Shown: piece by piece, positions 1 through 64,000 of the stretch
How positions within the stretch are numbered: the first letter of the stretch is position 1
Layout: every line of letters begins with the position of its first letter
NCBI RefSeq assembly: GCF_022846255.1
Contig: NZ_AP025682.1
Reading direction: 5' to 3' (one strand)
Length of the DNA stretch: 64,000 nucleotides
From: Escherichia coli
GTDB taxonomy: Bacteria; Pseudomonadota; Gammaproteobacteria; Enterobacterales; Enterobacteriaceae
The notes under the pieces: generated by a model
The model's database searches: none
Told to the model about the DNA's origin: nothing
The model's input: the letters and a program-made list of their open reading frames with translations, nothing else
Made by a program: the position numbers and the translations under genes

Positions 1-574
1 CCAGAAGATGACCGTCAATTTTCCCATGCTCGCTGTGAATTAATTGCCGATCGCCACCATTTTGCTGCCACCAGCGCTGTAGCGCTTGCTCACTTTCGGG
101 CGTCGCACGGTCGGATTTATTGGCGACAATAATGTCTGCGGCAGCCAGCTGGTCACGGAAGTTTTCATTGCTGGCGCTTTTTTCGTCCAGCAGCAGGCGT
201 GGATCGAGAATGCACAACGTGGCGCGCAGATCTATCCACGGTTCATACACGGGCGCGGTTAAGAGATCTAGGATCTGTTTCGGATGACCCAGACCGGTCG
301 GCTCTATCAACAAGCGGTCTGGTTTTCCCTGACGCAGTAAGGTATTCAACCCTACCTGCATGGGTAAACCATTAACGCAGCACATACAGCCGCCGGGGAT
401 CTCTTTCAACAATGCGCCGCTATCGGCGAGCAAAGCACCATCAATTCCGACTTCCCCAAATTCATTAACCAGTACCGCCCATTTTTCGTTGGGATCTTTA
501 TGGGCTAACAGATGAAGAATCGACGTAGTTTTCCCGCTGCCGAGAAAACCGGTGATGAGGTTGGTTCTGGTCAC
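1..574 (-). CDS. yeiR: G3E-family (CobW/HypB/UreG-like) putative zinc-associated GTPase; only the N-terminal ~191 codons are in the window, the 3' end runs off the edge
   Basis: Minus frame open from GTG at 572-574 to the window edge; translation begins VTRTNLITGFLGSGKTTSILH with a P-loop GSGKTT; GGAG RBS just upstream. Absent from the ORF track because it is truncated by the edge. Confidence 0.8.
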   Translation of the reverse strand, partial: MTRTNLITGFLGSGKTTSILHLLAHKDPNEKWAVLVNEFGEVGIDGALLADSGALLKEIPGGCMCCVNGLPMQVGLNTLLRQGKPDRLLIEPTGLGHPKQILDLLTAPVYEPWIDLRATLCILDPRLLLDEKSASNENFRDQLAAADIIVANKSDRATPESEQALQRWWQQNGGDRQLIHSEHGKIDGHLL

Positions 575-691
575 AACGGCTCCGCAATACTCTTAAAAGT
601 TAACTGAGCGTTAATCCTGGCTAAAAAAGGCAGAAAAGAGAAGGGGAGAGCGGACGAAGGCGAGCTTCATCCGCTTTAACCGCAGAAATCG

Positions 692-2167
692 TTAAATTTT
701 GAGGGTGTTTAATAGCGCCTGATGCGCGCCGAATTGTGCGATTTGTTGCCAGGCTTGTTCGATAGCCTGCACAAAATGCGGGTTATCTGGCAGATCATCA
801 CCGAAAACTTCACGCAGAGAAAGCAGGGCGGTGACGCGTTGTTCACTGCTGCTGCCCGCAACAAGTTCACGAATTTTATCGCTAAGCGGATCGCGAACAT
901 CAATGGCATTTCCGGCATCATCAACGCCGCTGACGTAACGCATCCAGCCTGCAACGCCTAATGCCAGCAACGACCAGTCTGTTTCGCGCGCCAGATGTAT
1001 GCGAATACCTGCCAGCATACGTTGCGGTAATTTCTGGCTGCCATCCATCGCGATTTGCCAGGTCTTATGTTTCAGCGCCGGGTTAGCAAAACGTGCAATT
1101 AACTTATCCGCATATTGTGTTAAATCGACATCTTTAATTCGCAGTGTTGGCGCTTGCTCATCCAGCATTAATGTTCTGGCGGCATGGCGAAATGCGCGAT
1201 CCTGCATGCAATCACTGATGTGCGCGAATCCTGAGAGGTAACCCAGATAAGCGAGAAAAGAGTGGCTGCCATTAAGCATACGCAGTTTCATCTCTTCCCA
1301 TGGCAGGACATCATTCACCATTTGTACACCTGCGACTTCCCAGGCAGGACGCCCAGCGACGAAGTTATCTTCCACCACCCACTGGATAAACGGTTCGCAG
1401 CTAATCGCACAGGGATCATTCACCCCCAGATGCTGGCTGATTTCTGCCAGTGATTCGTCGGTTGCTGCCGGAACAATACGGTCGACCATGGTTCCCGGAA
1501 AACTGACGTGTTCTTTTATCCACCCGGCGAGTTCTGGTGAACGTTTTTCCGCCATCCCCAGCACCGCGTTTTTCACCACATGGCCATTGTCGGGAATATT
1601 GTCGCAGGAGAGTACGGTAAACGGTGCAAGGCCGCGTTCACGGCGTCGTTTCAGTGCTTCGACGAGAATACCCGGCGCGGAGTGAGGTTCTTCAGGATTT
1701 TGAAGATCGTGAATAATCCGCGGATTGCTGGTGTCGAGTGCACCGGTGGCCGGGTCAATACAATAGCCTTTTTCGGTAATCGTCAGGGAAACAATTGCCA
1801 CCTGTGGCTCGCAAAATTTCTCAATAATTGCCGCTAAGGAATCCAGTTTTGCATTCAGGCAGTCGTGAACGGCACCGACAATTATCGCCTGATTGCCGTC
1901 CGCACCTTTCTCCAGCACGGTATATAAATGGTTCTGTGCGCGGAGCTGGCTCATCAGTTGATCGCCGCTGAACAAGCTGATCTCACAGATCCCCCAGTCG
2001 CCGCCCTGGGCATTCAGCACACGATCGGTCAGTAACGCCTGATGAGCGCGGTGAAAGGCTCCAAAGCCAAAATGAACGATACGTGATTGCAACTGCTGGC
2101 GATCGTAGCGTGGAGCGTATACATGATGCGGGAGCGTAGCGGAGGCGATTGTATTCATAGGAGTCAC
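692..2167 (-). CDS. yeiQ: Mannitol-dehydrogenase-family oxidoreductase (fructuronate/mannonate reductase-like)
   Basis: 491-aa ORF, N-terminal Rossmann-like GFGAFHRAH motif; true start may be a few codons downstream of the first Met. Confidence 0.88.
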   Translation of the reverse strand: MTPMNTIASATLPHHVYAPRYDRQQLQSRIVHFGFGAFHRAHQALLTDRVLNAQGGDWGICEISLFSGDQLMSQLRAQNHLYTVLEKGADGNQAIIVGAVHDCLNAKLDSLAAIIEKFCEPQVAIVSLTITEKGYCIDPATGALDTSNPRIIHDLQNPEEPHSAPGILVEALKRRRERGLAPFTVLSCDNIPDNGHVVKNAVLGMAEKRSPELAGWIKEHVSFPGTMVDRIVPAATDESLAEISQHLGVNDPCAISCEPFIQWVVEDNFVAGRPAWEVAGVQMVNDVLPWEEMKLRMLNGSHSFLAYLGYLSGFAHISDCMQDRAFRHAARTLMLDEQAPTLRIKDVDLTQYADKLIARFANPALKHKTWQIAMDGSQKLPQRMLAGIRIHLARETDWSLLALGVAGWMRYVSGVDDAGNAIDVRDPLSDKIRELVAGSSSEQRVTALLSLREVFGDDLPDNPHFVQAIEQAWQQIAQFGAHQALLNTLKI

Positions 2168-2334
2168 GTCTTAGTAACGATTGATTAACAATGACAGTGT
2201 AAAGTTATATGACAACAATTGAAATTGGTCTGGATTGTTAATGCGATGAAGTGTGAGGGCGATCAATGAACTGGTGAATATTACGGGAGAACTATATTCA
2301 GGAAGCGCAAAATAGAAGATTGGTATAATAAATT

Positions 2335-2366
2335 AAAAAAGGGACAGCCTGAGCTATCCCTTTTCT
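2335..2366 (-). terminator. Rho-independent terminator downstream of yeiP (hairpin flanked by A-run/T-run, potentially bidirectional)
   Basis: aaaaaa-GGGACAGC-ctga-GCTATCCC-ttttct immediately 3' of the yeiP stop codon (2381-2383 on the minus strand). Confidence 0.6.
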
Positions 2367-2380
2367 GCATGCGGCTGAAG

Positions 2381-2953
2381 TTAGTCAGCACGCCCCATAT
2401 AACGGCGTTCTTCGATATGGATACGAATTTTTTCGCCCGGGCTTAAGTATTCTGGTACCTGAATCACCAGACCAGTGCTCAATGTCGCCGGTTTGTTACG
2501 GGCGCTGGCAGATGCCCCTTTGATGCCTGGTGCGGTTTCAACGATTTCCAGATCAACGGTCTGCGGCAGCTCAAGCGCCAGCAGTTGACCATCCCAGGTC
2601 AGCACCTGCATGTCCGGCATGCCGCCCTCTGGCATAAACAGCAACTCTTCTTCAATCTGATCTTTGGTGAAGGTATACGGGGTATAGTCTTCTTTATCCA
2701 TAAAGACATATTCGTTGCCATCGACATAGGAGAAGTCAACGTAACGGCGGGTCAGCGTCACGGTGTCAACGATATCATCACCTTTGAAACGCTCTTCTAC
2801 TTTCAGCCCGGTACGGACATCAGAAAAACGCATTTTGTACAGCGTAGCGGCACCGCGGGCAGTGGGCGACTGAATATCAATGTCCTTAACCAGCAGCAGT
2901 TTGCCGTTGTAATTCAGTACCATACCTTTTTTAATTTCGTTCGCTCTTGGCAT
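2381..2953 (-). CDS. yeiP: Elongation factor P-like protein
   Basis: Track ORF 2381..3208 trimmed to the internal ATG giving a 190-aa protein [22 protein letters not shown]..., typical EF-P-family length and sequence. Confidence 0.9.
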
Positions 2954-3107
2954 CGAAAAATTCCTGTAGTCGAAAATGTCAAAAATATCGCGACAAAGTA
3001 CTCGCGACGGGCCTTTCGGGCAAGTGGTATTCGCACTTTTGCTGGTGCAAAAAAGGTGGTACTGTGCGCGCTCATCAATCCGGTGGTTAACCTTAAGAGA
3101 ACAACGT

Positions 3108-3362
3108 ATGGAATGCCGTCCGGGTTGCGGGGCGTGTTGCACTGCCCCTTCAATTTCCAGCCCTATTCCCGGTATGCCAGATGGCAAGCCCGCCAATACG
3201 CCCTGCATTCAGCTTGATGAACAGCAACGCTGTAAAATTTTCACCTCGCCACTGCGACCGAAAGTCTGTGCAGGCTTACAAGCCAGCGCTGAAATGTGCG
3301 GTAACTCGCGTCAGCAGGCAATGACCTGGCTTATCGATCTGGAAATGCTGACCGCGCCTTAA
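3108..3362 (+). CDS. yeiW: Small cysteine-rich protein (UPF0153 / YkgJ-like putative Fe-S or Zn cluster protein)
   Basis: 84-aa product [16 protein letters not shown]... (CxxCxxCC motif) inside track ORF 2976..3362; its 3' end overlaps the setB 3' end by 4 nt (convergent). Confidence 0.8.
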
Positions 3363-4540
3363 ACATCTTTAATTCGCAGTAAGCAAAACAGAGTAGCGAT
3401 AATCATCACCATCGCAAACCAGAACACAGCGTGATAATTCCAGATCTCGGCGACGATGCCCGCCACTGATCCTGCGATGATCCAGCCCACGCGCGACGTG
3501 TTGGTATAGAGCGTGGTGGCTGAACCTGCCTGACCGGGCATCAAATCCTGAAAATAGAGCATCCCGATGCCGCCCAGAATGCCAATAAAAATAGCATTTA
3601 GCAGCTGCAAGCCCAACAGAATGACAGGTGAATGCGCCATCAGCATTCCTGCGTAAAAACAGACGCCACCCACGGCAGCAACGCGCATTAAGAAGCGCTT
3701 ACCCAGACGTTTGGCAAAATATCCGGCGATCAACATGGTCGGGATTTCCAGCCCTGCGGCGGTCCCCATCATCACACCGGCCAGTTTCTCGGGAAGATGC
3801 AGTTCGTTGATAATAAATAGCGGCATGTTGATGATGTACAGGCTGTTCGAGCCCCACATCAATGTACAAATGACAAACAGCAGCAACGTATCGCGACGGT
3901 TACGGCGCGGCGCTTCAACCGTGCCGGTCGCCAGCGGAAGCTCTTTTTGCATCGACGGCAAAAACAGCCACACCATCACGCCGCAAACAATAAACGCTAC
4001 CGCTGCGCTCAGATACATTACCGTAAAGCTGAAACCCATCGCTAAGGCATAAGCCAGCGGTGGGCCAATGACCCATGCCAGTGAAACCTGAGCGCGTAAA
4101 AAAGAGCTGAACATCACCGCCTCACGTCCGGTTTTGTCAGCATGTTCACGGGCAAGGGCAAACATTTGCGGGTTAGCGGTTGAGCCAAAGCTGCTAAGAA
4201 AGACGCCAACGAATAGCAAAACAAAGTAGTTGCGATTCCAGGCAAAAAGGGTGCAGGCCAGCACGCCTAACAGGCAGCAAAAGACAATCAGCGATTTGCG
4301 ATCGCCGCGCTTATCAGAGCGCCCGGCGAGAAACTGACTCACCAGAATCCCAATGACTGCGCTGCCGGTAAAGAAGAATCCCACCATCGCCGGACGGGCA
4401 TGTACTTCATCAGTAAGAAAAATACTGAGTGTCGGGGTTTGCAGAGCGCCCGCAATACCGGTGAGAAAGGCAACGATTAAAAACGCCATCGAGGTCAGGT
4501 CAAACGATTTCGCGCTGGTGACTGCGGGGGAGTTATGCAT
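3359..4540 (-). CDS. setB: MFS sugar efflux transporter SetB
   Basis: 393-aa polytopic membrane protein, MFS architecture, recognised sequence. Confidence 0.9.
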
Positions 4541-4806
4541 GCTGGTCGATCACTGGAAGAGGAAGACGCGGAGTTTACGCTGCTTGTCAGAAAATAAACA
4601 GACAGCGAAATCAAAAGCGCCACGAATAATCAAAATGCCATTTCACTGTTGCTGATTGGCTGCTGACGCTGCTGAAATGAAATTGCTGATAACGGATTTT
4701 CCCATCAGCAATTAGGAAAAATGACAAAAAATTGTGCAGCACATCAAACTTTTGCTCATAACTTTACGGCTTTCCTTGCGTGCTGAAACAAAAGTATTAT
4801 GCTTTC

Positions 4807-4822
4807 TTGAAACGTTTCAGCG
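4807..4822. promoter_or_regulatory. Cra (FruR) operator-like palindrome in the fruB promoter region
   Basis: TTGAAACGTTTCAGCG, near-perfect TGAAAC.GTTTCA palindrome about 90 nt upstream of the fruB ATG. Confidence 0.6.
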
Positions 4823-4871
4823 CGATCCTGTCTTTAACCCTAAGCCAGGTTGGCGCTTTTTTCTCATAGAA

Positions 4872-4892
4872 GCTGAATCGTTTCAATTCAGC
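4872..4892. promoter_or_regulatory. Cra (FruR) operator-like palindrome proximal to the fruB start
   Basis: GCTGAATCGTTTCAATTCAGC, palindromic, ending 15 nt before the fruB ATG at 4907. Confidence 0.65.
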
Positions 4893-4906
4893 AAGAGAGG
4901 AGAACT

Positions 4907-6037
4907 ATGTTCCAGTTATCCGTACAGGACATCCATCCGGGCGAAAAGGCCGGAGACAAAGAAGAGGCGATTCGCCAGGTCGCTGCGGCGCTGGTGCAGG
5001 CCGGTAATGTAGCTGAAGGCTACGTCAATGGCATGCTGGCGCGCGAACAGCAAACCTCAACGTTCCTCGGCAATGGTATTGCTATTCCACACGGCACTAC
5101 CGACACCCGCGATCAGGTGCTGAAAACCGGCGTTCAGGTATTTCAGTTCCCGGAAGGCGTCACCTGGGGTGACGGCCAGGTAGCGTACGTGGCGATCGGT
5201 ATTGCTGCCAGCTCGGATGAACATCTGGGCCTGCTACGCCAGCTGACCCACGTACTGAGCGATGATTCCGTTGCTGAACAACTGAAGTCAGCAACAACAG
5301 CAGAAGAACTTCGCGCATTGCTGATGGGCGAAAAGCAGAGTGAGCAGCTGAAGCTCGACAACGAAATGCTGACGTTGGATATCGTCGCCAGCGATCTGCT
5401 GACTCTTCAGGCGCTGAACGCTGCGCGTCTGAAAGAGGCGGGGGCAGTTGACGCCACTTTCGTCACCAAAGCCATCAATGAACAACCGCTGAACCTCGGG
5501 CAGGGTATCTGGCTGAGCGATAGCGCCGAAGGCAATCTGCGTAGCGCGATTGCGGTAAGCCGTGCGGCAAATGCTTTTGATGTGGACGGCGAAACGGCAG
5601 CCATGCTGGTGAGTGTGGCGATGAATGACGATCAGCCCATCGCGGTTCTTAAGCGTCTCGCTGATTTGTTGCTCGATAATAAAGCTGACCGCTTGCTGAA
5701 AGCGGATGCGGCAACGTTGCTGGCGCTGCTGACCAGCGATGATGCGCCGACCGACGACGTGTTAAGCGCGGAGTTTGTGGTGCGCAATGAACACGGCCTG
5801 CATGCTCGTCCAGGTACCATGCTAGTCAATACCATTAAACAATTTAACAGTGATATTACCGTGACAAACCTTGATGGCACCGGCAAACCGGCAAACGGAC
5901 GTAGTCTGATGAAAGTTGTGGCACTTGGCGTTAAGAAAGGTCATCGCCTACGCTTTACCGCCCAGGGTGCAGATGCTGAACAGGCGCTGAAAGCCATTGG
6001 CGACGCTATCGCTGCTGGTCTTGGGGAGGGCGCATAA
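4907..6037 (+). CDS. fruB: Fructose PTS diphosphoryl transfer protein (IIA-FPr fusion)
   Basis: 376-aa ORF with N-terminal EIIA and C-terminal HPr-like domain (GLHARPG motif); first gene of a coupled fruB-fruK-fruA set. Confidence 0.93.
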
Positions 6038-6975
6038 TGAGCAGACGTGTTGCTACGATCACCCTTAATCCGGCTTATGACCTTGTTGGTTTCTGCCCGG
6101 AAATTGAACGCGGCGAAGTGAACCTGGTGAAAACCACCGGTCTGCATGCGGCGGGTAAAGGCATCAACGTGGCCAAAGTATTAAAAGACCTGGGAATTGA
6201 TGTCACCGTTGGCGGCTTCCTGGGTAAAGACAATCAGGATGGTTTTCAGCAACTGTTCAGCGAGCTGGGCATTGCCAACCGTTTCCAGGTTGTACAGGGG
6301 CGCACCCGAATTAACGTTAAGCTGACGGAAAAAGACGGCGAAGTGACCGACTTCAACTTCTCGGGTTTTGAAGTCACCCCCGCCGACTGGGAACGCTTTG
6401 TGACTGATTCTCTGAGCTGGCTCGGTCAGTTCGATATGGTCTGTGTCAGCGGAAGCTTACCGTCAGGCGTCAGCCCGGAAGCGTTCACCGACTGGATGAC
6501 TCGCCTGCGTAGTCAGTGTCCTTGCATTATCTTTGATAGTAGCCGTGAAGCGTTAGTAGCAGGTTTGAAAGCGGCACCGTGGCTGGTGAAACCTAACCGC
6601 CGCGAGCTGGAAATCTGGGCAGGCCGTAAACTGCCTGAAATGAAAGATGTGATTGAAGCTGCGCATGCGCTGCGTGAACAAGGCATCGCGCATGTTGTTA
6701 TTTCACTGGGTGCCGAAGGCGCGCTTTGGGTTAATGCCTCCGGCGAATGGATCGCCAAACCACCGTCAGTCGATGTCGTAAGCACCGTTGGCGCAGGGGA
6801 TTCTATGGTTGGTGGCCTGATTTATGGCTTGCTGATGCGTGAATCCAGTGAACACACACTGCGTCTGGCGACAGCTGTTGCAGCCCTGGCGGTAAGTCAA
6901 AGCAATGTGGGTATTACCGATCGTCCGCAGTTGGCCGCAATGATGGCGCGCGTCGACTTACAACCTTTTAACTGA
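6037..6975 (+). CDS. fruK: 1-phosphofructokinase (PfkB family)
   Basis: 312-aa ORF; start overlaps the fruB stop (ATGA-type coupling); PfkB signature GAGDSMVGG. Confidence 0.93.
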   Translation: MSRRVATITLNPAYDLVGFCPEIERGEVNLVKTTGLHAAGKGINVAKVLKDLGIDVTVGGFLGKDNQDGFQQLFSELGIANRFQVVQGRTRINVKLTEKDGEVTDFNFSGFEVTPADWERFVTDSLSWLGQFDMVCVSGSLPSGVSPEAFTDWMTRLRSQCPCIIFDSSREALVAGLKAAPWLVKPNRRELEIWAGRKLPEMKDVIEAAHALREQGIAHVVISLGAEGALWVNASGEWIAKPPSVDVVSTVGAGDSMVGGLIYGLLMRESSEHTLRLATAVAALAVSQSNVGITDRPQLAAMMARVDLQPFN

Positions 6976-6991
6976 CAGCAGGAGAGGCATA

Positions 6992-8683
6992 ATGAAAACG
7001 CTGCTGATTATTGACGCTAATCTCGGTCAGGCACGCGCCTATATGGCGAAGACCCTGCTGGGCGCGGCGGCGCGAAAAGCAAAACTGGAAATCATCGACA
7101 ATCCGAACGACGCAGAAATGGCGATTGTTCTCGGTGATTCCATCCCGAATGACAGCGCGCTGAACGGTAAAAATGTCTGGCTGGGTGATATTTCCCGGGC
7201 AGTTGCGCACCCTGAGCTGTTCCTGAGTGAAGCCAAAGGCCATGCGAAACCTTACACTGCGCCGGTCGCTGCGACAGCACCGGTTGCTGCCAGCGGTCCG
7301 AAACGCGTAGTTGCGGTGACTGCTTGCCCGACTGGCGTAGCACACACCTTTATGGCGGCTGAAGCCATTGAAACCGAAGCGAAAAAACGTGGCTGGTGGG
7401 TGAAAGTTGAAACCCGTGGTTCTGTTGGCGCGGGTAATGCAATCACCCCTGAAGAAGTCGCAGCAGCGGATCTGGTGATTGTGGCGGCAGATATCGAAGT
7501 GGATCTGGCGAAATTTGCTGGTAAACCGATGTATCGCACCTCTACCGGTCTGGCGCTGAAGAAAACTGCGCAGGAACTGGATAAAGCGGTTGCTGAAGCA
7601 ACGCCGTATGAACCGGCGGGCAAAACTCAAACAGCGACCACTGAAGGTAAGAAAGAGAGTGCAGGCGCTTACCGTCACTTGCTGACGGGCGTCTCTTACA
7701 TGCTGCCGATGGTTGTTGCAGGTGGTCTGTGTATCGCGCTTTCTTTTGCTTTTGGTATCGAAGCGTTTAAAGAGCCGGGTACGTTGGCAGCGGCGCTGAT
7801 GCAGATTGGTGGTGGTTCAGCCTTTGCGCTGATGGTGCCGGTACTGGCAGGTTATATTGCCTTCTCCATTGCCGATCGTCCGGGTCTCACGCCGGGTCTG
7901 ATTGGCGGTATGCTGGCGGTTAGCACCGGTTCTGGCTTCATTGGTGGTATTATTGCGGGCTTCCTGGCGGGTTACATTGCGAAGTTAATCAGTACGCAAC
8001 TGAAACTGCCACAGAGTATGGAGGCACTGAAACCGATCCTGATCATTCCGCTAATTTCCAGTCTGGTGGTCGGTCTGGCGATGATCTACCTAATCGGTAA
8101 ACCGGTTGCTGGCATTCTCGATGGGTTGACTCACTGGCTGCAGACCATGGGGACTGCGAATGCGGTTCTGCTGGGGGCGATCCTCGGTGGCATGATGTGT
8201 ACTGACATGGGCGGTCCGGTAAACAAAGCAGCGTACGCATTCGGTGTGGGTCTGCTGAGTACTCAAACCTATGGCCCGATGGCGGCGATTATGGCGGCAG
8301 GTATGGTGCCACCGCTGGCAATGGGTCTGGCAACAATGGTGGCGCGTCGCAAATTCGACAAAGCGCAGCAGGAAGGTGGCAAAGCCGCTCTGGTACTTGG
8401 TCTGTGCTTTATTTCGGAAGGTGCAATTCCGTTTGCTGCTCGTGATCCGATGCGTGTGCTACCGTGCTGTATCGTTGGTGGGGCGCTGACTGGCGCAATC
8501 TCAATGGCGATTGGTGCGAAACTGATGGCACCACACGGTGGTCTGTTTGTTCTGCTGATCCCTGGCGCTATTACGCCGGTATTGGGTTACCTGGTAGCAA
8601 TTATTGCCGGTACGCTGGTGGCGGGTTTGGCCTATGCCTTCCTCAAACGCCCGGAAACACAAATAGTAGAAAAAAACGCATAA
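6992..8683 (+). CDS. fruA: Fructose PTS EIIB'BC component
   Basis: 563-aa ORF, duplicated IIB-like N-terminus plus polytopic IIC membrane domain. Confidence 0.93.
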   Translation: MKTLLIIDANLGQARAYMAKTLLGAAARKAKLEIIDNPNDAEMAIVLGDSIPNDSALNGKNVWLGDISRAVAHPELFLSEAKGHAKPYTAPVAATAPVAASGPKRVVAVTACPTGVAHTFMAAEAIETEAKKRGWWVKVETRGSVGAGNAITPEEVAAADLVIVAADIEVDLAKFAGKPMYRTSTGLALKKTAQELDKAVAEATPYEPAGKTQTATTEGKKESAGAYRHLLTGVSYMLPMVVAGGLCIALSFAFGIEAFKEPGTLAAALMQIGGGSAFALMVPVLAGYIAFSIADRPGLTPGLIGGMLAVSTGSGFIGGIIAGFLAGYIAKLISTQLKLPQSMEALKPILIIPLISSLVVGLAMIYLIGKPVAGILDGLTHWLQTMGTANAVLLGAILGGMMCTDMGGPVNKAAYAFGVGLLSTQTYGPMAAIMAAGMVPPLAMGLATMVARRKFDKAQQEGGKAALVLGLCFISEGAIPFAARDPMRVLPCCIVGGALTGAISMAIGAKLMAPHGGLFVLLIPGAITPVLGYLVAIIAGTLVAGLAYAFLKRPETQIVEKNA

Positions 8684-8740
8684 TTTCTCTTCATCATCGG
8701 GGCTGAGACATCTCTGCCCCGATGATGACAAACGCAAAAT

Positions 8741-8840
8741 TGCCTGATGCGCTATGCTTATCAGACCTACATGAACCCTGCAATATATTGAATTTTTGCG
8801 CTTTTGTAGGTCGGATAAGGCGTTTACGCCACATCCAGCA
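8741..8840. repeat. BIME: two REP (palindromic unit) copies in opposite orientation
   Basis: TGCCTGATGCGCTATGCTTATCAGACCTACA ... TGTAGGTCGGATAAGGCGTTTACGCCACATCCAGCA, matching the E. coli REP consensus. Confidence 0.8.
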
Positions 8841-8867
8841 TGAACAAAGCGCGCGTTGTCAACAATC

Positions 8868-8897
8868 TGAGGGCAGAAACATCTCTGCCCTTTTTCT
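8868..8897 (+). terminator. Rho-independent terminator of the fruBKA transcript
   Basis: GGGCAGA-aacatc-TCTGCCC followed by TTTTT. Confidence 0.75.
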
Positions 8898-8911
8898 TGC
8901 CTGCCATATTG

Positions 8912-8927
8912 TGTGTTACACATCACA
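8912..8927. promoter_or_regulatory. CRP-like binding site upstream of psuK
   Basis: TGTGTtacacaTCACA, matching TGTGA-N6-TCACA in 9 of 10 half-site positions, about 210 nt upstream of the psuK ATG. Confidence 0.45.
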
Positions 8928-9138
8928 ACTTTCTCTTTTGTTGCTGCATAAATAGACAAATTTTGTGACCGCCTTCATATCTGGCCGATTTCGTTTTTTC
9001 TGATCGATTTACATTACGTTAAACATGCTTATTATGAACATGTGTTTAAATCTGAACACGTGCTCTAATAGTCTTATTGACTGTAATGACTATTTTACCC
9101 AATTTCTTCGTTGGCAATTTATTGCCAGGGGGCGTGCT

Positions 9139-10080
9139 ATGCGCGAAAAGGACTACATAGTAATTATTGGCTCGGCGAATATTGATGTGGCTGGGTATTC
9201 ACATCATCCATTGAATTATGCGGATTCGAATCCCGGAAAAATTAAATTTACCCCAGGTGGCGTGGGAAGGAATATCGCTCATAATCTGGCGTTACTGGGG
9301 AAAAATGCCTGGCTTTTAAGTGCAGTAGGTGGTGATTTTTATGGGCAATCATTACTGGCGCAAACTAATCAATCCGGTGTTTATGTCGATAAATGCTTAA
9401 TTGTTCCGGGTGAGAATACATCCAGCTATTTATCACTGCTCGATAATACAGGAGAAATGCTTGTCGCGATAAATGATATGAGTATTAGTGACTGTATTTC
9501 TGCAGAATTTCTTGCCCAGCATCAGGAGTTTATTCGCGGTGCAAAGGTTATTGTCGCGGATTGCAACCTTAGTGAAGAGGCGCTGGTCTGGGTTCTGGAA
9601 AATAGCGGGGAAACGCCTGTATTTATTGATCCGGTATCGGCATGGAAATGCGTCAAAATCCGCGATCATCTGAGCAAAATCCATACGTTAAAACCTAACC
9701 GTCTTGAAGCCGAAACGTTGAGCGGAATTGCACTTTCCGGACGTGAAGATGTCGCAAAGGTCGCCGCCTGGTTTCATCAACACGGCCTGAACCGCCTGGT
9801 GCTGAGCATGGGAGGGGATGGCGTTTACTACAGTGATATCAACGGTGAAAGTGGGTGGTCGGCCCCTATTAAAACGAATGTCATCAATGTTACTGGGGCA
9901 GGCGACGCCATGATGGCGGGGCTGGCCTCCTGTTGGGTAGACGGTATGCCGTTTATCGATTCTGTTCGATTTGCGCAGGGATGTTCGTCAATGGCACTTG
10001 CCTGTGAATATACCAACAACCCTGAATTATCAATTGCCAATGTTACATCGTTAGTGGAGAACACAGAATGTCTGAATTAA
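9139..10080 (+). CDS. psuK: Pseudouridine kinase (PfkB family)
   Basis: Track ORF 9025..10080 trimmed to ATG 9139 (MREKDYIVIIGSANIDV..., 313 aa); ribokinase-like GGVGRNIAHNLALLG and C-terminal GAGDAMMAG motifs. Confidence 0.88.
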   Translation: MREKDYIVIIGSANIDVAGYSHHPLNYADSNPGKIKFTPGGVGRNIAHNLALLGKNAWLLSAVGGDFYGQSLLAQTNQSGVYVDKCLIVPGENTSSYLSLLDNTGEMLVAINDMSISDCISAEFLAQHQEFIRGAKVIVADCNLSEEALVWVLENSGETPVFIDPVSAWKCVKIRDHLSKIHTLKPNRLEAETLSGIALSGREDVAKVAAWFHQHGLNRLVLSMGGDGVYYSDINGESGWSAPIKTNVINVTGAGDAMMAGLASCWVDGMPFIDSVRFAQGCSSMALACEYTNNPELSIANVTSLVENTECLN

Positions 10081-11006
10081 CTCTGTCCCCTGAATTATTA
10101 CAAATATCCGCTGAAGTACAGGATGCTTTAAAAAATAAAAAACCGGTTATTGCGCTGGAATCGACCATAATTTCTCACGGAATGCCATTCCCACAAAATG
10201 CCCAAACCGCAATTGAAGTAGAAGAAACAATTCGTAAACAGGGCGCAGTACCAGCCACTATCGCCATTATTGGCGGCGTGATGAAAGTGGGCTTAAGTAA
10301 AGAAGAAATTGAATTGCTGGGCCGTGAAGGACATAACGTGACGAAAGTTAGTCGTCGTGATTTACCTTTTGTCGTTGCAGCAGGGAAAAATGGCGCAACC
10401 ACCGTTGCATCAACCATGATTATTGCAGCACTGGCTGGGATTAAAGTTTTTGCAACCGGAGGTATTGGTGGTGTGCATCGCGGAGCGGAACATACCTTCG
10501 ATATTTCTGCCGATTTACAGGAACTGGCAAATACCAATGTCACTGTTGTTTGTGCGGGGGCAAAATCTATTCTCGATTTAGGATTAACAACAGAATATTT
10601 AGAAACCTTCGGTGTACCGTTAATTGGTTATCAGACAAAAGCGCTGCCTGCGTTTTTCTGCCGAACCAGCCCATTTGAAGTCAGCATTCGTCTTGACAGT
10701 GCCCGCGAAATTGCTCGCGCGATGGCAGTGAAGTGGCAAACCGGTTTGAACGGCGGCCTGGTGGTAGCGAACCCGATCCCGGAACAGTTTGCGATGCCAG
10801 AAGAAACCATCAATGCAGCAATTGATCAAGCCGTTGCTGAAGCCGAAGAACAGGGTGTTATTGGGAAAGAGAGTACACCGTTCCTGCTGGCGCGTGTTGC
10901 GGAGCTAACCGGCGGTGATAGCCTGAAATCCAATATTCAACTGGTCTTTAATAACGCCATTCTGGCGAGTGAAATAGCCAAAGAATACCAGCGTCTCGCG
11001 GGTTAA
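10068..11006 (+). CDS. psuG: Pseudouridine-5'-phosphate glycosidase
   Basis: 312-aa ORF overlapping the psuK 3' end by 13 nt; recognised sequence. Confidence 0.9.
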   Translation: MSELTLSPELLQISAEVQDALKNKKPVIALESTIISHGMPFPQNAQTAIEVEETIRKQGAVPATIAIIGGVMKVGLSKEEIELLGREGHNVTKVSRRDLPFVVAAGKNGATTVASTMIIAALAGIKVFATGGIGGVHRGAEHTFDISADLQELANTNVTVVCAGAKSILDLGLTTEYLETFGVPLIGYQTKALPAFFCRTSPFEVSIRLDSAREIARAMAVKWQTGLNGGLVVANPIPEQFAMPEETINAAIDQAVAEAEEQGVIGKESTPFLLARVAELTGGDSLKSNIQLVFNNAILASEIAKEYQRLAG

Positions 11007-11099
11007 TTTCTGACGGGCAGAAAGCCGTCGCCCGTACTCATCAAGCATACCAAAACCTGGCGCTGACGCCGGGTTTACTGGCATGAAGGGAAAATCATT

Positions 11100-12350
11100 A
11101 TGGATATAATGAGAAGTGTTGTGGGGATGGTGGTGTTACTGGCAATAGCATTTCTGTTGTCAGTGAATAAAAAGAGCATCAGTTTGCGCACGGTTGGAGC
11201 CGCACTGCTGCTGCAAATCGCTATTGGTGGCATCATGCTCTACTTCCCACCGGGAAAATGGGCAGTAGAACAGGCGGCATTAGGCGTTCATAAAGTGATG
11301 TCTTACAGTGATGCCGGTAGCGCCTTCATTTTTGGTTCGCTGGTTGGGCCGAAAATGGATGTCCTGTTTGACGGTGCGGGTTTTATCTTCGCCTTTCGCG
11401 TACTTCCGGCGATTATTTTCGTTACTGCGCTCATCAGTCTGCTGTACTACATTGGCGTGATGGGGCTGCTGATTCGCATCCTTGGCAGCATTTTCCAGAA
11501 AGCCCTCAACATCAGCAAAATCGAATCTTTTGTTGCGGTTACCACTATTTTCCTCGGGCAAAATGAGATCCCGGCGATCGTTAAACCGTTTATCGATCGC
11601 ATGAATCGCAACGAGTTGTTTACCGCAATTTGTAGCGGGATGGCGTCCATTGCTGGTTCGATGATGATTGGTTATGCCGGAATGGGCGTACCAATTGATT
11701 ACCTGTTAGCGGCATCGCTAATGGCGATCCCTGGTGGTATTTTGTTTGCACGTATTCTTAGCCCAGCCACCGAGCCTTCGCAGGTGACATTTGAAAATCT
11801 GTCGTTCAGCGAAACGCCGCCAAAAAGCTTTATCGAAGCGGCGGCGAGCGGTGCGATGACCGGGCTCAAAATCGCCGCTGGTGTGGCGACGGTGGTAATG
11901 GCATTTGTGGCGATCATTGCGCTGATCAACGGCATTATTGGTGGAGTTGGCGGCTGGTTTGGTTTTGCCAATGTCTCTCTGGAAAGCATTTTCGGCTATG
12001 TGCTGGCCCCGTTGGCATGGATTATGGGGGTGGACTGGAGTGATGCAAATCTTGCCGGAAGTTTGATTGGGCAGAAACTGGCGATTAACGAATTTGTCGC
12101 TTACCTGAGTTTTTCGCCATATCTGCAAACGGGCGGCACGCTGGAAGTGAAAACCGTGGCGATCATCTCCTTTGCGCTGTGTGGTTTTGCTAACTTTGGT
12201 TCTATCGGTGTTGTCGTTGGAGCGTTTTCGGCTATTTCGCCAAAACGCGCACCGGAAATCGCCCAGCTTGGTTTACGGGCGCTGGCAGCAGCAACGCTTT
12301 CCAACCTGATGAGCGCGACCATTGCCGGGTTCTTTATTGGTTTAGCTTGA
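11100..12350 (+). CDS. psuT: NupC-family (CNT) nucleoside permease
   Basis: 416-aa polytopic membrane protein; near-identical paralog of the 14286..15536 ORF. Confidence 0.9.
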   Translation: MDIMRSVVGMVVLLAIAFLLSVNKKSISLRTVGAALLLQIAIGGIMLYFPPGKWAVEQAALGVHKVMSYSDAGSAFIFGSLVGPKMDVLFDGAGFIFAFRVLPAIIFVTALISLLYYIGVMGLLIRILGSIFQKALNISKIESFVAVTTIFLGQNEIPAIVKPFIDRMNRNELFTAICSGMASIAGSMMIGYAGMGVPIDYLLAASLMAIPGGILFARILSPATEPSQVTFENLSFSETPPKSFIEAAASGAMTGLKIAAGVATVVMAFVAIIALINGIIGGVGGWFGFANVSLESIFGYVLAPLAWIMGVDWSDANLAGSLIGQKLAINEFVAYLSFSPYLQTGGTLEVKTVAIISFALCGFANFGSIGVVVGAFSAISPKRAPEIAQLGLRALAAATLSNLMSATIAGFFIGLA

Positions 12351-12356
12351 GTTTCA

Positions 12357-12395
12357 TTGCCGGATGTACGCCTTATTAAGCGTTGCATCCGGCAA
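12357..12395. repeat. REP-like palindromic unit between convergent psuT and yeiL
   Basis: TTGCCGGATGTACGCCTTATTAAGCGTTGCATCCGGCAA. Confidence 0.7.
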
Positions 12396-12416
12396 TCGCA
12401 CTATTGCCAATAATTT

Positions 12417-13076
12417 TTACTGCATCATCCCGGAGAATTTATTCTCCGGGTCCATCTCCAGCGCCAGTCCTGACAACTGCTTTCTGTTTTTAATGAGATA
12501 CCCTTTCTTGCTTTTAATTAATAAACCGTCATTAATGAATTGCGCAAGAACATATAAAAGATGTCGATAAGAAACGCCTAAATACTCTGCCGCTTGCGTA
12601 TGCTTTTCGTGATAAAGATCACCTTCCTGCGAGAGTAATATAAAAGCTGCCAGGCGATTCACTAACGGAAATGATTGATTCTGAGTTAAAGAAACAATAT
12701 TACGATAATTTTTATGACTTAAGGTGACGCAGAGTTTTCGTAAAAATAGCGTGTCGTTTAATAACAACGGGCGGTAATGCTTCATAGGGAGCGCAAGACA
12801 CCAACACTCTTCAATAGCCTGCACTGCACGCGGTTCATGGTCTTTGTCGATTAACTCAATCTCGCCAATAAAACAGGGCGCGGCAAAGAAATCGATCAGC
12901 GACACGCGACCATTAGCAAGCGTGACGTAAAGCCTGGCGCGGCCTCGCGTCAGGTAAAACAGCCAGGACGGCTGTTGCCCTTCCTGCACAATGTAGTCAC
13001 GCGCTAAAAAATGAAACAGCCGCGTATCGGCTGAAACATCCGTTGAAAAGCAATCCTTAAACGCAGATTCACTCAT
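12417..13076 (-). CDS. yeiL: Crp/Fnr-family transcriptional regulator
   Basis: Track ORF trimmed to [14 protein letters not shown]... (219 aa); cNMP-binding-like fold region and C-terminal HTH ([16 protein letters not shown]). Confidence 0.85.
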
Positions 13077-13244
13077 CAATTGCTGCTTAAGATCATTATT
13101 GTGGATTTCTTTCACGATGTTTATCCGCTATGAGATTTCTCATATTTAGCATACGTACGCTGTTGTTAAGATTCAATCATCGGCCAGGTCGAATTTTCTT
13201 TGCTGTAGAAACAATAACGCAACTGGAAACAGAGGAAATAAACA

Positions 13245-14186
13245 ATGGAAAAGAGAAAAATTATTCTGGATTGTGATCCGGGTCATGATGATGCTATTGC
13301 TATAATGATGGCGGCGAAACATCCGGCGATTGATTTATTAGGTATCACCATTGTAGCGGGTAATCAAACCCTCGATAAAACATTAATTAATGGCCTGAAT
13401 GTTTGCCAGAAACTGGAGATTAATGTTCCGGTTTATGCGGGGATGCCGCAGCCCATTATGCGTCAACAAATCGTTGCCGATAATATTCACGGTGAAACCG
13501 GACTGGATGGCCCGGTATTCGAGCCGCTGACCCGCCAGGCAGAAAGTACCCATGCGGTGAAATACATCATTGATACCCTGATGGCAAGCGATGGCGATAT
13601 CACTCTGGTGCCGGTTGGTCCACTTTCAAACATCGCGGTGGCAATGCGTATGCAACCCGCAATCCTGCCCAAAATCCGTGAAATTGTGCTAATGGGCGGC
13701 GCTTACGGTACAGGCAACTTCACGCCATCTGCCGAGTTCAACATCTTTGCCGACCCGGAAGCAGCCCACGTAGTGTTCACCTCTGGCGTTCCATTAGTGA
13801 TGATGGGCCTCGATCTCACCAACCAGACCGTTTGCACCCCGGACGTGATTGCCCGGATGGAAAGGGCAGGCGGCCCTGCCGGAGAGCTGTTCAGCGACAT
13901 CATGAACTTCACTCTCAAAACCCAGTTCGAAAACTACGGTCTGGCTGGCGGCCCGGTACATGACGCCACCTGTATCGGTTATCTGATTAACCCCGATGGC
14001 ATTAAAACCCAGGAGATGTACGTCGAAGTGGACGTCAACAGTGGCCCTTGTTACGGGCGTACCGTCTGCGACGAGCTGGGCGTTCTTGGCAAGCCCGCCA
14101 ATACAAAAGTCGGCATCACTATTGATACCGACTGGTTCTGGGGATTAGTCGAAGAGTGCGTGCGCGGCTACATCAAAACCCACTAA
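13245..14186 (+). CDS. rihB: Pyrimidine-specific ribonucleoside hydrolase
   Basis: 313-aa ORF with the N-terminal DCDPGHDDA nucleoside-hydrolase signature. Confidence 0.92.
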
Positions 14187-14198
14187 GTGGTGATATCA

Positions 14199-14232
14199 AG
14201 CCGGGTCTGTATCGCAAGATGCAGGCCCGGCT
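14199..14232 (+). terminator. Imperfect hairpin downstream of rihB (possible attenuator/terminator)
   Basis: AGCCGGGTCTG...CAGGCCCGGCT stem with one mismatch, followed by ATTTCT. Confidence 0.4.
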
Positions 14233-14285
14233 ATTTCTGATGGGCAGAAAGCCGTCGCCCAAAATGACATGAAGAGATAATAACT

Positions 14286-15536
14286 ATGGATGTCATGAGA
14301 AGTGTTCTGGGAATGGTGGTACTGCTGGCAATTGCGTTTTTGCTGTCAGTAAACAAGAAGAAGATCAGCCTGCGTACCGTTGGCGCGGCGTTAGTGTTAC
14401 AGGTCGTGATTGGCGGCATTATGCTTTGGTTACCGCCAGGGCGTTGGGTCGCAGAAAAAGTCGCTTTTGGCGTGCATAAAGTGATGGCGTACAGCGACGC
14501 GGGTAGCGCATTTATCTTTGGTTCTCTGGTCGGACCGAAAATGGACACCTTATTTGATGGCGCAGGATTTATCTTTGGTTTCAGGGTATTACCGGCAATT
14601 ATCTTCGTTACAGCACTGGTGAGTATTCTCTACTACATCGGTGTGATGGGGATCTTAATTCGCATTCTCGGCGGTATATTCCAGAAAGCATTGAATATCA
14701 GCAAGATTGAGTCATTCGTCGCGGTCACTACCATTTTCCTCGGGCAAAACGAAATTCCGGCAATCGTCAAACCCTTTATCAATCGTCTGAATCGCAATGA
14801 ATTATTTACAGCGATTTGTAGCGGGATGGCCTCGATTGCTGGTTCGACAATGATTGGTTACGCCGCACTGGGCGTGCCTGTGGAATATCTGCTGGCGGCA
14901 TCGTTAATGGCGATCCCCGGCGGGATCTTGTTTGCCCGCCTGTTAAGCCCGGCAACAGAATCTTCGCAGGTTTCCTTTAATAACCTCTCTTTCACCGAAA
15001 CACCGCCAAAAAGCATTATTGAAGCCGCTGCGACAGGGGCAATGACCGGGCTGAAAATCGCCGCAGGTGTGGCGACAGTAGTGATGGCATTTGTCGCCAT
15101 CATTGCGTTAATTAACGGTATTATCGGCGGCGTTGGCGGCTGGTTTGGCTTTGAACATGCCTCGCTGGAGTCCATTTTAGGTTACCTGCTGGCCCCACTG
15201 GCGTGGGTAATGGGTGTTGACTGGAGTGATGCGAATCTTGCCGGGAGTTTGATTGGACAGAAACTGGCAATAAATGAATTTGTCGCTTACCTCAATTTCT
15301 CACCTTATCTGCAAACAGCTGGCACTCTGGATGCTAAAACCGTGGCGATTATTTCCTTCGCGTTGTGCGGTTTCGCTAACTTTGGTTCTATCGGGGTGGT
15401 GGTGGGGGCGTTTTCTGCGGTTGCGCCACACCGTGCACCGGAAATCGCCCAGCTTGGTTTACGCGCGCTGGCGGCGGCGACACTTTCTAACCTGATGAGT
15501 GCAACCATTGCAGGATTCTTTATTGGCTTAGCGTAG
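14286..15536 (+). CDS. nupX: NupC-family (CNT) nucleoside permease, paralog of psuT
   Basis: 416-aa ORF, about 85-90% identical to the psuT product along the full length by eye (last ~40 residues identical). Confidence 0.9.
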   Translation: MDVMRSVLGMVVLLAIAFLLSVNKKKISLRTVGAALVLQVVIGGIMLWLPPGRWVAEKVAFGVHKVMAYSDAGSAFIFGSLVGPKMDTLFDGAGFIFGFRVLPAIIFVTALVSILYYIGVMGILIRILGGIFQKALNISKIESFVAVTTIFLGQNEIPAIVKPFINRLNRNELFTAICSGMASIAGSTMIGYAALGVPVEYLLAASLMAIPGGILFARLLSPATESSQVSFNNLSFTETPPKSIIEAAATGAMTGLKIAAGVATVVMAFVAIIALINGIIGGVGGWFGFEHASLESILGYLLAPLAWVMGVDWSDANLAGSLIGQKLAINEFVAYLNFSPYLQTAGTLDAKTVAIISFALCGFANFGSIGVVVGAFSAVAPHRAPEIAQLGLRALAAATLSNLMSATIAGFFIGLA

Positions 15537-15550
15537 TGCGCGAGTTATGA

Positions 15551-15584
15551 GCCGGATAAGATGTAGTCAAGCGTCGAATCCGGC
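15551..15584. repeat. REP-like palindromic unit between nupX and yeiI
   Basis: GCCGGATAAGATGTAGTCAAGCGTCGAATCCGGC. Confidence 0.7.
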
Positions 15585-15591
15585 AACATTG

Positions 15592-16680
15592 TTACACCAT
15601 CGGCACTAATGAAAGCGCGTTATCGGCAGACAGGGTAGGGTTGTTTAAGCTGCCGCTGGCGCGTGAAATTGCCGCGCAGGCCATCGCAAAACGGGCGCTG
15701 TCACGGAAATTGTTTCCCTCCAGAAAGCTATATACCAGGCCCGCCATAAAACCATCGTCAGCACCAAAACTGTCTACTGTCGTATGCGCTGGCGCTGTCA
15801 GCAAAAATTGCTCTCCATCCTTTTCGCTGCAATAAACTGACTCATCGGGCAAATAAACAAACAGTTGCTGAACGCCTTGCTGATGCAACGCATTCACTGC
15901 GGCATTACGGTCAGCATCGCTGGTGATCGCCTGTCCCCATAAAATTTCCAGCTCCGGTAAAGTGGGTTTCAGGGTGTGAATATGCGCCAGCCAGTGTTTG
16001 ATTTTGCCCGCTTTGAATTCTGAAACGGTATCGACAAACACCGGGATTTCATCAGCGAGGGTAAAGACCCATTCCAGCGCCTCGGCTGTCAGGTTACAAT
16101 CAGCAAGTACCACGCCCGCATGACGAAGTAAATCGCGCGACCCGTTCAGTAGTTGCGGTGTCAACTGATCCAGCAGATGGGTATCGTTAATCGCCAGCAC
16201 GGTTTGATCGTCTCGATTGGCAATTGCCAGATACGTCGATGTGCTTTGGCCATGTAAACGAACGCAGCCGGAGACATTCACGCCGGCGCGGCGCGTTTCT
16301 TCCAGGAGCATTTCGCCATAAAAGTCATCGCCAATCACTGAAAGCAAATGGACGTCGCGGCCTAACAGCGCCAGATTGTGGGCGATATTGCGTCCAACGC
16401 CGCCTGCCGAGCAATGAATGGTACCGGGATGAGAAGCCGCTTGCGGGTAACGGATATCCGCCATCCCGCGAATATCCATATTGATTGTCCCCACCACTAC
16501 GCAGTATTCCTGCTCGGTGAGAATGTAACCTTTGCCTTTAATCCGGCCTTTGCGCATTAAATCCATAATATGCGCCGCAACGCGCGAACGGCTGATTTGC
16601 AGCATATCCGCAATTTCGTTCTGTTGAATCAGCGGGTTACGCCGTAAAATTTTAAGAATCTGCTTTTCCCTGTCGTTCAT
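15592..16680 (-). CDS. yeiI: Putative kinase: N-terminal winged-helix HTH fused to a PfkB-family (pseudouridine-kinase-like) carbohydrate kinase
   Basis: 362-aa ORF; N-terminus QNEIADMLQISRSRVAAHIMDLMRKGRI (HTH-like), then GGVGRNIAHNLALLG as in PsuK; start lies 3 nt after the nfo stop. Confidence 0.88.
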   Translation of the reverse strand: MNDREKQILKILRRNPLIQQNEIADMLQISRSRVAAHIMDLMRKGRIKGKGYILTEQEYCVVVGTINMDIRGMADIRYPQAASHPGTIHCSAGGVGRNIAHNLALLGRDVHLLSVIGDDFYGEMLLEETRRAGVNVSGCVRLHGQSTSTYLAIANRDDQTVLAINDTHLLDQLTPQLLNGSRDLLRHAGVVLADCNLTAEALEWVFTLADEIPVFVDTVSEFKAGKIKHWLAHIHTLKPTLPELEILWGQAITSDADRNAAVNALHQQGVQQLFVYLPDESVYCSEKDGEQFLLTAPAHTTVDSFGADDGFMAGLVYSFLEGNNFRDSARFAMACAAISRASGSLNNPTLSADNALSLVPMV

Positions 16681-16683
16681 CGA

Positions 16684-17541
16684 TCAGGCCACCGCTTTTT
16701 CAGTTTGTTGCGCTTTCAGCCAGGCGATCTCTTCTGCCCAGATATCCGGGTTGATGGTTTCAAGGATCAGCGGAATGCCGTCGAAACGGTCGTCCTGCAT
16801 GATCCAGCGGAACGCATCATGACCGATATTGCCTTCACCGAGGCTATGATGGCGGTCAACGCGGCTGCCAAAGGTGCTTTTCGCATCGTTAAGGTGCATC
16901 CCGCGCAGATACTTAAAGCCGACAATACGGGCAAAATCCGCGAACGTTTTCTCGCATTCGGCAGAAGTACGCAAATCATACCCGGCAGCGAAAGCATGGC
17001 AGGTATCAATGCAGACGCCGACGCGGGATTTATCTTCCACGCCGTCGATAATCGCCGCGAGATGTTCGAATTTAAACCCTAAGTTACTGCCCTGACCGGC
17101 GGTGTTTTCAATCACCGCTGTCACACCTTGAGTTTTATCCAGCGCAATGTTGATGGATTCGGCAATACGCGCAAGGCAATCCTCTTCTGAAATCTGCATC
17201 AGATGGCTGCCAGGGTGGAAGTTGAGCAAAGAAAGCCCCAGCTGTTCGCAACGCTGCATTTCATCTATAAACGCATCGCGCGATTTTTCCAGAGCTTCAG
17301 CGACCGGATGTCCGAGGTTAATCAGATAACTGTCGTGGGGAAGAATTTGCGCCGATGTGTAGTGATATTTTTCACAGGCGGCTTTGAATTCATCGATGGT
17401 TTGCGTCGTGAGCGGTGCGGCACGCCACTGACGTTGGTTTTTGGTGAACAAGGCAAACGCGGTTGCGTCGATTTCGGCGGCGCGAATTGCGGCATTTGCC
17501 AGACCGCCAGCAGCACTAACGTGCGCTCCAATGTATTTCAT
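16684..17541 (-). CDS. nfo: Endonuclease IV (AP endonuclease)
   Basis: 285-aa [16 protein letters not shown]... TIM-barrel AP endonuclease, recognised sequence. Confidence 0.95.
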
Positions 17542-17614
17542 GCGAGGACTCCTGTTAAACCCGCTGGAGGAAAACGATAATGATAGCGGGTTAACAGGAG
17601 CAAGATGTAGTGGT

Positions 17615-18664
17615 TTATGCGATGACGCTTTGAATCACATAGTTAATCGCACCACCACCAACAATCAGCCAGGCAAACAGTACCAGTGCCATCAGCAGAG
17701 GTTTCGCCCCGGCTTTTTTCAGCGCGCTGACGTGAGTGGTCAGACCCAGCGCCGCCATCGCCATTGCCAGCAGGAAGGTATCCAGCGTTACCAGCATGTT
17801 CACCACGCTCTGCGGTAACAGGTGGAACGAGTTAAAGATGGCAACTACGATGAACAAGATGGCAAACCACGGAATAGTGATTTTGCTTTTCTCGCCGCTG
17901 TTCGCCCCAGACAGCTGTTTAACACGCGCCGCCAGCAGGATGAGGAACGGAGCCAGCATCATCACGCGCAGCATTTTGGAAATAACTGCTGCGTTTTCTG
18001 CATCCGGGCTGATGGCATGACCTGCCGCCACCACCTGCGCCACTTCGTGCACAGTAGAACCAATGTAGATACCGAAAGTTTCCGGACTAAACCATTGAGA
18101 CATCAGCGGATATATCGCCGGGTAGAGGAAAATCGCCACGGTCCCGAAGATAACAACGGTTGCAACAGCCACGGTTACTTTACTGGCTTCCGCTTTCACT
18201 ACCGGCTCAGTCGCCAGTACCGCGGCAGCACCACAGATACTGCTACCGGCACCGATCAACCAGCTGGTGTGCTTATCCAGACCAAACACTTTCTGCCCCA
18301 GGAAGCAAGCCAGCAGGAAGGTACTGGACAGCGTCAACACGTCAATGATGATCCCACTGATACCGACATCGGCAATTTGCGAGAACGTCAGACGGAAGCC
18401 ATAAAGAATGATACCCAGACGTAATAAATATTGCTTGGCAAACAGCACACCACCGTCACAGCTTTTCCAGATGTGCGGATAGATGGTGTTGCCTAAAACC
18501 ATCCCCAACAAGATTGCGAGGGTGAGGGCACTAAACCCGGCACCCGCAACCGCGGGAATGGAACCACCCCACAGGGCGACCCCGGTGATAACTGCACTCA
18601 GGGCTAACCCCGGAATAAAATGCCACAGTGTACGATGTTGTTTCTGTAAGGTGATATTCGTCAT
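17615..18664 (-). CDS. yeiH: UPF0324-family inner membrane protein
   Basis: 349-aa polytopic membrane protein; divergent from the LysR gene yeiE. Confidence 0.88.
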
Positions 18665-18762
18665 AACCCTCTCCTTTAACCGGGCATAAGGTTACGACTA
18701 ACTGGTTTAAAAATAAAATTGATTATATATTTATAATTAATCTTTATAAGTGGTAAGCGACT

Positions 18763-19644
18763 ATGCACATCACCCTCCGGCAGTTGGAAGTTTTTGCAGA
18801 AGTATTGAAAAGTGGATCAACCACCCAGGCGTCGGTGATGCTGGCGTTGTCGCAATCAGCAGTGAGCGCAGCCTTGACCGACCTGGAAGGGCAGCTTGGC
18901 GTGCAACTGTTTGATCGCGTGGGGAAAAGACTGGTTGTTAATGAACACGGGCGGCTGCTCTATCCGCGCGCGTTGGCACTGCTTGAACAGGCGGTTGAAA
19001 TCGAACAACTGTTTCGCGAAGACAACGGCGCGATTCGTATCTATGCCAGTAGTACTATCGGTAACTACATTCTGCCTGCAGTCATTGCCCGTTATCGCCA
19101 TGATTATCCGCAGTTGCCGATTGAACTTAGCGTTGGGAACAGCCAGGACGTGATGCAAGCGGTGCTGGATTTCCGCGTTGATATTGGCTTTATTGAAGGA
19201 CCGTGCCACAGCACTGAAATCATTTCTGAACCGTGGCTGGAAGACGAGCTGGTGGTTTTCGCCGCGCCGACTTCGCCATTGGCTCGTGGTCCGGTCACCT
19301 TAGAACAGCTGGCCGCTGCGCCGTGGATCCTGCGTGAACGCGGCTCCGGCACGCGGGAGATTGTCGATTATCTGTTGCTGTCACATTTACCGAAGTTTGA
19401 GATGGCGATGGAATTAGGTAACTCCGAGGCAATCAAACATGCGGTGCGTCATGGGTTGGGAATTAGTTGCCTGTCGCGACGGGTGATTGAAGATCAATTG
19501 CAGGCAGGCACATTAAGTGAAGTTGCGGTCCCTCTGCCGCGCCTGATGCGTACGTTGTGGCGTATACATCATCGGCAAAAACACCTTTCCAACGCGCTAC
19601 GGCGCTTTCTGGACTATTGCGATCCCGCGAATGTACCGCGTTAA
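18763..19644 (+). CDS. yeiE: LysR-family transcriptional regulator
   Basis: 293-aa ORF with N-terminal HTH ([24 protein letters not shown]) and a LysR substrate-binding domain. Confidence 0.9.
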
Positions 19645-19848
19645 GTTGCTGTACAAGAACATGCTGGTGCTGTGTCGATTTCGTGACGCAGCGCCCTCAG
19701 CATGCATTCGCCAGAAAAGAGATTGGCTGCTTTACTTATAATCCCTGGGCGATCATGAAGGTGTCTTATAACCGTGTATTTCTGCCGGAAGGATTGCCAA
19801 TCGTCTGCTACAATCGCGCCTCATTTTTAAGATGGATAGCATTTTTGT

Positions 19849-21318
19849 ATGGGTTCCGAAACTAAAACTACAGAAGCGCCGGGCTTACGCCGTGAATTAA
19901 AGGCGCGTCACCTGACGATGATTGCCATTGGCGGTTCCATCGGTACAGGTCTTTTTGTTGCCTCTGGCGCAACGATTTCTCAGGCAGGTCCGGGCGGGGC
20001 ATTGCTCTCGTATATGTTGATTGGCCTGATGGTTTACTTCCTGATGACCAGTCTCGGTGAACTGGCTGCATATATGCCGGTTTCCGGTTCGTTTGCCACT
20101 TACGGTCAGAACTATGTTGAAGAAGGCTTTGGCTTCGCGCTGGGCTGGAACTACTGGTACAACTGGGCGGTGACTATCGCCGTTGACCTGGTTGCAGCTC
20201 AGCTGGTCATGAGCTGGTGGTTCCCGGATACACCGGGCTGGATCTGGAGTGCGCTGTTCCTCGGCGTTATCTTCCTGCTGAACTACATCTCAGTTCGCGG
20301 CTTTGGTGAAGCGGAATACTGGTTCTCACTGATCAAAGTCACGACAGTTATTGTCTTTATCATCGTTGGCGTGCTGATGATTATCGGTATCTTCAAAGGC
20401 GCGCAGCCTGCGGGCTGGAGCAACTGGACAATCGGCGAAGCGCCGTTTGCTGGTGGTTTTGCGGCGATGATCGGCGTAGCTATGATTGTCGGCTTCTCTT
20501 TCCAGGGAACCGAGCTGATCGGTATTGCTGCAGGCGAGTCCGAAGATCCGGCGAAAAACATTCCACGCGCGGTACGTCAGGTGTTCTGGCGAATCCTGTT
20601 GTTCTATGTGTTCGCGATCCTGATTATCAGCCTGATTATTCCGTACACCGATCCGAGCCTGCTGCGTAACGATGTTAAAGACATCAGCGTTAGTCCGTTC
20701 ACCCTGGTGTTCCAGCACGCGGGTCTGCTCTCTGCGGCGGCGGTGATGAATGCAGTTATTCTGACGGCGGTGCTGTCAGCGGGTAACTCCGGTATGTATG
20801 CGTCTACTCGTATGCTGTACACCCTGGCGTGTGACGGTAAAGCGCCGCGCATTTTCGCTAAACTGTCGCGTGGTGGCGTGCCGCGTAATGCGCTGTATGC
20901 GACGACGGTGATTGCCGGTCTGTGCTTCCTGACCTCCATGTTTGGCAACCAGACGGTATACCTGTGGCTGCTGAACACCTCCGGGATGACCGGTTTTATC
21001 GCCTGGCTGGGGATTGCCATTAGCCACTATCGCTTCCGTCGCGGTTACGTATTGCAGGGACACGACATTAACGATCTGCCGTACCGTTCAGGTTTCTTCC
21101 CACTGGGGCCGATCTTCGCATTCATTCTGTGTCTGATTATCACTTTAGGCCAGAACTACGAAGCGTTCCTGAAAGATACCATTGACTGGGGCGGCGTAGC
21201 GGCAACGTATATTGGTATCCCGCTGTTCCTGATTATTTGGTTCGGCTACAAGCTGATTAAAGGAACACACTTCGTACGTTACAGCGAAATGAAGTTCCCG
21301 CAGAACGATAAGAAATAA
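19849..21318 (+). CDS. lysP: Lysine-specific permease (APC family)
   Basis: 489-aa ORF, 12-TM amino-acid permease, recognised sequence. Confidence 0.93.
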   Translation: MGSETKTTEAPGLRRELKARHLTMIAIGGSIGTGLFVASGATISQAGPGGALLSYMLIGLMVYFLMTSLGELAAYMPVSGSFATYGQNYVEEGFGFALGWNYWYNWAVTIAVDLVAAQLVMSWWFPDTPGWIWSALFLGVIFLLNYISVRGFGEAEYWFSLIKVTTVIVFIIVGVLMIIGIFKGAQPAGWSNWTIGEAPFAGGFAAMIGVAMIVGFSFQGTELIGIAAGESEDPAKNIPRAVRQVFWRILLFYVFAILIISLIIPYTDPSLLRNDVKDISVSPFTLVFQHAGLLSAAAVMNAVILTAVLSAGNSGMYASTRMLYTLACDGKAPRIFAKLSRGGVPRNALYATTVIAGLCFLTSMFGNQTVYLWLLNTSGMTGFIAWLGIAISHYRFRRGYVLQGHDINDLPYRSGFFPLGPIFAFILCLIITLGQNYEAFLKDTIDWGGVAATYIGIPLFLIIWFGYKLIKGTHFVRYSEMKFPQNDKK

Positions 21319-21339
21319 GTTTCCTCCCTTCCTTGCTAA

Positions 21340-21366
21340 GCCCTCTCAACCGAGAGGGCTTTTTCA
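21340..21366 (+). terminator. Rho-independent terminator of lysP
   Basis: GCCCTCTC-aacc-GAGAGGGC followed by TTTTTCAATT. Confidence 0.8.
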
Positions 21367-21394
21367 ATTCCATTTCCCTGACAAATCATGCGGA

Positions 21395-21445
21395 TATAAA
21401 ATTTATCATTTGGATTGATAATTGTTATCGTTTGCATTATCGTTA
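21395..21445. promoter_or_regulatory. Fur box cluster in the cirA promoter
   Basis: GATAATTGTTATC at 21417-21429 plus adjacent ATTTATCATT and GCATTATCG hexamer arrays matching the Fur consensus GATAATGATAATCATTATC. Confidence 0.7.
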
Positions 21446-21610
21446 CGCCGCAATCAAAAAAGGCTGACAAATCAGAGGCTGTGCCGGCTTTCTGGGATGA
21501 TCACCTGCATACAAATAAGTCCACCGCGATGCTGCCGTACGCAAGGGGACGTGAAGAAGATGTGAGCGATAACCCATTTTATTTTCGTAGTTACCTCATG
21601 GAGATATGGA

Positions 21611-23602
21611 ATGTTTAGGTTGAACCCTTTCGTACGGGTCGGGCTGTGTTTGTCCGCTATTTCTTGTGCATGGCCTGTGTTAGCGGTCGATGATGATGGC
21701 GAAACGATGGTTGTCACTGCATCTTCCGTTGAACAAAACCTTAAAGATGCTCCCGCCAGTATTAGCGTCATTACCCAGGAAGACCTGCAGCGAAAACCGG
21801 TACAGAATCTGAAGGATGTCCTCAAAGAAGTGCCTGGCGTACAACTGACGAACGAAGGGGATAACCGTAAGGGCGTTAGTATTCGTGGTCTGGACAGCAG
21901 CTACACCCTGATTCTCGTCGACGGTAAACGCGTTAACTCCCGCAATGCCGTCTTCCGCCACAATGATTTCGATCTGAACTGGATCCCGGTCGATTCCATC
22001 GAACGTATTGAAGTGGTCCGTGGCCCGATGTCGTCGCTGTACGGTTCCGATGCGCTCGGCGGTGTAGTGAATATCATCACCAAAAAAATCGGTCAGAAAT
22101 GGTCGGGCACCGTTACCGTCGATACCACCGTTCAGGAACATCGCGATCGCGGTGATACCTATAACGGTCAATTCTTTACCAGCGGACCATTAATTGACGG
22201 CGTGCTGGGAATGAAAGCTTACGGCAGCCTGGCAAAACGTGAAAAGGATGACCCGCAAAACTCAACGACCACCGATACCGGAGAAACGCCGCGTATTGAA
22301 GGATTCTCCAGCCGCGACGGCAATGTCGAATTTGCCTGGACACCGAATCAAAATCACGATTTTACTGCCGGATACGGTTTCGACCGTCAGGATCGTGATT
22401 CCGACTCGCTGGACAAAAACCGCCTGGAACGCCAGAACTACTCCGTCAGCCATAATGGGCGTTGGGATTACGGCACCAGCGAACTGAAATACTACGGTGA
22501 GAAAGTCGAGAACAAAAACCCTGGCAACAGCAGCCCGATAACTTCCGAAAGCAATACGGTCGACGGCAAATACACGTTGCCGCTGACGGCGATTAATCAG
22601 TTTCTCACGGTTGGCGGTGAATGGCGTCACGACAAACTTAGCGATGCGGTGAACCTGACCGGGGGAACCAGCTCCAAAACGTCTGCCAGCCAGTACGCGC
22701 TGTTTGTGGAAGATGAATGGCGGATCTTCGAGCCGCTGGCGCTGACGACCGGCGTGCGTATGGACGATCACGAAACCTACGGTGAACACTGGAGTCCGCG
22801 TGCCTACCTGGTTTATAACGCCACCGACACCGTAACGGTGAAAGGGGGCTGGGCGACGGCATTTAAAGCCCCTTCTCTGTTGCAACTTAGCCCTGACTGG
22901 ACGAGCAATTCCTGCCGTGGCGCATGTAAGATTGTGGGTAGCCCGGATCTGAAACCAGAAACCAGCGAAAGTTGGGAGCTGGGGCTTTACTACATGGGTG
23001 AAGAAGGCTGGCTGGAAGGGGTTGAATCCAGCGTTACCGTTTTCCGTAACGATGTGAAAGATCGTATCAGCATTAGCCGTACGTCTGACGTCAATGCTGC
23101 ACCGGGCTACCAAAACTTTGTCGGTTTTGAGACGGGCGCTAACGGACGGCGCATACCGGTATTTAGCTACTACAACGTTAACAAAGCTCGTATTCAGGGC
23201 GTGGAAACCGAACTGAAAATTCCGTTCAACGATGAATGGAAACTGTCGATCAACTACACCTACAACGATGGTCGTGATGTCAGCAACGGCGAAAACAAAC
23301 CGCTATCCGATCTGCCGTTCCATACTGCTAACGGTACGCTGGACTGGAAACCGCTGGCGCTGGAAGACTGGTCATTCTATGTTTCTGGTCACTATACCGG
23401 GCAGAAACGCGCCGACAGCGCGACGGCTAAAACACCGGGCGGTTATACCATCTGGAATACCGGCGCGGCCTGGCAGGTGACTAAAGACGTCAAACTGCGC
23501 GCAGGCGTGCTGAACCTTGGCGACAAGGATCTCAGTCGTGACGACTACAGCTATAACGAAGACGGACGTCGTTACTTTATGGCAGTGGATTATCGCTTCT
23601 GA
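21611..23602 (+). CDS. cirA: TonB-dependent outer-membrane receptor for catecholate siderophores / colicin Ia-Ib receptor
   Basis: 663-aa ORF with signal peptide, TonB box (ETMVVTAS), and a C-terminal beta-barrel ending in aromatic F. Confidence 0.93.
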
Positions 23603-23611
23603 TGAGAAGAT

Positions 23612-23627
23612 GCCCGGCGAACCGGGC
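23612..23627. terminator. Short GC hairpin between convergent cirA and yeiG
   Basis: GCCCGG-cgaa-CCGGGC; no strong U-tract on either side, so termination function is uncertain. Confidence 0.4.
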
Positions 23628-23633
23628 GGACTT

Positions 23634-24503
<870 letters not shown>

Positions 24504-24727
24504 TCATCATACCGTTTATTCAATGTGCTGTGAGTAACTTTCACTTCCGTATTTGCATAACGATGTTTTAACATCTGCTGATGAAAGGCAGCGGCAATTA
24601 CAATAATTATCGCTGTGAATACTGGATTATGTGCGCCGCCTCACGCACAATAATCAGACTGTAAATCAGCTTAATAACTTTGCCCCCACGCAGGGCGGAG
24701 GCGTCACACCTGCAGGAGAAATCATAA

Positions 24728-25396
24728 ATGCCATCACTCAGTAAAGAAGCGGCCCTGGTTCATGAAGCGTTAGTTGCGCGAGGACTGGAAACACCGCTGC
24801 GCCCGCCCGTGCATGAAATGGATAACGAAACGCGCAAAAGCCTTATTGCTGGTCATATGACCGAAATCATGCAGCTGCTGAATCTCGACCTGGCTGATGA
24901 CAGTTTGATGGAAACGCCGCATCGCATCGCTAAAATGTATGTCGATGAAATTTTCTCCGGTCTGGATTACGCCAATTTCCCGAAAATCACCCTCATTGAA
25001 AACAAAATGAAGGTCGATGAAATGGTCACCGTGCGCGATATCACTCTGACCAGCACCTGTGAACACCATTTTGTTACCATCGATGGCAAAGCGACGGTGG
25101 CCTATATCCCGAAAGATTCGGTCATCGGTCTGTCAAAAATTAACCGTATTGTGCAGTTCTTTGCCCAGCGTCCGCAGGTACAAGAACGTCTGACGCAGCA
25201 AATTCTCATTGCGCTACAAACGCTGCTGGGCACCAATAACGTGGCTGTCTCTATCGACGCGGTGCATTACTGCGTGAAGGCGCGTGGCATCCGCGATGCA
25301 ACCAGTGCCACGACAACGACCTCTCTTGGTGGATTGTTCAAATCCAGTCAGAATACGCGCCACGAGTTTCTGCGCGCTGTGCGTCATCACAACTGA
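24728..25396 (+). CDS. folE: GTP cyclohydrolase I
   Basis: 222-aa ORF, recognised sequence (…[15 protein letters not shown]…). Confidence 0.95.
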
Positions 25397-25412
25397 TAAA
25401 AAGGCAGGAACC

Positions 25413-26570
25413 GTGGAGCGCAACGTCACGCTCGATTTTGTTCGCGGCGTCGCCATTCTGGGGATCCTGCTATTAAACATCAGCGCCTTTGGGTTACCAA
25501 AGGCGGCTTATCTCAATCCCGCCTGGTACGGCGCTATTACGCCACAGGATGCATGGACCTGGGCATTTCTCGATCTCATCGGCCAGGTGAAATTCCTCAC
25601 GCTTTTTGCGCTGTTGTTTGGTGCGGGGCTGCAAATGTTGCTGCCCCGTGGCAGACGATGGATCCAGTCGCGGTTAACGCTGTTAGTCTTGCTGGGCTTT
25701 ATTCACGGTTTATTGTTCTGGGACGGCGATATTCTGCTGGCTTACGGGCTGGTGGGCTTAATCTGCTGGCGGCTGGTGCGCGATGCGCCATCGGTAAAAA
25801 GCCTGTTTAATACCGGCGTCATGCTTTATCTGGTGGGGCTTGGCGTTTTGCTGTTATTGGGGTTGATTTCCGATAGCCAGACCAGCCGCGCCTGGACACC
25901 TGATGCATCGTCTATTTTGTATGAAAAACACTGGAAACTTCACGGTGGTGTTGACGCGATCAGTAATCGTGCCGATGGTGTTGGCAACAGTTTACTGGCA
26001 CTGGGCGCACAGTATGGCTGGCAACTGGCAGGGATGATGCTCATTGGTGCCGCATTGATGCGCAGTGGCTGGCTGAAAGGGCAGTTCAGCTTTCGTCACT
26101 ATCGTCGTACTGGTTTTGTGCTGGTGGCGATTGGAGTGATCATTAACCTTCCTGCCATCGCCCTGCAATGGCGACTGGACTGGGCGTATCGTTGGTGCGC
26201 CTTCTTACTTCAGATGCCGCGGGAACTGAGTGCGCCGTTTCAGGCGATTGGCTATGCGTCGCTGTTTTATGGCTTCTGGCCGCAATTAAGCCGCTTTAAG
26301 CTGGTGCTGGCAATCGCCTGTGTCGGACGGATGGCACTGACCAACTATCTATTGCAAACGCTGATTTGTACTACGCTTTTTTACCACCTCGGTTTGTTTA
26401 TGCAGTTTGACCGTCTGGAGCTGCTGGCGTTTGTTATTCCGGTATGGTTGGCGAATATCTTCTTCTCTGTTATCTGGCTGCGTTACTTCCGCCAGGGGCC
26501 GGTGGAATGGCTCTGGCGTCAGTTAACTTTGCGTGCTGCCGGACCGACAATATCTAAAACATCAAGATAA
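25413..26570 (+). CDS. yeiB: DUF418-family inner membrane protein
   Basis: Track ORF 25284..26570 overlaps the folE 3' end; trimmed to GTG 25413 (preceded by AGGAA) giving 385 aa. Confidence 0.8.
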   Translation: MERNVTLDFVRGVAILGILLLNISAFGLPKAAYLNPAWYGAITPQDAWTWAFLDLIGQVKFLTLFALLFGAGLQMLLPRGRRWIQSRLTLLVLLGFIHGLLFWDGDILLAYGLVGLICWRLVRDAPSVKSLFNTGVMLYLVGLGVLLLLGLISDSQTSRAWTPDASSILYEKHWKLHGGVDAISNRADGVGNSLLALGAQYGWQLAGMMLIGAALMRSGWLKGQFSFRHYRRTGFVLVAIGVIINLPAIALQWRLDWAYRWCAFLLQMPRELSAPFQAIGYASLFYGFWPQLSRFKLVLAIACVGRMALTNYLLQTLICTTLFYHLGLFMQFDRLELLAFVIPVWLANIFFSVIWLRYFRQGPVEWLWRQLTLRAAGPTISKTSR

Positions 26571-26600
26571 CGATCTGGATCACATTCGTTAACAAAACGG

Positions 26601-26635
26601 CTGTAACCGTTTCCATTGCTGTGACTCGATTCACG
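26601..26635. promoter_or_regulatory. galS promoter elements: GalR/GalS operator-like site plus CRP-like site
   Basis: CTGTAACCGTTTCCAT (operator-like, 26601-26616) and TGTGActcgatTCACG (CRP-like, 26620-26635) about 80-110 nt upstream of galS. Confidence 0.55.
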
Positions 26636-26711
26636 AAGTCCTGTATTCAGTGCTGACAAAATAGCCGCCAGCAAGCAGTCATTTACTGCAATCTCATAAC
26701 AGGTAGTGAAT

Positions 26712-27752
26712 ATGATCACCATTCGTGATGTAGCGCGTCAGGCTGGCGTCTCTGTGGCAACGGTTTCCCGGGTGCTCAATAACAGCACGCTGGTCAGTGC
26801 CGATACGCGTGAAGCAGTAATGAAAGCCGTGAGTGAGCTGGATTATCGGCCAAACGCCAATGCCCAGGCGCTGGCAACTCAGGTTAGCGATACCATTGGC
26901 GTGGTGGTGATGGACGTTTCTGATGCGTTTTTCGGCGCGCTGGTAAAAGCGGTGGATCTGGTCGCCCAGCAGCATCAGAAATACGTGCTAATCGGCAATA
27001 GCTATCATGAAGCGGAAAAAGAGCGTCACGCCATTGAGGTGTTAATTCGCCAGCGTTGTAATGCGTTGATTGTTCACTCAAAAGCATTGAGTGACGATGA
27101 ACTGGCACAATTTATGGATAACATTCCCGGTATGGTGTTAATCAACCGCGTTGTGCCGGGGTACGCCCATCGTTGCGTTTGCCTGGATAATCTCAGCGGT
27201 GCCCGAATGGCGACGCGCATGTTGCTGAATAACGGTCATCAACGTATTGGTTATCTTTCTTCCAGCCACGGCATTGAAGATGACGCCATGCGTAAAGCAG
27301 GCTGGATGAGTGCGTTGAAAGAGCAGGATATTATTCCGCCGGAAAGCTGGATTGGCACTGGTACGCCGGACATGCCGGGCGGTGAGGCGGCGATGGTTGA
27401 ACTGCTGGGGCGCAATCTACAACTAACCGCTGTATTTGCTTATAACGACAATATGGCCGCTGGCGCACTGACAGCATTAAAAGATAATGGCATTGCGATT
27501 CCGTTACATCTCTCAATCATTGGTTTCGATGATATTCCCATCGCCCGTTACACCGACCCGCAATTAACGACTGTGCGTTATCCCATTGCTTCAATGGCTA
27601 AATTAGCTACCGAACTGGCCTTGCAGGGGGCAGCAGACAATATTGATCCTCGTGCCAGCCACTGTTTTATGCCGACGTTAGTGCGTCGCCATTCTGTCGC
27701 AACACGCCAGAATGCGGCGGCGATCACTAACTCAACAAATCAGGCGATGTAA
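26712..27752 (+). CDS. galS: LacI/GalR-family repressor GalS (mgl repressor)
   Basis: [24 protein letters not shown]... HTH plus periplasmic-binding-protein-like fold; 346 aa from ATG 26712. Confidence 0.92.
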
Positions 27753-27780
27753 CCGCTTTCAATCTGTGAGTGATTTCACA
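27747..27780. promoter_or_regulatory. mglBAC regulatory region: GalR/GalS operator-like site adjacent to a perfect CRP site
   Basis: ATGTAACCGCTTTCAAT (27747-27763) followed by TGTGAgtgattTCACA (27765-27780). Confidence 0.6.
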
Positions 27781-28031
27781 GTATCTTAACAATGTGATGG
27801 CTATGATTGCACCGTTTTAACGTTGTAACCCGTATGTAACAGTGAATAATCACTTTCACCGAGGTAATAGCGTCATAACAACAATTAAAGCCGTTTTCTG
27901 GAGCGTTACCGGGCATGGAAGAACGAATTTTAAAAAGTGAGCTTCGGCGTTCAGTAACACTTCATTAACTCTACTGCCCCGCCGAGCATTTATCTCAAGC
28001 ACTACCCTGCATAAGAAAAACCGGAGATACC

Positions 28032-29030
28032 ATGAATAAGAAGGTGTTAACCCTGTCTGCTGTGATGGCCAGCATGTTATTCGGTGCCGCTGCACACGCT
28101 GCTGATACTCGCATTGGTGTAACAATCTATAAGTACGACGATAACTTTATGTCTGTAGTGCGCAAGGCTATTGAGCAAGATGCGAAAGCCGCGCCAGATG
28201 TTCAGCTGCTGATGAATGATTCTCAGAATGACCAGTCCAAGCAGAACGATCAGATCGACGTATTGCTGGCGAAAGGGGTGAAGGCACTGGCAATCAACCT
28301 GGTTGACCCGGCAGCTGCGGGTACGGTGATTGAGAAAGCGCGTGGGCAAAACGTGCCGGTGGTTTTCTTCAACAAAGAACCGTCTCGTAAGGCGCTGGAT
28401 AGCTACGACAAAGCCTACTACGTTGGCACTGACTCCAAAGAGTCCGGCATTATTCAGGGCGATTTGATTGCTAAACACTGGGCGGCGAATCAGGGTTGGG
28501 ATCTGAACAAAGACGGTCAGATTCAATTCGTACTGCTGAAAGGTGAGCCGGGGCATCCGGATGCAGAAGCACGTACCACTTACGTGATTAAAGAATTGAA
28601 CGACAAAGGCATTAAAACTGAACAGTTACAGTTAGATACCGCTATGTGGGATACCGCTCAGGCGAAAGATAAGATGGACGCCTGGCTGTCTGGCCCGAAC
28701 GCCAACAAAATCGAGGTGGTTATCGCCAACAACGATGCGATGGCAATGGGGGCGGTAGAAGCGCTGAAAGCACACAACAAGTCCAGTATTCCGGTGTTTG
28801 GTGTTGATGCGTTGCCAGAAGCTTTGGCGCTGGTGAAATCCGGTGCGATGGCGGGAACCGTGCTGAACGATGCTAACAATCAGGCAAAAGCGACTTTTGA
28901 TCTGGCGAAAAATCTTGCTGAAGGCAAGGGGGCCGCTGACGATACCCACTGGAAAATAGACAATAAAATTGTCCGCGTACCTTATGTTGGCGTAGATAAA
29001 GACAACCTGGCTGAATTCAGCAAGAAATAA
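28032..29030 (+). CDS. mglB: Periplasmic D-galactose/D-glucose-binding protein
   Basis: 332-aa ORF with signal peptide (…AAAHA) and recognised sequence. Confidence 0.95.
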
Positions 29031-29038
29031 GACTGATT

Positions 29039-29061
29039 GGGCGCAGTCGTTTACTGCGCCC
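29039..29061 (+). other. Intercistronic stem-loop between mglB and mglA (likely mRNA-stability/attenuation element)
   Basis: GGGCGCAGT-cgttt-ACTGCGCCC with only a weak U-tract. Confidence 0.5.
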
Positions 29062-29090
29062 TTATTGTATGGCCAACAAGGTAAAATTAT

Positions 29091-30611
29091 ATGGTCAGCT
29101 CAACGACTCCGTCTTCCGGGGAATACTTGTTGGAAATGAGCGGTATCAACAAGTCTTTTCCTGGTGTTAAGGCACTTGATAACGTTAACTTAAAAGTCCG
29201 ACCACATTCTATCCATGCATTAATGGGGGAAAATGGTGCGGGAAAATCAACATTATTAAAATGCCTGTTTGGTATTTATCAAAAAGACTCCGGCACCATT
29301 TTATTCCAGGGTAAAGAGATCGATTTCCATTCCGCCAAAGAAGCACTGGAAAATGGTATTTCGATGGTACATCAGGAGTTAAACCTGGTATTACAACGTT
29401 CGGTGATGGACAACATGTGGCTGGGGCGATATCCCACCAAAGGCATGTTTGTCGATCAGGACAAAATGTACCGCGAAACCAAAGCGATTTTTGATGAACT
29501 GGATATTGATATCGATCCGCGTGCGCGCGTCGGTACATTATCTGTTTCGCAAATGCAGATGATCGAAATCGCCAAAGCGTTTTCCTATAACGCGAAAATT
29601 GTGATTATGGATGAACCGACTTCTTCGTTAACCGAAAAAGAGGTCAATCATCTGTTCACTATTATTCGTAAATTAAAAGAGCGCGGCTGCGGTATTGTTT
29701 ATATCTCGCATAAAATGGAAGAAATCTTCCAGTTATGTGATGAAGTTACCGTATTGCGCGACGGTCAGTGGATCGCTACCGAACCGCTGGCAGGGCTGAC
29801 GATGGACAAGATCATCGCCATGATGGTTGGGCGCTCTCTTAACCAGCGTTTCCCTGACAAAGAAAACAAGCTGGGCGAAGTGATTCTGGAAGTGCGTAAC
29901 CTGACGTCGCTGCGCCAGCCGTCGATTCGCGATGTCTCGTTTGATCTGCATAAAGGGGAGATCCTCGGTATTGCCGGTCTGGTGGGAGCGAAACGTACCG
30001 ATATTGTTGAGACGTTATTTGGTATTCGCGAGAAATCGGCTGGCACCATTACGTTGCACGGCAAAAAGATCAATAACCATAATGCCAACGAAGCCATAAA
30101 CCACGGATTTGCACTGGTAACTGAAGAGCGCCGTTCAACGGGAATTTATGCCTATCTGGATATTGGCTTTAACTCGTTAATTTCCAATATCCGCAACTAT
30201 AAAAATAAAGTTGGTTTACTGGATAACTCGCGGATGAAAAGCGATACCCAGTGGGTGATTGATTCGATGCGGGTAAAAACACCGGGGCATCGGACGCAAA
30301 TTGGTTCGCTCTCCGGTGGTAATCAGCAAAAAGTGATTATTGGTCGCTGGCTGTTAACGCAACCAGAAATATTAATGCTCGATGAACCGACGCGCGGTAT
30401 TGATGTTGGGGCTAAGTTTGAGATTTATCAGTTAATTGCCGAACTGGCGAAGAAAGGCAAGGGGATTATTATTATCTCCTCCGAAATGCCAGAGTTGTTA
30501 GGGATAACAGACCGTATTCTGGTTATGAGCAATGGTCTCGTTTCCGGAATTGTCGATACAAAAACAACAACGCAAAGCGAAATTCTGCGTCTTGCGTCTT
30601 TGCACCTTTAA
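29091..30611 (+). CDS. mglA: Galactose/methyl-galactoside ABC transporter ATP-binding protein (duplicated ABC domains)
   Basis: 506-aa ORF with Walker [10 protein letters not shown] and a second ABC domain. Confidence 0.95.
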
Positions 30612-30626
30612 GATTAGGGGCTTCCC

Positions 30627-31637
30627 ATGAGTGCGTTAAATAAGAAAAGTTTTCTTACTTACCTGAAAGAGGGCGGTATTTACGTCGTTCTTTTAGTTTT
30701 GCTGGCGATTATTATTTTCCAGGACCCAACATTTTTAAGTCTGTTGAACTTAAGTAATATTCTCACCCAGTCATCGGTGCGTATTATTATCGCGCTTGGT
30801 GTGGCAGGGTTAATTGTCACCCAGGGGACTGACCTTTCCGCAGGTCGCCAGGTGGGGCTGGCGGCAGTAGTAGCAGCGACGTTATTGCAGTCCATGGATA
30901 ACGCTAACAAAGTGTTCCCGGAAATGGCGACGATGCCGATTGCGCTGGTTATTCTGATTGTCTGTGCCATTGGTGCGGTGATCGGTTTGATCAACGGGCT
31001 GATTATCGCCTATCTCAACGTGACGCCGTTCATTACCACGCTCGGCACGATGATTATCGTCTACGGCATTAACTCGCTCTATTACGACTTTGTCGGGGCG
31101 TCGCCAATTTCCGGTTTTGACAGTGGCTTCTCTACCTTTGCTCAAGGCTTTGTCGCGCTGGGGAGTTTCCGTCTCTCTTACATCACCTTCTATGCGTTGA
31201 TTGCGGTGGTGTTTGTCTGGGTGTTATGGAACAAAACCCGCTTCGGTAAGAACATTTTTGCCATTGGCGGTAACCCGGAAGCGGCGAAAGTATCTGGTGT
31301 CAACGTCGGCCTGAACCTGCTGATGATCTACGCGTTGTCTGGTGTGTTCTATGCCTTCGGCGGGATGTTAGAAGCCGGACGTATCGGCTCAGCCACCAAC
31401 AACCTCGGCTTTATGTATGAGCTGGATGCTATCGCGGCGTGCGTGGTAGGCGGCGTATCGTTCAGCGGCGGTGTGGGGACGGTAATTGGTGTGGTGACCG
31501 GGGTGATTATTTTTACCGTCATTAACTATGGCCTGACGTATATCGGCGTAAACCCGTACTGGCAGTACATCATCAAAGGGGCGATTATTATCTTTGCCGT
31601 GGCGCTGGATTCACTGAAGTACGCGCGTAAGAAATGA
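30627..31637 (+). CDS. mglC: Galactose/methyl-galactoside ABC transporter permease
   Basis: 336-aa polytopic membrane protein. Confidence 0.93.
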   Translation: MSALNKKSFLTYLKEGGIYVVLLVLLAIIIFQDPTFLSLLNLSNILTQSSVRIIIALGVAGLIVTQGTDLSAGRQVGLAAVVAATLLQSMDNANKVFPEMATMPIALVILIVCAIGAVIGLINGLIIAYLNVTPFITTLGTMIIVYGINSLYYDFVGASPISGFDSGFSTFAQGFVALGSFRLSYITFYALIAVVFVWVLWNKTRFGKNIFAIGGNPEAAKVSGVNVGLNLLMIYALSGVFYAFGGMLEAGRIGSATNNLGFMYELDAIAACVVGGVSFSGGVGTVIGVVTGVIIFTVINYGLTYIGVNPYWQYIIKGAIIIFAVALDSLKYARKK

Positions 31638-31695
31638 TGTAAATGTGGTCCGCATTCGGTCATAAACGCACATAACATCATGGTCTGTGTGGTTT

Positions 31696-31877
31696 TGTAG
31701 GCCGGATAAGGCGTTCACGCCGCATCCGGCGACAGGAGCCAAATGCCGGATGCAACGCTGGCGCGTTTTATCCGGCCTACAATGAGCTCAACATACTGAT
31801 TTGTATGGTTTTGTAGGCCGGATAAGGCGTTCAAGCCGCATCCGGCGACAGGAACTAAATGCCGGATGCGTCGCTGG
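31696..31877. repeat. BIME cluster: about four REP units in alternating orientation (two tandem ~115-bp units)
   Basis: Repeated TGTAGGCCGGATAAGGCGTTCA(C/A)GCCGCATCCGGCGACAGGA and inverted GCCGGATGC...CCGGCCTACA copies. Confidence 0.85.
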
Positions 31878-31879
31878 TT

Positions 31880-33115
31880 TTACAACGTTACCGGGTGTTC
31901 TTTCTCGCCTTTCTTAAACTTCACTTCCCCAAGATCAATACAACCTACCGGGCAGACATGACCACAAAGCAGACAACCCACGCATTTCTCGGTATTACAA
32001 TGCGGTGTGCGGGTTTTCTCGCTCCATTCCATCGCCTGGTGACCGCCGTCGTAACAGGAAATATAACAGCGTCCACAGCCAACACATTTATCAAGATTGA
32101 TATGGGGATAGACAATATAACTGCGGTCTAAATCTTCCGCCGGGACAATATTGTGATTCGCCAGACCCACCATCTCCTGCAACGAATCAAACCCTTGATC
32201 GGCGAGATAATGCGACAACCCGCTTGCCATATCTTCCACTATCCGATACCCGTACTGCATAATGCCGGTGGTCACCTGCAACGTTGCTGCGCCGAGCAAT
32301 AAAAACTCCGCCGCATCTTCCCAGGTTTCAATGCCGCCGATACCGCTGATCGGGAAATCGTGCAGTTCTGGATGGGTGCGCATTTGCTGAATAAAGCGTA
32401 GGGCGATCGGTTTTACCGCTTTACCGGAATATCCGGAAATACTCGATTTACCGTTAACGATCGGCATACCAATTTTCTGATTAAGATCGATATTGGTGAT
32501 GGATTTAACGGTGTTAATCGCCGCAATGCCATCTGCGCCGCCGCGCTTCGCCGCCAGCGCCACTTCGCACATATCACCAATATTCGGCGTCATCTTCGCC
32601 AGCATTGGCAGCGTGGAACCACGTTTTACTGCCCGACAATATTTTTCTACCAGCTCCGGGCTTTGCCCGACATCGCTACCCATCGCATGAGAAGTCATTT
32701 GCGGACAGGAGAAGTTACACTCGATCATATCCGCGCCAGCTTCTTGCACCAGACGCGCCAGCTCTTCCCATTGCTGCTCATTTTCGCCCATGATTGAAGC
32801 GATCAATACTTTGTCCGGATAATCTTCTTTCAGCCGACGCAGGGCGGCCAGATTCTCTTCCAACGGATGTTCAGCAATCTGCTCCATATTTTTGAAGCCG
32901 ATAAAACCGGTATCTTCTTTCACCAGATGATCAAAACGCGGCGAGACTTCGTTGGCGATAAAAAAACCGATCGTTTTAAACACCACGCCGCCCCAACCTG
33001 TGTCGTAGGCTTTGGCACACATCTCATAGCAGTTGCCTACCGGTGAAGAAGAAAGGCAGAACGGGTTAGGAAACTTCACGCCGCAAAAGGTAATCGAAAG
33101 ATCTTTCGTTAACAT
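31880..33115 (-). CDS. preA: NAD-dependent dihydropyrimidine dehydrogenase subunit PreA (DHOD-like TIM barrel with C-terminal 4Fe-4S ferredoxin)
   Basis: 411 aa from ATG 33115; C-terminal CxxCxxCxxxCP motifs; overlaps the preT stop. Confidence 0.9.
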
Positions 33116-34347
33116 GAGCAAGCTCCCTCTAAATAGTGATGAATCGCCTCGGCGGCTTCTTTCCCGGTTTTCACTGCATAGACCACGGTTTTGTCACCCT
33201 CAACAATATCGCCAGCAGCAAAGACTTGCGGGTCGCGGGTCTGGTAATTTTGCGTTTCGATGGTGTTACGCTGCGGCTCTAACTCCGCAAAGGCATCCAG
33301 TCTGGCATGCTGACCGATGGCGAGAATAATTTTATCTGCCGCCATCGTCAGTTCGCCCGGTAACCGTACATGCTTAAACGTGACTTTATTGCCTTCCACG
33401 GCTACTGGTGTAAATCCATCGATGATCGAAACGCCCAGCTCTCTGGCGCTGGTAAACTCTTTTTCGCTTGCCGGAAACTCATCTAACTCTTCACGCGCTA
33501 CGCAGGTTACCGCCTGACAGCCGAGAACTTTCAGCGTGCTGGCTACGTCCATCGCGACATCACCGCCGCCGATAATTAATGCACTTTGTGGAATGCTGAT
33601 ATCGCCTTGCGCCTGTCGTGCACGTTGCAGGAAGTCTACGGCAATCTCAACGTCGCTATGCTCAAACAGCGATAACCCGGAACCGCTCGATAACCCTACG
33701 GTGACCAGTACCGCGCGGTTTTCCGCTTTCAGCTGCTCCAGGGTGAGTGTTTTACCGATTTCGTTATTGCACTTAATGGTCACGCCCATTTTTTCTATAC
33801 GGGCGATTTCTGCATCCAGCACCGATTGCGGTAACCGGAATTGCGGAATGCCGTTACGCAACCAGCCACCGGGTTGTGCTTCTTTCTCATAGATCGTGAC
33901 GTCATAACCCTGGTTTGTCAGCGTCACACTGGCCTGCAATCCGGCAGGACCTGCGCCAATAATGGCGACTTTGCCGAGCGTTTTAGTACCGGGCAGATAA
34001 ATTTCCATCCCAGTTTGTTGTTCAAAATCAGTAACAAAACGCTGTAAGCGACCGATATCAATGGGAGCATCAACACCGGCACGTGTACAACCGCTTTGGC
34101 ATAATTTCTCCGTCGGGCACACTCTGGCACAAACGGCACCGAGGGCATTATTTTCGCGAATTGTCTCGGCAGCGCCTTTAAAATTACGAAAGTAGATTGA
34201 GCGAATAAATTTCCCCGGATCGGTCTGTGCCGGGCAAGCCTGACTACAGGGAGCGTCATGACATAATAAACAGCGAGAGGCTTCTTTAATCGCCAGTAAA
34301 GGCGTAAAAGCCGGAGTGAGTTCATCCAGATAATTTTGTTGCGGCAT
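33109..34347 (-). CDS. preT: NAD-dependent dihydropyrimidine dehydrogenase subunit PreT (GltD-like)
   Basis: 412-aa ORF with N-terminal Fe-S cysteines and an FAD/NAD Rossmann motif GAGPAG. Confidence 0.9.
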
Positions 34348-34439
34348 GTGATCTTCCTTAATGCTATGAGTAATTAAGGCGAACGCTAAATAAATATTGC
34401 GTGCTGATATTAAGGCTATGCGCGTGGGGAAATTTAAAC

Positions 34440-34455
34440 TGTGAAAGGATTCACA
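34440..34455. promoter_or_regulatory. Consensus CRP site upstream of preT-preA
   Basis: TGTGAaaggatTCACA, perfect half-sites, centred about 100 nt upstream of the preT ATG. Confidence 0.55.
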
Positions 34456-34540
34456 AATAGCTGCGGTTCAGAATGTGATATCCGCAGCTTATTGAGTGAA
34501 GTAATAATTATTCTCAATAATTAACAGAAAAGGGAAAATA

Positions 34541-36536
<1,996 letters not shown>

Positions 36537-36595
36537 GGCGTTGCCTCATAATCATGTAATGGGATAACAGTTTACGAACCCGTTATGGCTTTATA

Positions 36596-36641
36596 TGTGA
36601 TCTGAATCTCATTAATTATGCAACGCGTGAAACTTACATCA
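36596..36641. promoter_or_regulatory. Tandem CRP-like sites in the cdd promoter (CRP/CytR-type architecture)
   Basis: TGTGAtctgaaTCTCA (36596-36611) and CGTGAaacttaCATCA (36626-36641), 60-105 nt upstream of cdd. Confidence 0.55.
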
Positions 36642-36665
36642 AAAATGCGCGACGCATCGCAAATT

Positions 36666-37792
<1,127 letters not shown>

Positions 37793-37994
37793 TTAATTCG
37801 TAAAACGTGCTACCGATCACATTAAGAAATCAGCGCTTATTTTTTCGCTCCCCGGTATTACGCAATGCGCAGCGAACTCAGGCATACATCAAGCATAGAG
37901 AGGGATTGCAGTTTGCAGCAATCCCTCTTTGCAGACCTTTAATCCGTTGACCGGAGGCGCTAACATAGCGCCTCATTTTTTTGCGGGTGATGAT

Positions 37995-38945
37995 ATGCGT
38001 GTGTTACTGGCTCCGATGGAGGGTGTACTTGACTCTCTGGTGCGGGAATTACTGACCGAAGTTAACGACTACGATCTGTGCATCACCGAGTTTGTCCGCG
38101 TGGTGGATCAACTGCTGCCAGTAAAAGTCTTTCATCGCATTTGCCCTGAGCTACAAAATGCCAGCCGGACACCATCCGGTACGCTGGTGCGCGTGCAGTT
38201 GTTAGGGCAGTTCCCACAGTGGCTGGCAGAGAATGCCGCCCGTGCGGTGGAGTTAGGTTCCTGGGGCGTGGATCTTAACTGCGGCTGCCCGTCGAAAACG
38301 GTTAACGGTAGCGGTGGTGGGGCAACGTTACTGAAAGATCCTGAACTCATCTACCAGGGTGCAAAAGCGATGCGCGAAGCTGTACCGGCGCATTTGCCTG
38401 TCAGCGTAAAAGTGCGTCTGGGCTGGGACAGCGGTGAGAAGAAATTTGAAATCGCCGATGCGGTGAAACAGGCTGGCGCTACGGAGCTGGTAGTACATGG
38501 GCGGACAAAAGAGCAGGGTTACCGCGCGGAACATATTGACTGGCAGGCGATTGGCGAGATTCGCCAGCGGCTTAATATTCCGGTGATTGCCAACGGTGAA
38601 ATCTGGGACAGGCAGAGTGCGCAACAATGCATGGCGATCAGCGGCTGCGACGCAGTGATGATTGGTCGCGGGGCGCTCAATATTCCCAACCTGAGCCGGG
38701 TAGTAAAATATAACGAACCGCGAATGCCGTGGCCGGAGGTGGTTGCTTTGCTGCAAAAATATACCCGTCTGGAAAAGCAGGGCGATACCGGGTTATATCA
38801 CGTTGCGCGGATTAAACAGTGGTTGAGTTATTTGCGTAAAGAATACGATGAAGCAACGGAATTATTTCAGCATGTTCGGGTGTTGAATAATTCCCCTGAT
38901 ATTGCAAGGGCTATTCAGGCAATTGATATCGATAAGCTGCGATAA
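37995..38945 (+). CDS. dusC: tRNA-dihydrouridine synthase C
   Basis: Track ORF 37929..38945 trimmed to [13 protein letters not shown]...; Dus TIM-barrel with catalytic Cys region (LNCGCP). Confidence 0.88.
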
Positions 38946-39002
38946 TAGTGGAATCGCAGTTTATCAGAGACAATGAATCGCTTATTCAGCTTCATCATCT
39001 TG

Positions 39003-39240
39003 TTGCGCTCCTTTCATGAGCTAAGCCACATATTGCCACTGGCGCAAGGAGCGCGCAGGGGGAGGACAATCGCCTCCTCCCCCTGCACCCCCGGGCTCTG
39101 GCGAACAAAATCGCCGCTGCGCGGTACCTTCAGCTTATCCCCTTCGTCTACCGGGTCGGGCGCGAGGTAACGTCCTTGTAAGACGCGCCCTCAGCCCACA
39201 TCCATGTGGGCTGCCCCGGCCTTCGGGGAACGCTTCAGCG
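39003..39240. other. GC-rich intergenic element with four successive hairpins (unclassified repeat or structured RNA)
   Basis: GCGCTCCTT…AAGGAGCGC; GGGGGAGGacaatcgcCTCCTCCCC; GCCCACATccATGTGGGC; CCCCGgccttCGGGG. No convincing ORF. Confidence 0.4.
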
Positions 39241-39332
39241 ATTTTGACGCCACCAACACCGGAGCTGTTTGCAAATCAAGTACACAAAATATCTAGTTCC
39301 TGACCTGACAACTTATATGCCATATCTGATTT

Positions 39333-39416
39333 TTAAAATATCATCTTAAATACGCCAGTCACCACCAGTAGCCCAATCAGGAAAATAATCAATACAGCCC
39401 AGAGTATAATTTTCAT
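39333..39416 (-). CDS. yohP: 27-aa single-TM small membrane protein
   Basis: ATG…TAA ORF translating to MKIILWAVLIIFLIGLLVVTGVFKMIF; below the ORF-track size cutoff. Confidence 0.7.
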   Translation of the reverse strand: MKIILWAVLIIFLIGLLVVTGVFKMIF

Positions 39417-39639
39417 TGGCGTTCCTTTATTTGTGAGTGCTGAATAAGTATAGGAAAAAACGAAGCCCTTTGCCGTTATCCATAAACGATTAAGATAAAT
39501 CGGAAGATATCATTCACTTAGTGTATATTTTTCTGGATATGTCGTTTTATTGCTACTGATGTATTGCCACGCGAAACTAAAAAATATATCGCAACACACG
39601 GTAATCTCCGCGCACCTTTTCTTACCTGATTATTCCCCC

Positions 39640-41076
39640 ATGAATCGTGATTCCTTTTATCCCGCCATCGCCTGTTTTCCGCTGTTACTGATGCTGGCCG
39701 GGTGTGCGCCTATGCATGAAACCCGCCAGGCGTTAAGCCAGCAAACGCCCGCTGCACAAGTTGACACCGCATTACCCACGGCGCTGAAAAATGGTTGGCC
39801 AGACAGCCAATGGTGGCTGGAGTATCACGATAATCAACTCACTTCCTTAATTAACAATGCACTACAGAACGCACCGGATATGCAGGTGGCTGAACAGCGC
39901 ATTCAGCTAGCTGAAGCCCAGGCGAAGGCAATTGCTACTCAGGATGGTCCGCAGATCGACTTTTCTGCGGATATGGAGCGGCAAAAAATGTCGGCAGAAG
40001 GCTTAATGGGGCCGTTTGCTCTGAACGATCCGGCCGCAGGTACGACCGGTCCGTGGTACACCAACGGAACTTTTGGCTTAACGGCGGGCTGGCATCTCGA
40101 TATCTGGGGAAAGAATCGGGCGGAGGTTACTGCCCGCCTGGGTACGGTTAAAGCACGGGCGGCGGAACGCGAGCAAACCCGCCAATTGCTGGCTGGCAGC
40201 GTAGCCCGCCTGTACTGGGAGTGGCAAACCCAGGCGGCGTTAAACACGGTCTTGCAGCAAATAGAAAAAGAGCAGAACACCATTATCGCGACCGATCGCC
40301 AGCTATATCAGAACGGGATTACTTCTTCAGTTGAAGGTGTGGAAACCGATATTAATGCCAGCAAAACCCGGCAGCAGCTCAACGATGTCGCGGGGAAAAT
40401 GAAAATTATTGAGGCACGGTTAAGCGCACTTACAAATAACCAGACAAAGTCATTGAAGCTTAAACCGGTCGCGTTGCCGAAAGTGGCAAGCCAGCTTCCT
40501 GATGAACTGGGGTACTCCTTACTGGCCCGGCGGGCAGATTTGCAGGCGGCGCACTGGTACGTTGAGTCATCGCTAAGCACCATTGATGCGGCAAAAGCGG
40601 CATTTTATCCTGACATCAACCTGATGGCCTTCCTGCAACAGGATGCGTTGCACTTAAGCGATCTGTTCCGTCATTCCGCGCAGCAAATGGGCGTTACGGC
40701 AGGCCTGACGCTACCCATTTTCGATAGTGGTCGTCTTAACGCCAATCTCGATATCGCAAAAGCCGAAAGCAACTTGTCTATCGCCAGCTACAACAAAGCG
40801 GTGGTTGAAGCGGTGAATGACGTGGCGCGGGCAGCCAGTCAGGTTCAGACACTTGCGGAGAAAAACCAGCATCAGGCGCAAATTGAGCGCGATGCCTTGC
40901 GTGTGGTAGGTCTTGCGCAGGCGCGCTTTAACGCGGGCATCATTGCTGGTTCCCGCGTCAGCGAAGCCAGAATCCCGGCGCTGCGTGAGCGGGCCAATGG
41001 CCTGTTATTGCAAGGGCAGTGGCTGGATGCTTCCATTCAACTCACTGGTGCGTTGGGCGGGGGTTACAAACGCTGA
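39640..41076 (+). CDS. mdtQ: Outer-membrane efflux lipoprotein (OMF/TolC-like, NodT family); appears intact here
   Basis: 478 aa from ATG 39640; lipobox LLMLAGC; no internal stop or frameshift in this sequence. Confidence 0.8.
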   Translation: MNRDSFYPAIACFPLLLMLAGCAPMHETRQALSQQTPAAQVDTALPTALKNGWPDSQWWLEYHDNQLTSLINNALQNAPDMQVAEQRIQLAEAQAKAIATQDGPQIDFSADMERQKMSAEGLMGPFALNDPAAGTTGPWYTNGTFGLTAGWHLDIWGKNRAEVTARLGTVKARAAEREQTRQLLAGSVARLYWEWQTQAALNTVLQQIEKEQNTIIATDRQLYQNGITSSVEGVETDINASKTRQQLNDVAGKMKIIEARLSALTNNQTKSLKLKPVALPKVASQLPDELGYSLLARRADLQAAHWYVESSLSTIDAAKAAFYPDINLMAFLQQDALHLSDLFRHSAQQMGVTAGLTLPIFDSGRLNANLDIAKAESNLSIASYNKAVVEAVNDVARAASQVQTLAEKNQHQAQIERDALRVVGLAQARFNAGIIAGSRVSEARIPALRERANGLLLQGQWLDASIQLTGALGGGYKR

Positions 41077-41128
41077 TGATATGCGCCTTCTATACTTAAC
41101 GTTTATTCAGCGTTAAGTGGAGAACTCG

Positions 41129-41890
41129 ATGGCACAGGTTGCGATTATTACCGCCTCCGATTCGGGGATCGGCAAAGAGTGCGCGTTATTACTGGCGCAG
41201 CAGGGGTTTGATATTGGCATTACCTGGCACTCAGATGAAGAAGGGGCAAAAGATACCGCGCGTGAGGTAGTTAGCCACGGCGTACGTGCGGAGATCGTGC
41301 AGCTGGATCTCGGTAAACTGCCAGAAGGTGCGCAGGCGCTGGAGAAACTCATTCAACGGCTGGGGCGTATTGATGTGCTGGTGAATAATGCGGGCGCAAT
41401 GACCAAAGCGCCGTTTCTTGATATGGCTTTCGATGAGTGGCGCAAGATTTTTACCGTTGATGTCGATGGTGCATTTTTATGCTCACAAATTGCGGCCCGC
41501 CAGATGGTGAAACAAGGGCAGGGCGGTCGCATCATCAACATTACGTCGGTACATGAACATACGCCGCTGCCGGATGCCAGCGCTTACACAGCCGCTAAAC
41601 ATGCGCTCGGCGGGTTAACCAAAACGATGGCGCTGGAGCTGGTCAGGCATAAGATTTTGGTGAACGCAGTCGCGCCTGGGGCGATCGCCACGCCAATGAA
41701 TGGCATGGATGACAGCGACGTGAAGCCCGACGCGGAGCCTTCGATTCCTCTGCGGCGTTTTGGCGCAACGCATGAGATTGCCAGCCTGGTAGCGTGGCTG
41801 TGCTCAGAGGGCGCAAATTACACCACCGGGCAGTCGTTGATAGTGGATGGCGGCTTTATGTTGGCGAATCCGCAGTTCAACCCAGAATAG
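41129..41890 (+). CDS. yohF: Short-chain dehydrogenase/reductase
   Basis: 253 aa, MAQVAIITASDSGIGKE…; SDR cofactor motif and YxxxK. Confidence 0.9.
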   Translation: MAQVAIITASDSGIGKECALLLAQQGFDIGITWHSDEEGAKDTAREVVSHGVRAEIVQLDLGKLPEGAQALEKLIQRLGRIDVLVNNAGAMTKAPFLDMAFDEWRKIFTVDVDGAFLCSQIAARQMVKQGQGGRIINITSVHEHTPLPDASAYTAAKHALGGLTKTMALELVRHKILVNAVAPGAIATPMNGMDDSDVKPDAEPSIPLRRFGATHEIASLVAWLCSEGANYTTGQSLIVDGGFMLANPQFNPE

Positions 41891-41930
41891 CGCAGTGAGG
41901 TGCGTGGTTATTTCAATGGGTAAAATTTTG

Positions 41931-42006
41931 GTAGGCATGATAAGACGCACAAGCGTCGCATCAGGCATGGTGCACCGGATGTCGGATGCGGCGCGAACGC
42001 CTTACC
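41931..42006. repeat. BIME: two REP units between yohF and yohD
   Basis: GTAGGCATGATAAGACGCACAAGCGTCGCATCAGGCA and CACCGGATGTCGGATGCGGCGCGAACGCCTTACC. Confidence 0.8.
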
Positions 42007-42019
42007 CAGGGCAATGGTT

Positions 42020-42598
42020 TTACGCCTGATGATCCGGCTTTTTCTTCCCGCGCCGTTTCAGCCACCAGCGCACGCCCACCACCAGAACCACGACCAGAAT
42101 CAACCAGACCCAGTGCTTCAAATGCTGGTCGAGATTGTGCAACCACGGCGCAATCACCTGACCACCAGCGTAACCAATAGTGGTAAAAATCAACGCCCAG
42201 GCAAATGCGCCGAGAATATTCAGCGGCAGAAAGATTTTCGGCGGCAGCTGGCTGGCACCAATCAGCGTCGGGCCAATCACCCGAAAGCCATACATAAAGC
42301 GCGTACCAATGACAAACAGATACGGATGGCGTTGGATAAGTTTCTGCGCCCGCTCAATTTTATCCTGATGTTTCGAGAAACGGCGTAACAGCTTGCCGCC
42401 AAAGCGCCGCCCGCACAGATAAAGCACCTGGTCGCCAATCATGCCGCCAAGCGCCACAGAAAGTACCACCAGCGGGAACTTTAATAGCCCCTGATGTGCC
42501 GCAACGCCTCCCAGCAAAGTCACGGTTTCACCTTCCGCCAGGCTACCGATCACCAGCGCGGCATAACCATATTGTGAGATGAGTGTATTGAGATCCAT
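42020..42598 (-). CDS. yohD: DedA-family inner membrane protein
   Basis: 192 aa from MDLNTLISQYGYAALVIGSLAEGE…. Confidence 0.88.
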   Translation of the reverse strand: MDLNTLISQYGYAALVIGSLAEGETVTLLGGVAAHQGLLKFPLVVLSVALGGMIGDQVLYLCGRRFGGKLLRRFSKHQDKIERAQKLIQRHPYLFVIGTRFMYGFRVIGPTLIGASQLPPKIFLPLNILGAFAWALIFTTIGYAGGQVIAPWLHNLDQHLKHWVWLILVVVLVVGVRWWLKRRGKKKPDHQA

Positions 42599-42767
42599 AG
42601 GACAGTCTGTCTCCCTTTGCTTGCCTGTAAGCATACACCCTGTGAATCATTCACGCTGAAAAAGGACGTACATCAGACGGTGCAAATTACATGAGTGAAC
42701 AAAAAATAATCACAAGCTGACTTATACTTGAACTGTCAGGTTCATGAACTCACAACAAGGGGGCGGT

Positions 42768-43355
42768 ATGAGCCATGTCTGGGGTCTGTTTTCCCATCCC
42801 GATCGTGAAATGCAGGTGATTAATCGTGAAAACGAAACGATTTCTCACCATTACACCCACCACGTTTTGCTGATGGCGGCGATTCCGGTGATTTGCGCCT
42901 TCATTGGCACTACACAGATTGGCTGGAATTTTGGCGATGGCACTATCCTGAAGTTATCCTGGTTTACCGGACTGGCGCTGGCTGTCTTGTTTTACGGCGT
43001 TATGCTCGCTGGGGTCGCGGTGATGGGGCGGGTCATCTGGTGGATGGCGCGCAATTACCCGCAGCGTCCGTCACTTGCGCACTGCATGGTCTTCGCGGGC
43101 TACGTTGCAACTCCGCTGTTTTTAAGCGGTCTGGTGGCGCTTTACCCGCTGGTCTGGTTGTGTGCGCTGGTCGGCACGGTGGCGCTGTTTTACACCGGCT
43201 ACCTGCTGTATCTCGGTATTCCGAGCTTCCTGAATATCAACAAAGAGGAAGGCCTTAGCTTCTCCAGTTCGACACTGGCGATAGGCGTGCTGGTGCTGGA
43301 AGTGCTGCTCGCCCTTACCGTTATACTATGGGGCTACGGTTATCGTTTGTTCTAG
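42768..43355 (+). CDS. yohC: Yip1-family inner membrane protein
   Basis: 195 aa from MSHVWGLFSHPDREMQ…, five predicted TM helices. Confidence 0.85.
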   Translation: MSHVWGLFSHPDREMQVINRENETISHHYTHHVLLMAAIPVICAFIGTTQIGWNFGDGTILKLSWFTGLALAVLFYGVMLAGVAVMGRVIWWMARNYPQRPSLAHCMVFAGYVATPLFLSGLVALYPLVWLCALVGTVALFYTGYLLYLGIPSFLNINKEEGLSFSSSTLAIGVLVLEVLLALTVILWGYGYRLF

Positions 43356-43528
43356 AAAGTTCTTTTGCGCTGCATTGCTGGCGTAAATGTCAGCAATGCA
43401 GCATTTCCTCACGATTCTTCTTTGACGATCGCACTTTTTGCTCGTTATGATGGCGTCGCTAGCCTCAGTAAATCCTTACTCCGGCGGTGCGCAACCCGTG
43501 CGCGTGAACCACTATCTGAATGCTCATC

Positions 43529-44461
43529 ATGCCGAAATTTCGAGTTTCTTTATTTAGCCTGGCCCTGATGCTGGCTGTGCCTTTTGCACCGCAGGCCGTT
43601 GCGAAAACGGCAGCCGCTACCACCGCGTCACAACCGGAAATTGCCTCCGGTAGCGCGATGATTGTTGATCTGAATACCAACAAAGTGATCTATTCGAACC
43701 ACCCGGATCTGGTGCGTCCGATTGCGTCTATCAGCAAATTAATGACCGCGATGGTTGTGCTGGATGCACGACTGCCGCTGGATGAAAAACTAAAAGTGGA
43801 TATCAGCCAGACGCCGGAGATGAAAGGGGTCTATTCGCGCGTACGACTGAACAGCGAAATCAGCCGTAAAGATATGCTGTTGCTGGCGCTGATGTCTTCA
43901 GAAAACCGCGCGGCGGCAAGCCTTGCGCACCATTATCCCGGTGGTTACAAAGCCTTTATTAAGGCGATGAATGCGAAAGCGAAATCGCTCGGAATGAACA
44001 ACACGCGCTTTGTTGAACCAACCGGATTGTCGGTGCATAACGTTTCAACCGCCCGTGACTTAACCAAACTACTTATTGCCAGCAAACAATATCCGTTGAT
44101 CGGGCAGTTAAGTACTACCCGGGAAGATATGGCAACCTTCTCTAACCCGACGTATACGCTGCCGTTTCGCAATACTAACCATCTGGTGTATCGTGATAAC
44201 TGGAATATTCAGTTAACCAAAACCGGTTTTACCAATGCGGCGGGCCATTGTCTGGTGATGCGCACGGTTATCAATAATAAACCGGTGGCGCTGGTAGTGA
44301 TGGACGCGTTTGGCAAATATACCCATTTTGCCGATGCCAGCCGCCTGCGTACCTGGATTGAAACCGGTAAAGTGATGCCTGTTCCGGCAGCAGCGTTGAG
44401 CTATAAAAAACAAAAAGCCGCCCAAATGGCGGCGGCGGGGCAGACGGCGCAGAACGATTAA
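43529..44461 (+). CDS. pbpG: D-alanyl-D-alanine endopeptidase (PBP7)
   Basis: 310 aa with signal peptide and SxxK active site (ASISKLMTA). Confidence 0.92.
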
Positions 44462-44468
44462 ATGAATG

Positions 44469-44494
44469 ACGGATGGCGATACTCTGCCATCCGT
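44469..44494. terminator. Hairpin terminator between convergent pbpG and dld
   Basis: ACGGATGGC-gatactct-GCCATCCGT. Confidence 0.6.
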
Positions 44495-44499
44495 AATTA

Positions 44500-46215
44500 T
44501 TACTCCACTTCCTGCCAGTTTTTCCGCTTACTGGTTTTACCGATCCCCGGATTCATACTGTTGGTCGGATCGTTCTCGCGATAAAACTTCTGCAACGTCT
44601 CCGGTGCTTTATACAAATGACCGACGTTATGTTCGGCAGGGTATTGCGCGCCGCGCTGCTGTAGCAGTTCCAGCATCTGTTCTTTCAACGCATGCACATC
44701 CACGCCTTTTTTAACGATGTAATCCTGATGGAAGACATAGCACATAAAATGGCCGTAATAGAGCTTGTGCACCAGCTGGCAGTCGATCTCCGGCGGTAAA
44801 TGCTCATACCACTCGGTGTCGTTACGCCGCAGAGCGATATCCAGTGCCAGAATGTCTTCGACTTCATCGGAATGCACCGCCTGATAACGAATTGCTGCGC
44901 CCGCAGCGGCGAAACGGTGTAAAAACGCTTTGCTGCCTTCCTCCGGCGTACAGACAAAGAAATCGCCTTCGGCCTGTTTGAAATAATCCACCAGCCACGA
45001 TTTGGCTTCACCGACGCCATCGCCCGCCATTTTTAACAGCAGATGATGTTCGTATTTATCGCGCCAGTTTTTCATGCGCGGCGGTAAATGGCTGGGGAAC
45101 AGGTGACCGAATTTTTGCATCGCACGGTCGGTAAAATGCGGACGGAAGAATTTCACTTTCTCCAGCATCGCATCGGTGCGCCCCTTGAGATTAAAGAAGA
45201 ACGGCATCTTGTCGGTGCCTAACTTATCAATCATCAGGAAGGTGTCTTTGCCGTATTTTTCCGCTATATCGTAGATATCCCGGTGCATATATTCCCCGGC
45301 AACCGGCAGATTTTCGAAATTAGCCAGAATATGACGGCGGATTTCGGTCAGTACTTCCGGCTGGTTGGTGCCGATATAAAACACCTGCTGATTTTTTTCC
45401 GCTTCGAAGGTATCAAGACGAACCGCAAAGACGGCCAGTTTTCCGGCGCAACCGGAGGATTCAAACAGGCGATCCGGGTCGGCGTTATAACGTGCGGGCG
45501 TGTCGGCTTCAATATCACGAACGCGGTGGACATAGTCATAATCGTGGGCGTGACGGCCATCGTGGCGCACATCGTCATCTTTGATGCGATCGTCATCCAG
45601 CTTGCTAAGGATCTGCTCCGGCGTTTCGCCCAGATCAATCCCCAGATGGTTCACCAGCGTCAGTTTGCCATCTTCATTTATACGCGCGAATAATGACATT
45701 TCGGTATACGCCGGGCCACGTTGCACCAGCGAGCCGCCCGAGTTGTTACAAATACCGCCGATGACCGATGCGCCTATACACGATGATCCAATCACTGAGT
45801 GCGGTTCGCGTCCCAGCGGTTTGAGGGCTTTTTCCAGTGAATAGAGCGTGGTGCCCGGATAGGCCAGCACTTGTTCGCCCTTGCCGAGAACGTGCAGCTT
45901 GTCGAGACGCAGGGTGCTGATGATCACGATATCGCGATCATAATCGTTACCGTTTGGCGTCGATCCTTCGGTCAGGCCTGTATTGGCAGCCTGCATCAGA
46001 ATAATTTTGTCAGCGGTGACGCAGGCTTTCAGCACCCGCCACAATTCCAGTAGTGAGCCAGGGAAAACGACAGCCAGCGCGTCGCCCTGACCAGAACGGA
46101 AGCCCTTGCGATAGCGGGCCGTTTTGGCGGGATCGGTGAGCAGGTGTGAATGACCGACCAGACGGGCAAGTTCATTCAAAAAGGCTTTATTATCAGTTGT
46201 TGTCATGGAAGACAT
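44500..46215 (-). CDS. dld: FAD-dependent D-lactate dehydrogenase (membrane-associated)
   Basis: 571 aa from MSSMTTTDNKAFLNELARLVG…. Confidence 0.93.
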   Translation of the reverse strand: MSSMTTTDNKAFLNELARLVGHSHLLTDPAKTARYRKGFRSGQGDALAVVFPGSLLELWRVLKACVTADKIILMQAANTGLTEGSTPNGNDYDRDIVIISTLRLDKLHVLGKGEQVLAYPGTTLYSLEKALKPLGREPHSVIGSSCIGASVIGGICNNSGGSLVQRGPAYTEMSLFARINEDGKLTLVNHLGIDLGETPEQILSKLDDDRIKDDDVRHDGRHAHDYDYVHRVRDIEADTPARYNADPDRLFESSGCAGKLAVFAVRLDTFEAEKNQQVFYIGTNQPEVLTEIRRHILANFENLPVAGEYMHRDIYDIAEKYGKDTFLMIDKLGTDKMPFFFNLKGRTDAMLEKVKFFRPHFTDRAMQKFGHLFPSHLPPRMKNWRDKYEHHLLLKMAGDGVGEAKSWLVDYFKQAEGDFFVCTPEEGSKAFLHRFAAAGAAIRYQAVHSDEVEDILALDIALRRNDTEWYEHLPPEIDCQLVHKLYYGHFMCYVFHQDYIVKKGVDVHALKEQMLELLQQRGAQYPAEHNVGHLYKAPETLQKFYRENDPTNSMNPGIGKTSKRKNWQEVE

Positions 46216-46410
46216 TTTCCACTCCTTGTGGTGGCGAAAAAATATCACAAACTAGAATAGCGCCTTGTATGACAATTCAGCGAGTGAATATTTTGAAAAT
46301 TCAGACAATAAACTGAGCATTCTTTTTCTCTCTCCATCATGCTTATGGCAAACTACGGTTTTTGCACCATTTTCGCTGCCACGTCGGGCAACAAAGGAAG
46401 AAAAATCCAT

Positions 46411-48708
46411 ATGAAATGGCTATGTTCAGTAGGAATCGCGGTGAGTCTGGCCCTGCAGCCAGCACTGGCGGATGATTTATTCGGCAACCATCCATTAACG
46501 CCCGAAGCGCGGGATGCGTTCGTCACCGAACTGCTTAAGAAAATGACAGTTGATGAGAAAATTGGTCAGCTGCGCTTAATCAGCGTCGGCCCGGATAACC
46601 CGAAAGAGGCGATCCGCGAGATGATCAAAGACGGTCAGGTTGGGGCGATTTTCAACACCGTAACCCGTCAGGATATCCGCGCCATGCAGGATCAGGTGAT
46701 GGAATTAAGCCGCCTGAAAATTCCTCTTTTCTTTGCTTACGACGTGCTGCACGGTCAGCGCACGGTGTTCCCGATTAGTCTCGGTCTGGCCTCGTCTTTT
46801 AACCTCGATGCGGTGAAAACAGTCGGGCGTGTCTCTGCTTATGAAGCGGCAGATGATGGCCTGAATATGACCTGGGCACCGATGGTCGATGTCTCGCGCG
46901 ATCCGCGCTGGGGACGTGCTTCCGAAGGTTTTGGCGAAGATACGTATCTCACCTCAATAATGGGCAAAACCATGGTGGAAGCGATGCAGGGTAAAAGCCC
47001 GGCAGAACGCTACTCAGTGATGACCAGCGTCAAACACTTTGCCGCTTATGGCGCGGTAGAAGGCGGTAAAGAGTACAACACCGTCGATATGAGTCCGCAG
47101 CGCCTGTTTAATGATTATATGCCGCCGTACAAAGCGGGGCTGGACGCAGGTAGCGGTGCGGTGATGGTGGCGCTGAACTCGCTGAACGGCACGCCAGCCA
47201 CCTCCGATTCCTGGCTGCTGAAAGATGTTCTGCGCGACCAGTGGGGCTTTAAAGGCATCACTGTTTCCGATCACGGTGCAATCAAAGAGCTGATTAAACA
47301 TGGCACGGCGGCAGACCCGGAAGATGCGGTGCGCGTGGCGCTGAAATCCGGAATCAACATGAGCATGAGCGACGAGTACTACTCGAAGTATCTGCCTGGG
47401 TTGATCAAATCCGGCAAAGTGACGATGGCAGAGCTGGACGATGCTGCCCGCCATGTACTGAACGTTAAATATGATATGGGATTGTTTAACGACCCATACA
47501 GCCATTTGGGGCCGAAAGAGTCTGACCCGGTGGATACCAATGCCGAAAGCCGCCTGCACCGTAAAGAAGCGCGTGAAGTGGCGCGCGAAAGCCTGGTGTT
47601 GCTGAAAAACCGTCTCGAAACGCTGCCGCTGAAAAAATCTGCAACCATTGCGGTGGTTGGCCCGCTGGCAGACAGCAAGCGTGACGTGATGGGAAGCTGG
47701 TCGGCAGCAGGTGTCGCCGATCAATCTGTTACTGTGCTAACAGGGATTAAAAACGCCGTCGGTGAGAACGGTAAAGTGCTGTATGCCAAAGGGGCGAACG
47801 TTACCAGTGACAAAGGCATTATCGATTTCCTGAATCAGTATGAAGAAGCGGTCAAAGTCGATCCGCGTTCGCCGCAAGAGATGATTGATGAAGCGGTGCA
47901 AACCGCGAAACAATCTGATGTGGTGGTGGCTGTAGTCGGTGAAGCACAGGGGATGGCGCACGAGGCTTCCAGCCGTACCGATATCACTATTCCGCAAAGC
48001 CAACGTGACTTGATTGCGGCGCTGAAAGCCACCGGTAAACCGCTGGTGCTGGTGCTGATGAATGGGCGTCCGCTGGCGCTGGTGAAAGAAGATCAGCAGG
48101 CTGATGCGATTCTGGAAACCTGGTTTGCGGGGACTGAAGGGGGGAATGCGATTGCCGATGTGTTGTTTGGCGATTATAACCCGTCCGGCAAGCTGCCGAT
48201 GTCCTTCCCGCGTTCTGTCGGGCAGATCCCTGTGTACTACAGCCATCTGAATACCGGGCGTCCGTATAATGCCGACAAGCCGAACAAATACACTTCGCGT
48301 TATTTTGATGAAGCTAACGGGGCGCTTTATCCGTTCGGCTATGGTCTGAGCTACACCACTTTCACCGTCTCTGATGTGAAACTTTCCGCGCCGACCATGA
48401 AGCGTGACGGCAAAGTGACCGCCAGTGTGCAGGTGACGAACACCGGTAAGCGCGAAGGGGCGACGGTAGTGCAGATGTACTTGCAGGATGTGACGGCTTC
48501 CATGAGTCGTCCGGTGAAGCAGCTGAAAGGCTTTGAGAAAATCACCCTGAAACCGGGCGAAACTCAGACCGTCAGCTTCCCGATTGATATCGAGGCGCTG
48601 AAGTTCTGGAATCAACAGATGAAATATGACGCCGAGCCTGGCAAGTTTAATGTCTTTATCGGCACTGATTCCGCACGCGTTAAGAAAGGCGAGTTTGAGT
48701 TGCTGTAA
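46411..48708 (+). CDS. bglX: Periplasmic beta-glucosidase (GH3)
   Basis: 765 aa from MKWLCSVGIAVSLALQPALA (signal peptide); GH3 domains. Confidence 0.93.
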   Translation: MKWLCSVGIAVSLALQPALADDLFGNHPLTPEARDAFVTELLKKMTVDEKIGQLRLISVGPDNPKEAIREMIKDGQVGAIFNTVTRQDIRAMQDQVMELSRLKIPLFFAYDVLHGQRTVFPISLGLASSFNLDAVKTVGRVSAYEAADDGLNMTWAPMVDVSRDPRWGRASEGFGEDTYLTSIMGKTMVEAMQGKSPAERYSVMTSVKHFAAYGAVEGGKEYNTVDMSPQRLFNDYMPPYKAGLDAGSGAVMVALNSLNGTPATSDSWLLKDVLRDQWGFKGITVSDHGAIKELIKHGTAADPEDAVRVALKSGINMSMSDEYYSKYLPGLIKSGKVTMAELDDAARHVLNVKYDMGLFNDPYSHLGPKESDPVDTNAESRLHRKEAREVARESLVLLKNRLETLPLKKSATIAVVGPLADSKRDVMGSWSAAGVADQSVTVLTGIKNAVGENGKVLYAKGANVTSDKGIIDFLNQYEEAVKVDPRSPQEMIDEAVQTAKQSDVVVAVVGEAQGMAHEASSRTDITIPQSQRDLIAALKATGKPLVLVLMNGRPLALVKEDQQADAILETWFAGTEGGNAIADVLFGDYNPSGKLPMSFPRSVGQIPVYYSHLNTGRPYNADKPNKYTSRYFDEANGALYPFGYGLSYTTFTVSDVKLSAPTMKRDGKVTASVQVTNTGKREGATVVQMYLQDVTASMSRPVKQLKGFEKITLKPGETQTVSFPIDIEALKFWNQQMKYDAEPGKFNVFIGTDSARVKKGEFELL

Positions 48709-48717
48709 TGCTTTAGT

Positions 48718-48745
48718 AAGGGCGCGACGTCTGCGCCCTTTAAGT
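48718..48745 (+). terminator. Hairpin terminator after bglX
   Basis: AAGGGCGC-gacgtct-GCGCCCTT followed by TAAGTATTTA. Confidence 0.6.
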
Positions 48746-48856
48746 ATTTATCTGATTCTGCAACTGAATCCTTCCGCTCAGGCTAACCCCGCCATTATCA
48801 ACTATGCTTTTCTCTTAATTCGCTGAAAACAACAGTAAAAGAATGAGGAAAGCATC

Positions 48857-49774
48857 ATGCCACTCTCAAAGGTCTGGGCAGGTTCACTGGTTTTGTTGGC
48901 AGCCGTGAGCCTGCCGCTACAGGCGGCTTCCCCCGTTAAGGTTGGTTCAAAAATCGATACGGAAGGCGCGCTGCTCGGCAATATCATTTTGCAGGTGCTG
49001 GAAAGTCACGGCGTTCCTACGGTAAATAAAGTGCAACTGGGAACGACTCCCGTAGTGCGCGGGGCGATCACTTCTGGCGAGCTGGATATCTATCCGGAAT
49101 ATACTGGCAATGGCGCGTTTTTCTTTAAAGATGAAAACGATACGGCATGGAAAAACGCGCAGCAAGGCTATGAGAAAGTCAAAAAACTCGATGCAGAGCA
49201 AAACAAGTTAATCTGGCTGACGCCCGCGCCTGCAAATAACACCTGGACCATCGCCGTGCGTCAGGATGTGGCAGAGAAAAACAAACTCACTTCGCTTGCC
49301 GAGCTGAGTCGTTATCTGAAAGAGGGCGGCAACTTCAAACTGGCAGCCTCGGCAGAGTTTATCGAACGTGCCGATGCCTTACCCGCGTTTGAAAAAGCCT
49401 ATGGCTTTAAGCTCGGTCAGGATCAGTTGCTGTCACTGGCCGGTGGTGACACGGCGGTGACGATCAAAGCCGCTGCCCAGCAAACTTCTGGTGTTAATGC
49501 CGCAATGGCTTACGGCACCGACGGCCCGGTTGCGGCGCTGGGGCTGCAAACCTTAAGCGATCCGCAAGGCGTGCAACCTATCTACGCGCCTGCGCCAGTG
49601 GTGCGTGAGTCGGTGCTGAAAGAGTATCCGCAAATAGCACAGTGGCTACAGCCAGTCTTCGCCAGCCTCGATGAAAAAACATTGCAGCAGCTGAATGCCA
49701 GCATTGCAGTGGAAGGACTGGATGCCAAAAAAGTGGCAGCCGACTACCTGAAACAAAAAGGGTGGACGAAGTAA
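48857..49774 (+). CDS. osmF: Periplasmic glycine-betaine/osmoprotectant-binding protein
   Basis: 305-aa ORF with signal peptide; first gene of a four-gene ABC operon. Confidence 0.9.
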   Translation: MPLSKVWAGSLVLLAAVSLPLQAASPVKVGSKIDTEGALLGNIILQVLESHGVPTVNKVQLGTTPVVRGAITSGELDIYPEYTGNGAFFFKDENDTAWKNAQQGYEKVKKLDAEQNKLIWLTPAPANNTWTIAVRQDVAEKNKLTSLAELSRYLKEGGNFKLAASAEFIERADALPAFEKAYGFKLGQDQLLSLAGGDTAVTIKAAAQQTSGVNAAMAYGTDGPVAALGLQTLSDPQGVQPIYAPAPVVRESVLKEYPQIAQWLQPVFASLDEKTLQQLNASIAVEGLDAKKVAADYLKQKGWTK

Positions 49775-49780
49775 TTTCCC

Positions 49781-50938
49781 GTGACTTATCTACGTATTAA
49801 TCCTGTTCTGGCGCTGCTGCTGTTGCTGACGGCAATCGCAGCGGCGCTGCCGTTTATCAGTTACGCACCTAATCGTTTAGTTTCGGGTGAGGGGCGTCAT
49901 CTCTGGCAGCTGTGGCCGCAAACTCTCTGGATGCTGGTGGGCGTTGGTTGCGCCTGGCTGACAGCCTGTTTTATTCCCGCTAAAAAAGGCAGCATTTTTG
50001 CACTCATTCTGGCGCAATTCGTCTTCGTATTGCTGGTGTGGGGAGCTGGAAAGGCGGCGACACAACTGGCGCAAAATGGCAGTGCGCTGGCGCGTACCAG
50101 CCTCGGCAGTGGTTTCTGGCTGGCTGCGGCGCTGGCACTGCTGGCCTGTAGCGATGCCATCCGCCGAATCTCCACGCATCCGCTGTGGCGCTGGTTGTTG
50201 CATATGCAGATTGCCATTATTCCGCTGTGGTTGCTGTACTCCGGCACGCTTAACGATCTCTCGTTAATGAAAGAATACGCCAACCGTCAGGATGTGTTTG
50301 ACGACGCGCTGGCACAACATCTGACGTTGCTGTTTGGTGCGGTGCTGCCTGCGTTAGTGATTGGTGTGCCGTTGGGCATCTGGTGCTACTTTTCCACCGC
50401 GCGGCAGGGGGCGATTTTTTCTCTGCTGAATGTCATTCAGACCGTGCCTTCGATAGCGCTCTTTGGCCTGTTGATTGCGCCGCTTGCCGCGCTGGTTACG
50501 GCCTTTCCGTGGCTGGGAACGCTCGGCATAGCAGGAACCGGAATGACACCCGCACTGATTGCACTGGTGCTCTATGCCCTGTTACCGCTGGTGCGCGGCG
50601 TAGTAGTCGGCTTGAACCAGATCCCGCGCGATGTGCTGGAGAGCGCCAGAGCGATGGGGATGAGCGGGACGCAGCGTTTCCTGCATGTTCAGTTACCGCT
50701 GGCGTTACCGGTATTTCTGCGCAGCCTGCGGGTGGTGATGGTGCAAACCGTTGGCATGGCGGTGATTGCGGCGTTAATCGGCGCAGGCGGTTTTGGTGCG
50801 CTGGTTTTTCAGGGGCTGTTAAGCAGTGCCATTGATTTAGTGTTGCTGGGGGTGATCCCGGTAATTGTTCTGGCGGTGCTTACCGACGCGCTGTTCGATT
50901 TGCTTATCGCACTGCTGAAGGTGAAACGTAATGATTGA
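49781..50938 (+). CDS. yehY: Osmoprotectant ABC transporter permease
   Basis: 385-aa polytopic ORF. Confidence 0.9.
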
Positions 50939-51857
50939 ATTTAGCCATGTCAGCAAACTGATCGGCGCACAAAAAGCCGTTAACGATCTCAATCTCAATT
51001 TTCAGGAAGGGAGTTTTTCGGTGCTGATTGGCACATCTGGCTCCGGCAAATCCACCACCCTGAAAATGATTAATCGCCTGGTGGAGCATGACAGCGGCGT
51101 GATCCGCTTTGCCGGAGAAGAAATTCGTTCGCTGCCAGTGCTGGAGCTGCGCCGCCGGATGGGCTATGCCATTCAATCTATTGGCCTGTTTCCCCACTGG
51201 AGCGTGGCGCAAAACATTGCCACCGTGCCGCAATTACAAAAATGGTCGCGGGCGCGGATCGACGATCGTATCGACGAATTAATGGCGCTGCTGGGGCTGG
51301 AGCCGGATTTGCGTGAGCGTTATCCGCATCAGCTTTCCGGCGGTCAGCAGCAACGTGTGGGAGTGGCCCGCGCGCTGGCTGCCGATCCGCAAGTCTTGCT
51401 GATGGATGAGCCATTCGGCGCACTGGACCCGGTAACGCGTGGCGCGTTGCAACAAGAGATGACGCGCATTCACCGTTTGCTGGGGCGCACTATTGTGCTG
51501 GTCACTCATGATATTGATGAGGCGCTACGGCTGGCAGAACATCTGGTATTGATGGATCACGGTGAAGTGGTGCAGCAGGGCAATCCGCTGACGATGCTGA
51601 CTCGTCCGGCGAATGATTTTGTTCGCCAGTTTTTTGGACGTAGTGAACTGGGTGTGCATCTGCTTTCGTTACGTAGCGTGGCGGATTACGTGCGCCGTGA
51701 AGAACGGGCTGAAGGTGAGGCACTGGAAGAAAGGATGACGCTACGCGATGCGCTCTCCCTGTTTGTTGTGCGGGGATGCGAAGTGCTGCCGGTGGTGAAC
51801 ACGCAGGGGCAGCCTTGCGGCACACTGCATTTTCAGGATCTACTGGTGGAGGCGTGA
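50931..51857 (+). CDS. yehX: Osmoprotectant ABC transporter ATP-binding protein
   Basis: 308-aa ORF with Walker [10 protein letters not shown] and LSGGQQQR signature; overlaps the yehY stop. Confidence 0.92.
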
Positions 51858-51861
51858 GTGT

Positions 51862-52593
51862 ATGAAGATGTTGCGCGATCCGCTCTTCTGGCTCATTGCT
51901 CTGTTTGTGGTGCTGATTTTCTGGCTACCCTATAGCCAGCCGCTGTTCGGTGCTTTATTTCCGCAGCTGCCACGGCCCGTTTATCAGCAAGAAAGTTTTG
52001 CAGCTCTGGCGCTGGCTCATTTCTGGCTGGTGGGGATCTCAAGTTTGTTTGCTGTAATTATCGGCGTTGGTGCCGGAGTTGCCGTCACTCGCCCGTGGGG
52101 AGCAGCGTTTCGCCCGATGGTAGAAACCATTGCCGCCGTTGGGCAGACTTTTCCACCTGTAGCGGTGCTGGCGATTGCCGTTCCGGTGATGGGGTTTGGT
52201 CTGCAACCGGCGATTATCGCGCTGATCCTTTACGGCGTGCTACCCATCTTGCAGGCGACACTTGCCGGGCTGGGAGCGATTGATGCCAGCGTGACAGAAG
52301 TTGCGAAAGGTATGGGAATGAGTCGTGGTCAGCGACTGCGTAAGGTCGAGCTACCGCTGGCGGCTCCGGTGATTCTGGCGGGCGTGCGAACTTCGGTGAT
52401 TATCAACATTGGTACGGCGACGATCGCCTCAACGGTAGGGGCCAGCACGCTGGGTACGCCGATCATCATCGGGCTTAGCGGATTTAATACCGCGTATGTG
52501 ATCCAGGGGGCGTTACTGGTGGCACTGGCGGCGATCATCGCAGACCGCCTGTTTGAAAGGCTGGTGCAGGCGTTCAGCCAGCACGCAAAATAA
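51862..52593 (+). CDS. yehW: Osmoprotectant ABC transporter permease
   Basis: 243-aa polytopic ORF. Confidence 0.9.
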
Positions 52594-52681
52594 AGGTATA
52601 ACCTGCGAGCATGACGCCACCAATTCCGCCTAACGCCATAAACAGGAACAGGGCGATGACCCCAATTTTAGCTATGCGCAT
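52574..52681 (-). CDS. yohO: 35-aa single-TM small membrane protein
   Basis: ATG…TGA ORF translating to [35 protein letters not shown]; 3' end overlaps the yehW 3' end by about 20 nt on the opposite strand. Confidence 0.65.
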
Positions 52682-52740
52682 AATGCACTCCTTATGTTAA
52701 CGAAAGGATTGTACAGTAAAGCGCATTTGTTAACGAATCA

Positions 52741-53472
52741 TTAAATGCCGAGTGGGAAAATATCATGGCCTTGTTCCTGCCAACTGGTGAGTTGCTGCTG
52801 TTGGGCAGAGGTTCGATTTTCACCGCACCACACCAGCAATGTACGGCCTTCGAACAGTTCAGGGCGTAGTTGATTGAGCGAGTGAGCGAGGACATCAATG
52901 CGCCATCCTTGTTGACTGGCAATCCAGCCCTCCAGCCACAGACGGGTGGTATCGTGAATATTCCAGCCAACCACCAGCGCATCTTTACCCTGTTTTTTAC
53001 GTGCCGAAGCCAGACAAATGGCGATGTAGTTGATCAGTACGCCGTCGAGGATCGCCAGCAGCGCCTGGAGAGTCGGTTGTTGGCACTGAAGCCGTCGGCG
53101 CAGAGGAATAAACAGATGTGTGGTGAGTGTCTGGGCGGGGTAATCCTGACCGCGCTCTTTGATCCACGTTCGCAGGCTATGCAGATTGCCGCTTTGCAGG
53201 TAAGTCAGTAATGTTTCTTGCTGATCGCGCCAGCCGTTCTGCACATCAACATTTTCATTACTGAGCAGCATTTTTACTTTGCTGACCTGCACGCCGTTGT
53301 CGATCCAGCGTTTGATCTCGCGGATCCGGTCAATATCGGCATCGTTGAACAGCCGATGACCGCCGTCTGTCCGTTGTGGTTTCAGCAATCCGTAACGCCT
53401 CTGCCACGCGCGTAACGTGACAGGGTTAATATCACAAAGCAACGCCACTTCACCAATTGTGTAAAGCGCCAT
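52741..53472 (-). CDS. mlrA: MerR-family transcriptional regulator MlrA (curli/csgD regulation)
   Basis: 243 aa with N-terminal MerR HTH (MALYTIGEVALLCDINPVTLRAWQRRYGL). Confidence 0.92.
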   Translation of the reverse strand: MALYTIGEVALLCDINPVTLRAWQRRYGLLKPQRTDGGHRLFNDADIDRIREIKRWIDNGVQVSKVKMLLSNENVDVQNGWRDQQETLLTYLQSGNLHSLRTWIKERGQDYPAQTLTTHLFIPLRRRLQCQQPTLQALLAILDGVLINYIAICLASARKKQGKDALVVGWNIHDTTRLWLEGWIASQQGWRIDVLAHSLNQLRPELFEGRTLLVWCGENRTSAQQQQLTSWQEQGHDIFPLGI

Positions 53473-53693
53473 CGTCTCACCCTTGCTCGCGAGGTCCCGG
53501 TTTAACTTTAGACGCAGTTTTGCGAACCAGGTAGTTTTGCCCGTTTTTTGTGCATCTATAGGGTGATTTTATTTTTGCCAGGCGATTTTGAGTGATCGTA
53601 CTCACGAATTCTCATTTTTCTGCAAGAGTTCAAAGAAAGTTAAACGCAAGCAATGTATGTTACGCGTTTTAAAGGGAAGTGTGGTTTGCGGGT

Positions 53694-55379
53694 ATGTACG
53701 ATTTTAATCTGGTGTTGCTGCTGCTTCAGCAGATGTGCGTTTTTTTAGTCATTGCGTGGTTAATGAGTAAAACGCCATTATTCATACCGTTAATGCAGGT
53801 CACGGTTCGTCTGCCGCATAAATTTCTCTGCTACATCGTCTTTTCCATCTTCTGCATCATGGGCACCTGGTTTGGGTTGCACATTGACGATTCTATTGCC
53901 AATACCCGTGCGATAGGTGCGGTAATGGGCGGCTTACTCGGCGGTCCGGTCGTCGGTGGGCTGGTTGGTCTGACCGGCGGGTTACATCGATATTCGATGG
54001 GGGGCATGACCGCGCTAAGTTGCATGATCTCGACCATCGTTGAAGGATTGCTCGGCGGCCTGGTACACAGCATCCTGATCCGTCGCGGGCGCACTGATAA
54101 AGTCTTTAACCCCATTACCGCCGGTGCCGTCACGTTCGTCGCTGAAATGGTGCAAATGTTGATCATCCTGGCGATCGCCCGACCTTATGAAGATGCGGTG
54201 CGTCTGGTGAGTAATATTGCTGCGCCAATGATGGTCACCAATACCGTCGGCGCGGCACTGTTTATGCGTATATTGCTCGATAAACGCGCGATGTTTGAAA
54301 AATACACTTCGGCTTTTTCTGCCACTGCGCTGAAAGTGGCGGCCTCGACGGAAGGCATTTTGCGCCAGGGGTTTAACGAAGTGAACAGCATGAAAGTGGC
54401 ACAGGTGCTGTATCAGGAGCTGGATATTGGTGCAGTCGCGATTACCGATCGAGAGAAATTGCTGGCCTTTACCGGAATTGGTGACGACCACCATTTACCC
54501 GGCAAACCAATTTCTTCGACTTATACCTTAAAAGCGATTGAAACCGGTGAAGTGGTCTACGCTGATGGCAACGAAGTGCCTTACCGTTGCTCTTTGCATC
54601 CGCAATGCAAACTGGGGTCGACGCTGGTCATTCCGTTGCGTGGTGAAAATCAGCGAGTGATGGGTACCATCAAATTGTATGAAGCCAAAAACCGTTTATT
54701 CAGTTCAATCAACCGCACGCTGGGCGAGGGGATTGCGCAACTGCTTTCGGCGCAGATCCTCGCCGGGCAATATGAGCGGCAAAAAGCGATGCTCACCCAG
54801 TCAGAGATCAAACTGCTTCACGCCCAGGTGAATCCCCATTTTTTGTTTAATGCGCTTAACACCATTAAAGCGGTGATCCGCCGCGACAGCGAACAGGCCA
54901 GCCAGCTGGTGCAGTATCTTTCTACTTTTTTCCGCAAAAACTTAAAGCGGCCTTCGGAGTTTGTTACTCTCGCCGACGAAATTGAACATGTGAACGCTTA
55001 TCTGCAAATTGAAAAGGCGCGCTTCCAGTCGCGGTTGCAGGTCAACATTGCTATTCCGCAAGAATTATCCCAGCAGCAATTGCCCGCGTTTACCCTGCAA
55101 CCGATAGTGGAAAACGCCATTAAACATGGGACATCACAACTGCTGGATACAGGGCGAGTGGCAATCAGCGCCCGACGTGAGGGGCAACATTTGATGCTGG
55201 AGATCGAAGACAATGCCGGTTTGTATCAACCGGTAACCAATGCCAGTGGGCTGGGGATGAATCTGGTGGATAAGCGTTTACGTGAACGGTTTGGCGATGA
55301 CTATGGGATAAGCGTCGCCTGTGAGCCTGATAGTTACACCCGAATAACGTTACGACTACCATGGAGGGACGAGGCATGA
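53694..55379 (+). CDS. btsS: LytS-type sensor histidine kinase (5TM-Lyt, GAF, HisKA_3/HATPase)
   Basis: 561 aa from [13 protein letters not shown]…. Confidence 0.92.
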
Positions 55380-56095
55380 TTAAAGTCTTAATTGTCGATG
55401 ATGAACCGTTAGCACGGGAGAACCTGCGCGTATTTTTGCAGGAGCAGAGCGATATTGAAATCGTTGGAGAGTGTTCAAACGCCGTAGAAGGGATCGGCGC
55501 GGTGCATAAACTGCGCCCGGATGTGCTGTTTCTCGATATCCAGATGCCGCGCATCAGTGGTCTGGAAATGGTGGGGATGCTCGACCCGGAACATCGCCCG
55601 TATATTGTTTTTCTCACCGCGTTTGACGAATACGCCATTAAAGCCTTTGAAGAACATGCCTTTGATTATCTGCTGAAGCCAATTGATGAAGCGCGACTGG
55701 AGAAAACGCTGGCGCGATTGCGTCAGGAGCGCAGCAAGCAGGATGTTTCGCTGTTACCGGAAAATCAACAGGCGCTGAAATTTATCCCTTGTACGGGGCA
55801 TAGTCGGATTTATTTGCTGCAAATGAAAGATGTGGCATTTGTCAGCAGTCGGATGAGCGGTGTCTACGTGACCAGTCACGAAGGGAAAGAGGGCTTTACC
55901 GAACTGACATTACGTACCCTGGAAAGTCGTACACCACTACTGCGCTGCCATCGTCAGTATCTGGTTAACCTCGCGCATTTACAGGAGATCCGTCTGGAAG
56001 ATAACGGCCAGGCCGAGTTGATTTTGCGTAATGGCTTAACCGTGCCGGTCAGCCGCCGTTATCTGAAAAGCTTAAAAGAGGCGATTGGCCTGTAA
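55376..56095 (+). CDS. btsR: LytTR-family response regulator
   Basis: 239 aa, [15 protein letters not shown]…; ATGA overlap with the btsS stop. Confidence 0.92.
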
Positions 56096-56141
56096 AAGAC
56101 TGCTAAAATGGCTTTTTGCCTCATCAACACCTGAAGGCCTC

Positions 56142-56612
56142 ATGCTAAGTAACGATATTCTGCGCAGCGTGCGCTACATTTTGAAAGCCAATAATAATGA
56201 CCTGGTGCGTATTCTGGCGCTGGGTAATGTCGAAGCCACCGCGGAACAGATCGCCGTCTGGCTACGTAAAGAAGACGAAGAGGGTTTTCAGCGTTGTCCG
56301 GACATTGTTTTGTCTTCATTCCTCAATGGCCTGATTTATGAAAAACGCGGCAAGGATGAGTCTGCTCCGGCACTGGAGCCGGAACGTCGCATTAATAACA
56401 ACATCGTGCTGAAAAAATTACGCATCGCGTTTTCGCTTAAAACCGATGACATTCTGGCAATCCTCACCGAACAGCAGTTCCGCGTTTCGATGCCGGAAAT
56501 TACGGCGATGATGCGTGCACCGGATCATAAAAACTTCCGCGAATGCGGCGATCAATTTTTACGGTATTTTCTGCGTGGACTGGCAGCGCGCCAGCATGTG
56601 AAGAAAAGCTAA
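56142..56612 (+). CDS. yehS: DUF1456-family protein
   Basis: 156 aa from MLSNDILRSVRYILK…. Confidence 0.82.
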   Translation: MLSNDILRSVRYILKANNNDLVRILALGNVEATAEQIAVWLRKEDEEGFQRCPDIVLSSFLNGLIYEKRGKDESAPALEPERRINNNIVLKKLRIAFSLKTDDILAILTEQQFRVSMPEITAMMRAPDHKNFRECGDQFLRYFLRGLAARQHVKKS

Positions 56613-56621
56613 GACGGGTAT

Positions 56622-56646
56622 GGCGGCCATGCGAAACATGGCCGCC
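56622..56646. terminator. Bidirectional hairpin terminator between convergent yehS and yehR
   Basis: GGCGGCCATG-cgaaa-CATGGCCGCC (10-bp perfect stem). Confidence 0.7.
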
Positions 56647-56652
56647 GACAGA

Positions 56653-57114
56653 TTATTTCACTTCTTTAAAACCAGCGGCTTTCATCACCAGTTCCATTTG
56701 CGCCATAGTGATACCTTTTTTGGCATCTTCAGCAGAAACGTTGATTCCTGAAATACCCTGCAGGGCTTTAAAATCCACTTTTTCCATATCAATAGTCACG
56801 TTTTCCTGCGCGTAGGTATCGGTATAGGTTAATTTTTCTTCAACACCTGCGATGTTTTTGTATTTGGCGCTTAACGGCTCAAGTGTCCTGGCGGCATCTT
56901 CTTTGGTGGTTGCACCAATGGAGGCAAATTGAATTTTGGTTTCAGAAGATTGCTTAAGCACCTTGTCACCTTTGTAGACATAGGTAATGGCAATTTCAGT
57001 GCCGTTCAGATTGGCGCTGAATTTCTTTGATTCTTCTTTGTCACCGCAGCCAGCAAGAGAGAAAACCAGAACAGATGCAACAACAAGGGAAAACAGCTTA
57101 TTGAAAGCCTTCAT
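56653..57114 (-). CDS. yehR: DUF1307 lipoprotein
   Basis: 153 aa with lipobox (VFSLAGC). Confidence 0.88.
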   Translation of the reverse strand: MKAFNKLFSLVVASVLVFSLAGCGDKEESKKFSANLNGTEIAITYVYKGDKVLKQSSETKIQFASIGATTKEDAARTLEPLSAKYKNIAGVEEKLTYTDTYAQENVTIDMEKVDFKALQGISGINVSAEDAKKGITMAQMELVMKAAGFKEVK

Positions 57115-57238
57115 GTAAAACTCCATTTTATTTAATCAAGGAACTGGTGACTCTCACCAGGGGCTATATAGGATATGCCTAATACTGTGGCGTGAGCAGT
57201 CCGGAACAGGAGTAGAACTCTTAATAAAAAGCACTATT

Positions 57239-59242
57239 TCATCCTTGTTGCTGAAGCATGGGGAATAATTGTTCGCAAAGCAAAACACCGTTATTCATTG
57301 CTTCTACCCGTGCCTCGCTTTCTGTATTACGAAATTGTCCCAACACATGTGCCAGCCGATAAAAACCCACCGCGGTGAGGTCATTCGCCAGCAACTCTGC
57401 CTGACCAATAGCACTCTGTTCCTGATAGCGCCAGCCGTTATGGAGCAGTTGAATAAGTAACGCCTGGCAGCGCATCAGCAACTGATGAGCGGTAGACGGC
57501 ACAGGCAGAACGCTGGCAGAAGGTAGCGGTGCCACAGGCGCAGTTTCTGCGTCCAGCGCCCAGGCGCGGGTTTTTGTCATCATCACCCGTGGTTCCAGTG
57601 TTAATTGCCCCTCTACAAAACTGACAAAGCCAGAAACCAGGCTCACGGGGTCGTCTGTTTGTTGCAAAAGCGCCGCCATGCGTTCAACGGCAAAAGGAGA
57701 ACAGGCAGATGCCGGAAGGGATAACGTCAGCACATTATCTTCCCCTTCGCCGCTGATTACCTGCGCATCCAGTGTCTGGCGGCTGCTATCCCAACCGAGC
57801 GAAATACACTCCGCTACCGGCAGAATAAATAAGTTATCGACCTGGTTGAGTGGTCGTATGCAGGCGGGGGGACGCTGGCGTAAATATTCCCGCAAAGCCA
57901 CAATGCCCGGCTGGCGCAACGGCGCGCTCAACATTAGCCAGGCGTCTGGCGACAGTGGAACAACGCCACTCAAGCGGTTACGGGTCGCGAACAGCAGCTC
58001 GCAATCGGCACTGCGTTTTGCAGCTTGTGAAACAATTTGCCCACCTGCCAGTGCGCCAGCCTGAAAACTAAACAGCCGACGCGTCGCTGCCGGTGAGTTT
58101 TCCTGTTCGCTTCTCTGCCAACTACGCGAAAGATGCAAAATACTTCCTGTGTCGGGATCGGTAAACCAGATGCGTAAACCATACTGCTCAATATCCTGCC
58201 AGCAACGCATACCTAAAGACACCAGCCGCAGATGATCAAGTTTTGCTTCTCCGGCAATACCAGCGCCAACGACCGTGCGCCACGGCATGGGAGGAACTTC
58301 ACCGATACTGTCGCGTCGCGCCATCTCTTGTACGCAATTTAATCGACTGTTTAATGCCGCAAGCTGACGTAAGCATTCTCCGGCATGGTAGTGGCTGGCA
58401 CGGGCGTGGAAGGCATCAACACTGGCGCGCAATTGCCGTAGCGATTCACTCACCCATCGCCAGTTGCAGCGTTCCGCCGCTTGCTGCGCGCGACTGAAAG
58501 CGGCCTCGTAATGGATTGGCGGTTGACTTATCCCGCCCAGCCATAATGCCTGGCTTAATTGCTGAACATATTGACGACACGTTTTGCCTTCTTCGCTGGC
58601 AAACGGATCATCAGATGATGTGGCGTGTTCACTGCGCATCTGCCAGATTAAATGAGTAAATTCCGCTTGCTGAGTTTTGGCCTCGACGAAGGCCTGCACA
58701 GCCAGTACGACATGTTCGCAAAGTGTGCCTTCAATGCAATCACAGCGTGCGAAGCGAATGCTGCTGCGGGAATAAAAACGCACATCGCTCATCGGTAATC
58801 GGGCAGAGGGAATTTCGCCAGGCGCACAGAACAACTCAATGGTGATGCCTTTAGCGACCAGCGCCTGCGCGCGTTTGCGGGTGGCATCGGGCAAGGTAGC
58901 CAGTTCTTTCAGCCAGATTGCCGGATCCCACTCTTCTTCTTTTTTTTCCGTAGGCTGGGCGGTGGCACAAAGTCGTTGATAACTTAACACCAGCATCACG
59001 CGATGACGGCACATGCCGCTGGCCCCGCAGGTGCACTGAGCCTCTTTCAGTGCCTGACTGTTCGCCAGCTGTGTACGGACACCGTCACTGAAAGTGGCGA
59101 TTAAAGCGCCGTTCTCATGGCTGATCTCCGGGACGTTGCCATTTTCCAGTTCCTTAAGGCTGCGCTTAACAAAACCGGCATTGCTTAACGCCGTCAGTGC
59201 CTGTGGTGTCAGTTCTAATAATTCCGGACGTAGTGAATTCAT
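57239..59242 (-). CDS. yehQ: SWIM zinc-finger-containing protein (last gene of the yehL cassette)
   Basis: Two CxC…CxH SWIM-like motifs (CTCGASGMCRH, CDCIEGTLCEH); chosen ATG overlaps the yehP stop as ATGA; exact start uncertain (track ORF extends to 59266). Confidence 0.8.
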   Translation of the reverse strand: MNSLRPELLELTPQALTALSNAGFVKRSLKELENGNVPEISHENGALIATFSDGVRTQLANSQALKEAQCTCGASGMCRHRVMLVLSYQRLCATAQPTEKKEEEWDPAIWLKELATLPDATRKRAQALVAKGITIELFCAPGEIPSARLPMSDVRFYSRSSIRFARCDCIEGTLCEHVVLAVQAFVEAKTQQAEFTHLIWQMRSEHATSSDDPFASEEGKTCRQYVQQLSQALWLGGISQPPIHYEAAFSRAQQAAERCNWRWVSESLRQLRASVDAFHARASHYHAGECLRQLAALNSRLNCVQEMARRDSIGEVPPMPWRTVVGAGIAGEAKLDHLRLVSLGMRCWQDIEQYGLRIWFTDPDTGSILHLSRSWQRSEQENSPAATRRLFSFQAGALAGGQIVSQAAKRSADCELLFATRNRLSGVVPLSPDAWLMLSAPLRQPGIVALREYLRQRPPACIRPLNQVDNLFILPVAECISLGWDSSRQTLDAQVISGEGEDNVLTLSLPASACSPFAVERMAALLQQTDDPVSLVSGFVSFVEGQLTLEPRVMMTKTRAWALDAETAPVAPLPSASVLPVPSTAHQLLMRCQALLIQLLHNGWRYQEQSAIGQAELLANDLTAVGFYRLAHVLGQFRNTESEARVEAMNNGVLLCEQLFPMLQQQG

Positions 59243-60375
59243 GACTGAAGATTCTCCGCAAGCCATGATGCCAGCTCGCCCGGTGTCATGGCGGCTATTT
59301 GTGCGCCGACATTTACCAGCGCCTGGGCCGTATCGTGGTCATAGCAAGGTGTTGCGCTGCTATCGAGCGCCGCCAGTCCCAGCACTTTGATGCCGCTCTG
59401 GACACACTTTTTCACCTGATGCGTCAGCAATGATGATGACCCACCTTCATAAAAATCGCTCACGAGAATAATGACACTTTTTGCAGGTTGTTCAATAAGT
59501 TGCCGACCATACTCCACGGCACTGGCGATATTGGTCCCGCCGCCCAGTTGTACTTTCATTAATAACTCTACCGGATCGGCAACGTCTGCCGTGAGATCAA
59601 CCACGCTGGTGTCAAAAGCGACCAGATGGGTACGAATGCCGGGTAACTGCCATAAACAGGCCGCCATCACTGCGGAGTGGATCACCGAATCAACCATCGA
59701 TCCGCTTTGATCAACCAGTAGGACCAGTTGCCATTGTTCGCTATGGCGTTTAATGCGGCTGTTAAAGCGGGGGGATTCGATATACAACTTGCCGTGTTGC
59801 GGGTGCCAGTGTTGCAGGTTGGCGCGCAGAGTACTTTTGAAATCAAAGTTTCGCGCCAGTGAAATAAATGAGCGGCGACGGCGATCGCGTACTCCAGAAA
59901 AAGCCTGACGAACTTCCTTTGCCAGTCGCGCCATAATCTCTTCAACAACCTGGTGCACTATCCGGCGGGCGGCAGCCAGTACTTCGGGATTCATCAGATG
60001 TTTGGCGTGCAAAACGGCGCGTAGCAGGCTTTCAGAAGGCTGCATACGTTCCAGCACGTCGAGATTCGTCACCACATCTTCAATGCCGTAGCGCAGCACG
60101 GCATCGCTTTCCAGCCGCTCGATCACCCGTTGCGGAAACAGCGTGTGAATGCTGTTGATCCACTCAGGGGTGGTGAGATTTGAACGACCTAATCCACCGT
60201 AACGTTCACCACGCTGGAGCCGTTCAGGATCGCGCCCATACAGCCACTCCAGCGCGTGGTCTATCTGCCGGGCGTTGTCATCCAGCCCACAAAGCGTCGT
60301 TTCTGCCGCTTCGCCAAGAATTAATCGCCAGCGTTGTAGCTCACGGGTGGTCAGAAGATCGTTCAGTTCAGACAT
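59239..60375 (-). CDS. yehP: von Willebrand factor A (VWA) domain protein
   Basis: 378 aa from MSELNDLLTTREL…; MIDAS motif DQSGSM; start overlaps the yehM stop by 8 nt. Confidence 0.88.
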   Translation of the reverse strand: MSELNDLLTTRELQRWRLILGEAAETTLCGLDDNARQIDHALEWLYGRDPERLQRGERYGGLGRSNLTTPEWINSIHTLFPQRVIERLESDAVLRYGIEDVVTNLDVLERMQPSESLLRAVLHAKHLMNPEVLAAARRIVHQVVEEIMARLAKEVRQAFSGVRDRRRRSFISLARNFDFKSTLRANLQHWHPQHGKLYIESPRFNSRIKRHSEQWQLVLLVDQSGSMVDSVIHSAVMAACLWQLPGIRTHLVAFDTSVVDLTADVADPVELLMKVQLGGGTNIASAVEYGRQLIEQPAKSVIILVSDFYEGGSSSLLTHQVKKCVQSGIKVLGLAALDSSATPCYDHDTAQALVNVGAQIAAMTPGELASWLAENLQS

Positions 60376-62646
60376 GGAAAACTCCCCAGTGTTGCAGCGA
60401 TGCCAGTGCCTGCTGTTCGAGTTGTTGATGATGTGCAATGTCTTGTGGTGGACAATGCAACGGCATTTGCAGTGCCGAAACGGGAAGTTGCACCAGTTGA
60501 TAATGCTCAAGCACCTGATGTGCCAGCGTCCCGCGTTCTCGTGGTGGTAGCCAGGCCATCGCCGCGCGTAAATCGGGCAGGGCATTGATAAAATCGGCAT
60601 CACTCAGTTGATTTAAATGACTGCTGAAACCGGCGATAAATACCGGCTGACAGGCCAGTTGATGACGGGCTAATGCCAGCAAACCGTGCAGCGCCTCGCC
60701 GGATTGTGCCGGGGATAACTGCGCCAGCATCGTCAGCGCCGTTTCGGCACTGGCGTTGGGATGTTCCAGACGCATCAGTGCGCCAAGAGTCGCGCCGCGA
60801 TCCAGCGCCGGGGCATGAATCGCCTGACTGCGGCGCTCCAGTAAGGCTACTGCCGCAGAAAGCGAAACGCCGGGTAAATTAACGCCGCTATGTAGATCGC
60901 GCAGGATATGGCAAAGCGCCTGCCAGCTATGCAGGTGAGTGTGAAACTCCTTTTCATCCGGTCTGCCGTTGGATTCACATAGCCAGAGTGTGCGATCGAT
61001 AGCCGCGCATAACGTCGTCTGTAATATCTGCGCGCCTTGCATACCGCTAATTTCATCCAGCCGCCATAAGGCATATAGCACTTCCAGCGCCTGGCCCATT
61101 TCGGCGAATTGATTTTCCTGGGCGATTAATAATGTGAGTTGCTCCAGTAATTGTTGACTGAAGGACGCCAGACCCGCTAACGCCGCCTGGCTAAGACATG
61201 TGGTGATACTGCCGATTCCACCCGCGTCCAGCATATCGGCTTCTAATTTATTGCGTGCGGCTTCCTGGAGTGTGGCACCAAAGCAGGCGGCCTCAATTAA
61301 TGCCGCATGTTGCTAAGCGGGCGGGTTAATTTCCAGCGTTCTTCACCGTTGCCTGCAAGTGTCAGTGTGCTTCCCTGCTGGCGTACAATCCCTGGGATCT
61401 CCAGTATTGCCAGCCGATGTAACACCTGACTTTGCGCTAGTCCATTGGGGGTAAAGCGATTTAAGGTAAGCTCCGCCGGAAGAGAGATTGCGGTACGTTC
61501 CAGTTCGCAGGTGACATCTTTTGGCAGAGGCGGTTGTGGCGTAGAAGGGGCAAGTTTACCGAATCCGTCACCCGCTAATGTGTCTATCAACGTTAGCAGA
61601 ATCGGATCGGTATCGGGATGAATAACGCCGCGATAGCTCCACGGCAACGGCGCATTCAGGGCTTCTTTAATCAGCGATCCTGCTATGGCATCCAGCCAGT
61701 CAGTGCGTAACGGTAGTGTATGACCGCGCAACTGTGCCAGTGCCATCGCATGCAGATGAGCGGCAGCCATATCCGCGGTCGAAGCAGGCAACTTGTGCTG
61801 GCGCAAACGGGTGAGAACCGTTTTTAGCAATTGTTCTCCCGTCTGCTGTAAGCCCCACTGCCAGCACCAGTTTTGCCAGACCGGGGCAGGCATTCCTGAA
61901 AGGTATCCTGCCAGCACATCAAGGCGCTTTTCACTGTAGGGGGTGAGATAACAACCTGTAACGGCATCTGCCAGCGACGGCAATTCTGGCGTGTTAATTA
62001 CCTGCGGACATTCGCGCCACATTTTTGCCAGTGCCGGAGCGTGCCAGCCACCGCAGACAACTAACACGTCGCCATTATTTTGCTGCATCGCCCATGTAAT
62101 CCAGCGGGCCATAAAGGCTTCGCGCTGACGATTGAGAGCATCTCCGGGGGAGTCGCCCCGCAGTTGGGCAAAATAGTGCGCCAGTGCAGAGGGTAATGCA
62201 GTTTGCTGGCTTTCATCTTCGAACAAGTGATCCCACAGGGTGTCGCTGTTATCCATGCGGGTGGCACGCAGCAGCAAGGTCTGGCTTTCCTCTTGCGTAT
62301 CAGGCGAATCGTCCTCTTCTTCACTCTGCGCCCAGCAAGGCAAATCGATGAAGTAAGTTTGTGCCTGAATACGACGAGCGGCTTGTAGCGCCTGCCACTC
62401 CGGCGAAAATTCAGCATATGGCGTCCAGGCACCACGCCCGGGGGCTGCACCGTCCTGATACTGGCAATAACTGTAAATAGCTACCGGAAGCTGGTGGGCT
62501 AAAAACAGTTCGTCTACCCGGTCATTAAAATCAGCCGGGCCTTCAATCAACACGTATCGTGGCCGCTGGCTTTCGATTAACGATTTCACCAGCCGGGCGC
62601 AGGCCGGACTATGATGCCGGATGCCGACAATTAACGGCTCGCTCAT
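60368..62646 (-). pseudogene. yehM: Large uncharacterized protein of the yehL cassette, interrupted by a frameshift in this sequence
   Basis: Two abutting minus-strand ORFs in different frames (61297..62814 and 60368..61234); the upstream frame stops at 61297-61299, the downstream frame is open only below 61313. Confidence 0.6.
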
Positions 62647-62656
62647 GCATCTTTCC

Positions 62657-63745
62657 TCACGGCAGGCGGTGGCGGGCTTGATAATAAGCCTGCCAGTGAG
62701 CTTCTTTATGTGTGGCGACTCGCTGTTCGAAGTAACGGCGCAGACGAGCGCGATCTTCTTCGTTATCTTTGACGATGGTTCCGGCAATACAGTCCACCAG
62801 ATCGGCTGGCTCACCTGCGCGATTCGCTAAAAACCAGGCGCGGACGCCCACTGCGTGGGCCACGTTCACGGCTTCAGCGGTGGACATAATTGCCGTCAGG
62901 GTATCCATTGACGTTTTCTTTTCGCCGTTGGCACGCAGATCGCGGAAGGTGCGGACCAGTAACTCCAGTACCGCGTCAGGCACTTTATGCGGAATACCGC
63001 TATGGGCCAGCAAACGCGCCGAAGCACTGGCGACCAGTTCCAGCTCCTGGGCGAAATCCATAATCGGAAAGACGGTTTCAAAATCGAAGCGACGCTTTAG
63101 CGCGGCACTCATCTCATTGACGCCGCGATCGCGTGTATTGGCAGTGGCAATAATATTAAAGCCTTCCCGCGCATAGAGCTGACTGGCTTCACCGGTGAGT
63201 TCCGGCACCGTCATCACCCTGTCAGAAAGCATACCTAACAGACAGTCTTGTACTTCCAGCGGTGTACGCGTTATCTCTTCAAAACGGACGATTTTGCCGT
63301 CGCGCATTCCCTGGTAAAGCGGGGCAGGGACCAGTGCTTCCGTTGACGGACCATGGTTGATAAGCAGGGCGTAGTTCCAGCCGTACTTGATTTGATCTTC
63401 GGTGGTAGATGCGCCGCCCTGGATGGTTAACCCGGCATCGCCGCTAATAGCGGTTGCCAGTAATTCAGACAGGAGAGATTTTGCGGTGCCAGGTTCCCCC
63501 ACCAACATCAAACCGCGCCCGGTGGCAAGAGTGACTAACATACGTTCGACAGCGGAGGGACTAATCACCACTTTACGGCTAATATTTTGCGCGCTATCGC
63601 CAAGGATAAAAGCACGGGCCGCAGGCAAACTTAACTGCCAACCGGGCGGGCAAGGTGCGTGATCATTTTGTTTTAATTTTGCCAGTTCATCGGCGTATAA
63701 CACAGCGGCAGGCGGACGCTGCAGATGATTATTCTGCGGTGACAT
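62657..63745 (-). CDS. yehL: MoxR-family AAA+ ATPase
   Basis: 362 aa from MSPQNNHLQRPP…; Walker A LVGEPGTAKS, Walker B and sensor regions. Confidence 0.9.
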   Translation of the reverse strand: MSPQNNHLQRPPAAVLYADELAKLKQNDHAPCPPGWQLSLPAARAFILGDSAQNISRKVVISPSAVERMLVTLATGRGLMLVGEPGTAKSLLSELLATAISGDAGLTIQGGASTTEDQIKYGWNYALLINHGPSTEALVPAPLYQGMRDGKIVRFEEITRTPLEVQDCLLGMLSDRVMTVPELTGEASQLYAREGFNIIATANTRDRGVNEMSAALKRRFDFETVFPIMDFAQELELVASASARLLAHSGIPHKVPDAVLELLVRTFRDLRANGEKKTSMDTLTAIMSTAEAVNVAHAVGVRAWFLANRAGEPADLVDCIAGTIVKDNEEDRARLRRYFEQRVATHKEAHWQAYYQARHRLP

Positions 63746-63861
63746 ATATTCATCCCTGAAATGTATTAATGAAATAAACGATATTTTACGCGCAATAAAT
63801 GTTTGCCGCATTAGTTGTTTGAGCGAAAAATATCTGGAAAGCAGATCACAGTAAATAAAAA

Positions 63862-63892
63862 AACCTGCTGGTGAGGCAGGTTCTTTTATTTA
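63862..63892. terminator. Bidirectional rho-independent terminator upstream of yehL
   Basis: AACCTGC-tggtgag-GCAGGTT flanked by an A-run (5') and CTTTTATTT (3'). Confidence 0.7.
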
Positions 63893-64000
63893 CTATTTTC
63901 AGGCCTAACACCACAGCCTGTGCAACATCGTGTTCCAACGAACGAATTATAACCACGGCTGGACCCCGTTGCAATTAAGATAATGAGATTTATAATCCAG

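What the first reader, a model, noticed from the sequence alone, without database searches (positions are those of the whole stretch)
8692..8897. Two related stem-loops flank the BIME downstream of fruA
The hairpin CATCATCGGGGC-tgagacatctct-GCCCCGATGATG (8692-8727, 12-bp perfect stem, no U-tract) and the terminator GGGCAGA-aacatc-TCTGCCC-TTTTT (8871-8895) both contain the block ACATCTCTGCCC, with a two-REP BIME between them. The first may act as an mRNA 3'-end stabiliser or processing site and the second as the true terminator; the shared 12-mer hints at a small local duplication.
Basis: seen in the sequence. Interest (0 to 1): 0.25.

Follow-up and report, generated by a model that had tools for sequence, protein, structure and literature searches.

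The report
Terminator duplicated by a BIME-1 insertion
The two look-alike stem-loops after fruA are two copies of the operon's original transcription terminator, duplicated when a small repetitive element (BIME-1) landed there, and the same hairpin duplication flanks about a third to a half of other BIME-1 copies examined, a possible footprint of how these elements insert.

Summary
HP1 (8691-8728) and HP2 (8869-8892, followed by a T-run) share 18 of 20 bases, and exactly one complete BIME-1 (8723-8870) lies between them.

Relatives outside Escherichia (Citrobacter, Enterobacter, Klebsiella, Buttiauxella) have a single terminator after fruA, GGGCAGAGATTTCTCTGCCC-T6. So HP1 and HP2 are a target duplication of the ancestral fruBKA terminator around the inserted element. 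HP2 kept the T-tract. Its K-12 counterpart is a mapped 3' end. HP1 lost the T-tract and its stem grew longer by pairing with the first bases of BIME-1. It accumulates uncompensated changes, so it looks like a relic. A stabiliser role is untested.

The pattern is general. Of 19 distinct BIME-1 loci, 6 to 9 have locus-specific hairpin copies on both sides (P about 1e-11 against cross-locus controls). In 5 of 5 occupied/empty comparisons the empty site holds exactly one hairpin.

Only 22% of E. coli genomes carry this allele, and E. albertii shares it. The K-12-type allele also has two hairpin copies, but around an unrelated 120-nt single-copy insert.

A 20-26 bp hairpin-length duplication is not what the RAYT/IS200-like model predicts. 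I found no description of it in the accessible literature, but the key 1990s papers were not readable.

The parts
6992..8683 (+). fruA coding sequence (last gene of fruBKA); stop codon TAA at 8681-8683
   Evidence: ORF list. Annotated as fruA in identical E. coli genomes.
8691..8728 (+). HP1: extended stem-loop with no U-tract. The outer 7-8 bp of the stem pair the left flank (CATCATC) with the junction plus the first bases of BIME-1 (GA+TGATG).
   Evidence: Inverted repeat I1. RNA fold -29.5 kcal/mol, z = -8.4. BIME-1 begins at 8723.
8700..8719 (+). Left copy of the duplicated ancestral fruBKA terminator hairpin (GGGCTGAGACATCTCTGCCC)
   Evidence: Direct repeat D1, 18/20. Outgroups have a single GGGCAGAGATTTCTCTGCCC.
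8723..8870 (+). Complete BIME-1 / RIP-type element: outer motif TGATGACAAACGCAAAA, REP, linker, inverted REP, outer motif ...GTTGTCAACAATCTGA
   Evidence: nhmmer with a profile of 10 other BIME-1 copies gives E = 1.6e-45 over 8723-8869. Paralogous megablast hits cover query 164-311, i.e. 8723-8870. Alignment A2.
8742..8770 (+). REP unit (Z-type), GCCTGATGCGCTATGCTTATCAGACCTAC
   Evidence: Pattern match at 8757-8770. Sequence read. The Y/Z type naming is from my own knowledge.
8779..8793 (+). Core of the long (L) linker, TGCAATATATTGAAT, which holds the IHF-site region of BIME-1
   Evidence: Exact match. Conserved in other BIME-1 copies. IHF binding of the BIME-1 linker is stated in PMC3333891 and was not tested here.
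8806..8839 (-). REP unit (Y-type), inverted relative to the first REP
   Evidence: Pattern match at 8806-8819 on the minus strand. Inverted repeat I4.
8869..8898 (+). HP2: right copy of the terminator (core 8871-8890) with its T-tract TTTTTCTT. Predicted functional intrinsic terminator of fruBKA.
   Evidence: Terminator scan. Fold -15.1 kcal/mol. The K-12 orthologue is a mapped 3' end. Core stem and T-run are invariant in alignment A6.
8657..11006 (+). Divergent allele block that carries this whole arrangement: fruA 3' end, the spacer, psuK and psuG
   Evidence: 98% identity to K-12 up to 8656, unalignable over 8657-9006, 76-91% over 9007-11006, then 99-100%. The allele is in 1193 of 5426 E. 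coli genomes against 4219 with the K-12 type.
9008..9035 (+). Sigma-70-like promoter candidate for psuK (TTTACA-16-TATTAT), downstream of HP2. psuK starts at 9140.
   Evidence: Consensus scan only. This region is orthologous to the sequence directly after the single terminator in outgroups.

Best explanation
The two stem-loops are two copies of one ancestral sequence, the intrinsic terminator of the fruBKA operon. A 148-bp BIME-1 (an inverted REP pair with a long linker and conserved outer motifs) was inserted at that terminator in an Escherichia ancestor. The roughly 20-bp hairpin ended up on both sides of the insert, like a target-site duplication whose length equals the local palindrome.

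The right copy (HP2) kept the T-tract and the downstream DNA. It is the operon's working Rho-independent terminator.

The left copy (HP1) stayed at the ancestral distance from the fruA stop codon but lost its T-tract, because the element now abuts the stem. RNA polymerase should therefore read through HP1 and the BIME-1 and stop at HP2, which gives fruBKA mRNA a structured 3' UTR of about 210 nt. HP1's stem became longer because the left flank is now complementary to the first bases of the element. This is most simply explained by quasi-palindrome (template-switch) correction. HP1 is mainly a relic. It may incidentally block 3'-exonucleases.

What is shown: the duplication, the element's identity, the single-copy state in outgroups, the generality at other BIME-1 loci, and a 3' end at the K-12 HP2.

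What is inferred: read-through of HP1, any stabiliser role, and the molecular mechanism of duplication. For the mechanism I favour structure-directed staggered cleavage at the base of an extruded hairpin or cruciform, followed by fill-in.
For: (1) The two copies match at 18/20, and none of 342 cross-locus control pairs reaches the observed flank score.

(2) The insert is a complete BIME-1 (E = 1.6e-45). Its edges (8723 and 8870) abut the two copies.

(3) Citrobacter amalonaticus, Enterobacter soli, E. asburiae, Klebsiella michiganensis, K. grimontii, Buttiauxella massiliensis and many other Citrobacter have one terminator, GGGCAGAGATTTCTCTGCCC-T6, 15-25 nt after fruA. In the species that have psuK next to fruA, the psuK upstream region follows it directly.

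(4) The same architecture occurs at other BIME-1 loci, each with its own hairpin: ridA-mgtA, fbaA-mscS, rutG-ymdF, srmB-yfiE, mog-satP and rsmS-mscK. Six of 19 loci score at least 13, against 0.3% of controls (binomial P = 1.6e-11). Nine of 19 score at least 10, against 4.4%. Direct similarity exceeds inverted similarity.

(5) Occupied and empty alleles were compared within E. coli at rutG-ymdF, srmB-yfiE, mog-satP and rsmS-mscK. The empty allele has exactly one hairpin. The occupied allele has copy, 4-5 nt, BIME-1, copy.

(6) There is an independent REP-pair insertion at the orthologous fruA terminator in a Pluralibacter genome, again with two terminator copies where relatives have one.

(7) A K-12 Term-seq 3' end lies exactly at the end of the orthologous HP2 T-run, and none is curated at HP1.

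(8) The HP2 stem is invariant, whereas HP1 carries different uncompensated changes in the window, in E. albertii and in strain 2012EL-2448.
Against: There are no transcript data for this allele.

The direction of change (insertion versus excision) is inferred from parsimony.

About half of the BIME-1 loci show no flanking duplication, so duplication is not obligatory, or it decays.

The K-12-type allele has the same two-hairpin layout around a 120-nt single-copy insert that is not detectably a BIME-1. The duplication process may therefore not be specific to BIME-1. Alternatively, the history at this locus involves either replacement of one insert by another or two independent events.

HP1's very high stability (-29.5 kcal/mol) could reflect selection rather than neutral palindrome correction.

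The BCM data in K-12 place a Rho-termination region at 2259533 (Rho score 3.5; PMC7815308 supplementary file 2), so termination near HP2 may not be purely intrinsic.
Confidence: 0.78

Rival explanations
1. Functional tandem module. HP1 is maintained by selection as an mRNA 3'-end stabiliser or processing site for fruBKA, and HP2 is the terminator. The similarity is a by-product of history, but both hairpins are functional.
For: HP1 is extremely stable (-29.5 kcal/mol, z = -8.4). In both E. coli allele classes its stem is extended beyond the duplicated core by different sequences: CATCATC/GATGATG here and TTACA/TGTAA in K-12. That REP-containing 3' UTRs can stabilise upstream mRNA is stated in PMC3333891 and PMC3184786.
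Against: HP1 shows uncompensated stem mutations in three lineages. No curated 3' end lies at the K-12 HP1 in three growth conditions, although fruBKA is poorly expressed in those conditions (my own knowledge). Stem extension can arise without selection by quasi-palindrome template switching (my own knowledge).
Confidence: 0.3
2. Chance or convergence. Two independent GC-rich terminator-like hairpins happen to share a 12-mer.
For: Both are short GC-rich palindromes, a class in which partial matches are commoner than in random DNA.
Against: The match is 18/20 and includes loop bases. None of 342 cross-locus flank pairs reaches the observed score. Both copies resemble the single outgroup terminator. 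The same pattern recurs at other loci, with single-copy empty sites.
Confidence: 0.02
3. Excision rather than insertion. The hairpin-BIME-hairpin state is old, and the single-hairpin genomes arose by deletion between the two direct repeats.
For: Direct repeats of 20-25 bp would promote precise deletion. BIME-1 copies are known to be present or absent among isolates (PMC1187871).
Against: For fruA, the single terminator is found across many genera. At srmB-yfiE, each occupied-site copy carries its own derived changes relative to the empty-site hairpin. In any case this rival still requires an original duplication at insertion.
Confidence: 0.07
4. Replication template switching is the duplication mechanism, not a transposase-type staggered cut. 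A nascent strand that has just copied the terminator palindrome stalls, copies ectopic DNA (a BIME-1, or other filler such as the K-12 120-nt insert), and re-anneals upstream of the palindrome. The palindrome is thereby duplicated.
For: The K-12-type allele has the same duplicated terminator around an insert that is unique and not a BIME-1. The duplication length tracks palindrome length and is not fixed: about 20, 22, 25 and 26 bp. HP1 stem extensions look like template-switch products.
Against: The junctions with the element are fairly constant (xGAC|TGATGAC... and ...CAATCTGA|), as expected for a defined mobile unit. No microhomology between flanks and element ends was evident.
Confidence: 0.35

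Closest known systems
BIME-1 / RIP / RIB elements of E. coli (an inverted REP pair, i.e. a REPIN, with an IHF-binding long linker)
   Same: It has two inverted REPs, the L-linker core TGCAATATATTGAAT, conserved outer motifs, a size of 148 bp, an extragenic position at the 3' end of an operon, and presence/absence polymorphism among strains.
   Different: This copy is absent from K-12. Here, and at one third to one half of other copies, it is bracketed by a duplicated local terminator hairpin. The accessible descriptions of BIMEs, REPINs and RAYTs do not mention this feature.
Rho-independent (intrinsic) terminators
   Same: HP2 has a GC-rich 9-bp stem, a 6-nt loop and a T-run. Its orthologue in K-12 is a mapped 3' end.
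   Different: HP1 has the same stem core but no U-tract, so it does not meet the definition.
MITEs with terminal inverted repeats and target-site duplications
   Same: It is a short non-coding multicopy unit with imperfect terminal inverted repeats (TGATGACAAAC... / ...GTTGTCAACA) and direct repeats of target DNA on both sides. Empty sites hold one copy.
   Different: The duplication is 20-26 bp, variable in length, and coincides with a whole hairpin, rather than being a fixed 2-10 bp stagger. Only about half of the copies show it. A review states that REPs lack MITE signatures (PMC3184786).
IS200/IS605-type single-strand 'peel and paste' transposition, the proposed model for mobilisation of REPs and BIMEs by RAYT (TnpA-REP)
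   Same: The substrates are REP hairpins. The E. coli enzyme cleaves near REPs in vitro (PMC3333891).
   Different: That family does not generate direct target repeats (PMC3333891; PMC2817692). The hairpin-length duplications seen here are not predicted by it.
REP dimers inserted within small palindromes in other bacteria (Thermomicrobium roseum GTAG-23, Halothiobacillus neapolitanus CGTC-1; Di Nocera et al. 2013)
   Same: REP-type repeats are associated with a palindromic target (PMC3733652).
   Different: In those cases the element is described as lying inside one palindrome. Here the whole palindrome is present as a direct repeat on each side (the loops have the same orientation).

Membership tests
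BIME-1 (RIP/RIB; REPIN) | Two REP units in inverted orientation | tested here: met
   REPs at 8742-8770 (+) and 8806-8839 (inverted).
BIME-1 (RIP/RIB; REPIN) | Long conserved linker (L) carrying the IHF consensus region | tested here: met
   TGCAATATATTGAAT at 8779-8793, shared with other copies. Tested by sequence only.
BIME-1 (RIP/RIB; REPIN) | Full-length similarity to other genomic copies, including the outer motifs | tested here: met
   nhmmer E = 1.6e-45 over model positions 1-147. Alignment A2.
BIME-1 (RIP/RIB; REPIN) | IHF binding to the linker | not testable with these tools
   Needs a gel shift or ChIP.
Intrinsic terminator (HP2) | GC-rich stem-loop immediately followed by a U-tract | tested here: met
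   9-bp stem, 6-nt loop, TTTTTCTT.
Intrinsic terminator (HP2) | Transcript 3' ends map in the U-tract | tested here: inconclusive
   Met for the K-12 orthologue (3' end at 2259536, minus strand). No data exist for the window allele.
Intrinsic terminator (HP1) | U-tract after the stem | tested here: not met
   The stem is followed by ACAAACGCAAAAUUGCC.
MITE-like transposable element | Target-site duplication, with empty sites carrying a single copy | tested here: met
   5 of 5 occupied/empty comparisons. The length is atypical (20-26 bp, equal to the hairpin).
MITE-like transposable element | Fixed-length duplication present at every copy | tested here: not met
   The length varies with the local hairpin. 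Ten of 19 loci show no significant flank similarity.
RAYT / IS200-IS605-type mobilisation | Insertion without target duplication | tested here: not met
   Hairpin-length direct repeats flank 6-9 of 19 copies. The expectation of no duplication comes from PMC3333891 and PMC2817692.
Known RNA families (Rfam 15) | Covariance-model match at the gathering score | tested here: not met
   Only sub-threshold matches to the REP-derived families naRNA4 (29.2 bits against 59.5) and ES036 (27.3 against 37.6).

The most novel reading that the evidence does not exclude
Integration of BIME-1, and perhaps of REP doublets in general, is directed to extruded terminator hairpins and duplicates the entire hairpin (20-26 bp). 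This would be an insertion footprint incompatible with the accepted IS200/IS605-like no-duplication model. It would mean these elements routinely turn single terminators into hairpin-BIME-terminator 3' UTR modules. The fruA locus would be one instance. It would also be a hot spot, hit independently in the E. albertii/B2-type allele, possibly in the K-12-type allele, and in Pluralibacter.
Probability: 0.35. Interest if true: 0.6.

Novelty: new variant of a known kind. Interest (0 to 1): 0.42.

Why it matters
For the locus itself the result is modest. It explains why fruBKA in about a fifth of E. coli genomes has a long, highly structured 3' UTR with a decoy terminator, and it predicts where transcripts end.

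The wider point concerns a question open since the 1980s: how REP and BIME elements spread. The current model, a domesticated IS200-like tyrosine transposase, predicts no target duplication. A reproducible, hairpin-length duplication with matching single-copy empty sites gives a concrete footprint. It points to terminator hairpins as preferred targets. It can be tested directly by a census across thousands of genomes and by biochemical assays on hairpin or cruciform substrates.

It also shows a route by which terminators get duplicated and 3' UTRs grow.

Tried and rejected
(1) The K-12-type 120-nt insert as a decayed BIME-1. By eye the left end (TGATGAGCGCAAAG) and the middle (TGTAATTTTATGAATTT) resembled BIME-1. 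However, nhmmer with a BIME-1 profile found nothing at E up to 10, and local and global alignments were not better than shuffles. Its fold is not significant (z = -0.2), although it has a 10/11 terminal inverted repeat. It is single-copy in E. coli. Its origin is unresolved.

(2) The 12-nt direct repeat AAACGCATAATT (8674-8685) / AAACGCAAAATT (8730-8741) flanking HP1 (D2) as a separate target duplication. The second copy is part of the conserved BIME-1 outer motif. My own estimate is that about 0.3 such 11/12 pairs are expected by chance in the region. Rejected.

(3) The Rfam scan of 8500-9300 gave only sub-threshold REP-derived matches.

(4) Searches for 3'-end data at HP1. Adams et al. 2021 has none at MG1655 22596xx. 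The TERMITe supplements have no E. coli entry for this locus. PMC9023263 has no held supplements.

(5) Bachellier et al. 1997 (Genetics 145:551; PMC1207841), the paper most likely to have described BIME-1 excision junctions, is not held. Prior description therefore cannot be excluded.

(6) Loci that gave no usable empty site. ridA-mgtA and fepA-entD BIME-1 copies are nearly fixed in E. coli. At glpD-yzgL the alternative alleles diverge before the element.

(7) Two broad literature searches returned nothing relevant.

Full report
**1. What is in the window**

The window is Escherichia coli DNA. The genes fruB (4907-6037), fruK (6037-6975) and fruA (6992-8683) lie on the + strand, followed by psuK, which starts at 9140.

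The finding's coordinates are exact. HP1 is CATCATCGGGGC / 12-nt loop / GCCCCGATGATG at 8692-8727. HP2 is GGGCAGA-aacatc-TCTGCCC at 8871-8890, followed by TTTTT.

The repeat finder shows that the shared block is 20 nt with 18 matches: 8700-8719 against 8871-8890. HP1's arms extend to 18 nt with one mismatch. As RNA, HP1 folds at -29.5 kcal/mol and HP2 at -15.1 kcal/mol. HP2 is the only convincing terminator-like site in the spacer.

**2. The element between the hairpins**

Two inverted REPs lie at 8742-8770 and 8806-8839. They flank a linker with the core TGCAATATATTGAAT.

Megablast against 5,426 complete E. coli genomes found paralogous copies elsewhere. These align to query 164-311, which is window 8723-8870. 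A profile built from 10 other copies matches 8723-8869 at E = 1.6e-45. The insert is therefore one complete 148-bp BIME-1, with outer motifs TGATGACAAACGCAAAA... and ...GTTGTCAACAATCTGA (alignment A2).

The element's first bases, TGATG, form part of HP1's right arm. HP2 begins at the base immediately after the element.

**3. This allele is a minority allele**

Only 1,193 of 5,426 genomes carry the window's spacer. The K-12-type spacer is in 4,219.

Against a K-12 strain the window is 98% identical up to 8656 and unalignable over 8657-9006. It is 76-91% identical through psuK and psuG up to 11006, and 99-100% identical after that.

E. albertii has the same spacer architecture: HP1, BIME-1, HP2. 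It is about 92% identical to the window through fruA and the spacer.

MG1655 has no REP annotated between fruA and psuK.

**4. The comparative test**

I fetched 80 loci encoding FruA from one genome per species and read the DNA after each stop codon.

Citrobacter amalonaticus, Enterobacter soli, E. asburiae, Klebsiella michiganensis, K. grimontii, Buttiauxella massiliensis and many other Citrobacter have a single terminator 15-25 nt after fruA: GGGCAGAGATTTCTCTGCCC followed by T6-8. Where psuK is the neighbour, the psuK upstream region follows directly.

In alignment A6 the left flank of HP1 and the right flank of HP2 are orthologous to the two sides of that single terminator. Both HP1 and HP2 resemble it. 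The parsimonious reading is that one ancestral terminator is now present on both sides of an inserted BIME-1. The T-tract stayed with the right copy.

**5. The pattern is not peculiar to fruA**

In alignment A2 the BIME-1 copies at ridA-mgtA and fbaA-mscS also sit between two copies of a hairpin, and each locus has its own hairpin sequence:
- ridA-mgtA: CCGGGCTATCATGCCCGG / GGGGCTATCGTGCCCAG
- fbaA-mscS: CCCGCTCTGCGGG plus T-run on both sides

To sample more loci without regard to their flanks, I scanned metagenome contigs for the 15-nt linker core and kept matches with REP context. Together with the BLAST-derived loci this gave 19 distinct BIME-1 loci.

I scored the local alignment of the 50 nt to the left of each element against the 50 nt to its right (+1/-1 scoring). 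Cross-locus pairs average 6.35 (sd 1.5, maximum 15, n = 342). Six of 19 same-locus pairs score at least 13, against 0.3% of controls (binomial P = 1.6e-11). Nine of 19 score at least 10, against 4.4% of controls. Direct similarity generally exceeds inverted similarity, and where loops are informative they have the same orientation (an earlier version is).

**6. Empty sites**

Four of these loci are polymorphic within E. coli, and in each the empty allele holds exactly one hairpin.

| Locus | Genomes occupied | Empty allele | Occupied allele |
|---|---|---|---|
| rutG-ymdF | 1,734 | CACCGCCGGTAATCCCGGCGGTT | copy, GATAC, BIME-1, copy |
| srmB-yfiE | 2,525 | AATGCCGGGTTTAAGCCCGGCATTA | AATGCCAGGTTTAAGCCTGGTATTA, AAAG, BIME-1, AATGCCGGGTTTAATCCCGACATTA |
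| mog-satP | 467 | one ATCCCCCCGAGCGGGGGGAT | two copies |
| rsmS-mscK | 3,880 | one hairpin | two copies |

At srmB-yfiE each occupied-site copy carries its own derived changes.

With fruA, this makes five of five comparisons. The duplicated segment is about 20-26 bp and coincides with the local palindrome, with or without its T-run.

In a Pluralibacter genome a different REP pair sits at the orthologous fruA terminator, again between two terminator copies, where three related genomes have one.

**7. The K-12-type allele**

It also has two related hairpins: TTACAGGGCAG-AAATTTC-CTGTCCTGTAA just after fruA, and GGGCAGA-TTATTT-TCTGCCC-T6 about 150 nt later. E. whittamii and other Escherichia lineages share this layout.

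The 120-nt insert between them is not a recognisable BIME-1. There is no nhmmer hit, alignments are no better than shuffles, and it occurs once per genome.

In the window/E. albertii allele both copies share loop bases that differ from the ancestral TT: CA in both window copies and in the E. albertii HP2, TA in the E. albertii HP1. The K-12-type copies do not share these bases. This mildly favours two independent events at this terminator, or gene conversion between the copies, over one old duplication. I leave this open.

**8. Function**

In MG1655 the orthologous HP2 spans 2259561-2259536 on the minus strand. Adams et al. 2021 list a curated Term-seq 3' end at 2259536 with the sequence ...GGGCAGATTATTTTCTGCCCTTTTTT, and none at HP1 (2259707-2259679). 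Their BCM data place a Rho-termination region at 2259533 with Rho score 3.5 (PMC7815308). So the T-tract-bearing copy is a real 3' end in the sister allele.

No such data exist for the window allele.

HP1 has no U-tract. Its inner stem carries different uncompensated changes in different strains: a T-T mismatch in the window, a C-T mismatch in E. albertii, and two more left-arm changes in strain 2012EL-2448. The HP2 stem is unchanged in all of them.

I therefore rate HP1 as mainly a relic that polymerase reads through. Its stem was probably lengthened by quasi-palindrome correction, which is my inference. A role as an exonuclease barrier remains possible but is untested.

Rfam has nothing here beyond sub-threshold REP-derived families.

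**9. Mechanism of duplication (inference)**

The duplication length follows the palindrome, and the element's junctions are fairly constant. This suggests cleavage of the two strands at opposite sides of the base of an extruded hairpin or cruciform, insertion of the element, and fill-in. A replication template-switch model is a serious rival, especially given the non-BIME insert in the K-12 allele.

Either way, the footprint differs from what is expected of IS200/IS605-type transposition, the model proposed for mobilisation of REPs and BIMEs by RAYT. That mechanism makes no direct target repeats (PMC3333891; PMC2817692).

**10. Comparison with the literature**

The accessible papers on BIMEs, REPINs and RAYTs do not mention duplicated flanking terminators. 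One review states that REPs lack MITE signatures (PMC3184786). Di Nocera et al. 2013 describe REP dimers inside small palindromes in other phyla, which is related but not the same. BIME-1 presence/absence polymorphism is known (PMC1187871).

The 1990s primary papers were not readable, so prior description cannot be ruled out.

**11. Verdict**

The 'local duplication' hint is right and now has a cause. 'HP2 is the terminator' is supported by orthology. 'HP1 is a stabiliser' is untested and somewhat disfavoured.

The locus on its own is ordinary. The general hairpin-length duplication at BIME-1 sites is the part worth following up.

Noticed in passing
window 8657-11006: A sharply bounded 2.35-kb block (end of fruA, the spacer, psuK, psuG) is only 76-91% identical to K-12, while both sides are 98-100% identical. 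E. coli is dimorphic here: 1,193 genomes have this allele and 4,219 have the K-12 type. The spacer part matches E. albertii. This is either an old balanced polymorphism or an introgression.
   Followed up: partly
L001 1325-1746 (K-12 type; MG1655 2259718-2259297, minus strand): The K-12-type spacer has the duplicated terminator around a unique 120-nt AT-rich insert with a 10/11 terminal inverted repeat (TTTGATGAGCG / CGTTCATCAAA). The strong 'orphan' Term-seq 3' end at 2259536 could belong to fruBKA read-through or to an unannotated short transcript starting inside the insert.
   Followed up: partly
window 9036-9065: Just downstream of the predicted psuK -10 element lie two copies of GAACAYGTGYT (GAACATGTGTT and GAACACGTGCT), each with a palindromic core. 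The motif pair is conserved in Citrobacter, Enterobacter, Klebsiella and Buttiauxella psuK upstream regions. It is a likely operator for an unidentified regulator.
   Followed up: no
L055 3385-3560 (Pluralibacter sp. UBA7423): An independent REP-pair insertion (short linker, not BIME-1) sits at the orthologous fruA terminator, with the terminator present on both sides. Three related genomes have one terminator.
   Followed up: partly
L008 about 3385-3560 (Escherichia sp. MOD1-EC7003): The K-12-type spacer is truncated after the insert and runs straight into coding-like sequence. HP2 and apparently psuK are deleted.
   Followed up: no
window 31690-31880 and 41925-42000: Other REP clusters are present: a three-REP BIME with short linkers at about 31.7 kb and a REP pair at about 41.9 kb. 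No flanking hairpin duplication was obvious by eye.
   Followed up: no
hits H92, H93 (ridA-mgtA) and H41 (fruA-psuK, K-12 type): Some genomes carry a transposase gene inserted at the ridA-mgtA BIME-1 locus, and one carries an IS1 in the K-12-type fruA-psuK spacer. This is consistent with BIME regions being IS targets.
   Followed up: no
window 8674-8685 and 8730-8741: An 11/12 direct repeat brackets HP1 (AAACGCATAATT, spanning the fruA stop codon, and AAACGCAAAATT). The second copy is part of the conserved BIME-1 outer motif. Judged to be chance.
   Followed up: yes

Follow-up and report, generated by a model that had tools for sequence, protein, structure and literature searches.

Judged by its sequence, the 19-nt block that E. 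coli carries upstream of both psuT and nupX forms the core of a small stem-loop, which we named P1. The element is intercistronic, specific to two transporter leaders and deeply conserved, its stem covaries and it shows a strand bias. From this we infer that P1 most likely works in the mRNA. Our main reading, to which we give a probability of about 0.5, is a cis-acting RNA hairpin of the transporter leader with a putative partner that recognises it and would tune the transporter cistron separately from the enzyme genes.

The window, the whole 64-kb stretch of DNA that we analysed, covers the E. coli fruBKA-psuKGT-yeiL-rihB-nupX-yeiI-nfo region. Here psuG is located at 10068-11006 (stop codon 11004-11006), psuT at 11100-12350, rihB at 13245-14186 and nupX at 14286-15536, while yeiL is on the minus strand. 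By blast with nine proteins that flank the leaders in the window, the neighbouring genes were assigned to psuK, psuG, yeiL, rihB, yeiI, nfo and fruA. The original prediction was based on two identical copies of the 19-mer GGGCAGAAAGCCGTCGCCC. We found exactly two on the plus strand of the window, at 11015-11033 and 14242-14260, and no further site even with up to 3 mismatches. Shuffling the window gave an expectation of 0.01 matches, and two or more were reached in none of the 100 shuffles. The sequence ATTTCTGA(C/T) directly 5' of both copies was confirmed, and so was the 66-nt distance between the block and the psuT ATG (11100). The distance to the nupX ATG (14286) had been given as 26 nt and was measured as 25 nt.

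The main difference between the two leaders is a 41-nt indel. The flanks had been described as otherwise divergent and this is partly true, however, the leaders can also be aligned over about 30 nt at the ribosome-binding site (CATGAAG[G/A]GA.AAT). The ribosome-binding sites and start codons are at 11085-11102 (GAAGGGA, psuT) and 14271-14288 (GAAGAGA, nupX), both on the plus strand. The PsuT and NupX proteins are 88% identical and their coding sequences 79% identical overall. Since 27 of 28 positions match in the noncoding leader block, compared with 52.5% identity at third codon positions, the block does not behave as neutral sequence.

In the psuG-psuT leader, P1 spans 11013-11035 on the plus strand, as delimited by the sequence, the minimum free energy fold, RNAalifold and a covariance model (34.1 bits). 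It pairs A11013-U11035, C11014-G11034, GGGC (11015-18) with GCCC (11030-33) and G11020-C11029, with A11019 bulged, and its loop in E. coli reads A-G-AAA-G-C-C-G-U-C. The P1 of the rihB-nupX leader (14241-14261, plus strand, 34.5 bits) has the same 19-nt core with U14241-A14261 as the closing pair, and its 3' end is 25 nt from the nupX ATG. The predicted GGGC/GCCC hairpin was thus recovered, but it is stronger than had been assumed, because A-U and C-G (psuT) or U-A (nupX) are added outside and a G-C pair inside, giving folding energies of -11.1 and -8.3 kcal/mol. The fold z-scores alone are modest (-2.1 and -1.7). The general form of P1 is a stem of 6-8 bp and an 11-nt loop, A-G-NNN-G-C-N-G-U-C. 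The stem begins 6 nt past the psuG stop codon in the window and 6-10 nt past it across the psuT-type leaders. P1 is not an intrinsic terminator, since it is followed by GUACUC (psuT) or AAAAUG (nupX) instead of a U-tract and is absent from the terminator scan.

At the genome level the motif is not frequent. BLAST of a 33-mer against 5,426 complete E. coli genomes matched 5,424 of them, with a median of 2 places per genome, which are both transporter leaders, and a maximum of 3. With this copy number P1 lacks the many copies of a dispersed repeat of the REP/BIME, ERIC or MITE type. The matched places number 10,814, six of which are on plasmid-labelled records, and a few genomes have three.

We then ran a covariance model built from the P1 hairpin on the window and on 453 kb of related loci. 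Both sites in the window scored about 34 bits on the plus strand, while the next best match reached 10.8 bits and the reverse strand of the psuT site 7.9 bits. All matches but two in the 453 kb were positioned directly 3' of psuG or rihB and upstream of the transporter gene, and all those at transporter leaders were on the plus strand. The two remaining ones were weak chance matches. One match came from a locus where psuT itself is deleted. In the covered stretches of the psuK and rihB promoter regions the model found no copy of P1. A metagenome scan with the pattern GGGCAGNNNGCDGTCGCCC proved too unspecific: among the 120 matches listed all were due to chance, most were in G+C-rich contigs and none was beside a NupC-type gene.

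To follow the leaders across species, 100,044 species genomes were scanned with the two transporter proteins, which led to 46 Enterobacterales species. Blast of the flanking genes showed two conserved modules, psuK-psuG-transporter (35 leaders) and yeiL (divergent)-rihB-transporter (21 leaders), which occur together in six loci. The order around the element is psuK-psuG-[P1]-psuT in the first and yeiL/rihB-[hairpin]-[P1]-nupX in the second. P1 was found ahead of the NupC-type transporter gene in 54 of these 56 leaders from the 46 species, in the form N-GGGCAG-NNN-GC-N-GTCGCCC-N', including leaders from Pantoea, Izhakiella, Ewingella and Salmonella enterica subsp. arizonae. The orthologous leaders of both genes therefore conserve it. 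The mean pairwise identity was 0.93 at the 15 conserved P1 positions, compared with 0.94 at codon position 2, 0.53 at codon position 3, 0.41 at the four variable loop positions and 0.37 in the 15 nt upstream of P1. Seven loop bases are conserved to the level of codon position 2. A protein-database search for distant orthologues returned relatives of at least 88% identity only. A search of representatives gave one useful distant psuKGT locus (L183, 66% protein identity), which has no P1, and two further loci (46-48% identity) with different gene contexts.

The specificity and the conservation of orthologous leaders in 46 species support the original view of a shared functional element. It is extremely improbable that P1 has no function and was left over from the duplication or copied by recent gene conversion. 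Some sequence exchange is hinted at by the Escherichia copies, which also agree at four loop positions and eight upstream bases that are variable outside this genus. These eight bases, the ATTTCTGA octamer (11006-11013 at psuT and 14233-14240 at nupX, plus strand), are common to both Escherichia copies and lie in the poorly conserved columns upstream of P1. From the pairwise identities, the chance of this extra agreement is roughly 1e-5. It goes beyond purifying selection alone and may reflect patchy gene conversion or parallel selection. However, the core is conserved across Enterobacterales families and in both leader types, although synonymous sites are near saturation, and the 50% identity at third codon positions argues against a very recent horizontal spread. 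Nor does one conversion tract agree with the closing pairs: those of the two E. coli copies remain typical of the respective orthologue group, a difference that such a tract would have erased. Recent gene conversion as the whole explanation was therefore rejected.

Next, we looked at how the stem changes. RNAalifold gave a single helix, composed of GGGC/GCCC and the closing pair. In an alignment of 48 sequences the closing pair is C-G in 29, U-A in 10 and U-G in 4, and the next pair outward is A-U in 13, G-C in 11 and G-U in 2. The inner G-C pair becomes G-U in 6 sequences, and in one genome (L022) a core G-C is swapped for U-A. The covariation score was reached by none of the 500 column shuffles, and the fraction of paired cells halves when the 3' partners are slid. 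The core pairs contain 12 G·U cells and 4 A·C cells. Most stem pairs are invariant and the covariation is carried by the two outer pairs. Since many of the outer-pair changes track the psuT/nupX split, the independent events are few. Within E. coli, strain JJ2434 carries GGUGGGC in place of GACGGGC, which turns A-U into G·U and C-G into U·G. As both changed pairs become wobbles, this allele keeps the pairing only in plus-strand RNA. The identity band of JJ2434 in the 33-mer BLAST contains about 1,040 E. coli records, with the allele itself sequenced in JJ2434. As a hairpin of the transcribed strand that is found in orthologous leaders and shows compensatory changes, P1 has the features of a generic conserved cis-acting mRNA leader stem-loop, as far as sequence comparison can tell.

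The original prediction had left the choice between a regulator-binding site and an RNA element. RNA is favoured over a DNA site because P1 is strand-specific and intercistronic, its stem covaries, its polymorphisms preserve wobbles, its conserved inner bases are asymmetric, and it is absent from the covered operon promoter stretches and has no promoter-like site nearby. Nevertheless, two regulators encoded in these loci could be candidates for reading P1 as a DNA operator, at an internal promoter or as a roadblock before the transporter gene. YeiI, which combines a winged HTH with a PfkB domain, adjoins psuT or nupX in all psuKGT loci, and YeiL, of the CRP/FNR type, adjoins rihB in all nupX-type loci. 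GGGC/GCCC on the outside forms a palindrome, and an internal promoter is conceivable given the RpoS-RNA polymerase SELEX peak inside psuG (PMC5493296). However, the symmetry is limited to the outer 4-6 bp and the inner bases have no dyad symmetry, so that P1 does not have the layout of an operator for a dimeric HTH protein. The covariation of the closing pair between two sites of one genome and the G·U changes are expected of RNA instead. In addition, P1 is found where yeiI is missing (S. arizonae, Buttiauxella, Pluralibacter) and where yeiL is missing, and in some lineages it is replaced by unrelated hairpins. We consider the operator unlikely.

The nearby yeiI gene (15592-16680, minus strand) encodes an N-terminal winged HTH (PF13412, E=2.7e-11) and a PfkB kinase domain like that of PsuK. 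In each psuKGT locus examined the gene faces the transporter gene in convergent orientation, and YeiI is a candidate nucleoside-responsive regulator-kinase.

P1 has conserved surroundings in the psuT leader. A single-stranded linker (11036-11052, plus strand) follows it, which reads ACTCATCAAGCATACCA in E. coli and (G)ATATCAgACATACCAAAA as the consensus of other genera; the consensus for the psuT-type leaders is AUAUCAgACAUACCAAAA. The linker is followed by a second hairpin, T (11053-11076, plus strand, AAACCUGGCG-CUGA-CGCCGGGUUU), which folds between P1 and the psuT ribosome-binding site. The 17-20 nt of the linker separate P1 from T and the two share no bases, so the arrangement differs from a RAT-type antiterminator (BglG/SacY/LicT). 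All 35 psuT-type leaders carry T. Most nupX-type leaders are without it, L027 being the one in which it was seen. An A-tract, a 7-bp GC-rich stem and a UUU tract make T terminator-like, but its T-run was too short to pass the terminator scan. Across 27 leaders 95.8% of its cells are paired, with no compensatory changes, and a conserved U·G wobble pairs only in plus-strand RNA. T is at best a weak terminator and could be a weak internal attenuator.

The nupX leader of the K-12 type has neither linker nor T. In the K-12-like window (14241-14288), in E. whittamii and in two Escherichia sp. genomes this leader is 12 nt shorter and has lost the conserved AUCAGAC linker. E. coli SCPM-O-B-8794 carries a longer allele (L002 7140-7204, …GCCCATAACGGGATCAGACCTGACATG…) in which part of the linker is kept. 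On the other side of P1, directly 5' of ATTTCTGA, a 15-bp terminator-like hairpin follows rihB (H0, 14199-14232, plus strand). Most nupX-type leaders have a hairpin at this position, and its sequence differs in every genus. Because H0 keeps its structure and not its sequence, the constraint on the P1 sequence exceeds that on just any hairpin.

This bears on whether P1 needs a specific partner at all. It might be purely structural and determine mRNA processing or stability where the enzyme cistrons give way to the transporter cistron. If the A/U-rich linker were cleaved, P1 could protect the 3' end of the psuKG or rihB mRNA or the 5' end of the transporter mRNA. A hairpin, a single-stranded A/C/U-rich linker and a second hairpin resemble known intercistronic processing sites. 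Moreover, unrelated perfect hairpins stand in the place of P1 in Hafnia (L035) and in the psuT leader of Entomohabitans (L030), both followed by the same linker, and the distant L183 locus has its own hairpin after psuG and a different leader. Since P1 is replaced in these three loci, a generic hairpin can suffice, and the boundary hairpin is probably the older and more general feature. A purely structural role would not predict seven loop bases conserved like codon position 2 next to a drifting H0, and we regard it as rather unlikely. From the comparison of leaders, P1 appears to be the sequence-specific version of the boundary hairpin across much of Enterobacterales.

Rearranged loci were also seen. 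In E. coli 13C1065T (L182 900-2454) an IS1A is positioned between a truncated psuK and a truncated rihB, psuG-psuT-yeiL is deleted and the strain is left with a single P1 copy, 5' of nupX. In Escherichia sp. MOD1-EC7003 (L028 1749-1777) psuT is absent and P1 is kept directly after psuG.

The layout of P1 and its linker loosely recalls preQ1-I-type pseudoknot aptamers. By this analogy, P1 alone or with the linker might be a very small riboswitch aptamer for pseudouridine, uridine, cytidine or uracil, gating T or the translation of the transporter. Conserved unpaired hairpin bases followed by a conserved A-rich single strand 5' of nucleoside transporter genes, and in psuT before T, would agree with this. 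The likeness to preQ1-I-type riboswitches extends to the size (about 25-45 nt), the conserved loop bases, the A-rich tail and the position before a transporter or salvage gene. However, RNAalifold gave the P1 stem alone, and inspection found no alternative pairing of P1 or the linker with T or the ribosome-binding site. A mutual-information scan for loop-linker covariation or a pseudoknot showed clade effects and no Watson-Crick-type signal. As there is neither competing pairing nor loop-linker covariation, a classical riboswitch or attenuator switch is unsupported. The K-12-type nupX leader, which has no linker or T, and the replacement of P1 by unrelated hairpins also speak against an aptamer, and P1 is very small for a selective one. 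We find it very unlikely.

Scans with Rfam 15 agree with this, as no family matched P1. In E-value mode positions 8000-18000 of the window gave noise only, with isrJ over the leader at 18.9 bits (gathering score 37, E=9.4). For the L006 leader the same mode returned only the generic terminator part of isrJ (E=0.25), and at the gathering threshold 15 orthologous loci returned only a tRNA.

Returning to our main reading, a cis-acting hairpin with a partner, P1 would be transcribed in the leader of the transporter cistron, between psuG and psuT or between the terminator-like hairpin of rihB and nupX. It probably goes back to the leader of the ancestral transporter gene, and purifying selection would have retained it in both copies. 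A trans-acting partner, most likely an RNA-binding protein, would read it sequence-specifically; we propose this because both the stem and the seven loop bases are constrained. By acting on read-through, processing/stability or translation of the downstream cistron, the partner would set how much membrane transporter is made, separately from the enzyme genes upstream. In the psuT leader, P1 may act jointly with the single-stranded linker and the weak terminator-like T. Our analysis brought up no candidate partner. A more specific version, which we hold tentatively, is that P1 is the recognition hairpin of a new post-transcriptional regulator, either a protein or a ligand acting directly on the RNA, that tunes pseudouridine/pyrimidine nucleoside uptake apart from the catabolic enzymes.

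P1 can be compared with several known systems. Like the rph-pyrE intercistronic attenuator of E. coli (and the pyrBI leader), it is a hairpin a few nt past a stop codon in a pyrimidine-related operon. Its 5' arm starts 6-10 nt past the stop and would therefore be overlapped by a ribosome that terminates at psuG. Unlike rph-pyrE, P1 has no U-tract, T is about 50 nt downstream and beyond the reach of that ribosome, the nupX-type P1 is not beside a stop codon and there are no evident UTP-sensing U-runs. The PyrR binding loop of the Bacillus pyr leaders, including that of the uracil permease gene pyrP, serves protein-dependent attenuation and is a model for a hairpin read by a protein. Like P1 it is small, has conserved loop bases, precedes a terminator and is placed in leaders or between cistrons of pyrimidine genes, a transporter gene among them. 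Its sequence is unrelated, and P1 overlaps no antiterminator or terminator, so the switching logic is absent. We know of no PyrR in Enterobacterales.

The 5' stabilisers and intercistronic processing hairpins of the ompA 5' UTR, malE-malF and pap are, like P1, stable hairpins at the edge of a cistron with a single-stranded A/U-rich stretch behind them, and both would be expected to give differential expression within one operon. Those hairpins are constrained in structure and not in loop sequence, in contrast to P1. Together with preQ1-I, where P1 differs in having no detected pseudoknot pairing or covariation, no alternative for an expression platform and no Rfam riboswitch match, these systems resemble P1 by analogy, and P1 departs from each of them in the defining features that could be tested.

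Other resemblances were tried and dropped. Pairing of the Spot 42 small RNA with the linker gave duplex energies no better than shuffles in 4 of 5 linkers, with inconsistent predicted sites. A leader peptide or uORF was rejected because an ATG is formed only in the nupX-type P1 (A followed by the U-A closing pair), without a ribosome-binding site; the psuT-type has ACG, GCG or CCG. Read in that frame, the bases that vary would be those of codon positions 1 and 2, and the conserved bases those of position 3. By eye and against consensus sequences, sigma-54, CRP/FNR, CytR, ops and boxB sites did not fit P1 in spacing or sequence.

We also searched for earlier traces of P1. The K-12 RefSeq annotation shows nothing in the psuG-psuT and rihB-nupX intergenic regions, and the literature searched on these genes makes no mention of the psuT, nupX, rihB or yeiL leaders or of a P1-like motif. 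One E. coli dataset of 5'/3' transcript ends reports none at the psuT and nupX leaders, where the genes were possibly not expressed, and the RIL-seq supplements have no entries for these leaders. In Hfq-CLASH data CpxQ forms hybrids with psuT and nupX, and CyaR does so with nupX; all of them map to coding sequence and not to P1 (PMC7213987 supplement). The psuT site corresponds to 11116-11166 of the window (psuT codons ~6-22). This suggests small-RNA control of the psuT and nupX mRNAs that is unrelated to P1.

If the more specific version with a new regulator holds, P1 would be a previously unrecognised regulatory RNA motif of E. coli K-12, common to two operons. Its position at the enzyme/transporter boundary of both points to a control of transporter dosage that is independent of the enzymes. 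Little is understood of the nucleoside transporters PsuT and NupX, and such control would matter for the salvage of pseudouridine and pyrimidines in the gut and for the current engineering of E. coli for pseudouridine production (PMC13090712, PMC10552469). P1 is also compact and easy to mutate, and it makes clear predictions in the bacterium that has been studied best. If P1 is only a structural stabiliser, the finding is an ordinary one.

Several other features were observed in the window. Upstream of psuK, a CRP-like site (TGTGT-TACACA-TCACA) and a second TGTGA half-site were seen by eye at 8911-8928 and 8950-8975, and the 14-bp palindrome ATGAGATTTCTCAT is located between yeiL and rihB (13131-13144, also by eye). 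As operators for transcription factors of the two operons, these sites are more likely than P1. Two hairpins with the common core ACATCTCTGCCC lie 3' of fruA, at 8694-8727 and 8870-8900. The second, GGGCAGAAACATCTCTGCCC followed by TTTTT, has the same first nine bases as P1, yet it is an ordinary terminator and gave no hit with the P1 model. Weak REP-like Rfam matches (8763-8845) are positioned between these two hairpins.

Follow-up and report, generated by a model that had tools for sequence, protein, structure and literature searches.

We propose that YeiI of Escherichia coli is a pseudouridine-responsive repressor of the psuKGT operon, a paralog of pseudouridine kinase that split from an ancestral kinase-repressor, and we put the probability of this reading at about 0.6. 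The window analysed is a 64-kb stretch of E. coli DNA. It contains yeiI on the minus strand (15592..16680; 362 residues, a winged helix-turn-helix (HTH) followed by a PsuK-like PfkB domain by ORF list, Pfam and structure match) and, on the opposite strand and convergent to it, psuK (9139-10080), whose product has no HTH, psuG (10068-11006) and psuT (11100-12350), all three assigned from ORFs and annotation. These last three genes (9139..12350, plus strand) form the operon that we propose YeiI to regulate. In the literature searched we found neither direct binding, expression or enzymatic results on YeiI, nor an earlier report of it as a psuKGT regulator, nor any named regulator of psuKGT. YeiI is among the E. 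coli genes still awaiting a functional assignment; its candidate role now takes concrete form in a 12-bp palindrome at the psuK promoter.

Pfam places the Lrp/AsnC-like domain HTH_24 (PF13412) on residues 1-48 of YeiI (E 2.7e-11; 43.3 bits, cutoff 21.9) and PfkB (PF00294) on residues 58-348 (E 5e-68; 230 bits, cutoff 25.8). The winged HTH and an invariant KGKGYIL linker occupy codons 1-54 (16519..16680, minus strand). In the AF2 model, which has an overall pLDDT of 93.9, the HTH comprises helices at residues 3-14, 20-27 and 31-43 and a beta wing at 47-53, with pLDDT of 85-96. The peptide quoted in a preliminary description of this DNA, QNEIADMLQISRSRVAAHIMDLMRKGRI, corresponds to residues 20-47 of the YeiI ORF. 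That description had proposed a winged-helix N terminus fused to a PfkB domain close to pseudouridine kinase, and Pfam, the closest solved structure (E. coli pseudouridine kinase, 7vkp; E 2.8e-67) and Foldseek, in which the YeiI model matches EcPUKI and ribokinases with target-normalised TM-scores up to 0.96, all bear this out. Neither sequence nor Foldseek searches of solved structures returned an HTH-PfkB combination. At the family level, YeiI scores 814 bits against NCBIfam NF007416 (cutoff 561). A paper on LeuO names YeiI as a characterised LysR-type regulator, almost certainly a slip for YeiE; we did not use the statement since YeiI has no LysR domains in Pfam.

Conservation along YeiI is highest in the HTH. 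Across homologs, codons 1-54 are 48-96% identical, against 35-84% for the rest of YeiI, and R4, I8, P16, Q20, R31, A35, G45, G49, G51 and Y52 are invariant in 26 diverse homologs. Relative to other proteobacterial HTH-PsuKs, the YeiI HTH is 64-74% identical. This fits the suggestion, made at the outset, of a one-component regulator that senses a modified nucleoside. YeiI is not decaying: its dN/dS is 0.05-0.08, comparison with four species gives the HTH a dN of 0.016-0.03 in three cases and 0.076 in the fourth, Leclercia, and 5422 of 5426 E. coli genomes carry the gene. We therefore consider it very improbable that YeiI, as a redundant or vestigial paralog among the sugar kinases, plays no part in regulation and that another factor binds the palindrome at psuK, even though YeiI is annotated only as a 'sugar kinase' and the searched literature yielded no yeiI phenotype.

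PsuK itself (YeiC; EC 2.7.1.83; 7vkp, 7vtd; PMC9061257, PMC9247573) is the natural reference for the kinase-like domain, and its gene belongs to the nucleoside gene cluster that contains yeiI, no more than 7 kb away. The two proteins are 38-39% identical and share the PfkB fold, with a target-normalised TM-score of 0.96 to 7vtd and an r.m.s.d. of 1.5-2 Å; the 54-residue N-terminal winged HTH is absent from PsuK. Eleven of the 12 contacts that EcPsuK makes with pseudouridine are kept in YeiI, including S30, N143 and K170. In PsuK numbering, the contacts N14, D16, G41, V42, N45, Y97, N143, V166, S167, K170 and D256 and the lid residue S30 are conserved, and in YeiI the pocket retains N67, D69, S83, N98, N196, K223 and D309; only M114 is changed, to threonine. 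This substitution, at a base-clamping position, is fixed in 100% of the YeiI clade, and D29A/S is another clade-specific pocket change. The N-terminal di-glycine motif is also present (GGVGRN, residues 93-98), G93 and G94 being invariant in 90 homologs.

Three motifs for ATP, Mg and phosphoryl transfer, on the other hand, differ from those of PsuK. We compared 44 members of the YeiI clade with 188 canonical homologs. The first change is in the NxxE Mg/phosphate motif, where Asn187, which in EcPsuK lies at a putative Mg2+ site (PMC9247573), is replaced by T240 (codon 15961..15963, minus strand): the resulting TxxE (TLPE in YeiI) has threonine in 98% of the clade, and asparagine is found in 92% of the canonical homologs. 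[quoted passage not shown] Its GGDG sequence is replaced by PDES at codons 278-281 (15838..15849, minus strand), and both G225 and G228 are replaced across the clade. The third converts the GAGD anion hole to GADD (codons D308-D309; 15754..15759, minus strand) through G255D, in 98% of the clade, with glycine at this position in 91% of the canonical homologs. YeiI fails the PsuK equivalog NF007355 (257.9 bits against a cutoff of 540), on which the PsuK of the same window scores 709 bits. The combination of a retained pocket and altered catalytic motifs suggests that YeiI is a pseudouridine sensor rather than a standard kinase, and cautions against its homology-based annotation as a second pseudouridine kinase.

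The same residues admit another reading, to which we assign a minor but real chance: that YeiI is a bifunctional 'trigger enzyme', able to bind DNA and at the same time an active kinase whose substrate is pseudouridine or a related nucleoside, either modified or a C-nucleoside. N187T and G255D would then be a compensated Mg2+ site and M114T, invariant in the clade, a retuning of base specificity. Catalytic Asp309, Glu243 and Asp217 (the latter two Glu190 and Asp164 in PsuK numbering) are retained, as are the contacts to ribose and base; TxxE is always accompanied by GADD, so the two substitutions could be compensatory and leave a working kinase; the dN/dS of the kinase-like domain is low; and the canonical HTH-PsuK relatives are evidently enzyme and HTH protein at once. 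Against this reading, the GxxG loop is lost as well. Within the family, moreover, NxxE is eroded further, to ARQD in Entomohabitans and SLDT in Phytobacter, and changed to SQHE in Affinibrenneria, and in P0104, a deep YeiI-like branch, even the catalytic Asp is gone (GAGD to GIDN). Every genome with YeiI beside psu genes also encodes a complete HTH-less PsuK. Finally, a psuK mutant is unable to use or grow on pseudouridine (PMC12506659), which indicates that YeiI does not substitute for PsuK. Strong purifying selection on the kinase-like domain would be expected equally of an enzyme.

The gene neighbourhoods of HTH-PfkB proteins point to the pseudouridine pathway. Of 66 informative loci outside the YeiI clade, drawn from Gamma- and Betaproteobacteria, Clostridia, Spirochaetes and Lutibacter, 65 have the HTH-PfkB gene directly upstream of psuG. 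YeiI departs from this layout. In all Escherichia, Citrobacter, Enterobacter and Leclercia loci the order is nfo>yeiI> <psuT<psuG<psuK, with an HTH-less PsuK, so that yeiI follows nfo and lies outside the psuG operon, facing it. YeiI-like genes in Affinibrenneria and in a metagenomic contig (L086) also face psuT-psuG-psuK and have no nfo upstream.

These contexts bear on the idea, raised in the preliminary description, that pairing with an AP endonuclease reflects handling of damaged nucleotides. In this account YeiI senses or phosphorylates a damaged nucleoside and acts with endonuclease IV, the shared operon signifying shared function. The close nfo junction is conserved across Enterobacteriaceae, both genes are co-expressed with the SoxRS regulon (PMC11446759), and the clade-specific D29A/S and M114T could alter the ligand. 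Yet the family adjoins psuG in 65 of 66 informative loci and, outside the YeiI clade, nfo was found in none of about 70 loci (flanks of up to 10 kb on each side), which makes the pairing uninformative on function; the genes of Affinibrenneria and L086 keep psuKGT as neighbour, not nfo; and no operator-like site lies upstream of nfo. In Phytobacter, in addition, where nfo-yeiI is present and psuKGT absent, both the pocket and the motifs of YeiI show erosion; a function tied to nfo would predict the reverse, although this is one case only. A damage-handling role is very unlikely. The nfo-yeiI linkage is best read as a lineage-specific feature of gene order in Enterobacteriaceae and not as a functional partnership with endonuclease IV.

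The junction itself is as tight as originally described. nfo (17541..16684, minus strand) encodes the 285-residue endonuclease IV, identified from the ORF list, Pfam (AP_endonuc_2, E 8.8e-69) and RefSeq ('nfo: deoxyribonuclease IV'), and ends in a TGA at 16686..16684. A 3-nt spacer, TCG (16681..16683, minus strand, by direct reading), separates this stop from the yeiI start: plus-strand positions 16678-16686 read CAT CGA TCA, giving TGA-TCG-ATG on the minus strand. The spacing is therefore exact, with both genes on the minus strand, which had been left unstated. The gap is 0-3 nt in all 10 Enterobacteriaceae-type junctions examined (Escherichia, Citrobacter, Enterobacter, Leclercia and Phytobacter), and the region belongs to the E. 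coli core genome, being present in 5425 of 5426 complete genomes with nfo and yeiI annotated, the latter as 'sugar kinase'. No minus-strand terminator-like site was found between the two genes.

Because the junction is tight and same-stranded, its gap conserved and free of a terminator, nfo and yeiI are probably co-transcribed by read-through from the nfo promoter, possibly with an internal promoter too. Co-transcription, as the preliminary description had supposed, also agrees with a co-expression module common to nfo, yeiI, soxS, soxR, zwf, fumC and sodA (PMC11446759). An independent yeiI promoter, which had been named as evidence that would speak against it, is partly in play: genomic SELEX (PMC3946193) lists an RNA polymerase sigma-70 site for the nfo>yeiI interval, so that a promoter for yeiI alone may exist as well, and read-through from nfo is still likely. 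We claim no internal promoter from the window itself, where a promoter-like match at 16676-16649 is weak and lies inside the yeiI coding sequence and another, at 17002-16975 inside nfo, has 9 of 12 matches and is no better than shuffled sequence. Beyond the end of yeiI, the convergent spacer to nupX (15537..15591) holds a 7-bp GCCGGAT/ATCCGGC hairpin with no U tract, whose fold (-17.5 kcal/mol, z -0.97) is not distinctive, shuffled sequence folding just as stably.

The candidate operator lies at the psuK promoter. A promoter scan predicts TTTACA-16-TATTAT at 9008..9035 (plus strand; 10 of 12 matches), within a block that is conserved in Enterobacteriaceae. Directly after its -10 element is the predicted operator 1, GAACATGTGTTT (9036..9047), which differs by one mismatch from the palindrome AAACA-NN-TGTTT and is the sole intergenic site with at most one mismatch in the 64-kb window. 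The site is conserved upstream of HTH-less psuK, with a perfect CAAACAGATGTTTG in Enterobacter. A weaker operator-like site, GAACACGTGCTC (9054..9065; 3 mismatches), follows at 18 bp centre-to-centre. This tandem layout matches the leaders of HTH-psuK genes in Yersinia, Serratia, Hafnia and Photorhabdus, and GAACAtgTGCTCTAATA is conserved in the Enterobacteriaceae comparison. The preliminary description had put forward the nfo, rihB and psuK promoters as targets; psuK is upheld by this predicted operator, whereas we found no operator-like site upstream of nfo, yeiI or rihB.

The palindrome recurs across the gene family. AAACA-NN-TGTTT with at most one mismatch occurs between -100 and +12 of 33 of 67 HTH-psuK genes, against a mean of 1.3 and a maximum of 5 in dinucleotide shuffles and 0 of 56 control windows searched with the same motif, and the promoters of HTH-less psuK genes in Enterobacteriaceae and L086 carry it too. 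The match is looser in two species of Enterobacteriaceae, whose best psuK site has 2-3 mismatches. That the palindrome travels with the HTH-PfkB gene across phyla points to this HTH as its binder, and YeiI is the only protein in these loci to carry the cognate HTH. Its co-occurrence with the gene family is the ground on which we infer that YeiI binds DNA sequence-specifically, and it speaks against a vestigial YeiI. In Enterobacteriaceae the palindrome could nonetheless be bound by another factor, and a CRP-like box in the psuK promoter shows that other regulators act there.

Other candidate sites and reading frames were set aside. Single-mismatch sites in yeiH (17909) and yeiE (19003) were not counted, as they lie in conserved coding sequence and chance alone predicts about 3 such sites in 64 kb. 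Another operator sequence considered, AACAAACNNNNGTTT, which derives from the leader in Yersinia, has 0 matches in the window and is in the wrong register relative to the AAACA-NN-TGTTT core. A 351-aa ORF that extends psuK upstream (9025-10080) was rejected as an HTH remnant: its additional part spans the promoter and operator, and the psuK start as annotated is conserved.

Phylogeny is consistent with a split within one family. In a tree built by neighbour-joining only, with 200 bootstraps, support is 100% for the YeiI clade and 97.5% for that of HTH-less PsuK. Yersinia-type HTH-PsuK joins PsuK at 90%, and the grouping of all of these has 93%, with YeiI on a longer branch. The ancestral protein would have combined a winged HTH with an active PsuK, encoded first in a psuK-psuG(-transporter) operon, and very probably repressed its own promoter through a 12-14 bp AAACA-NN-TGTTT palindrome until pseudouridine bound. 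After a gene duplication within Enterobacterales, the PsuK copy would have lost the HTH and kept the enzyme role, and the YeiI copy would have kept the HTH and the pseudouridine pocket while its three ATP/Mg/phosphoryl-transfer motifs changed. In E. coli, a YeiI dimer would bind the palindromes at 9036-9047 and 9054-9065, just downstream of the psuK -10 element, and so block psuKGT transcription; pseudouridine, bound at the dimer-forming lid of the kinase-like domain, would change the geometry of the two HTHs and release the DNA.

The proposed ancestral state survives in the HTH-PsuK fusions of Yersinia kristensenii (P0065), Serratia, Shewanella, Vibrio and many Clostridia. These have the two-domain architecture and KGKGYIL linker of YeiI, an HTH 48-74% identical to its own and the same palindrome at the psu promoter, but keep canonical NxxE, GxxG and GAGD. 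As first gene of a psuK-psuG operon, each is taken to be its organism's kinase. YeiI, in contrast, is a separate gene with changed motifs beside a distinct HTH-less PsuK, and its palindrome lies not at its own start, as in the autoregulated psu operons, but at the separate psuK promoter. We found no experimental characterisation of HTH-PsuK fusion proteins in the literature searched. Their distribution suggests that in many bacteria kinase and repressor are fused in one protein that regulates pseudouridine recycling, through an operator shared by Clostridia and Proteobacteria. A pseudouridine-responsive repressor with its operator could be put to use as a biosensor in strains engineered to produce pseudouridine for mRNA therapeutics. 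A broader and more doubtful proposition is that HTH-PsuK and YeiI together are a phylum-spanning family of pseudouridine-responsive transcription factors with a conserved operator and that the placement of yeiI behind the SoxS-activated nfo promoter is adaptive. If so, superoxide stress would raise YeiI and retune pseudouridine uptake and catabolism while oxidised RNA is turned over, tying an oxidative-stress regulon to modified-nucleoside salvage.

The design has parallels in unrelated families. The ROK repressors NagC and Mlc are not known to have kinase activity. By analogy of design they resemble YeiI in joining an N-terminal HTH to an effector-sensing domain of sugar-kinase fold and in having paralogous true kinases in the same genome, but their fold is ROK/ASKHA rather than PfkB/ribokinase and there is no sequence homology (PMC4288165, PMC3553997). 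The trigger enzymes RbkR (an archaeal riboflavin kinase and regulator), BirA, NadR and PutA likewise couple a winged HTH to a sensing enzyme domain, although they belong to different enzyme families and the enzyme stays active (PMC5397151). RbkR lineages are inferred to have lost the DNA-binding domain and become monofunctional kinases (PMC5397151), as we propose for PsuK. What would set YeiI apart from the trigger enzymes is that, once duplicated, the gene gave rise to one copy that is solely an enzyme and another that regulates and has altered catalytic motifs, a natural example of a bifunctional enzyme-regulator resolved into a pure enzyme and a sensor.

The yeiI gene (16680..15592, minus strand; HTH_24 and PfkB matches in Pfam) follows the DNA-repair gene nfo (17541..16684, minus strand; AP_endonuc_2 match in Pfam) with a junction that reads TGA-TCG-ATG, and so the 3-nt gap described previously is real. 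On the plus strand lie psuK (9139–10080), psuG (10068–11006) and psuT (11100–12350), the pseudouridine-catabolism operon, followed by yeiL (12417–13115, minus), rihB (13245–14186, plus) and nupX (14286–15536, plus). On the other side of nfo are yeiH (17615–18664, minus) and then yeiE and lysP (both plus). With this order, yeiI belongs to a cluster of nucleoside-catabolism genes on the E. coli chromosome, about 5.5 kb away from the psu operon. A 2.5-kb stretch around yeiI–nfo is 100% identical to several strains, occurs in 5425/5426 complete E. coli genomes and is annotated as nupX, yeiI ('sugar kinase'), nfo and yeiH. The finding as first stated, two adjacent annotated E. coli genes, is ordinary. 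A REP-like hairpin separates the convergent nupX and yeiI (15537–15591). The 73-bp yeiH–nfo spacer holds an 8-bp inverted repeat, AACCCGCT...AGCGGGTT (17560–17600), just 5' of the nfo ribosome-binding site, so that the nfo promoter must overlap the end of yeiH or carry the hairpin in its leader.

The HTH peptide quoted in the preliminary description corresponds to YeiI residues 20–47, inside an HTH_24 match above cutoff (residues 1–48, E 2.7e-11); residues 58–348 match PfkB (E 5e-68). Kinship of the latter with pseudouridine kinase was also borne out, the nearest solved structure being that of E. coli PsuK (EcPUKI, 7vkp; E 2.8e-67). None of the matching PDB chains covers the N-terminal 54 residues. 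An AlphaFold model built from a 90-sequence alignment (pLDDT 93.9) has three helices and a wing followed by the PfkB domain, which superposes on EcPUKI with a target-normalised TM-score of 0.96. In both alignment and model, an invariant KGKGYIL linker joins the HTH to the first strand beside the lid. YeiI scores 258 bits with the curated NCBIfam PsuK equivalog model, below its cutoff of 540, and has a separate family, NF007416.

This HTH–PfkB combination is widely distributed: of the 150 best representatives (30–45% identity), most align from residue 1. We scanned one genome per species, giving 77 loci whose neighbours were annotated by tblastn with E. coli proteins. psuG lies directly downstream on the same strand in 65/66 loci with sufficient downstream sequence, in Yersinia, Serratia, Hafnia, Photorhabdus, Gilliamella, Shewanella, Vibrio and Aeromonas, as well as in Betaproteobacteria, many Clostridia, Spirochaetes and a Lutibacter; the Yersinia order is HTH-PfkB, psuG, CNT nucleoside transporter. 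No nfo was found within 10 kb in any of these informative loci. The sole informative locus without psuG next (Xenorhabdus ehlersii, 10001–11026 of that locus) encodes a second, shorter HTH-PfkB paralog of 355 aa with a truncated C terminus and canonical NxxE and GAGD motifs. The YeiI-clade loci compared (E. coli, E. albertii, three Citrobacter, two Enterobacter and Leclercia) have the order yeiH>nfo>yeiI> <psuT<psuG<psuK, with a PsuK of 313 aa that lacks the HTH; yeiL-rihB-nupX intervenes between yeiI and psuT in E. coli alone. This block (12417–15536) is missing there from E. albertii, Citrobacter, Enterobacter and Leclercia and has the appearance of an insertion specific to E. coli at the yeiI/psu junction.

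Co-transcription of nfo and yeiI, as proposed initially, is likely: the gap is 0–3 nt in ten loci compared, no terminator was found between the genes, and both fall into one co-expression module that also includes soxS, soxR, zwf, fumC, sodA and fpr (PMC11446759). A genomic SELEX survey reports, for the nfo>yeiI interval, a site of sigma-70 RNA polymerase (PMC3946193), so that an extra promoter is possible. The further suggestion that YeiI handles damaged nucleotides jointly with Nfo (endonuclease IV) is unsupported: only a single family places the two genes side by side, and the pairing is gone where adjacency to psu persists. YeiI-like genes of Affinibrenneria (57% identity) and of a metagenomic contig (protein P0104, 42% identity) both face psuT-psuG-psuK(no HTH) with no nfo upstream, which makes the psu operon, not nfo, the constant partner.

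We next mapped EcPsuK contacts (PMC9247573, PMC9061257) onto YeiI by an ungapped alignment in which the YeiI residue is the PsuK residue + 53. The ribose and base contacts N14, D16, G41, V42, N45, Y97, N143, V166, S167, K170 and D256 (PsuK numbering) are all conserved, as is the lid serine S30. Changes were scored in 44 clade members at positions conserved to at least 80% in a reference set of 188 canonical homologs. The NxxE Mg/phosphate motif carries N187T and the GAGD anion hole G255D (each in 98% of the YeiI clade), the small ATP loop (GxxG) is substituted at both G225 and G228 (PDES in the window), the base clamp carries M114T (100%), and D29, beside S30, becomes Ala or Ser. TxxE and GADD co-occur in 45/45 full-length sequences at ≥66% identity to E. 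coli YeiI; more divergent orthologs have variants of both, and all HTH-PfkB proteins at ≤54% identity have canonical motifs. The NxxE position reads SQHE in Affinibrenneria and is further eroded in Entomohabitans (ARQD) and Phytobacter (SLDT), while P0104 has lost the catalytic Asp (GIDN) and retains the HTH, S30, N143 and K170. The altered ATP and Mg motifs suggest that YeiI senses pseudouridine without consuming it, and the earlier view of YeiI as a sensor of a modified nucleoside is probably right. With its catalytic Asp still in place, YeiI could have residual or altered kinase activity. PsuK is not replaced by YeiI, since published genetics show that a psuK mutant cannot use pseudouridine (PMC12506659).

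On sequence grounds yeiI is not a decaying gene. Its dN/dS is 0.05–0.08 against E. albertii, Citrobacter, Enterobacter and Leclercia, and the HTH is the most conserved segment in all comparisons (identity 48–96% versus 35–84% for the remainder); its dN is 0.076 in the Leclercia comparison and 0.016–0.03 in the other three. In Phytobacter sp. V91 (7091–9052 of that locus), psuKGT is absent from the locus, fruA lies directly next and nfo-yeiI is kept with a 0-nt gap; in its YeiI the lid serine is replaced (S83 to A), the NxxE glutamate is lost and Asn stands in place of the clade-wide M114T. This single case fits relaxed constraint after loss of the psu operon, and it runs counter to a function tied to nfo.

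The leaders of HTH-psuK genes, which encode canonical HTH-PfkB kinases beside psuG, contain a nearly invariant block in Yersinia, Hafnia, Serratia, Photorhabdus and Gilliamella that carries two palindromes at an 18-bp spacing. AAACA/TGTTT arms ranked top in a de novo inverted-repeat tally of 67 upstream regions, and the palindromes, often yAAACAnnTGTTTr, precede the start codon by 15–60 bp, whether in Proteobacteria, Clostridia or Spirochaetes. Between −100 and +12 of the start, 33/67 loci have a palindrome at ≤1 mismatch and 57/67 at ≤2, compared with means of 1.3 (maximum 5) and 11 (maximum 21) in dinucleotide shuffles and with 0/56 and 4/56 in control windows 3 kb away. Across phyla the motif accompanies the HTH-PfkB gene, and it is therefore most likely bound by that protein's HTH.

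The 64-kb window has four sites at ≤1 mismatch, about the chance number, and the sole intergenic one, GAACATGTGTTT (9036–9047), directly abuts the 3' end of the best promoter match 5' of psuK (9008–9035, plus strand; predicted TTTACA-16-TATTAT). A weaker candidate, GAACACGTGCTC (9054–9065), stands at the same 18-bp spacing as in the HTH-psuK leaders. Citrobacter, Enterobacter and Leclercia keep the block 5' of their HTH-less psuK, with a perfect match in Enterobacter sichuanensis (CAAACAGATGTTTG); it recurs in Affinibrenneria and, again 5' of an HTH-less psuK, on the P0104 contig. No comparable site was found upstream of nfo or rihB in the window. Of the proteins found at these loci in Enterobacteriaceae, YeiI alone carries the cognate HTH.

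One-mismatch palindromes within the coding sequences of yeiH (17909–17920) and yeiE (19003–19014), conserved in Escherichia and some Citrobacter or Leclercia loci, probably reflect chance plus coding constraint; that they are additional binding sites is the less probable reading. A CRP-like box, TGTGAccgcctTCATA (8964–8979), lies about 70 bp 5' of the predicted psuK transcription start and is conserved in 9/9 aligned Enterobacteriaceae psuK upstream regions, suggesting catabolite control of the psu operon. The psuK frame is open for 38 codons 5' of its annotated start (9025–10080), a stretch that takes in the operator candidate and the 3' end of the −10 element; this extension is probably untranslated because it is the annotated ATG (9139) that is conserved as the start. 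The fruA–psuK spacer (8700–8900) contains REP-like palindromic elements, and a good intrinsic terminator follows fruA (8869–8892 plus T run).

We favour YeiI as a pseudouridine-responsive regulator of psuKGT, with a probability of roughly 0.6. EcPsuK is a homodimer joined via a beta-thumb lid, whose closure is driven by pseudouridine binding, including Ser30 of the partner subunit (PMC9247573, PMC9061257). A YeiI dimer would set its two HTHs on a 12–14 bp palindrome over the psuK transcription start, repressing psuKGT, and pseudouridine binding would shift the dimer so that DNA is released. HTH-PsuK proteins would constitute a broad kinase–repressor family with a conserved operator. In design, YeiI most closely resembles NagC and Mlc, which are ROK repressors (PMC4288165), and trigger enzymes such as RbkR, BirA, NadR and PutA (PMC5397151). 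Both the regulator and the family assignment are specific, testable and apparently unpublished. The PUKI structure paper terms YeiI uncharacterised, as does a 2025 critique of machine-learning annotation that rejects a 'pseudouridine kinase' function; YeiI is listed among predicted transcription factors with no target given, and in the literature searched nothing relevant was found on a regulator of the psu operon, on PsuR or on HTH-PfkB in connection with pseudouridine. HTH-PfkB proteins on two other metagenomic contigs (L087 and L088) have lost the catalytic Asp (GTSG, GAAS) and may be independent conversions to pure regulators; the gene for one lies in an ABC-transporter operon and that for the other precedes a nucleoside hydrolase gene, and in L088 an AAACA-NN-TGTTG site separates the regulator-like gene from the downstream operon.

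A neighbour-joining tree of the kinase domain (200 bootstraps) supports the YeiI clade at 100%, the HTH-less PsuK clade at 97.5%, PsuK with Yersinia-type HTH-PsuK and Gilliamella at 90%, and all of these together with YeiI at 93%. Distances to outgroups are 1.15 for YeiI, 0.95 for PsuK and 0.89 for Yersinia-type HTH-PsuK. The simplest history is that HTH-PsuK was duplicated within Enterobacterales, the operon copy then losing its HTH and the HTH-keeping copy, YeiI, changing faster.

Within E. coli, yeiI (15592–16680) has two deeply diverged alleles, both of which keep the HTH, TxxE and GADD. The window type is found at ≥95% identity in 3360 complete genomes, and the divergent type in 2060, at about 81.5% nucleotide and 86% protein identity to it; nupX in the divergent haplotype is only a 66-bp remnant. 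psuK and its promoter (8950–10080) are also dimorphic, the window allele occurring at ≥99% identity in only 1194/5426 E. coli genomes and the remaining alleles being too divergent for megablast. In one strain with an identical yeiI–nfo stretch PsuK is just 88% identical, which makes the region a mosaic of old alleles.

Follow-up and report, generated by a model that had tools for sequence, protein, structure and literature searches.

A Fur-box array upstream of cirA in Escherichia coli corresponds to the known Fur operator of the gene

The stretch of DNA analysed here (hereafter the window, 64 kb in length) is Escherichia coli DNA, and the Fur cluster with which we are concerned sits in its lysP-cirA intergenic region. 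The setting is nearly universal in the species: the 401-nt stretch around the cluster finds a match of at least 95% identity in 5425 of 5426 complete E. coli genomes, each time between lysP and cirA. The open reading frame that had been called cirA from the letters of the window is indeed the annotated cirA of E. coli genomes, flanked by lysP on one side and on the other by yeiG, which lies downstream of cirA on the opposite strand; according to the RefSeq annotation of the matching E. coli loci, its product is a TonB-dependent catecholate siderophore receptor and the receptor for colicins Ia/Ib. The features that frame the intergenic region are:

19849-21318, + strand: lysP (ORF list)
21338-21366, + strand: intrinsic terminator of lysP, with a 10-bp GC-rich stem, a 4-nt loop and a T-run (terminator scan)
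21611-23602, + strand: cirA coding sequence, 663 amino acids (ORF list and RefSeq annotation of matching E. coli loci)

The terminator insulates cirA transcription from lysP, and in the alignment with other genera its hairpin is kept with compensatory changes in the stem (CCCTCTC/GAGAGGG versus CCCGCTC/GAGCGGG). As for the coding sequence, the cirA gene of E. coli 118UI (L001) is 12 nt, or 4 codons, shorter than the 663-codon gene of the window, an in-frame coding length polymorphism.

The interval 21395-21445 (TATAAAATTTATCATTTGGATTGATAATTGTTATCGTTTGCATTATCGTTA), which has an A+T content of 78%, lies 166-216 nt 5' of the cirA ATG at 21611 and contains four hexamers of the GATAAT/ATTATC type:

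21402-21407: TTTATC, one mismatch
21417-21422: GATAAT, exact
21424-21429: GTTATC, one mismatch
21436-21441: ATTATC, exact

The middle two form GATAAT-T-GTTATC, a 6-1-6 inverted repeat. This element (GATAATTGTTATC, 21417-21429) was measured at -194 to -182 from the cirA ATG, in agreement with the distance of about 170-200 nt given in the original prediction. That prediction had also described the GATAAT/ATTATC hexamers as overlapping, which is correct only in part: the hexamers are present, two of them exact and two with one mismatch, but they do not overlap one another; it is the 19-bp Fur-box registers that overlap, with an offset of 6 bp.

Simple pattern matching gives this interval little prominence. 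Windows of 51 bp with at least four near-hexamers make up roughly 0.8% of such windows across the 64 kb, the hexamer count alone is unexceptional at cirA, and the densest near-hexamer window is at ~34495, in the yeiS-preT intergenic region; plain counting did not pick out the cirA site. For the classical 19-bp Fur box, GATAATGATAATCATTATC, no 19-mer with three or fewer mismatches occurs anywhere in the 64-kb window, and the local best 19-mer agrees with this consensus at 13-14 of 19 positions. With consensus agreement at this level and ordinary hexamer counts, a Fur call made from the sequence by itself would be of moderate strength. Because the 19-bp consensus is too idealised, we turned instead to a Fur weight matrix, for which 12 footprinted or confirmed E. 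coli sites other than cir were used (fepA-fes, fepD-entS, fepB, entC, fur, tonB, sodA, fecA, fecI, fhuF1, fhuF2 and ryhB; coordinates from Chen et al. 2007, PMC2189734, and sequences taken from K-12). Scored with this cir-excluded matrix, the region upstream of cirA contains:

21392-21413: weak distal Fur-like matches, including TTTATC, 6.5 to 6.8 bits (1.5 to 3.3 bits with the K-12 allele)
21411-21429: 19-bp Fur box, 11.7 bits
21417-21435: 19-bp Fur box, the strongest of the three, 15.5 bits
21423-21441: 19-bp Fur box, 9.6 bits
21411-21441: core Fur-box cluster, comprising these three overlapping 19-bp sites with 6-bp phasing over 31 bp and holding GATAAT-T-GTTATC

The 15.5-bit box ranks third among single matrix sites in the 64 kb, and the summed three-site cluster score of 36.8 is the highest of the whole window, the runner-up being 25.0 at 34497. 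A cluster score of 36.8 was never reached in 100 dinucleotide shuffles of the whole window; it was reached by 0.06% of shuffles of the intergenic region and by 0.14% of composition-keeping shuffles of the 51-bp stretch.

The array can be compared directly with a physically mapped operator. Chen et al. 2007 (PMC2189734), drawing on Griggs & Konisky 1989, place the DNase I protection of cir by Fur at the 43 bp from 2244957 to 2244999 of NC_000913.2; the same paper gives 3 sites in a 31-bp cluster, the strongest of them centred on 2244980 (-189 relative to the gene start), and sites phased by 6 bp are the arrangement that it describes for footprinted Fur sites. Alignment of the window with K-12, allowing for an indel in the leader, places this footprint as follows:

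about 21404-21446, centre 21423: region equivalent to the published 43-bp Fur footprint

The footprint centre is the middle of GATAAT-T-GTTATC, and the three matrix sites over 31 bp found here agree with the 3 sites in 31 bp of Chen et al. 2007. Across the footprint the window and K-12 differ at a single base, T21406, at the footprint edge, and across the intergenic region there are only three differences: T for A at 21406, G for T at ~21484 and, at ~21512, a 1-nt indel next to a substitution. The interval 21395-21445 overlaps the mapped experimental footprint almost exactly. It has likewise been published that Fur represses the transcription of cirA and that it binds upstream of the gene in vivo (PMC4676285; PMC2588501). 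The proposal that a Fur box cluster serves as an iron-regulation site in the cirA promoter is thereby borne out, since the region coincides with the K-12 footprint and both Fur repression and in vivo binding are on record (PMC4676285); 21395-21445 is the already known Fur operator of cirA, and its identity is established knowledge rather than hypothesis. In this comparison the sequence anatomy, the statistical excess, the identity with K-12, the overlap with promoter elements, the cross-genus conservation and the complementarity to RyhB were computed here, and physical Fur binding, the dependence on Fur and iron, the start sites and the sRNA effects are derived from the literature, the footprint data having been obtained for the K-12 allele.

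The position of the array relative to the promoters is informative as to mechanism. The cirA leader of K-12 is 173 nt long from promoter P1 and 160 nt long from P2, as given by Guillier & Gottesman 2008 (PMC2588501), who cite the original promoter mapping. These lengths, together with the K-12 alignment and a promoter scan, place the following elements in the window, the hexamer assignments being derived from the leader lengths and carrying an uncertainty of 1-2 nt:

21403-21408, + strand: probable P1 -35 hexamer TTATCA, where K-12 and most genera have TTAACA, separated by 17 bp from the P1 -10; placed from the published leader length
21426-21431, + strand: probable P1 -10 hexamer TATCGT; placed from its position relative to the P1 start at ~21439
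21415-21420, + strand: probable P2 -35 hexamer TTGATA; promoter scan (TTGATA, 17 nt, TATCGT; 9 of 12 matches)
21438-21443, + strand: probable P2 -10 hexamer TATCGT; promoter scan, consistent with the P2 start at ~21452
21439-21610, + strand: cirA 5' leader, for which the K-12 lengths and the alignment give 172 nt when transcription begins at P1 (~21439) and 159 nt when it begins at P2 (~21452), to within 1-2 nt in either case

A TTAACAA block at the P1 -35 is conserved in the alignment. Of these elements, both -10 hexamers, the P2 -35 and the P1 start lie under the Fur cluster, and the mapped footprint adds the P1 -35; judged from the published leader lengths, the P1 and P2 start sites fall at, or just 3' of, the cluster. 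Since the footprint thus lies over the -35 and -10 elements of P1 and P2 and over the P1 start, the mechanism of repression is promoter occlusion of the classical kind.

Conservation of the array was followed upstream of cirA orthologues. A species-representative genome collection was scanned once with a degenerate form of the CirA plug motif GDNRKGV.IRG, which retrieved 49 loci, and the 42 with a recognisable cirA start preceded by 300 nt or more of sequence were kept; these come from Enterobacterales of about 20 genera. A best Fur site of at least 11.8 bits together with a cluster score of at least 27 is present in 40 of the 42 upstream regions, including those of Escherichia, Salmonella, Klebsiella, Raoultella, Enterobacter, Kluyvera, Leclercia, Lelliottia, Pseudescherichia, Hafnia and Pragia; a site and cluster at this threshold are missing from the other two, those of Entomohabitans and Edaphovirga. 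In an alignment of 17 sequences the conserved non-coding blocks are the terminator hairpin, the promoter/Fur block, TGTGAGC and the ribosome-binding block ACCTCATGGAG. Among the non-coding blocks of the intergenic region, conservation is highest in ATTGATAAT...TTATC, where both ATTGATAAT and TTATC are nearly invariant across genera; the TGTGAGC of the RyhB site is conserved across genera, ACCTCATGGAG is nearly invariant, and the central part of the leader varies, some of it being deleted in other genera. The cirA promoters of Salmonella, Klebsiella, Enterobacter and others share with that of E. coli the elements ATTGATAAT-N-TTATC...TTATC, TGTGAGC and ACCTCATGGAG, whereas they differ from it in box strength, which is 23-24 bits in Klebsiella and Raoultella compared to 15.5 bits in E. 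coli, one of the weaker examples. The distance from the Fur box to the cirA ATG ranges from -55 to -213 across orthologues.

Leader length itself varies in a recurrent way. At several loci of Enterobacter, Leclercia and Pseudescherichia (L011-L013, L018, L019, L022, L039, L044, L046, L047, L050, L053 and L056) the Fur cluster lies ~100-145 nt from the cirA ATG and ~60-90 nt of the leader middle is absent; these short-leader loci keep the RyhB target TGTGAGC and the ribosome-binding block.

Given the length of the cirA leader, the original prediction had allowed for additional post-transcriptional control, and such control is in fact already documented, by way of OmrA/B (PMC2588501), RyhB (PMC4666370) and Hfq (PMC9988348). 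The leader elements concerned are:

21559-21570, + strand: RyhB pairing site GAUGUGAGCGAU, -52 to -41 from the ATG, which pairs with RyhB nt 41-52 by 12 bp of uninterrupted complementarity
21576-21601, + strand: OmrA/B pairing region, -35 to -10 (PMC2588501), overlapping the ribosome-binding region
21600-21603, + strand: Shine-Dalgarno sequence GGAG, 7 nt before the ATG; read from the sequence and invariant in the alignment

Wang et al. 2015 (PMC4666370, Fig. S3) reported, with compensatory mutations, that RyhB activates cirA translation through pairing in the 5' UTR. The mutagenic oligo JW5381, which converts TGTG to GTAT and for which a compensatory ryhB mutant served as counterpart (PMC4666370 supplement), allows this result to be located in the window: its TGTG maps to 21561-21564, inside the 12-bp RyhB complementarity. 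Hfq acts on cis elements of the cirA mRNA (PMC9988348), and pairing genetics have shown that OmrA/B pair at -35 to -10 of the cirA mRNA and repress it (Guillier & Gottesman 2008, PMC2588501); consistent with the latter, UACCUC within -19 to -10 is complementary to GAGGUA of the OmrA/B 5' end. The published OmrA/B site at -35 to -10 was not recovered by RNAduplex with 25-nt 5' segments of the sRNAs, shuffles being as good in 7% of cases for OmrA and 17% for OmrB. Full-length sRNAs in RNAduplex yielded meaningless long duplexes, and it was a contiguous-pairing search that recovered the RyhB site. An Rfam scan of 21250-21750 detected no known RNA family in the leader, the sub-threshold matches falling on the lysP terminator only.

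Three further candidates in the leader deserve mention. A CRP site was rejected, since the only good match, TGTGAGCGATAACCCA at 21561-21576, coincides in part with the RyhB pairing site and is more readily accounted for as the target of the RyhB seed. A conserved upstream ORF was also rejected, since the mechanically called ORFs lie in the middle part of the leader, where conservation is poor and indels are frequent. Finally, a Fur-like 19-mer, GATAACCCATTTTATTTTC (21568-21586, 13.0 bits), is found inside the leader just 5' of the ribosome-binding site; it lies outside the published footprint, its conservation is limited to Escherichia and Salmonella, and it is more likely merely an A/U-rich stretch of leader.

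The best explanation of the hexamers is that they belong to the Fur operator of E. coli cirA, an Fe2+-Fur array on tandem promoters with an sRNA-controlled leader below; we put the probability of this reading at roughly 0.97. It could be argued instead that an A+T-rich promoter (-35, -10 and UP-like elements) gives rise to such hexamers of itself, as a chance likeness to Fur boxes with no repressor function, and the 78% A+T content, the ~0.8% of 51-bp windows that hold at least four near-hexamers and a consensus match of only 13-14 of 19 would all fit this view. Chance likeness does not, however, account for a cluster score that shuffles of the same 51 bp reach in only 0.14% of cases, nor for three sites with the 6-bp phasing described for footprinted Fur sites (PMC2189734); the cross-genus conservation is moreover specific to Fur-box positions, where the sites are often stronger (23 bits in Klebsiella), and both a footprint, as cited in PMC2189734, and in vivo binding (PMC4676285) have been published. 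We regard this account as exceedingly improbable.

A different possibility is that the interval is mainly the operator of some other regulator that binds A+T-rich DNA (H-NS or CRP), or of a Fur-family paralogue such as Zur, with Fur playing a minor part. Nucleoid proteins bind A+T-rich DNA in general, activation of cir by cAMP-CRP has been reported, and the CRP-like sequence in the leader has 2 mismatches in 10 core positions. That sequence, however, lies ~110 nt downstream of the start sites and outside 21395-21445. Its conservation is confined to the TGTGAGC half, a pattern that suits a RyhB seed rather than a CRP site; inside 21395-21445 no candidate does better than 4 mismatches in the 10 CRP core positions, and the footprint is assigned to Fur in the literature, as relayed in PMC2189734. 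A main operator for another regulator is highly improbable as well.

Under the Fur reading, when iron is sufficient Fe2+-Fur dimers occupy the three overlapping boxes at 21411-21441 and protect about 21404-21446, and Fur so placed on the sigma-70 hexamers of P1 and P2 and on the P1 start excludes RNA polymerase. When iron is scarce, Fur is off the DNA, and transcription of cirA yields an mRNA whose leader measures about 159 or 172 nt. RyhB, itself Fur-repressed, pairs with this leader at 21559-21570 and activates translation jointly with Hfq, which also acts on the mRNA, and OmrA/B pair at the ribosome-binding region, 21576-21601, and repress cirA. The components of this scheme at cirA (the Fur operator, P1/P2, RyhB with Hfq, and OmrA/B) have all been described previously.

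The operator of the window is like the K-12 cir Fur operator, at the same locus, in its position relative to cirA, in its three-site 31-bp cluster and in its overlap with P1 and P2; it differs in having T rather than A at 21406, by which the P1 -35 changes from TTAACA to TTATCA, and in a leader that is 1 nt shorter. The E. coli arrays at fepA-fes, entC, fhuF, fecI, ryhB and other iron-uptake promoters likewise consist of overlapping 19-bp GATAAT-like sites with 6-bp spacing on core promoter elements. Compared with other E. coli Fur arrays, the cirA site stands at an unusual distance from the start codon (about -190), owing to the long leader, and its best box, at 15.5 bits, is weaker than 8 of the 12 training sites (18-22 bits).

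What is regulated at this site is the level of an outer-membrane receptor for catecholate iron uptake that is exploited by colicins Ia/Ib. The value of the case is as a positive control: a reading of raw sequence put a classical operator within ~10 bp of the experimental footprint, and a simple matrix-cluster test with a cross-genus comparison recovers the cirA Fur site.

Several other places in the window resemble Fur sites. The best single match to the matrix is GATAATGAGATTTATAATC at 63979-63997, between yehK and yehL, with 18.2 bits and agreement at 15 of the 19 consensus positions; in K-12 it precedes yehL by ~240 nt. This site stands alone, with no phased cluster (cluster score 20.4). 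Isolated matches, again with no phased cluster, occur at 18709-18727 in the yeiE-yeiH intergenic region (15.0 bits), at 24593-24611 in the folE-yeiG intergenic region (14.7 bits) and at 40395-40413 inside the mdtQ pseudogene (16.0 bits). The second-best Fur-like cluster, at 34497-34527 in the yeiS-preT (yeiT) intergenic region, scores 25.0 and coincides with the densest run of GATAAT-like hexamers; it corresponds to the 'yeiT -163' cluster, which in Chen et al. 2007 (PMC2189734) is a prediction only.

The sole local oddity at the cirA site, and the sole new question that it raises, is the promoter allele T21406. Where K-12 and most other genera have A, the window has T, which turns the conserved P1 -35 TTAACA into TTATCA and creates the Fur-like hexamer TTTATC, raising the distal matrix scores from 1.5-3.3 to 6.5-6.8 bits. 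By exact-word search this allele is a minor one: of 5426 complete E. coli genomes, 150 carry it and 4887 carry the K-12 allele. By weakening the P1 -35 and adding a distal Fur-like hexamer, T21406 might lower cirA expression in its lineage or place it under tighter iron repression, an outcome that we consider rather unlikely. Such an effect of the allele, if true, could shift sensitivity to colicins Ia/Ib and likewise to those siderophore-conjugated antibiotics for which CirA is the route of entry.

Follow-up and report, generated by a model that had tools for sequence, protein, structure and literature searches.

Between the convergent genes mglC and preA of Escherichia coli lies a short extragenic stretch with tandem palindromic repeats, and it raises the question of which class of repeat this is and what such an array may do where two operons run into each other. 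The locus was analysed in a window of 64,000 nucleotides (RefSeq assembly GCF_022846255.1, contig NZ_AP025682.1). According to the ORF list and the translations, 242 nt separate the stop codon of mglC on the plus strand from that of preA on the minus strand, and every part of the array is located between the mglC stop at 31637 and the preA stop at 31880. An earlier note on this DNA had described a unit of about 115 bp that was duplicated between the two genes. A repeat search of the spacer gave one direct-repeat family, 31674-31761 and 31790-31877, with a length of 88 nt, 89% identity and a start-to-start distance of 116 nt. The duplication is real and has a period of 116 nt, but the second copy is partial: the repeated part comprises 88 of the 116 nt, which corresponds to 1.76 copies. 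The string quoted in the earlier note indeed occurs twice in tandem, at 31693-31756 and 31809-31872. Tandem Repeats Finder returned no rows for the array because, with 88 of the 116 nt repeated, it amounts to less than two full copies.

The repeated elements are imperfect palindromes of 30-40 nt with GTAGG/CCTAC heads. As the earlier note had suggested, they were compared to the REP consensus GCCGGATGCGGCGTGAACGCCTTATCCGGCCTAC (PMC12306157), which was matched at 31697-31730 without mismatches and at 31813-31846 with one mismatch; no match was expected in 100 shuffles. The tandem REP arrangement is real and not a product of chance. Parsing of the array into segments (Table 1) gave three complete palindromes, Y, Z2 and Y, followed by an 18-nt half Z2, where four REP units had been counted before. 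The first Y has its conventional GCCGGATGC...CCTAC orientation on the minus strand, which puts its GTAG head on the plus strand. The array starts close to one gene and ends even closer to the other, with 59 nt from the mglC stop to the start of the first REP and 2 nt from the end of the half Z2 to the preA stop codon. On the left side the repeat reaches past the REPs because the left flank, 31674-31696, resembles the right part of the head-to-head linker, of which it is a partial and diverged copy (AACATCATGGTCTGTGTGGTTTT vs AACATACTGATTTGTATGGTTTT, about 70% identity).

Table 1. Positions in the window of the segments of the mglC-preA spacer, the hairpins that they can form and the adjacent features.
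Feature	Position	Strand	Basis or property
mglC stop codon, TGA	31635..31637	+	ORF 30627-31637, translation ending ...LDSLKYARKK and stop; annotated mglC in E. coli genomes
Left flank, 23 nt	31674..31696		Direct-repeat family; first 23 nt of the repeat
REP/PU type Y, copy 1	31697..31731	-	0 mismatches to REP consensus; Y consensus from PMC2817692
Hairpin of Y copy 1	31697..31731		-21.1 / -21.6 kcal/mol on the two strands
S-type tail-to-tail linker 1, ACAGGAGCCAAA, 12 nt	31732..31743		Segment parsing; BIME-2 definition from PMC3333891
REP/PU type Z2, complete, 37 nt	31744..31780	+	Length and loop (CGCGCCAGCG) as in the published Z2 consensus GTAGGcatGATAAGaCGcgcCAgCGtCGCATCaGGCA (PMC2817692)
Hairpin of Z2	31744..31780		-20.5 / -21.2 kcal/mol on the two strands
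Head-to-head linker, 32 nt, AATGAGCTCAACATACTGATTTGTATGGTTTT	31781..31812		Segment parsing
REP/PU type Y, copy 2	31813..31847	-	1 mismatch to REP consensus
Hairpin of Y copy 2	31813..31847		-20.1 / -19.7 kcal/mol on the two strands
Tail-to-tail hairpin	31838..31869		Y2 tail GCATCCGGC (31838-31846) and half-Z2 GCCGGATGC (31861-31869), 14-nt loop
S-type tail-to-tail linker 2, ACAGGAACTAAA, 12 nt	31848..31859		Segment parsing
In vitro Rho-binding peak, sense to preA	31848..31916	-	MG1655 2236464-2236532, table of preprint 10.64898/2026.03.23.713779
Half Z2 (tail), 18 nt, TGCCGGATGCGTCGCTGG, cut at the loop	31860..31877	+	Reverse complement CCAGCGACGCATCCGGCA is the 3' half of the Z2 consensus
TT between half Z2 and preA stop	31878-31879		
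preA stop codon, TAA on the minus strand	31880..31882	-	ORF 31880-33121, translation ending ...EKEHPVTL and stop; annotated preA

Two open frames start in the S linkers. The first linker reads as AGGAG, 4 nt and ATG and opens an 18-codon frame through Z2 (MPDATLARFIRPTMSSTY followed by a stop; 31734-31799, plus strand), and the second, with AGGAAC, opens a 90-codon ORF on the plus strand (31859-32131) that is antisense to the end of preA. Both are probably chance ORFs of the kind that REPs often create.

REP pairs of this type are divided into two classes. BIME-1 elements consist of Z1 and Y joined by a long L linker that often has an IHF site, and they occur in single copy (PMC3333891; PMC2817692). 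BIME-2 elements consist of Z2 and Y joined by a short S linker and occur as tandem copies with flanking s, l or r motifs; their copy number differs between strains and they form the strong gyrase-binding class (PMC3333891; PMC2817692; PMC1187871). In the mglC-preA spacer Y and Z2 alternate as Y(-), Z2(+), Y(-) and half Z2(+), both tail-to-tail linkers have a length of 12 nt, and the copies follow each other in tandem with a recurrent head-to-head motif between them. A 69-nt query centred on the head-to-head linker was found at a median of 8 and a maximum of 26 places per E. coli genome, and related linkers occur for example at cyuA-yhaL and rnr-rlmB. The possibility that the linker is locus-specific, as in a purely local duplication, was rejected on the basis of these related linkers at several other loci per genome. 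All modules of the array recur at other places in the genome. Judged by its sequence the array is a BIME-2-type REP cluster, built in order from a partial linker, Y, S, Z2, the 32-nt linker, Y, S and half Z2, and it occupies the greater part of the 242-nt spacer.

The class is known and the element itself is already catalogued, in agreement with the remark in the earlier note that this is a known repeat class. In the supplementary table of preprint 10.64898/2026.03.23.713779 the element REP156 of strain MG1655 is listed at 2236535-2236684 with the description 'Convergent preA/mglC', and transfer of these coordinates gives 31696-31845 of the window. The transfer is collinear, with 12,001 nt aligning in a single piece and spacers of equal length. 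REP156 is the same element at the same locus with a 242-nt spacer and an identical architecture; the listed coordinates, however, take in three complete palindromes only, with the half Z2 (31860-31877) remaining outside. The spacer itself reaches an identity of 97.5% at best, which prompted a check for a source other than E. coli; such a source was rejected, as the best-matching complete genome shares 99.4% identity with the window over 12 kb. The identity to MG1655 over 12 kb is 97.3%. The comparison with K-12 MC1061 gave about 8 substitutions over 321 aligned columns. A literature search on this locus found only the table in the preprint. Elsewhere in the window a solitary Y-type REP that deviates from the consensus at 3 positions is present at 35611-35644 on the minus strand, which by MG1655 coordinate transfer is between cdd and sanA.

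Two other REP systems offer a comparison. The REP325/naRNA4 array between yjdM and yjdN likewise consists of Y, a short linker and Z2 in head-to-tail repeats. It has six units with a period of 100, a 17-nt head-to-head spacer and an 11-nt tail-to-tail linker and is located between tandem genes, whereas the mglC-preA array has 1.76 units with a period of 116 and a different, 32-nt head-to-head linker and is located between convergent genes. Furthermore, Z2 carries GCCGGATG here and GCCTGATG in REP325. With the non-autonomous mobile system of TnpA-REP (RAYT, yafM) the array has in common the GTAG-headed imperfect palindromes, the variable linkers and a copy number that varies among strains; in the case of the mglC-preA array, however, it is solely the variety of alleles that suggests mobility.

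The earlier note had proposed to compare the copy number of the unit in other strains, and in this comparison the E. coli spacer had a length of 242, 126 or 70 nt. Of the 5,426 complete E. coli genomes, 2,875 contained 80% or more of a 401-nt query that spans the spacer. The head-to-head junction was found with at least 90% identity in about 2,824 records, followed by a gap down to the 82% identity of paralogous loci. With shares estimated from summary counts and from 40 rows taken at even intervals, we find the two-unit spacer of 242 nt in about 52% of the complete E. coli genomes (K-12, Nissle 1917, most O157), a 126-nt spacer from which exactly one 116-nt unit is gone in about 1% (O157:H7 strain 7409), and a 70-nt spacer without any complete REP in about 47% (O104:H4, ST38 and others). 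The three alleles divide the species roughly in half. Such a length polymorphism is unsurprising, as BIME-2 loci have been described as strain-variable.

The 70-nt allele retains just a Z2 tail, a Y tail and the half Z2 together with the S linker. Its alignment corresponds to a spacer type of 151 nt, composed of Z2, linker, Y, S and half Z2, in which about 81 nt around the centre of the long Z2-linker-Y palindrome are missing, apparently by deletion. In the sequences of O104:H4 C227-11 and M25631H the shortened spacer has a new hairpin of 9 bp with a 3-nt loop (GCCGGATGC-GCT-GCATCCGGC).

Further spacer lengths were found in E. albertii (197 nt), E. whittamii (151 nt), Escherichia sp. E1V33 (130 nt) and Escherichia sp. 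MOD1-EC7003 (112 nt), as well as in two genomes labelled E. coli, strain E69 (93% identical to the window; 152 nt) and SCPM-O-B-8794 (92.5% identical to the window; 280 nt). The 280-nt array of the latter comprises five palindromes in the order Z2-Y-Z2-Y-Z2. Its last Z2 is complete, and the GTAG/CTAC head of this Z2 overlaps the preA stop, with CTAC supplying the TAG. Because a full Z2 occupies this position in SCPM-O-B-8794, the half Z2 found elsewhere is probably the deleted remnant of a complete unit. We also considered that the last preA codons are derived from the missing Z2 half, for which there are two hints: the stop codon provided by CTAC in SCPM-O-B-8794, and an Rfam alignment of the second unit that runs into preA up to 31909. 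This derivation was rejected in view of the PreA protein of Kluyvera cryocrescens, which has a related end, ...GEKEHAVAL and stop; no REP heads were detected within 450 nt downstream of the mglC stop in that species.

Outside Escherichia, preA usually is not the next gene after mglC, and K. cryocrescens was the sole case among the genera examined. In K. cryocrescens NBRC 102467 the mglC frame is without its usual stop and continues for about 70 extra codons before the convergent preA-like gene, which reflects a real extension or else a sequencing error. In a metagenome-assembled genome of Leclercia adecarboxylata, mglC is followed by a gene other than preA, and the 450 nt behind mglC contain ten GTAGG/CCTAC heads; this large REP-like cluster apparently arose independently at the mglC end.

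To describe the RNA structures that the array can form, the individual REPs and the whole spacer were folded. The complete REPs each formed a hairpin with an energy between -19.7 and -21.6 kcal/mol on both strands and z about -4 to -4.7, and relative to shuffled sequences the whole spacer had z-scores of -6.3 (plus strand) and -7.6 (minus strand). Eight Y-S-Z2 units, taken from REP325 and from the mglC-preA spacers of several Escherichia, were also aligned. In this small sample 97.9% of the cells pair, and two Z2 pairs have been changed on both sides (G-C to U-A and A-U to G-C). The half Z2 cannot fold on its own; its partner is the tail of the second Y. Folding of 31834-31879 gave for this tail-to-tail hairpin -21.0 kcal/mol on the minus strand and -21.3 kcal/mol on the plus strand. 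On the preA (minus-strand) transcript the extended stem starts from 31875, which leaves 4 unpaired nt after the stop, and thus begins 5 nt past the stop codon. Both arms of the tail-to-tail hairpin are kept in 11 of the 12 spacer sequences (window included), the exception being E. albertii. The minimum-free-energy structure of the entire spacer does not contain this hairpin.

REPs reportedly stabilize mRNA in cases such as malE-malF, and work by Espeli et al. from 2001 is said to describe attenuation of transcription by BIMEs. The mglC-preA array resembles these examples in having GC-rich REP hairpins in a 3' UTR without a U-tract, but here two converging transcripts would be served, and the role is assigned by analogy. 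Both mglBAC and preTA would transcribe into the array and thereby acquire hairpins of about -20 kcal/mol in their 3' UTRs. These hairpins could block 3'-to-5' exonucleases and could also attenuate read-through, partly via Rho, such that neither operon would be transcribed far into the other. We consider a two-way 3'-end hairpin block, which would stabilize the mRNA and attenuate read-through for mglBAC as well as preTA, the most likely role of the array. This role is favored because the spacer has neither a promoter-like site nor a proper intrinsic terminator. At the level of DNA the Y-S-Z2 units belong to the class of gyrase-binding sites, at which the positive supercoils of convergent transcription could be removed. 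The tandem structure and its variants would have arisen by recombination or slippage between units and by deletion of the long Z2-linker-Y palindrome, possibly with a contribution of the REP-associated transposase TnpA-REP.

Published observations bear on several of these steps. As cited in PMC2817692 and PMC3333891, BIME-2 elements bind gyrase and REPs function as topological insulators. For a BIME-2 element such as this one it is reasonable to expect that it binds gyrase and insulates the convergent units. According to preprint 10.64898/2026.03.23.713779, REP325 is a partly Rho-dependent attenuator or terminator that also stabilizes the upstream mRNA, about 60% of the E. coli REPs are located between convergent genes, and in convergent pairs with a REP both genes are expressed at a higher level than in pairs without one. 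The same study reports that terminal REPs have no general effect on mRNA half-life, with a large variance from locus to locus, and that Rho dependence was undetectable with REP325 pieces of 2 to 4 hairpins. The Rho-binding peak near the preA end (Table 1) was obtained in vitro and is 3 nt from REP156, beside the element and not inside it (preprint 10.64898/2026.03.23.713779). Complete REPs appear to be dispensable at this locus because about 47% of the complete E. coli genomes have none here. As a whole, the explanation of the array as a BIME-2 cluster at convergent 3' ends with the roles outlined above is one in which we place high confidence.

The alternative that survives best is that the array is an essentially neutral or selfish repeat that has no selected function and owes its spread and its changes in length to recombination and the REP-associated transposase. 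It is in agreement with the BIME-2 classification and differs from the hairpin-block explanation on function only. Nearly all examined Escherichia lineages differ in their layout, with spacers of 70 to 280 nt, and nearly half of E. coli has lost all complete REPs at this position. Variation in copy number at BIME loci is known, and in vitro BIMEs are cleaved and recombined by TnpA-REP (PMC3333891); the lack of a general half-life effect noted above points in the same direction. Arguments against a neutral repeat are that REP tails able to form a strong hairpin are kept by the preA stop in 11 of 12 spacers and that REPs between convergent genes correlate with higher expression (preprint 10.64898/2026.03.23.713779). 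The compensatory changes that keep the Z2 pairing also argue against it, although recognition by the transposase could equally explain them. We regard a complete absence of selected function as possible but rather unlikely, while the long array may be largely neutral.

The conserved tail-to-tail hairpin suggests a different alternative, in which the function resides in this hairpin and not in the complete REPs: with its stem beginning 5 nt past the preA stop codon, it would stall terminating ribosomes and lower PreA synthesis, an effect that has been described for REPs at a distance of fewer than 16 nt from a stop codon. Its predicted stability of -21 kcal/mol, with pairing of 31838-31869 and a stem extending to 31875, fits such a role, as does its retention in 11 of 12 spacers, the 70-nt remnant included. 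The order of the sequence implies that on the emerging preA transcript it would form before the Y2 hairpin. According to PMC12306157, citing Liang et al. 2015, REPs affect translation only within 15 nt of the stop. The structure is, however, not a canonical REP hairpin, since it pairs two REP tails across a 14-nt loop; it does not appear when the full spacer is folded to minimum free energy, and E. albertii is without the adjacent Y tail. The coordinates of REP156, moreover, start 34 nt from the stop, which would place that element beyond the 15-nt distance. Ribosome stalling by this hairpin as the main function thus appears doubtful to us. Equally doubtful is the broader proposal that the constant part of the spacer is the Y-tail/half-Z2 hairpin, acting as a stop-proximal regulator of PreA synthesis or preTA mRNA decay, and that the 242-, 126- and 70-nt alleles set a different 3'-end behavior of mglBAC and preTA.

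A search against Rfam raised the further possibility that the array encodes a small RNA of the naRNA4 type, which would condense the nucleoid together with HU. The naRNA4 model RF02564 matched 31700..31777 on the plus strand over its full length (model 1-77 of 77) with 85.8 bits, which is above the gathering score of 59.5, and a 2015 report proposed that two-hairpin Y/Z2 RNAs of REP325 bind HU and bridge cruciforms (PMC4550694). The model represents one Y-S-Z2 unit of REP325 (PMC4550694) and fits any such unit; since this is what it describes, the match restates the classification. The second unit, 31816-31909, scored 37.9 bits and remained under the threshold. A promoter scan of the spacer gave 0 sites. 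In the scan for intrinsic terminators no REP hairpin was followed by a T-run, and there was one weak pattern inside Z2 against 0.8 expected. Both an independent small-RNA gene and an intrinsic terminator were set aside on the basis of these two scans. Moreover, deletion or overexpression of REP325 or naRNA4 leaves the nucleoid size unchanged and REP-REP contacts are not enriched (preprint 10.64898/2026.03.23.713779); this preprint and the 2015 naRNA4 report (PMC4550694) have a senior author in common. A role in nucleoid condensation with HU is very improbable for this array.

Two other Rfam matches in the window lie outside the spacer. The type I toxin-antitoxin RNA antitoxin OrzO-P (RF02083) was matched in full length at 63857-63932 on the minus strand with 99.9 bits (threshold 60); this locus is presumably absent from K-12. 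The Peptidase-S11 RNA motif (RF03039), a cis-regulatory candidate, was matched at 43444-43524 on the plus strand with 72.8 bits (threshold 34.8).

That the array is an IHF-binding BIME-1 (RIB/RIP element), as implied by the statement in the earlier note that such BIMEs bind IHF, can practically be dismissed: the sequence between the REPs of BIME-1 is generally stated to bind IHF and the array shares with BIME-1 the inverted REP pairs in a 3' intergenic region, but it has Z2 instead of Z1, 12-nt tail-to-tail linkers instead of the long L linker to which the IHF site belongs, and tandem copies; the search for an IHF consensus between the REPs that the earlier note had proposed gave no exact match to WATCAANNNNTTR anywhere in the 242-nt spacer and none between REP tails, and the sole match with 1 mismatch (31789-31801, minus strand) sits in the head-to-head linker and is within chance, with about 0.28 expected.

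The assignment to the BIME-2 subclass means that the expected protein partner at this locus is gyrase and not IHF, and that the Rfam naRNA4 match is to be read as a generic BIME-2 match. According to preprint 10.64898/2026.03.23.713779 on REP325, the role of REPs between convergent operons is still context-dependent. The spacers of 242, 126 and 70 nt form a natural allelic series in E. coli, joined by further forms in other Escherichia, which could be used directly to test the effect of REP arrays between convergent operons.

Follow-up and report, generated by a model that had tools for sequence, protein, structure and literature searches.

A perfect CRP palindrome upstream of the Escherichia coli preT-preA operon: conservation, probable promoter geometry, and a common leader polymorphism

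The sequence considered here (the window) is a 64,000-nt stretch of an Escherichia coli chromosome, in reverse orientation relative to K-12. The minus-strand gene order around the locus of interest is cdd (35652-36536), sanA, yeiS (34541-34780), preT (33109-34347), and preA (31880..33115), with mglA and mglC on the plus strand. preT (yeiT), a 412-aa ORF annotated under that name in 5,4xx E. coli genomes, encodes an NAD-dependent dihydropyrimidine dehydrogenase subunit; preA (yeiA) comes second in the operon and overlaps the end of preT. A Shine-Dalgarno sequence for preT, AAGGAAG, is found at 34353..34359 (minus strand), within the conserved block CATTAAGGAAGA. PreTA is the dihydropyrimidine dehydrogenase of bacteria and, in the gut, inactivates 5-fluorouracil and metabolites of capecitabine (bioRxiv 10.1101/820084; PMC11185696); the conditions under which it is switched on are therefore of some pharmacological interest. 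Rfam matches in the window include the REP-derived nucleoid-associated RNA naRNA4, between mglC and the end of preA (31700-31777, plus strand); a Peptidase-S11 cis-regulatory RNA (43444-43524, plus strand) upstream of a 313-aa ORF, probably pbpG; and an OrzO-P type I antitoxin RNA (63857-63932, minus strand).

Within the non-coding yeiS-preT spacer (34348-34540), positions 34440-34455 on the plus strand read TGTGAAAGGATTCACA, matching TGTGA-N6-TCACA at all 10 of the 10 specified positions. In the orientation of preT (minus strand) this 16-bp core is TGTGAATCCTTTCACA, and the full 22-bp CRP site (34437-34458, minus strand) is ATTTGTGAATCCTTTCACAGTT, or ATT-TGTGA-ATCCTT-TCACA-GTT when divided into flanks, half-sites, and spacer. 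Its center, at 34447.5, precedes the preT ATG by 100.5 nt. The original prediction of exact matches to both CRP half-sites, about 100 nt upstream of preT, is thus borne out on both counts.

The site was judged by its perfect consensus core and a shuffle test. The 64 kb contain two perfect TGTGA-N6-TCACA sequences, where dinucleotide shuffles predict 0.06 ± 0.24, and none of 100 such shuffles of the window contained two or more; the second is the documented mglB CRP site (27765-27780). The preT palindrome is not a chance occurrence. When one mismatch is allowed, there are seven matches in the window (1.65 expected), six of them intergenic. Four are RegulonDB CRP sites: those of galS (26620-26635), mglB (no mismatches), and preT, and CRP-1 of cdd (36596-36611). 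Two more are CRP-like boxes in the fruA-psuK spacer (8912-8927 and 8964-8979), and one, AGTGATATTTTTCACA, is a one-mismatch box inside the nfo coding sequence (17361-17376) that may be a chance match.

The orthologous site in K-12 is bound by cAMP-CRP in vitro, as found by genomic SELEX-chip (PMC3105977). In that study yeiT (= preT) is listed in Table 1A, among RegulonDB cAMP-CRP targets also recovered by genomic SELEX (Shimada et al., 2011, PMC3105977); Table S3 places a SELEX-chip peak at 2.23195 Mb in the spacer "yeiS> >yeiTA," with the box TGTGAAAAGATTCACA; and in the RegulonDB site list (Table S5) the yeiTA site appears as TGTGAATCTTTTCACA, with CRP as an activator at -57.5 (PMC3105977). 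By alignment, the K-12 and window sites are at the same position in orthologous spacers, 100-101 nt from the ATG of the same operon, with identical half-sites; they are distinguished by a single substitution in the non-contacted central spacer (TGTGAATCTTTTCACA versus TGTGAATCCTTTCACA), and by a 1-nt indel further downstream. RegulonDB already records the preT site as one at which cAMP-CRP activates, and the finding is correct and ordinary. The primary source of the RegulonDB yeiTA entry is probably Zheng et al. 2004. The catabolite control of preTA that had been proposed for this window is supported by the RegulonDB activator entry, the SELEX-chip peak, and cross-genus conservation. The accessible parts of the text and supplements of a Crp ChIP-exo paper do not mention yeiT or preT; two papers on preTA and 5-fluorouracil, which report higher preTA expression aerobically than anaerobically, contain nothing on CRP.

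Orthologous loci were collected by a PreT peptide motif scan of one-genome-per-species contigs. The matches listed include preT loci from five other species (E. albertii, Citrobacter werkmanii, Citrobacter sp. FP75, C. youngae, and a Pseudocitrobacter MAG) and leave out Salmonella, E. fergusonii, and Klebsiella. The conservation comparison was made among three E. coli sequences, two strains bearing the ERIC element described below, E. albertii, the three Citrobacter, and Pseudocitrobacter. Both CRP half-sites recur without change in E. albertii, Citrobacter sp. FP75, C. youngae, and Pseudocitrobacter, while flanks and spacer vary; the C. werkmanii locus is cut so that only the right half-site is visible. 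At every listed locus with enough upstream DNA a perfect TGTGA-N6-TCACA is found 108-121 nt before the ATG, with the exception of E. albertii, where an insertion lengthens the distance to 239 nt. The Pseudocitrobacter site has a different spacer (TGTGAATGGATTCACA) and is preceded by DNA that cannot be aligned with the end of yeiS, but its half-sites are intact. Three islands are conserved in the alignment: the CRP site, the sequence GC(A/T)TAGCCT, and the region of ribosome binding; the remainder drifts, with indels. Judged from these sequences, the CRP site is kept across three genera.

The second of these islands contains a candidate -10 hexamer, TAGCCT (TAnnnT; 34413..34418, minus strand), which follows the CRP core after exactly 21 nt. 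It matches TATAAT at only three of six positions. The combination of CRP core, 21 nt, and TAGCCT is present in eight of eight orthologous sequences. The same 21-nt spacing is found in this window at mglB (TATGAT), galS (CAAAAT), and cdd (TAAACT), for all of which RegulonDB puts CRP at -41.5/-42.5 (PMC3105977). Like preT, the class II promoters mglBp, galSp, and cddP (CRP-1) consist of a 16-bp core, 21 nt, and a TAnnnT or other -10 hexamer, with no recognizable -35. Their starts at -41.5/-42.5 are documented, whereas that of preT is predicted, and cdd differs further in having a distal CRP site and a CytR operator, both of which preT lacks. With class II geometry, transcription of preT would start at 34405..34406 (minus strand), giving a 5' UTR of ~58-59 nt. 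A consensus sigma-70 promoter scan found no -35/-10 pair on the preT strand, as expected if the promoter is activator-dependent, with CRP replacing the -35 element. Since the invariant TAGCCT is at the spacing seen for mglB, galS, and cdd, class II geometry looks likelier than the catalogued -57.5. We consider it somewhat more probable than the alternatives, on this comparative evidence, that the preT promoter is class II, transcribed from near 34406 with CRP at -41.5/-42.5. The catalogued center of -57.5 in K-12 is at odds with the class II geometry that conservation suggests, and may be imprecise or refer to a secondary start site.

CRP bound at the same site could instead be a class I-type activator, centered between -57.5 and -61.5 and working with TATTAT (in K-12) or CAATAT (in the window) as the -10 hexamer, with a start at 34391-34386. 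This agrees with the RegulonDB entry, whose -57.5 would put +1 at ~34391, and preT does resemble lac-type class I promoters (CRP at -61.5) in having a single CRP dimer upstream of a weak promoter. The K-12 hexamer TATTAT (5/6) is placed for -61.5; in the window, CAATAT (34394..34399, minus strand; CRP near -60.5/-61.5) or AATATT is one base closer. However, neither this hexamer nor its spacing is conserved across genera: it falls in the least conserved part of the spacer, where E. coli strains differ by a 1-nt indel, Citrobacter has insertions of 10-12 nt, and Pseudocitrobacter lacks a -10-like hexamer at the corresponding distance, whereas TAGCCT at the class II spacing is invariant. A center at -57.5 would moreover be off the standard helical phase, the canonical CRP positions being -61.5 and -41.5 (PMC5957442). 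Class I activation of preT is, in our estimation, rather unlikely to be the main arrangement, but dimers at -41.5 and -61.5 would be two helical turns apart, so the two geometries are compatible and may coexist. Published start sites do little to separate them: the sole start assigned to yeiT by Kim (2012) is a 2-read start at 2231827, inside yeiS, and is uninformative, and the accessible part of the Cappable-seq supplement has no start in the relevant preT coordinate ranges.

Pyrimidine and nucleoside genes are found nearby, and cdd, with classic tandem CRP sites, is 2 kb away; the preT site might therefore be imagined as belonging to a class III (CytR/CRP nucleoprotein) promoter like those of cdd and deoP2, with preTA in the CytR regulon. 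According to a CytR comparative-genomics paper, however, all CytR-repressed promoters except that of cytR use two CRP sites, and a search of the yeiS-preT spacer at up to three mismatches yielded one CRP-like site and no second, so that the tandem architecture needed by CytR is absent. The same paper lists the known regulon and includes neither preT/yeiT nor psuK/yeiC. CytR control of preTA is not supported, and we consider it very improbable. Marginally less probable again is that the palindrome has no CRP role, as a chance sequence or the site of some other CRP/FNR-family protein such as YeiL, a poorly characterized paralogue encoded among nucleoside genes at 12417-13115: such sites are expected by chance at 0.06 per window, this one is kept across genera, and CRP binds it in vitro by SELEX. 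The recognition helix of CRP has an R-E...R pattern, which the putative recognition helix of YeiL, SYRHLLYVL, does not share; with this dissimilarity, and no evidence found for YeiL, it was rejected as an alternative binder. A scan for RutR boxes found nothing at the preT promoter, and matches in general were at chance level.

The original prediction extended to a CRP/CytR-type nucleoside regulon spread across the window. This holds for cdd, which has a classic CytR/CRP promoter and is a documented CytR target; it does not hold for preT, with its one CRP site, and both preT and psuK are absent from the CytR comparative-genomics paper. Two CRP sites had been placed upstream of cdd, at 36596-36641. 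One is CRP-1 (36596-36611), but the other was misplaced: it fits poorly, with 3-4 mismatches, and falls in the CytR operator region between CRP-1 and the documented distal site, CRP-2 (TGCGATGCGTCGCGCA; 36646-36661). The CRP-like site proposed upstream of psuK (8912-8927; TGTGTTACACATCACA) stands, with one mismatch. CRP bound this spacer in K-12 SELEX-chip, in vitro only, as a peak designated "pscK< <fruA" with two boxes (Shimada, 2011, PMC3105977). The boxes in the window align with both of these, the second (8964-8979) being 52 bp downstream of the first as compared with 55 bp in K-12, and the TGTG...TCA cores are kept though the spacer is 75% identical between the strains. Tandem boxes of this kind resemble CytR-type promoters; no evidence of CytR action at psuK was found.

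Upstream of the preT CRP site is a Fur-box-like element, TGAGAATAATTATTA (34502..34516, minus strand), a 7-1-7 inverted repeat matching TGATAATNATTATCA at 13 of 15 positions. It is conserved across genera, at a center-to-center distance from the CRP site of 61.5 bp in Escherichia and 72.5 bp in Citrobacter and Pseudocitrobacter, an 11-bp difference that corresponds to one helical turn. A Fur ChIP-seq peak has been found at the preT promoter under anaerobiosis, and activation of both preTA and a preT-lacZ fusion depended on Fur (Beauchene et al., 2015, PMC4676285); we infer that TGAGAATAATTATTA is the site bound by Fur.

Between the Fur-box-like element and the CRP site, directly after yeiS and adjoining the CRP site, is a hairpin with an 8-bp stem, AGCTGCGG-N15-CCGCAGCT, followed by ATTTGTG (34459..34489, minus strand; z = -4.85 for folding of the region). 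It is probably the sanA-yeiS terminator, although it was not called by a consensus terminator scan; Citrobacter has a different hairpin in its place. In the preT leader, the blocks CGCCTTAAT and ATTAAGGAAG (34353-34385, minus strand) are conserved, and their pairing could occlude the Shine-Dalgarno sequence. A hairpin sequestering it (CCTTAAT/ATTAAGG) was considered and rejected, as its predicted fold is no better than those of shuffled sequences (z = 0.19).

Taken with the K-12 binding data, the preT site is very probably an operator for cAMP-CRP activation of preT-preA, most likely in a class II arrangement. In the mechanism we propose, cAMP-CRP at this operator would activate a sigma-70 promoter, inducing reductive pyrimidine catabolism, including the inactivation of 5-fluorouracil, once preferred carbon sources are absent. 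CRP, as a class II activator, would stand in for the missing -35 element and contact an RNA polymerase bound to the weak but invariant -10 hexamer TAGCCT (34418-34413), with transcription starting near 34406; Fur, at its putative site further upstream, would add an iron/oxygen input.

The leader is also the site of a common polymorphism. An insertion point between 34391 and 34392, CAATATTT|ATTTAGCG, is empty in the window and in K-12, while 2,192 of 5,426 complete E. coli genomes (about 40%) have an inserted element at this junction in the preT leader. The insert is 125 bp long, with a 203-bp version in some strains. It is an ERIC element, matching the ERIC2 primer at 22 of 22 positions and ERIC1R at 21 of 22; a diverged copy is present in E. 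albertii at roughly this position. The insertion point is downstream of both candidate -10 hexamers, and the element would therefore be transcribed as leader. The ERIC-bearing leader is predicted to be strongly folded (-63 kcal/mol, z = -5.6).

While CRP control of preTA was already in the databases, a probable class II geometry, conservation of the Fur box, and the common ERIC polymorphism add modestly to it. It is possible, though we suggest it tentatively, that the preTA architecture as catalogued is wrong or incomplete, and should be drawn with CRP at -41.5 acting in class II fashion on TAGCCT, a Fur site whose distance shifts by 11 bp, and an ERIC element in ~40% of leaders. If so, an ERIC element in the 5' UTR could change mRNA stability or translation, and the polymorphism could explain strain differences in preTA expression; these would amount to heritable strain-to-strain differences, in the gut, in expression of an operon that inactivates 5-fluorouracil.

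A different rearrangement is seen in E. coli EP91B, in which an IS1 adjoins the end of yeiS: the preT promoter is gone from about the CRP site onward, and preT itself is truncated and annotated as a pseudogene.
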